Below, piece after piece: positions 1-12,671 of a DNA stretch of 12,671 nt (within the stretch, counting starts at the first letter, position 1; each line of letters starts with the position of its first letter). The notes below the pieces were generated by a model. That model was not told the DNA's origin, made no database searches, and saw only the letters and a list, made by a program, of their open reading frames with translations. Origin of the DNA: Promethearchaeota archaeon (GTDB lineage Archaea; Asgardarchaeota; Lokiarchaeia; Sigyniarchaeales; SOKP01). Location of the stretch: assembly GCA_019058015.1 (NCBI GenBank), contig JAHLWH010000043.1, forward strand, positions 1 through 12,671, in the 5' to 3' direction. The translations under genes were made by a program, and so were the position numbers.

Positions 1-208
1 CATAAATACTGCATAATTTGGTTTTTTCATCAAAAAAGTAGCAATGTTTATTCACATTTTTTAATTGCCAGTACCCATCTTCATTTTTAAACGTAAAATC
101 ATCGACTTTTAAAGGTGCATCATAATTATTAAGAATTATTTTAATATCATCATCGGTTATTAACATTTCAGTTTTAAAGCAGCAAATTCCACAATCTTTA
201 CAGAGCAT
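1..208 (-). CDS. YkgJ-family / CxxCxxCC cysteine-cluster (putative Zn/Fe-chelating) protein, 3' end truncated by window edge
   Basis: Manual translation from ATG at 208-206: MLCKDCGICCFKTEMLITDDDIKIILNNYDAPLKVDDFTFKNEDGYWQLKNVNKHCYFFDEKTKLCSIY... It has N-terminal CxxCxxCC plus CxFF and CSIY motifs and stays open to position 1. Not in the ORF track. Confidence 0.88.
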   Translation of the reverse strand, partial: MLCKDCGICCFKTEMLITDDDIKIILNNYDAPLKVDDFTFKNEDGYWQLKNVNKHCYFFDEKTKLCSIY

Positions 209-298
209 TTTTACTTAATAAAATATAATCTAAAAATCATTAAATTCTTTTTTAGCTAGGTTCTTCTTTGATTCTAATTTTTTTGTTAAAAATAAACT

Positions 299-306
299 TT
301 TAAATA
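299..306 (+). promoter_or_regulatory. Putative archaeal TATA box (TTTAAATA) for MFS gene, probably leaderless or short leader
   Basis: Lies 29-22 nt upstream of ATG 328 with an A-rich upstream flank and no SD motif. The AT-rich background limits certainty. Confidence 0.45.
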
Positions 307-327
307 AGAGTTAGACAAAATAATTTT

Positions 328-1635
328 ATGGAAAAAAATGAAAAAATTAAAGAGTCAGAATTAAAGAGTAAATCACCTACTTTTCAAATCGTAATAATTG
401 GTATAATAACTGCGGGCTCCTCTATCTTTGGATTTTACGAATTTTCTCTTTTTAATACTTATATTGAACATATTCTTAATTTAGAATATATCTATATTTC
501 GATAATGGTGGTCGTAAGCGCTATAATGGGACTTATATTTAATATAGTATTTGGAATTTTGAGCGATAATACTCGTACAAAATACGGTCGGAGAAGGCCT
601 TATTTACTATTTGGAATTCTTGCTGGAATTGCCATGTACCTTTACGCGTTTTCGCCCAATTTTTTGTGGTGCTTTATCTTAGACGCAATCATAATAGGAG
701 TTGTTTCAAATGCTTTTTATGCGGGTAGTTATGTATTAATTCCTGATTTAGTTGGTATGGAGCGCAGAGGTAGGGCAAATGGAATAGTTCAAATTTTTTC
801 TTTGGTTGGTTCAATGCTACCTACTGCATTAGTTTTATACGTGAATGAATTTTATTCAACGCAAAGTGTTGAAGGCACGATCATAACCCGAGAAGGATAT
901 ATTCTTTCGTTAGCATTTGGAGCATTAGCAATAATTATTGTAGCCATTTTAGGTTTTTTATTAATAAGAGAGAAACCCGTTTCAGAATTGCCCCCTAGAA
1001 AGAAATTTTTGGTTGATTTAAAAGATACTTTTCAATATAAAGAATTAAAAAAACATAAACATTTCTTTAGAATTATTGTTGCCCTCACTGTCTTCAATAT
1101 TGGGACAAGAATTATTTTACCTTTTATATGGAATTACTTCTTTAGTCTATCACTCACTACATTAGGTCTCATTTTACTATTTGGAATTTCCCTCCCAGTA
1201 TCTATCATAATAATGTATGTTCTTGGAAAAATCGTAGATAAGTATGGCAGGAAAAAGTTTTTAGCCCCCCTCATTTTGATATCTTCAATCGGGTTTTTTA
1301 TAATTCCTTTTTTCTCGCCAGATACTATTATTACTTTTATTATTTATGTAATTGCATTCACTTTAATATTAATTGCATTAATGGGGCTTGCTGTTCCACT
1401 TAATACATGGCGGCATGATCTCCTTCCTGAACATGAAAGAGGAAAGTATACTGGGATTCAGAATATAATGGACACGATTTCTCAAATTCCCGGGGCTATA
1501 ATTGGAGGGTTGATTGCTGATGCTTTTGGAATTCAATGGATTTTTATTGTTGTTCCTATTTTTTTGATAGGTTCCATCCCATTTTTCATGACCGTGAGAG
1601 AAACTCTATCAAAAAATGTAATAGAAGAAAAATGA
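328..1635 (+). CDS. MFS transporter, glycoside/sugar symporter-like (GPH/SUC-type)
   Basis: 435 aa with about 12 hydrophobic segments. Motif A-like GILSDNTRTKYGRRRPY and second-half GKIVDKYGRKK; PD(x5)RG repeated as DLLPEHERG. Confidence 0.93.
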   Translation: MEKNEKIKESELKSKSPTFQIVIIGIITAGSSIFGFYEFSLFNTYIEHILNLEYIYISIMVVVSAIMGLIFNIVFGILSDNTRTKYGRRRPYLLFGILAGIAMYLYAFSPNFLWCFILDAIIIGVVSNAFYAGSYVLIPDLVGMERRGRANGIVQIFSLVGSMLPTALVLYVNEFYSTQSVEGTIITREGYILSLAFGALAIIIVAILGFLLIREKPVSELPPRKKFLVDLKDTFQYKELKKHKHFFRIIVALTVFNIGTRIILPFIWNYFFSLSLTTLGLILLFGISLPVSIIIMYVLGKIVDKYGRKKFLAPLILISSIGFFIIPFFSPDTIITFIIYVIAFTLILIALMGLAVPLNTWRHDLLPEHERGKYTGIQNIMDTISQIPGAIIGGLIADAFGIQWIFIVVPIFLIGSIPFFMTVRETLSKNVIEEK

Positions 1636-1642
1636 TTGAGCT

Positions 1643-1660
1643 TAAAAAAATATTTTTTTA
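1643..1660. terminator. Bidirectional oligo-T terminator between convergent genes
   Basis: Perfect 18-bp palindrome TAAAAAAATATTTTTTTA giving a T7 tract on each strand just after both stop codons (1635 on +, 1658 on -). Confidence 0.6.
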
Positions 1661-2407
1661 TAAAAGCGATGCAGAATCCTTATCTAAATAACAATATACA
1701 TTATTATGTACCTTTAAAATTGAAGCTGGATGGATTGGAGTTATGGGTGAATTCTCTAATAAGCATTCACGAACTGCCTTAGCCTTTCTCTTTTCTGGGC
1801 AAGTACAAATTATATTTTTCGCTTTTAAAATCTGATTTATAGACATAGAAATTGCTTTTTCTGGAACTTCTTCAATTGAATTGAACCATCCTTCACCTAC
1901 TTGTTGTTTTCGACATTTTTCGTCTAACTCTACTATTATGTAAGGAGCTTTGGTTTCAAAATCCGCAGGAGGATCGTTAAAAGCTAGGTGCCCATTTTCT
2001 CCAATACCGATGAACGCTATATCAATTATCTTTTTTGAAATGATTTCGCTTATTCTTTTACATTCTAAAGCGGTATTAATCGCATCTCCTTTAATAAAAT
2101 TAATTTTACCAGGATGAATTTTTTCAATAAGACGCTTATTTAAATAGTAGCGAAAACTGGCTGGATGTGTAGCTGAAAGTCCTATGTATTCGTCTAAATG
2201 AAACATTTCCGTTCTTTTCCAATCTATTTCGTCGTGTTTACAAAGTGATTCAAGAAAGTTAAATTGAGATGCTCCCGTTGCTGCAACAAAACATACGGTC
2301 GATTTAATATCGAGGGCTGATTGAAGAATTTTTGCTGCTCTGTCTGCTGCCGCATTACTCGCTTCAAGTTTTGTAGGAAAAACATTAACATTTACCAAAT
2401 CAATCAC
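1658..2407 (-). CDS. nagB: Glucosamine-6-phosphate deaminase-like (NagB/sugar-phosphate isomerase family) protein
   Basis: 249 aa, GTG start. Motifs ATGASQ, FHLDEYIGL, HPASF, GIGENGHLAFNDPP, AISM and PASIL. Family is secure; exact substrate is less so. Confidence 0.8.
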   Translation of the reverse strand: MIDLVNVNVFPTKLEASNAAADRAAKILQSALDIKSTVCFVAATGASQFNFLESLCKHDEIDWKRTEMFHLDEYIGLSATHPASFRYYLNKRLIEKIHPGKINFIKGDAINTALECKRISEIISKKIIDIAFIGIGENGHLAFNDPPADFETKAPYIIVELDEKCRKQQVGEGWFNSIEEVPEKAISMSINQILKAKNIICTCPEKRKAKAVRECLLENSPITPIHPASILKVHNNVYCYLDKDSASLL

Positions 2408-2432
2408 CCAAATTATTTAAGAAGACCTACTC

Positions 2433-2438
2433 TTTAAA
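2433..2438 (-). promoter_or_regulatory. Putative TATA box (TTTAAA) for nagB-like gene
   Basis: 26-31 nt upstream of GTG at 2407, with no SD motif. Confidence 0.35.
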
Positions 2439-2593
2439 TTAATGTTTAATTTTAGATTTAAATTTAAGGAATCCTTTGTATGATAAATTTATTACCAGAA
2501 GAGAGGTTTTGTATTAACCCAATTACAAGATTATATTTAGAACGGCTGAATGGAAAATCCATGAAATCTGTGTTTTCTAACTCTATCATAAAA

Positions 2594-3916
2594 TTATTTG
2601 AAATTAGGCAAATATTTTTTCTGGAGCTCGGTCATTTCGTTATATATTGCTTCAGCCATTTCAAAACTACCACAGTTTACATCCATTGCCAAGCAAGCAA
2701 TTGCTAAATCCTTAGATTCTTTTAAAATTGCTTCAACGCAAACATCTTGAATTGAAGCTTCAATGCGGAGTATGGAAGCAATATTTTTTGGAATATTACC
2801 TAATTTTATACCATGCACACCGTCTTTATTTACAATAGCAGAACATTCTATTACTAAATCCTGAGGTAGATTGTTAATAATTCCATTATTTGGAATATTA
2901 ACTGCAACTTCATGAGAATTTTTATCTTCTATTATTGCTTCAATAATTGGTATTCCCCGCTCTCCAGACCCACCTCTGCTAAACATGCCTCTTTTAGGAT
3001 ATCTCCCTTTTTTAAGTCTATTGTAATATCTAATAAGCTTATCGTTTCCTCCCTTATTTCCCTGCTCCATTCTTGTAATCCAGTCTATTAAATCCTGAAC
3101 CTTTGTGTATTTAGAACCAATCTGTAAATATTCGCAAAGATGGTTGTCACCAACATAAGGAAAGTATCCAAACCTTTTATACACCTCGAATGTTAGATCT
3201 GCGAAACTAAACCTGTCCCACTTGTTCTTGAAGTATTTCATGCATTTTGAATTAAATTCCTGCATTAGATCTTCACCGTTAGTTAAATCCTTTAGTCCAA
3301 GTAGGAAGGCAAAATGGTTTAATCCTCCAGTAGTTAATTGTAAATCTTTATATTTTCGATTTAACATTATTGGTAAATGAAATAATAAAAACTGTATTTG
3401 ATGACAGAGACCGACGAATTTCAGGTCAGGAGTTGCTCTTTTAAGCGCTAAACATATGCGAGACATAGGATTAGAGTAATTTATAAAAAAAGCTTCAGGA
3501 CAAGTTTTTTTAATGTCCTTAGCAATTCTAACTATCTCTGGAATTTGGCGTGCTGAGTGAAAGAAACCTCCAGGCCCACCATTTTCGGCCATCATTTCCG
3601 TTGAACCGTGTTTTCTGGGGATTGTGTTATCTTGCCATCTCAACTCGAACCTGTCTCCCTTTTCAATCGAGCAAATTATAAAGTCCGCATCTTTAATTGC
3701 TGTTGCTCTATCAGTTGTTTGTTCTATATTGTACTTATTTCCAAGTGTCTTATTATCTTGAGTAACGACCTCATAAACCATTTCCAATTTATCTTTATTA
3801 ATATCGTGAAGTACTATTGTAGAACCGGTTAGAACCTTACTTGCATAAAGATCGATTAATGTTGCTGGTCCAAATGATGCACTTCCCGCTCCAATTAAAA
3901 CGATTTTCTCATCCAT
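2594..3916 (-). CDS. Glycoside hydrolase family 4 (NAD+/Mn2+-dependent), alpha-glucosidase/alpha-galactosidase-like
   Basis: 440 aa. Rossmann IGAGSASF, ENGGPGGFFHSAR, NYSNP, GLCHQI, GLNHF, DNHLCEY, VNIPNNG..NLP and C-terminal YLPNF. Confidence 0.93.
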   Translation of the reverse strand: MDEKIVLIGAGSASFGPATLIDLYASKVLTGSTIVLHDINKDKLEMVYEVVTQDNKTLGNKYNIEQTTDRATAIKDADFIICSIEKGDRFELRWQDNTIPRKHGSTEMMAENGGPGGFFHSARQIPEIVRIAKDIKKTCPEAFFINYSNPMSRICLALKRATPDLKFVGLCHQIQFLLFHLPIMLNRKYKDLQLTTGGLNHFAFLLGLKDLTNGEDLMQEFNSKCMKYFKNKWDRFSFADLTFEVYKRFGYFPYVGDNHLCEYLQIGSKYTKVQDLIDWITRMEQGNKGGNDKLIRYYNRLKKGRYPKRGMFSRGGSGERGIPIIEAIIEDKNSHEVAVNIPNNGIINNLPQDLVIECSAIVNKDGVHGIKLGNIPKNIASILRIEASIQDVCVEAILKESKDLAIACLAMDVNCGSFEMAEAIYNEMTELQKKYLPNFK

Positions 3917-3941
3917 TATTTTTAACCGATTAAATTTTAAC

Positions 3942-3948
3942 TATTTAA
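3942..3948 (-). promoter_or_regulatory. Putative TATA box (TTAAATA) of GH4 gene, inside a TTTAACT-N5-AGTTAAA inverted repeat
   Basis: 26-32 nt upstream of ATG at 3916; the inverted repeat spans 3936-3954. Confidence 0.4.
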
Positions 3949-4060
3949 GTTAAATTGTATTATGTAATGTCTAAAAGTTAATTATTACTATATATTCTTT
4001 CTTTTAACTTACGTTTTTATCCTCAGTTAGATATAAAAAATTTATTTATGATCATGAGTC

Positions 4061-4086
4061 ACTCTTTGAAGAATGTGTTAAAGAGT
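4061..4086. repeat. Imperfect inverted repeat ACTCTTTGA-N8-TTAAAGAGT in divergent intergenic region (candidate operator or hairpin)
   Basis: 8 of 9 arm positions are complementary, read directly at 4061-4069 and 4078-4086. Confidence 0.4.
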
Positions 4087-4361
4087 CCTATACAAGGCTT
4101 CAGATTCTTAAGGAGTTTCTGTTTGGATTTTTTCTTTAAATACGTGTGATTTTTTTTAATGAAAATAAGTATAAATAAAAAAATTAGTTATTAATTGTAA
4201 TTAGAATTATAAATTATTTTTATTTTTAACATTAAATATAAAAGTAATATAAATTACCTGAAATTATCCTTTTTTGAAAAAAATAGCGATTATAACATAA
4301 GTATTAATCTAAACTTGCAATAATTTGATTTAAAATTAATTCCAAAAAAAAGATCAAAAAA

Positions 4362-6830
4362 ATGAAATTTATTTTATCGTTAAATGGGAACTGGAAAATA
4401 AAAGCTGACCCTTATGATAAAGGAAAAAAATTAAATTTTTTCTCTCCTGAATTTGATAGTTCTTCTTGGCATGAAGTAAATATTCCATGTCATTGGGAAT
4501 TAGCAGTTCCACATTATTATAATGCAAATCCCGAAATTATATGGGCTCGTAAAGAATTTCTGTCGGAGGAGATAGGAGACCATACGAGATTAGAATCAAA
4601 ATTAATTTATCTTTACTTTAAAGGAGTTTTTTATTATGTGGATGTTTATCTTAATGGAAATCTTTTAGGAAGTCATGAGGGTTACTTCGAGCCCTTTAGC
4701 TTTTTAGTTAATTCCTATTTGAAATCTAAAAATATATTAATTTTAAGAGTAGTTTGTAGGAATGAAAAGGATTTAGGTAGTAAGAAACAGATTTTAGGAA
4801 CTTTTGGGCACTGGGATGCCTCAGATCCTAATTCTAATCCCGGAGGGATATGGAATGATATAATTATCGGAGAATCTAGCATAATTCATATTCATTCAGC
4901 AAGAAAAAAAACTCAACTAAAGTCAAACAATCTAGCATTCGAGTATGTTTATGTTTTGATTACAGCACTTAATGAAATCAAAACATTAATAAAAATCCAA
5001 TATATCCCAAAAAATTTTAAGGGGGAACTGATTTCAAAAGAATTTCCAGTACTTCTAAAACCTGGATTACATGAGTATTATTTTAACTTAGAGATAAATA
5101 ATCCTGTTTTATGGTGGACTCATGATTATGGACAACAGAATCTTTATGAATTAAAAATTCAATGTTATTCTAATGAAATTGAATTTAATAACGTTCTTTT
5201 AGATTCTTATAATTTAACTACCGGGATTAAAGAAATTCATATGGAGCGAAGTGGAAAATATGGAGGCAAATGGAAAATAACATTCAATAAACATAGTTTC
5301 TTCATGAAAGGCACAAACTATCCTCCTTGGCAAAGATTAGCCACAGCTACTAAAAATGATTTTTTAAAAGATTTAAAACTCTTTAAAAATGCAAATATGA
5401 ATTGTTTACGAGTTCATGCACATCTCTCTCGTCCAGAGTTTTATGAAGCATGCGATGAAGAAGGGCTTATTCTTTGGCAAGATTTGTGGTTACAATGGGT
5501 TTATAGTAAAAAAGTCTTTCTTGAAATTAAAAGACAAGCAGAAATTGCTATAAAAACACACCAATCACATCCATCTATTGCTATATGGTGCGCACATAAT
5601 GAACCATTTTACGCTCCTAATATGAAAATAGTAAAATATTCTTCGATTCTCTTTATTTTATCAATTATTTTTTCTTTTTGGTTAGGAATTTCATTTGTTA
5701 ATTTCTTAAACTCCACATTTTCTCTACCAATTTTCTCTGGATTAGTTAGTTTTATTCTTGGATTTAGCTTATTGATATTTATTTTATGGATAATGGGAAA
5801 ATATTTTGATCTCTATCCATTTGGATTATTTTTTAATTCTAATAGTGTAAAACTCGATCCGGAATTGTATCTAATAATAAAGGAAATTGAAAATGGGCAA
5901 AATATAGTCATACCGTACTCTGGTATTTGTGAATTACCATTTACAATTTTTCGCTCTCCTAAATTAAAGAAAAAAATATATGAATTTAAAAAATTTTATA
6001 CTGATTTTCATTATTATGCTGGTTGGTATAATGGTAATCATAAGAAAGATTATAGATATCATATTAAATGGTGGGGTCTTAATGGAAAATTAAGAGATAA
6101 AGCTCGTTTTGTAACAGAATATGGTGCACAAGCCTTCCCAATATTAGAGAATTTTAGAAAATTTTATCCTAATCCCGTATCATGGCCACCTCCTCAAGAT
6201 TGGTGGATTTTATTAGAGAAAAATCACTGTTTTCAACAAAAAGTCCAAAAAAAATGGATTAAAGCTGATCAATGTGAATCCTTAGAAGAATTTATTAGAA
6301 CAAGTCAAGAATGGCAAGCAGAATGTTTAAAAGCCACTACTGAAATGTTTCGTCAAATTAAATACAGACCCCTTGCAGGGCTTATAACATTTTTAGGTAT
6401 TGATTGTTTCCCTTCTATTACCTGGTCTATAATTGATTTTTATCGTACACCCAAAAAAGGGTATTATGTAATTAAGAATGCATTTGAATCGATTTATGCT
6501 ATGGTAGATTGGCCAAAAAAAGTATACAAACATGGTGAAATATTTCAATCTTCTATTTATGTATGCAATGATTATTGGGAGACAATAAATAATGTTAACC
6601 TTAAATGGAAATTATTGACACCAAAAAATACTGTAATCAAAGAAGGTAACCATTTATGTTCACTTGAACCTGATAGCGTTAAAGAAATTGCACAATTGAG
6701 CTTTAGAATTCCTAATGAAAAATTTATTATACTAAAATTGATTTGGAATGATCCGATTAAATCAAAAAATTTTCAAGAAAATTCATATCGATTTGATATC
6801 GGAATTTCTCGATGGGCAAAACATTTCTGA
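4362..6830 (+). CDS. Glycoside hydrolase family 2, beta-mannosidase-like, with internal predicted transmembrane hairpin
   Basis: 822 aa. SLNGNW start, FKGVFY..VYLNG..LGSHEGYF, GGIW, LWW..YG.QNLY, KGTNY, ANMNCLRVHAH, CDEEGLILWQD, acid/base motif HNEP (E414), nucleophile motif VTEYG (E586), WSIIDFYRTPK. Hydrophobic block at about residues 428-478. Confidence 0.9.
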   Translation: MKFILSLNGNWKIKADPYDKGKKLNFFSPEFDSSSWHEVNIPCHWELAVPHYYNANPEIIWARKEFLSEEIGDHTRLESKLIYLYFKGVFYYVDVYLNGNLLGSHEGYFEPFSFLVNSYLKSKNILILRVVCRNEKDLGSKKQILGTFGHWDASDPNSNPGGIWNDIIIGESSIIHIHSARKKTQLKSNNLAFEYVYVLITALNEIKTLIKIQYIPKNFKGELISKEFPVLLKPGLHEYYFNLEINNPVLWWTHDYGQQNLYELKIQCYSNEIEFNNVLLDSYNLTTGIKEIHMERSGKYGGKWKITFNKHSFFMKGTNYPPWQRLATATKNDFLKDLKLFKNANMNCLRVHAHLSRPEFYEACDEEGLILWQDLWLQWVYSKKVFLEIKRQAEIAIKTHQSHPSIAIWCAHNEPFYAPNMKIVKYSSILFILSIIFSFWLGISFVNFLNSTFSLPIFSGLVSFILGFSLLIFILWIMGKYFDLYPFGLFFNSNSVKLDPELYLIIKEIENGQNIVIPYSGICELPFTIFRSPKLKKKIYEFKKFYTDFHYYAGWYNGNHKKDYRYHIKWWGLNGKLRDKARFVTEYGAQAFPILENFRKFYPNPVSWPPPQDWWILLEKNHCFQQKVQKKWIKADQCESLEEFIRTSQEWQAECLKATTEMFRQIKYRPLAGLITFLGIDCFPSITWSIIDFYRTPKKGYYVIKNAFESIYAMVDWPKKVYKHGEIFQSSIYVCNDYWETINNVNLKWKLLTPKNTVIKEGNHLCSLEPDSVKEIAQLSFRIPNEKFIILKLIWNDPIKSKNFQENSYRFDIGISRWAKHF

Positions 6831-6925
6831 ATATTATCTTATTTTAAGCAAATAATCATCAAATTGAAACTAAATAATATTTTTACAAATACCAATCGAA
6901 TAAAATTAATCTCTATAAAGCAATC

Positions 6926-6932
6926 TTTATAA
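6926..6932 (+). promoter_or_regulatory. Putative TATA box (TTTATAA) for MFS-GH4-(oxidoreductase)-hydrolase unit
   Basis: 30-24 nt upstream of ATG 6956, with no SD motif. Confidence 0.45.
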
Positions 6933-6955
6933 CATTCAAAATTATAAATAAATTT

Positions 6956-8248
6956 ATGAAAAATAATTTAGAATTTGATTCTTTAGACAAAACTTCAAAA
7001 AAGAAGACCAAGTTAAAAATTCGTAAATCTTGGATTATTGCTTTATGTTTTTTGGCTTTCGGTACAACTCTTTATTCAGAAATCGAAGGACAATGGTTTT
7101 CTTCTTTTGGACGTGTAATTGCAAATATGAGTTATTTCGGTGTTTCTACTATGGTTGCATTAGCTGGAATATTTGGAACGATTTTTTATTTAGTATGGGG
7201 AGCAATTTCTGATAATTTACGCACAAATCTTGGACGGCGGATTCCTATAATCTTGATTGGTATGGCATCAACGGCAGGGCTAATGATATTCTATATTTCA
7301 ACAACCTATTTTTTATTATTATTAGTTATTGGAGGATTTTTTTTAGCAATTACTTCGAATATGTTCCATGTTACAAATAAATCTTTAATTGGGGATTTAA
7401 TTCCAAAAGAAAAAAGAGGTAGAATTAATTCTATCTTGTTCATAGCTACAAATATGGGTTCCATGACAGTTTGGATACCTGCAATAATTCTTTTACTTGA
7501 AGGGACGGAAACTTATTCTAAAGAAATCCATTCCGTCTTTATTGGAGGAGGGGCTTTATTATTGGTAATTGTAGGGATTCTTGTAACTCTATTAGTGAAA
7601 GAACCTAAGGTAAATACACCTCCAAGTAACTGGCTTCATGATCTTAGGAAATTACTAAATCGTAAAGAAATGATGCAACATAAGGATTTTTTACGCTTAT
7701 TTGTTGCAATGTTATTTCTAATAATGAGTCAAAATGCTTTTACTCCATTCTTATTGATATTACTCCAAGAAATTTCGCTAAGTCTTACAGAAATTTTAAT
7801 ATTTTTGCCAATTATTGGAACTGCTATAGGATTAGGGATATTTCTTTTAGGAAAATACGTTGATACAATAGGGAGAAAAAAAGTTGCCTTAATTAGTCTG
7901 ATAATTTCTCCAATTGGTTGTTTTATTATAACATTTTTGGGATCCAATTACCAATTATTATTATTAGGCTTTGGGATAATGATGCCTTTTAATATTGGAT
8001 TATGGTTAGCAACAGATGCATGGACATTAGATTTACTTCCTGAAGAATCACGAGGAAGATTTTTGGGAATAATAAACATAGGAAATGCGATTGCAAAAGC
8101 ACCAGGTGTCCTTATTGCGGGTTATTTAGCAGATACTTTTGGTATTTTATGGGTATTTTTTATAACGGGGGTTATTTTATGGATAGGTATTCCATTTTTC
8201 TTAAGGGTGCCAGAAACAATCAAATTAAAAAATGATAAAATTGAGTAA
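6956..8248 (+). CDS. MFS transporter, glycoside/sugar symporter-like; paralogue of 328..1635
   Basis: 430 aa with about 12 hydrophobic segments. GAISDNLRTNLGRRIP, GKYVDTIGRKK, DLLPEESRG and LADTFG all mirror the first MFS. Confidence 0.93.
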   Translation: MKNNLEFDSLDKTSKKKTKLKIRKSWIIALCFLAFGTTLYSEIEGQWFSSFGRVIANMSYFGVSTMVALAGIFGTIFYLVWGAISDNLRTNLGRRIPIILIGMASTAGLMIFYISTTYFLLLLVIGGFFLAITSNMFHVTNKSLIGDLIPKEKRGRINSILFIATNMGSMTVWIPAIILLLEGTETYSKEIHSVFIGGGALLLVIVGILVTLLVKEPKVNTPPSNWLHDLRKLLNRKEMMQHKDFLRLFVAMLFLIMSQNAFTPFLLILLQEISLSLTEILIFLPIIGTAIGLGIFLLGKYVDTIGRKKVALISLIISPIGCFIITFLGSNYQLLLLGFGIMMPFNIGLWLATDAWTLDLLPEESRGRFLGIINIGNAIAKAPGVLIAGYLADTFGILWVFFITGVILWIGIPFFLRVPETIKLKNDKIE

Positions 8249-9735
8249 AAGTAAGTATAAAATTGTTTACATTGGAGCAGGGTCGTATCGTTTTGCAATT
8301 CCATGCACAATGAACATACTAGATTTCGCTAATGATTTTAATCCTATTGAGTTATGGTTAGTAGATATTGATGATTATTCACTATCATTGATGAGAGAAG
8401 TAGTTTGGCGTATGGTTCAACTCCATAAAAAAGAGATAGAGATTCATTCTACAGTTGATAGAAGAATAGCACTTCCTGCTGCAGATTATGTTTTAATTTC
8501 TATATCTGTAGGGATCCAAAAATCTGAATGGATTGATATTCATATTCCATTGAAGTTTGGAATACCCCAAAACACAGGAGATACAGTTGGCCCAGGAGGG
8601 ATATTTCGAGGTATTAGAACAATACCTGTGATCGTTGAAATTTTAAAAGATATTGAAGAATTATGTCCTAATGCATTAGTATTAAATTATACTAACCCAC
8701 AAGGCACTACAGTGCTCAGTACTTATCAAACAGCACCGAATGTTCAATCAGTAGGCTTATGTCATGAGTTATTTTATTTAGAGTCAAAAAAATTTGGAAA
8801 AGTTTTGAAGTATTGTAAAATAAATACCTCAACTAAAAAGAAATTTCAAATTCTATATGGTGGTCTAAATTTTTTCTTGGATAACTAAATTTGAATATGG
8901 TGGAGAAGATCTATATCCAATATTGCGAGAAACGGCAAACTACATGTATAAATCAGGAAAGTTTGGTAGACCATTTAATTTTTATCTTCTAAAACAGACG
9001 GGATATCTAACATATGTAGAGGATAGGCATGTGGCTGAATTTTTACCACAATATTATAATTATTTTAATCATTGGGATAAACCTTTTAATATTACTGATT
9101 TAAGAAGCGTGTATAGAGTTCAATTAGAAAGAAAATTAATGTACTCATTAATCAAAGCTCTAAGAACAAAAAGATTTAGTTGGATTATTAAATTATTTTT
9201 ACGCCCAACTGAAGGCATAGAAAAAGCACTATTAACGGCTAAAGATAAAGAGAGGAACATTTCAAGACATCATGTATGTAATGTATTGAATAATGGTACA
9301 ATCCCATCTTTACCAAATAATTGTGTAATTGAAATACCTTGTTATTTCAAAAATAAGGAGATTTATAAAGTAAAGATAGGCAATCTAGCTAGTCCAATTA
9401 GGGAATGGGTTAGTCTTCAGGCGAGGAATCAGCAATTAGTGGTAGATGCTGCATTATCTGGTAATCCTGATGATTTAATTAAAGCATTACTAGTTGACCC
9501 TATGTGTGATTTTATAGAAGATGAAGAAAAAATAGAAGCTTTAATGATGAACATGTTATATTATCAGAAAGCCTGGTTGCCCAATTTTTCTGAATCAATC
9601 CCGGATTACAGCGATTTAAAAAAGATCAAATACTATATTGAAAAAGGTGAATTATGTAAAAGAAACATTGCAAGAAAAGAAAAATATCACCCAGATAAGA
9701 GTCTTAAAGTTAAATCGTGGCCTTATATCAATTAA
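8232..9735 (+). pseudogene. Glycoside hydrolase family 4, frameshifted at about 8871 (ORF-track pieces 8232..8888 and 8923..9735 are one gene; real lesion or sequence error)
   Basis: The N-half has IGAGSYRF, GDTVGPGGIFRGIRTIP, NYTNP, GLCHEL, GGLN. The +1 frame from 8872 continues FSWITKFEYGGEDLYPILRE into the second ORF (DRHVAEF, NNGTIPSLP, DP, WLPNF). Restoring 2 nt gives about 501 aa. Confidence 0.88.
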
Positions 9736-9736
9736 T

Positions 9737-9961
9737 AATTTCTATGACCATCTAACAGGGAAATCAATTCATTATAAAATAAAACTTACAAAAAATCCAC
9801 ATGAATGTGAGGATTTCCCTCTAATTAGAAGATTTCTAGCTGCAATTCGAGGAGAGGAAAAACCATTAACAACTGCCCGGGAGTCTCTTCAAAGTCATCT
9901 AATGTCTTTTGCAGCAGATCGATCCCTCAAAAAAGAGAAGATTATACATATAAAGAATTAA
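9737..9961 (+). pseudogene. C-terminal remnant of a Gfo/Idh/MocA-family oxidoreductase
   Basis: FYDHLTGK...H..ED..LIRRFLAAIRGEEKPLTTARESLQSHLMSFAADRS resembles the recognisable C-terminal helices of this family (H.GGD..L...F..A......T....SL.SHL..FAA..S). There is no Rossmann domain and no credible start; the 9638 TTG start lies inside GH4. Confidence 0.75.
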
Positions 9962-9971
9962 ATTTGTTACT

Positions 9972-11042
9972 ATGTCTCCATTCAAAATATCTTCTAAAGT
10001 AAAAAAAAAAATAGGAAAAATTAATCGAAAAGACGACAACTTGAATTATTCTTTGCAACCTTTTGTTACAAAATGGTTAAGAGATCACCCCCCCAAATTG
10101 AGCTATAAATTAAAGCCACCAGAAATGAGTTTTGAAACATGGAAACAACAAGTTAAAAAATTAATCTTAAAAAAGATCCCAACTTTAGAACCCCTGCCTT
10201 TTAATAAACAAAAGTTTAAAATGGTTGGTGAAACAACATCAAATGGAATAAAATTTATCCAATTTTCTTTAATGACAATTCCAGGATTAAGAGTACCTGG
10301 AATAATGTGTATTCCTGAAAATATTGAACATAAAGTACCTGCTTGTATTTGCATACATGGACATGGGCAAAATATATATAATACTGTTGGAATGAAAAAA
10401 TCTAAGAATAAAGAATATTTTGGATATGAATTAGCAAAGTTAGGATTAATAACTCTATCTTTTGATTGGATTGGAAGTGGGGTTCGAGAATCTTTTAAGA
10501 ATAAATATTTATTTTTCCTCCAAGATGAAGGGCAAAGATCTAATTGGCTTCGGTTCATAGGATTAGATATGTTAGGACTCCGTATAACTGAAGTACAAAC
10601 ATTAATAAATTTCTTAGAAAATCATGACGATGTGGATCCTAACCGATTAGGAATAATAGGGCATTCAGGAGGGGGGACTCTTTCTTTATTTGCTACAGTT
10701 TTTGATGAGAGAATTAAAGTATGTGCTACTTCAGGATATTTAAGTACTTGGGATCATTCAATTCTAGCTATGTATCATTGTGGTTGTAATTATAGTGCAG
10801 ATTTAAGAAAATATCTTGAATTATATGATGTGTATGCATCTCTAGCTCCCCGCCCTTTAGCGATTACGATAGGGGAAAAAGATAAGATCTTCCCCTACAA
10901 AGGGACTAAAATCTCTATCCCGATAATCAAAGAAGCTTATCAGGAAACTAATTATACCGAGAATTTGCTAATTCATGTACAAAAAGAAGGTCATAGATTT
11001 AGTGGAGAAAAGATATATCCATTTATATTAAGCTATATATAA
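9972..11042 (+). CDS. Alpha/beta-fold hydrolase (dienelactone hydrolase/acetyl-xylan-esterase-like serine esterase)
   Basis: 356 aa. PACICIHGHG, D..G.G.R, VDPNRLGIIGHSGGG (Ser232 nucleophile elbow), HCGCNY, APRPL...GEKDKIFP (Asp), EGHRF (His). No signal peptide evident. Confidence 0.9.
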   Translation: MSPFKISSKVKKKIGKINRKDDNLNYSLQPFVTKWLRDHPPKLSYKLKPPEMSFETWKQQVKKLILKKIPTLEPLPFNKQKFKMVGETTSNGIKFIQFSLMTIPGLRVPGIMCIPENIEHKVPACICIHGHGQNIYNTVGMKKSKNKEYFGYELAKLGLITLSFDWIGSGVRESFKNKYLFFLQDEGQRSNWLRFIGLDMLGLRITEVQTLINFLENHDDVDPNRLGIIGHSGGGTLSLFATVFDERIKVCATSGYLSTWDHSILAMYHCGCNYSADLRKYLELYDVYASLAPRPLAITIGEKDKIFPYKGTKISIPIIKEAYQETNYTENLLIHVQKEGHRFSGEKIYPFILSYI

Positions 11043-11043
11043 A

Positions 11044-11055
11044 TTTTTATTTTTT
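11044..11055 (+). terminator. Oligo-T terminator
   Basis: TTTTTATTTTTT immediately after the stop at 11042. Confidence 0.5.
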
Positions 11056-11477
11056 AGCAAATGGTAAACTTGTATTTATCTACAAATTTATATGAATCAT
11101 AACTTCCTTTATAATTCCGAAGATGATTGAAAAGGAAAAATCAATGACCCTAAAAGCATTAGTATCGGTTTTGATGATGTTGAGTTTCTACTTTTAGAAA
11201 TCGTTACGTTATTCATTTAATTATCTTCATTTTAATTAAAAAATAAATTTTATGGATTTAGTGTTTGTTTATTGCTATTCCACTACTTAGCTTAAATCAT
11301 GAAATTTCCTATTGAATGGTAAATTCAGAGTCTGATTTTCACTAAAATTTCTTTGAAAAGACGAAGTCGCGTAATTATTTGGCACCCTAGAAGAATTAAG
11401 AGTTTTAAATCTAAAAGAATGATCACATTTATATTATTAAATGACAAAGTATTCTACTGAAATTTAAAAAAAAGAAG

Positions 11478-12539
11478 ATGATAAAAATTTTATTACAAAA
11501 TTTCAACACAGCTTGGGCAATCCCTTGGTATACGGTTATGGTTATTATTAACGTCATGGGCCTGGCGTATTGTGCAGTTGTTTACAAACGATCCCTGATT
11601 CCAAGGGATGGAAAGGATTCAACATATCGGAATCGGATGCGAATTATGGGGGTAATCTTTACGTTAGTTTCTGCCTATCGAGCGATTGGTGTATGGTCTA
11701 TACCATATACTTTCCGAATACCGAACACGGTAGCGGAAGTTTCATTCGCTGGGTTAATTGCATATGCGATGTTACGATTCAATACTTATTTGCCTGCTAC
11801 CGACGACGCACGTGCTAATAAATTCAAGTCATTCATAACAAAGACTCCCTATATCCTAGTAGGATGTTTAGTTCTATCACAATTCATTGACACATGGGGG
11901 GTGATCACCCATTTTGTATTAAGGGGTGTATTCGTGGAGACATTATGGGGGATTGGGTTCCTGTCAGTACTCCCACTTGCTATTATACAACTGCGCCGTG
12001 TTTTCTCGATAAAAGATAAGGAAGCAGTAGAACGGTTACGAATACTGAGGTATTCTGCGATAATAATTGCAGCTTGGTGCGTGATTTATTGTATGTACAG
12101 GTGGGTCTTTACTTTACCGGGAATGTGGGGTAGGGCGTTATATATATTAGAAACGGGGTTACCTGAACTTGAAACTGGCATACAAGCGATAATTAATGCC
12201 CTTGGAATTAGAACGCGAACATCGCTAGAGTACCGCGATTGGGGTTTTGGTTTTCTAATATGGCACTCTGCCTACTTTAGCATCTTAACTTGGATTTCAA
12301 TATTCTTAATGAAAGCGCCACGACCCCGGGAAATTTCCGGGAAACGTAACGCTAAGCCAACGCTAATAACGCTAGCACTAACAGCGATAGCGCTAATAAC
12401 GCTAATAACGATAATTGGCTTACCAGCTGACATTGATGAGAAAATTATTCTTTTCTTTTTGGGAGGCTTATTTCTCGTACCAATTGCCTACATTTTCGTT
12501 TTGGAAATCAAGGGTGTCAAGTTAAAGACTATAGAATAA
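11478..12539 (+). CDS. Polytopic integral membrane protein of unknown function
   Basis: 353 aa ORF with about 8-9 hydrophobic segments and polar intramembrane residues (AEVSF, VETLW, WHSAYFS). GC is clearly higher than in neighbours. Confidence 0.85.
   Translation: MIKILLQNFNTAWAIPWYTVMVIINVMGLAYCAVVYKRSLIPRDGKDSTYRNRMRIMGVIFTLVSAYRAIGVWSIPYTFRIPNTVAEVSFAGLIAYAMLRFNTYLPATDDARANKFKSFITKTPYILVGCLVLSQFIDTWGVITHFVLRGVFVETLWGIGFLSVLPLAIIQLRRVFSIKDKEAVERLRILRYSAIIIAAWCVIYCMYRWVFTLPGMWGRALYILETGLPELETGIQAIINALGIRTRTSLEYRDWGFGFLIWHSAYFSILTWISIFLMKAPRPREISGKRNAKPTLITLALTAIALITLITIIGLPADIDEKIILFFLGGLFLVPIAYIFVLEIKGVKLKTIE
12360..12416 (+). repeat. Degenerate 9-bp tandem repeat (ACGCTAATA) within CDS
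   Basis: ACGCTAATA ACGCTAGCA ctaacagcgata GCGCTAATA ACGCTAATA ACGATAATT, encoding TLITLALTAIALITLITII. Confidence 0.75.
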
Positions 12540-12546
12540 ATTTTAA

Positions 12547-12563
12547 TTTTTTTTTTTTTTTTT
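12547..12563 (+). terminator. T17 tract, likely terminator
   Basis: 17 consecutive T starting 8 nt after the stop at 12539. Confidence 0.6.
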
Positions 12564-12569
12564 AAAAAT

Positions 12570-12643
12570 ATTTTGGCCATTTTTTATAAAATAGAGAATA
12601 TAAAACAAAAAACAACAAAAAACGGACAAAAAATGGACAAAAT
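12570..12643. repeat. Array of 10-11-bp direct repeats (ACAAAAAA(C/T)GG-like) plus an inverted copy
   Basis: Units start at 12605, 12615, 12626 and 12637. ATTTTGGCCATTTTTT (12570-12585) is the reverse complement of AAAAAATGGACAAAAT (12628-12643) with one mismatch. Confidence 0.7.
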
Positions 12644-12671
12644 TAAATAATTGAATATTTAAAATAAAAGA

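Follow-up and report, generated by a model that had tools for sequence, protein, structure and literature searches.

The stretch of DNA analysed here, referred to as the window, comprises 12,671 nucleotides of contig JAHLWH010000043.1 from a Promethearchaeota archaeon. The gene of interest (Table 1) encodes a protein of 822 aa, P0001, with the five-domain architecture of the beta-mannosidases, and is followed by a gene for a major facilitator superfamily (MFS) permease. The Pfam domains Glyco_hydro_2_N (29.9 bits, cut-off 28), Glyco_hydro_2 (25.4 bits, cut-off 23), Glyco_hydro_2_C and Mannosidase_ig (25.3 bits, cut-off 23.4) were all found in P0001 above their cut-offs. The domain hits, together with a whole-chain Foldseek TM score of 0.72, place an N-terminal sugar-binding jelly roll and an Ig-like beta-sandwich ahead of the barrel. 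The top PDB sequence match was the beta-mannosidase 5n6u (E = 4e-39) and the best Foldseek matches of the predicted model were 2vl4 and 5n6u (TM 0.72 for both); the best 10 PDB sequence matches, as well as the best Foldseek matches, were all beta-mannosidases or an exo-beta-mannanase. No NCBIfam model, and hence no equivalog that would give a specific substrate name, exceeded its cut-off for the GH2, MFS or GH4 proteins.

Table 1. Features of the GH2 locus, with positions in the window.
Feature	Position	Strand	Basis
GH2 gene, five-domain beta-mannosidase-like architecture, 822 aa (P0001)	4362..6830	+	Pfam, PDB sequence search, Foldseek
N413-E414, predicted acid/base pair, C-terminal end of barrel strand beta4 (406-410)	5598..5603	+	Alignment, AF2 strand
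Predicted membrane helix 1, residues 421-449 (hydrophobic core about 426-449)	5622..5708	+	AF2, KD19 2.36, crude deltaG
Short uncharged turn, N450-L455 (NSTFSL)	5709..5726	+	Translation; non-helical in AF2
Predicted membrane helix 2, residues 456-482	5727..5807	+	AF2, KD19 2.59, crude deltaG
Conserved aromatic juxtamembrane motif KYFDLYPFGLFFNSNSVKLD, residues 481-500, leading back into the barrel (alpha4 = 493-510)	5802..5861	+	Identity among relatives
E586, predicted catalytic nucleophile, end of strand 584-586 (FVTE)	6117..6119	+	Alignment, AF2 strand
MFS permease (MFS_1/MFS_2), probable operon partner in this lineage	6956..8248	+	Pfam; 126 nt downstream of GH2

The solved GH2 beta-mannosidases, namely DtMan of Dictyoglomus thermophilum (5n6u), BtMan2A of Bacteroides thetaiotaomicron (2je8/2vl4) and the Xanthomonas exo-beta-mannanase (6byc), have the five-domain architecture in common and share with P0001 the (beta/alpha)8 barrel, the NE pair at beta4, the nucleophile glutamate at beta7 and the Mannosidase_ig domain. 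They match P0001 with phmmer E values of 4e-39 to 5e-22 and Foldseek TM scores of 0.70-0.72, although at an identity of just 16-19% over the fold. The motif WCAHNEP starts at residue 409 of P0001; its N413-E414 pair (E414 codon at nt 5601-5603) aligns with the NE pair in two beta-mannosidases, 5n6u and 2vqu, and E586 aligns with the S-E-F-G nucleophile motif of the same two proteins. Both glutamates were unchanged in 91 of 91 aligned sequences. Judged from its sequence, P0001 is a GH2 (clan GH-A) enzyme of the beta-mannosidase structural type with both catalytic glutamates present, and the family assignment of the first-pass annotation was confirmed.

The hydrophobic insertion and its predicted structure

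The first-pass annotation had described two hydrophobic stretches after E414, joined by a polar loop and flanked by lysines, in the active-site-face loop of an enzyme that then returns to barrel-like sequence and has no N-terminal signal peptide. All of these features were recovered. Kyte-Doolittle means over 19 residues (KD19) reached maxima of 2.36 (residues 428-446) and 2.59 (457-475), and every window in the rest of P0001 lay below 1.6, the next highest being 1.49 at 673-691. A crude additive free energy of insertion (deltaG), computed with approximate scale values, was negative in just 10 windows of the protein, starting at 427-431 and 457-461, with a minimum of +5.35 elsewhere. D, E, K and R are all missing from the 54 residues 426-479; no other run of this kind in P0001 exceeds 13 residues. 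The flanks carry K421 and K424 before the hairpin and K481 after it, and the turn carries no charge, a pattern that fits the positive-inside tendency; in the relatives P0008, P0006 and P0122 the turn includes K/R. Barrel sequence is resumed after the hairpin with NSVKLDPEL, IVIPYSG, DFHYYAGWY and TEYG.

In the AlphaFold2 (AF2) model of P0001 (mean pLDDT 89.8, pTM 0.91), the two stretches were predicted as the helices listed in Table 1, with block pLDDT values of 78-85, along with the beta4 and nucleophile strands and helix alpha4; pLDDT fell below 50 at residues 486-489. The alignment and the model both place the insertion between beta4 and alpha4, in one of the catalytic-face loops, the hairpin beginning 7 residues past the acid/base E414. 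As modelled, the segment is a helical hairpin, with two membrane-grade segments of at least 19 residues predicted to be helical and separated by a short turn.

P0001 has no signal peptide and leaves no room for one: the conserved LNGxWK strand begins no more than about 12 residues after Met1 in all 8 full-length clade members whose N-termini were compared, and the KD19 scan of P0001 gave no N-terminal hydrophobic window. As the two halves of the barrel have to lie on the same side of the membrane, the lack of a signal peptide would make the whole enzyme cytoplasmic and tie the catalytic-face loop to the inner leaflet; membrane insertion and this orientation are what we infer from sequence and model. 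Some relatives carry K/R in the turn between the helices (KR..R in P0008, RR in P0122) or charges within the spans (P0122, P0127), which argues against a uniform bilayer-spanning hairpin with its turn outside.

The insertion is missing from the solved structures of GH2 enzymes, which are soluble in the case of the beta-mannosidases, unlike the predicted membrane-anchored P0001. Three alignments of P0001 to solved GH2 structures break at the insertion, the stretch between two aligned blocks measures about 66 residues in 5n6u (447 to 513) and about 155 in P0001 (413 to 568), and the inserted segment alone gave no PDB match at E ≤ 10. A search of the ESM Atlas with residues 415-500 returned no usable match. 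Other membrane-associated GH2 proteins are built differently: in the terminus-anchored ones (P0025-P0038) an N-terminal hydrophobic signal or anchor lies outside the catalytic module, whereas in P0001 the spans interrupt the barrel, and the long proteins P0213, P0230, P0231 and P0259 (1799-2069 aa) have many spans in a separate C-terminal domain. The first-pass annotation knew of no described GH2 with this architecture. In the openly accessible literature searched, no description of a GH2 enzyme with an internal membrane hairpin was found, and the terms 'transmembrane' and 'membrane' each occurred 0 times in the main text of a GH2 architecture survey (PMC5145203).

Two sources of the hairpin were considered and dropped. 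An origin from the neighbouring MFS permease or another membrane protein had as its best blastp match 25% identity over 72 aa (E = 0.002, in a three-protein database with composition correction off), which was judged compositional. An intein or mobile element was rejected, the inserts being of 64-159 aa, purely hydrophobic and without a Pfam match in the whole-protein scan.

Distribution and conservation of the insertion

Hydrophobic segments directly after the NE motif were carried by 18 of 266 GH2 relatives. In the 91-sequence alignment, the loop was 71-85 aa long with KD19 maxima of 2.25-2.64 in 10 sequences, and 9-42 aa long with KD19 ≤ 1.02 in the other 81. In trees built with the insertion columns taken out, all 17 insertion-bearing sequences included lay on one side of a branch (UFBoot 99, SH-aLRT 98; SH-aLRT 98 under a mixture model), and every named member of this clade is an Asgard archaeon (Loki-, Promethe- or Helarchaeota). 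The sequences thus describe an insertion that is inherited clade-wide within a single Asgard clade, in two-span and roughly four-span versions. In the source databases, the proteins of the clade are named 'GH2 protein', 'beta-mannosidase' or 'hypothetical'.

Counted with a simple heuristic (KD15), 12 of the 17 have two spans, 4 have four and 1 has three; the number is thus even in 16 of 17, as a one-sided topology needs. A second AF2 model, of a protein of the roughly four-span type (L025), had a pLDDT of 91.2 overall and 45-76 across the insertion, with helices at 403-430, 438-448, 452-475, 479-491 and 493-507; its helix count is ambiguous and decides neither for nor against an even number.

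The hairpin diverges faster than the barrel, with identities of 32% versus 70-78% in P0008 and 5% versus 39-40% in P0125, and hydrophobicity is maintained in both, which fits lipid-facing anchors. Conservation is highest not in the spans but in an aromatic interfacial sequence, K/R-x-[FYW]-D/N-L-Y-P-[FW]-G-L-F: the motif at residues 481-500 is 70-95% identical in relatives whose hairpin is just 32-68% identical. Two more loops, those following beta5 and beta6, have basic and aromatic insertions that are peculiar to the clade, RSPKLKKKIYEFKK and HKKDYRYHIKWW.

The nearest insertion-free relatives (28-35% identity) were found in a subfamily of cytoplasmic GH2 proteins, about 700-745 aa in length, to which JGI gives the label 'beta-mannosidase' (P0012-P0024 and similar). 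These proteins have the barrel motifs in common with P0001, likewise lack a signal peptide and already possess a loop of 33-42 aa after NEP that ends in W-N-K-x-x-L-D. Their loop is not membrane-grade (KD19 ≤ 1.02), and they fall outside the insertion clade on the tree. Acidimicrobiia MAGs are among the named members of this subfamily, none of which, judging by the source names, has been characterised.

Gene neighbourhood and the role of the insertion

In L001, L002 and L030-L033, the GH2 gene is followed at a distance of 67-126 nt by a permease gene of the same MFS subfamily. With the window, 7 loci have the MFS gene directly downstream, only at identities of at least 77%, so that coupling to this permease, one of the options raised in the first-pass annotation, cannot explain the insertion in general. 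Among 22 loci that carry the insertion, 12 lack the adjacent MFS gene in their flanks (three of which end early at a contig end), including all those that are 52-54% and roughly 35% identical; the insertion therefore predates the association with the permease and outlives it. The complete operon, seen in L033 and L002, comprises GH2, the MFS permease, GH4, a xylose-isomerase-like TIM barrel protein, a Gfo/Idh/MocA protein and an esterase; its downstream part has decayed in the present genome, where the GH4 gene carries a frameshift and two other genes have been lost by deletion. No RNA data set was among the 24 runs listed, an absence that does not bear on expression. GH4 enzymes are NAD+/Mn2+-dependent and cytoplasmic. 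A GT4 glycosyltransferase gene adjoins GH2 in one f19 locus. No conserved lipid or glycosylation genes were found near GH2 in the flanks of the loci compared.

The explanation favoured here, which was given about an even chance of being right, is that P0001 is a cytoplasmic, active GH2 enzyme tethered by its internal hairpin, so that the first hydrolytic step stays at the membrane, close to the permease. In that explanation, P0001 is a predicted catalytically intact exo-beta-glycosidase. The hairpin would leave the beta4-alpha4 loop shortly past E414, cross the bilayer twice with its 6-residue turn outside or dip into it as a monotopic wedge, and rejoin the barrel via the conserved aromatic motif, fixing the enzyme to the cytoplasmic membrane with its catalytic-face loop at the inner leaflet. 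The GH2 gene stands in this lineage at the head of a sugar-use operon, and the tether would hold the first hydrolysis where the permease releases imported glycosides. The substrate would then probably be a soluble, imported glycoside.

A different role for the same anchor, in line with the lipid-linked substrates suggested in the first-pass annotation, was considered possible, though improbable: the hairpin may hold the catalytic face on the cytoplasmic leaflet for a membrane-bound substrate. Glycolipid head groups and polyprenol-linked oligosaccharides assembled on the cytoplasmic side would be the candidates, with the aromatic motif, at residues 481-492, as the entry for the lipid-borne glycan. 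The insertion has been passed on through an Asgard clade that reaches back to members of only about 35% identity, with no conserved transporter alongside, and this speaks for a role intrinsic to the enzyme. An insertion that is older and longer-lasting than the pairing with the permease is at least as compatible with a membrane-bound substrate. The proximity of the insertion to the acid/base residue, the conservation of the aromatic stretch above that of the spans, the clade-specific basic and aromatic loops after beta5 and beta6, and the GT4 neighbour also count in favour of this role. It is opposed by the typical import-and-catabolism operon, permease included, that the gene heads in the lineage of the window, by the lack of conserved lipid or glycosylation genes nearby and by the insertion-free sister groups, which resemble ordinary cytoplasmic GH2 enzymes. 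In its most novel form, that of an Asgard-specific GH2 clade with a hairpin or four-helix bundle beside the acid/base residue, acting as an interfacial enzyme that trims lipid-anchored glycans on the cytoplasmic leaflet, the proposal was considered rather doubtful; archaeal glycolipid head groups might then serve as substrates, as might polyprenol-linked oligosaccharide precursors whose core sugar is beta-linked. A functional analogy is offered by GBA2 (GH116), the non-lysosomal glucosylceramidase, a glycosidase that acts on a lipid-anchored sugar at the cytosolic membrane face. GBA2 is, however, of an unrelated family and fold and associates with the membrane peripherally, without a hairpin inside its catalytic domain.

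The helices might instead lie outside the membrane, as a soluble or oligomer-buried coiled hairpin at a dimer or tetramer interface or as an active-site lid. GH2 enzymes are commonly oligomers, helix 2 contains small-residue patterns such as SGxxSxxxGxS that could let helices pack against each other, and AF2 is blind to the difference between a membrane and a protein environment. This arrangement was nevertheless considered very unlikely in view of the charge-free run and the KD19 and crude deltaG values of the two stretches, the only ones of their kind in P0001, the free variation of the sequence while its hydrophobicity holds, the predicted helix lengths of 27-29 residues, which correspond to a bilayer, and the expansion to about four spans in relatives. 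Equally membrane-bound but facing outward, an enzyme with both catalytic halves exported and the hairpin as an anchor with its turn in the cytoplasm would suit the positive turn charges of P0008, P0122 and P0006, and surface glycosidases are plausible for a sediment heterotroph. Such an export was judged about equally unlikely, since a folded N-terminal part of 420 aa would need to cross the membrane without a signal peptide, the turn of P0001 is uncharged between lysine-bearing flanks, and the operon partners are cytoplasmic-type enzymes and an importer. Lastly, the chance that a misassembly, chimeric contig or miscalled frame made the hydrophobic stretch, for which the metagenome-assembled origin and low G+C content (31%) of the genome could be cited, AT-rich DNA tending toward F/I/L/K-rich peptides, is negligible and the idea already refuted as far as sequence data allow, given a single open frame, single contigs of 12076, 4154 and 10279 nt (three runs, two other studies) that span positions 5300-6200 whole with five differing letters and no gaps, and homologues of 35-99% identity from many sources with the insertion at the same position.

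Implications for GH2 enzymes and Asgard biology

Glycoside hydrolases are among the best-catalogued enzymes, and those bound to membranes are normally anchored at a terminus. In P0001, the predicted anchor lies within the TIM barrel, which it breaks up one loop away from a catalytic residue, and domain-based annotation overlooks the hydrophobic insertion entirely. With insertions of two or about four spans across several Asgard lineages, the clade would provide a natural example of a soluble fold gaining membrane topology by loop insertion. As to function, the enzyme would act either where a permease opens into the cell or, at the inner leaflet, on sugars carried by lipids, and to our knowledge neither is an established mode for GH2. 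For Asgard biology, P0001 and its relatives represent a concrete, expressible candidate for membrane-associated glycan metabolism.

Catalytic fold and inserted hairpin

The window (12671 nt, G+C 31%) encodes the GH2 protein P0001, for which matches above cut-off were found to each of the Pfam families Glyco_hydro_2_N, Glyco_hydro_2, Glyco_hydro_2_C and Mannosidase_ig. The nearest solved structures by sequence search were GH2 beta-mannosidases (5n6u, E = 4e-39; BtMan2A entries, E around 1e-26), and an AlphaFold2 (AF2) model (mean pLDDT 89.8, pTM 0.91), obtained with a 91-sequence alignment as input, superposed on solved beta-mannosidases with TM scores of 0.70–0.72. The alignment held 91 of the 121 available sequences, 30 having been dropped by hand (mostly short sequences, length outliers and near-duplicates). 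Alignments to solved relatives identified E414, at nucleotides 5601–5603 as the first-pass annotation had read it, as the acid/base glutamate of the N-E motif and E586 as the nucleophile; both were invariant (91/91), and in the model they close strands 406–410 and 584–586, respectively. Sequence and fold tests both place P0001 in GH2 and in its beta-mannosidase structural subgroup, with beta-mannosidase specificity putative.

Alignments to the solved structures stop at residues 413–416 and restart at 542–568. In this gap, the Kyte-Doolittle 19-residue mean (KD19) peaked at 2.36 (428–446) and 2.59 (457–475), and elsewhere in P0001 it never reached the classical threshold of 1.6 (next-highest window, 1.49). 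DeltaG summed residue by residue, a crude additive measure, was negative only for windows starting at 427–431 and 457–461 (minimum elsewhere, +5.35), and residues 426–479 form a run of 54 without D, E, K or R, the longest elsewhere being 13. The two hydrophobic stretches reported right after the acid/base glutamate were thus recovered, and the AF2 model gives both as helices, the first starting only seven residues (PFYAPNM) beyond E414. Their layout and the position of the beta4 strand place the insertion in the beta4–alpha4 loop, at the barrel's catalytic face. As a lone query against solved structures, the inserted segment gave no match at E<=10. An N-S-T sequon in the inter-helix turn (N450, window 5709–5717) is also present in P0003, is not kept in P0004–P0009 and is probably due to chance.

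Features of the window and of the P0001 insertion
Feature	Coordinates	Strand	Remarks
GH2 gene (P0001)	4362-6830	+	ORF, 822 aa
MFS permease	6956-8248	+	126 nt 3' of GH2
GH4 gene, two ORFs	8232-8888 and 8923-9735		frame change near 8872-8925
Gfo/Idh/MocA remnant, 73 aa	9740-9958		last 73 residues, 88% identical
Abhydrolase_7 esterase	9972-11042		downstream of GH2
Helix 1	residues 421-449		AF2 model, block pLDDT 78-85
Turn NSTFSL			six residues between helices 1 and 2, AF2 model
Helix 2	residues 456-482		AF2 model, block pLDDT 78-85
Poorly defined stretch after helix 2	residues 486-489		AF2 pLDDT <50
Helix past the poorly defined stretch	residues 493-510		AF2 model

Misassembly, named beforehand as telling against the hairpin, was not seen: a single frame is open through the inserted stretch, Logan contigs from three runs in two studies besides the probable source carry window 5300–6200 unbroken (five letters differ, no gaps) and homologues of many sources keep the insertion, so that an artefact deserves next to no credence.

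Solved GH2 structures (5n6u, BtMan2A and the others matched) and terminally anchored or fused GH2 relatives, unlike P0001, have no hydrophobic helices within the barrel. No published GH2 with internal membrane helices was found in the part of the literature covered, subscription journals and CAZy aside, which agrees with the earlier remark that no described GH2 of this architecture is known; the terms 'transmembrane' and 'membrane' each occur zero times in the main text of a GH2 domain-architecture survey (PMC5145203). Four relatives of 1799–2069 aa (P0213, P0230, P0231 and P0259), each with an N-terminal hydrophobic segment and approximately 8–10 further hydrophobic spans past residue 1000, represent a separate GH2-plus-polytopic-domain architecture.

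Distribution and conservation of the insertion

The spacing from E414 to L498 was 71–85 residues with KD19 of 2.25–2.64 in 10 of the 91 aligned sequences, whereas the other 81 had 9–42 residues there, with KD19 at most 1.02. A scan that took in all 121 sequences, including those dropped from the alignment, found hydrophobic segments directly past the NE motif in 18 of 266 GH2 relatives; other hydrophobic segments lay at the N-terminus, where they resemble signals or anchors, or far toward the C-terminus. Searching 1.84 billion representatives exhaustively and without a profile added remoter carriers (36–43% identity); P0122, P0123, P0125, P0127 and P0135 have two spans, and P0124 and P0126 have inserts of 126–159 aa.

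In an unrooted tree of 68 sequences, many of deviant composition, from which the insertion columns were taken out, all 17 carriers fell on one side of a branch (LG+G4, UFBoot 99/SH-aLRT 98; SH-aLRT 98 both with LG+C20 PMSF and in an initial quick tree), so that one gain suffices. The named carriers are Lokiarchaeota, Promethearchaeota and Helarchaeota MAGs; all carriers come from one phylum, which makes this an invention of one lineage rather than a recurrent one. In a 301-genome phylum sample the insertion type was confirmed in eight genomes (G000, G153, G294 with two copies, G237, G100, G032, G021 and G084), with unclassifiable truncated copies in G051 and G078 left outside this count. An Asgard GH2 family of 684–702 aa is without it. 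In the window's own family it occurs in only 2 of 69 sampled genomes, including G000, the remaining matches being to a canonical paralogue of approximately 870–890 aa; the window's genome also has a canonical paralogue (846 aa, KD19 maximum 1.19). The 60%-identical carrier P0008 (L029, G294:C208) is labelled 'Candidatus Deferrimicrobium sp.', a bacterial MAG, at NCBI; because G294, which belongs to the same Asgard class as the window, contains the same protein, the label probably reflects a mis-binned 5.7-kb contig. The second G294 copy (L023, G294:C27, 6065–8128; 37% identical) has one in-frame TGA; the gene may be broken or the codon recoded.

The spans are far less conserved than the barrel, with identities of 32% vs 70–78% for P0008, 33% vs 65% for P0009, 22% vs 45–54% for P0122 and 5% vs 39–40% for P0125, and the twenty residues after them, KYFDLYPFGLFFNSNSVKLD, are 70–95% identical in nearer relatives. 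Lipid-facing anchors keep hydrophobicity while their sequence is free, and a specific protein-protein interface is expected to keep a face; hydrophobic yet variable spans thus follow the pattern of anchors. A helical subdomain, soluble or buried in an oligomer, is therefore improbable. By a crude home-made heuristic (KD15, Kyte-Doolittle 15-residue means), all 12 short inserts have two spans and the five long inserts have 4, 4, 4, 4 and 3. An even number is required if both barrel halves are to lie on one membrane side; an AF2 model built for one long-insert protein has low confidence across the insert and does not fix the number.

Orientation toward the membrane

The claimed lack of an N-terminal signal peptide was borne out, since the LNGxWK strand starts within approximately 12 residues of Met1 in all eight full-length clade members with N-termini compared and the P0001 ORF cannot be extended upstream. 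The gene call for one orthologue, P0007 (L032, 5896–8469), adds a hydrophobic N-terminal segment of 32–35 aa (854–857 aa in total); because other orthologues begin at the MKF... methionine, this long start is probably a miscall in AT-rich DNA and not a signal peptide. Given what is established about Sec-type insertion, export of the 420-aa N-terminal and 340-aa C-terminal parts around a hairpin is implausible. From these two points the catalytic domains of P0001 should be cytoplasmic, and its charges agree (K421, K424 and K481 flanking, none in the turn), making an outward-facing enzyme quite improbable. Lysine or arginine in the turns of P0008, P0006 and P0122, and charges within the hydrophobic stretch of P0122 and P0127, raise the possibility that, for some of the clade at least, the element enters the membrane as a monotopic wedge instead of crossing it twice. 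Placement of the active site against the leaflet is putative, being based on the short linker and the loop position.

Gene context and proposed role

Intact operons in L002, L032 and L033 comprise GH2, MFS, GH4, a xylose-isomerase-like TIM gene, Gfo/Idh/MocA and the esterase. In the window, residues 1–212 of the intact 498-aa GH4 orthologue (L033) match one frame and 212–495 another, the mark of a pseudogene or else of a sequencing error in a homopolymer. Set beside L032 and L033, window 9735–9972 is without the TIM gene and roughly 380 N-terminal residues of Gfo/Idh/MocA. The 3' half of the operon is decaying in this genome, with GH2 and MFS intact. A second GH4, a NagB-like gene and a second MFS lie 5' of GH2, and a 353-aa ORF (11478–12539) with many hydrophobic stretches had no Pfam or NCBIfam match.

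Among 91 tabulated loci (22 with the insertion, 66 without and three unclassifiable), a same-subfamily MFS (scores 230–706) lies 67–126 nt 3' in seven, the window, L001, L002 and L030–L033, all at least 77% identical, L030 being in essence the same sequence as the window. Several loci are near-duplicates of each other, which makes the counts non-independent. At the three f19 loci, another MFS_1 follows approximately 1 kb 3', beyond an HtrA-like protease. No MFS was seen in the flanks of the other 12 insertion-bearing loci, L034–L036 (52–54%), L023, L024, L037, L039, L088, L090 and L103 (~35%), L029 and L008, of which L029, L008 and L039 end early at a contig edge; their neighbours are unrelated among themselves. 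The insertion thus extends across the clade, and the permease link is lineage-specific. The long-insert loci L025–L028 (G100, G032, G021 and G051) share a conserved string of NUDIX, GH2, HtrA-like Trypsin_2/PDZ protease and MFS_1, a setting very unlike the sugar operon in the window.

Sequence and model together support an active GH2 that would be anchored to the membrane from within its catalytic domain and face the cytoplasm. The main rival, a substrate itself bound to the membrane, is favored by clade-wide retention without a conserved transporter, by the conserved aromatic interfacial motif and by basic and aromatic extra loops behind beta5 and beta6, and is considered possible but less likely. 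For this organism, the favored reading, taken from the operon and given about even chances, is that P0001 would split imported glycosides at the membrane beside the permease.
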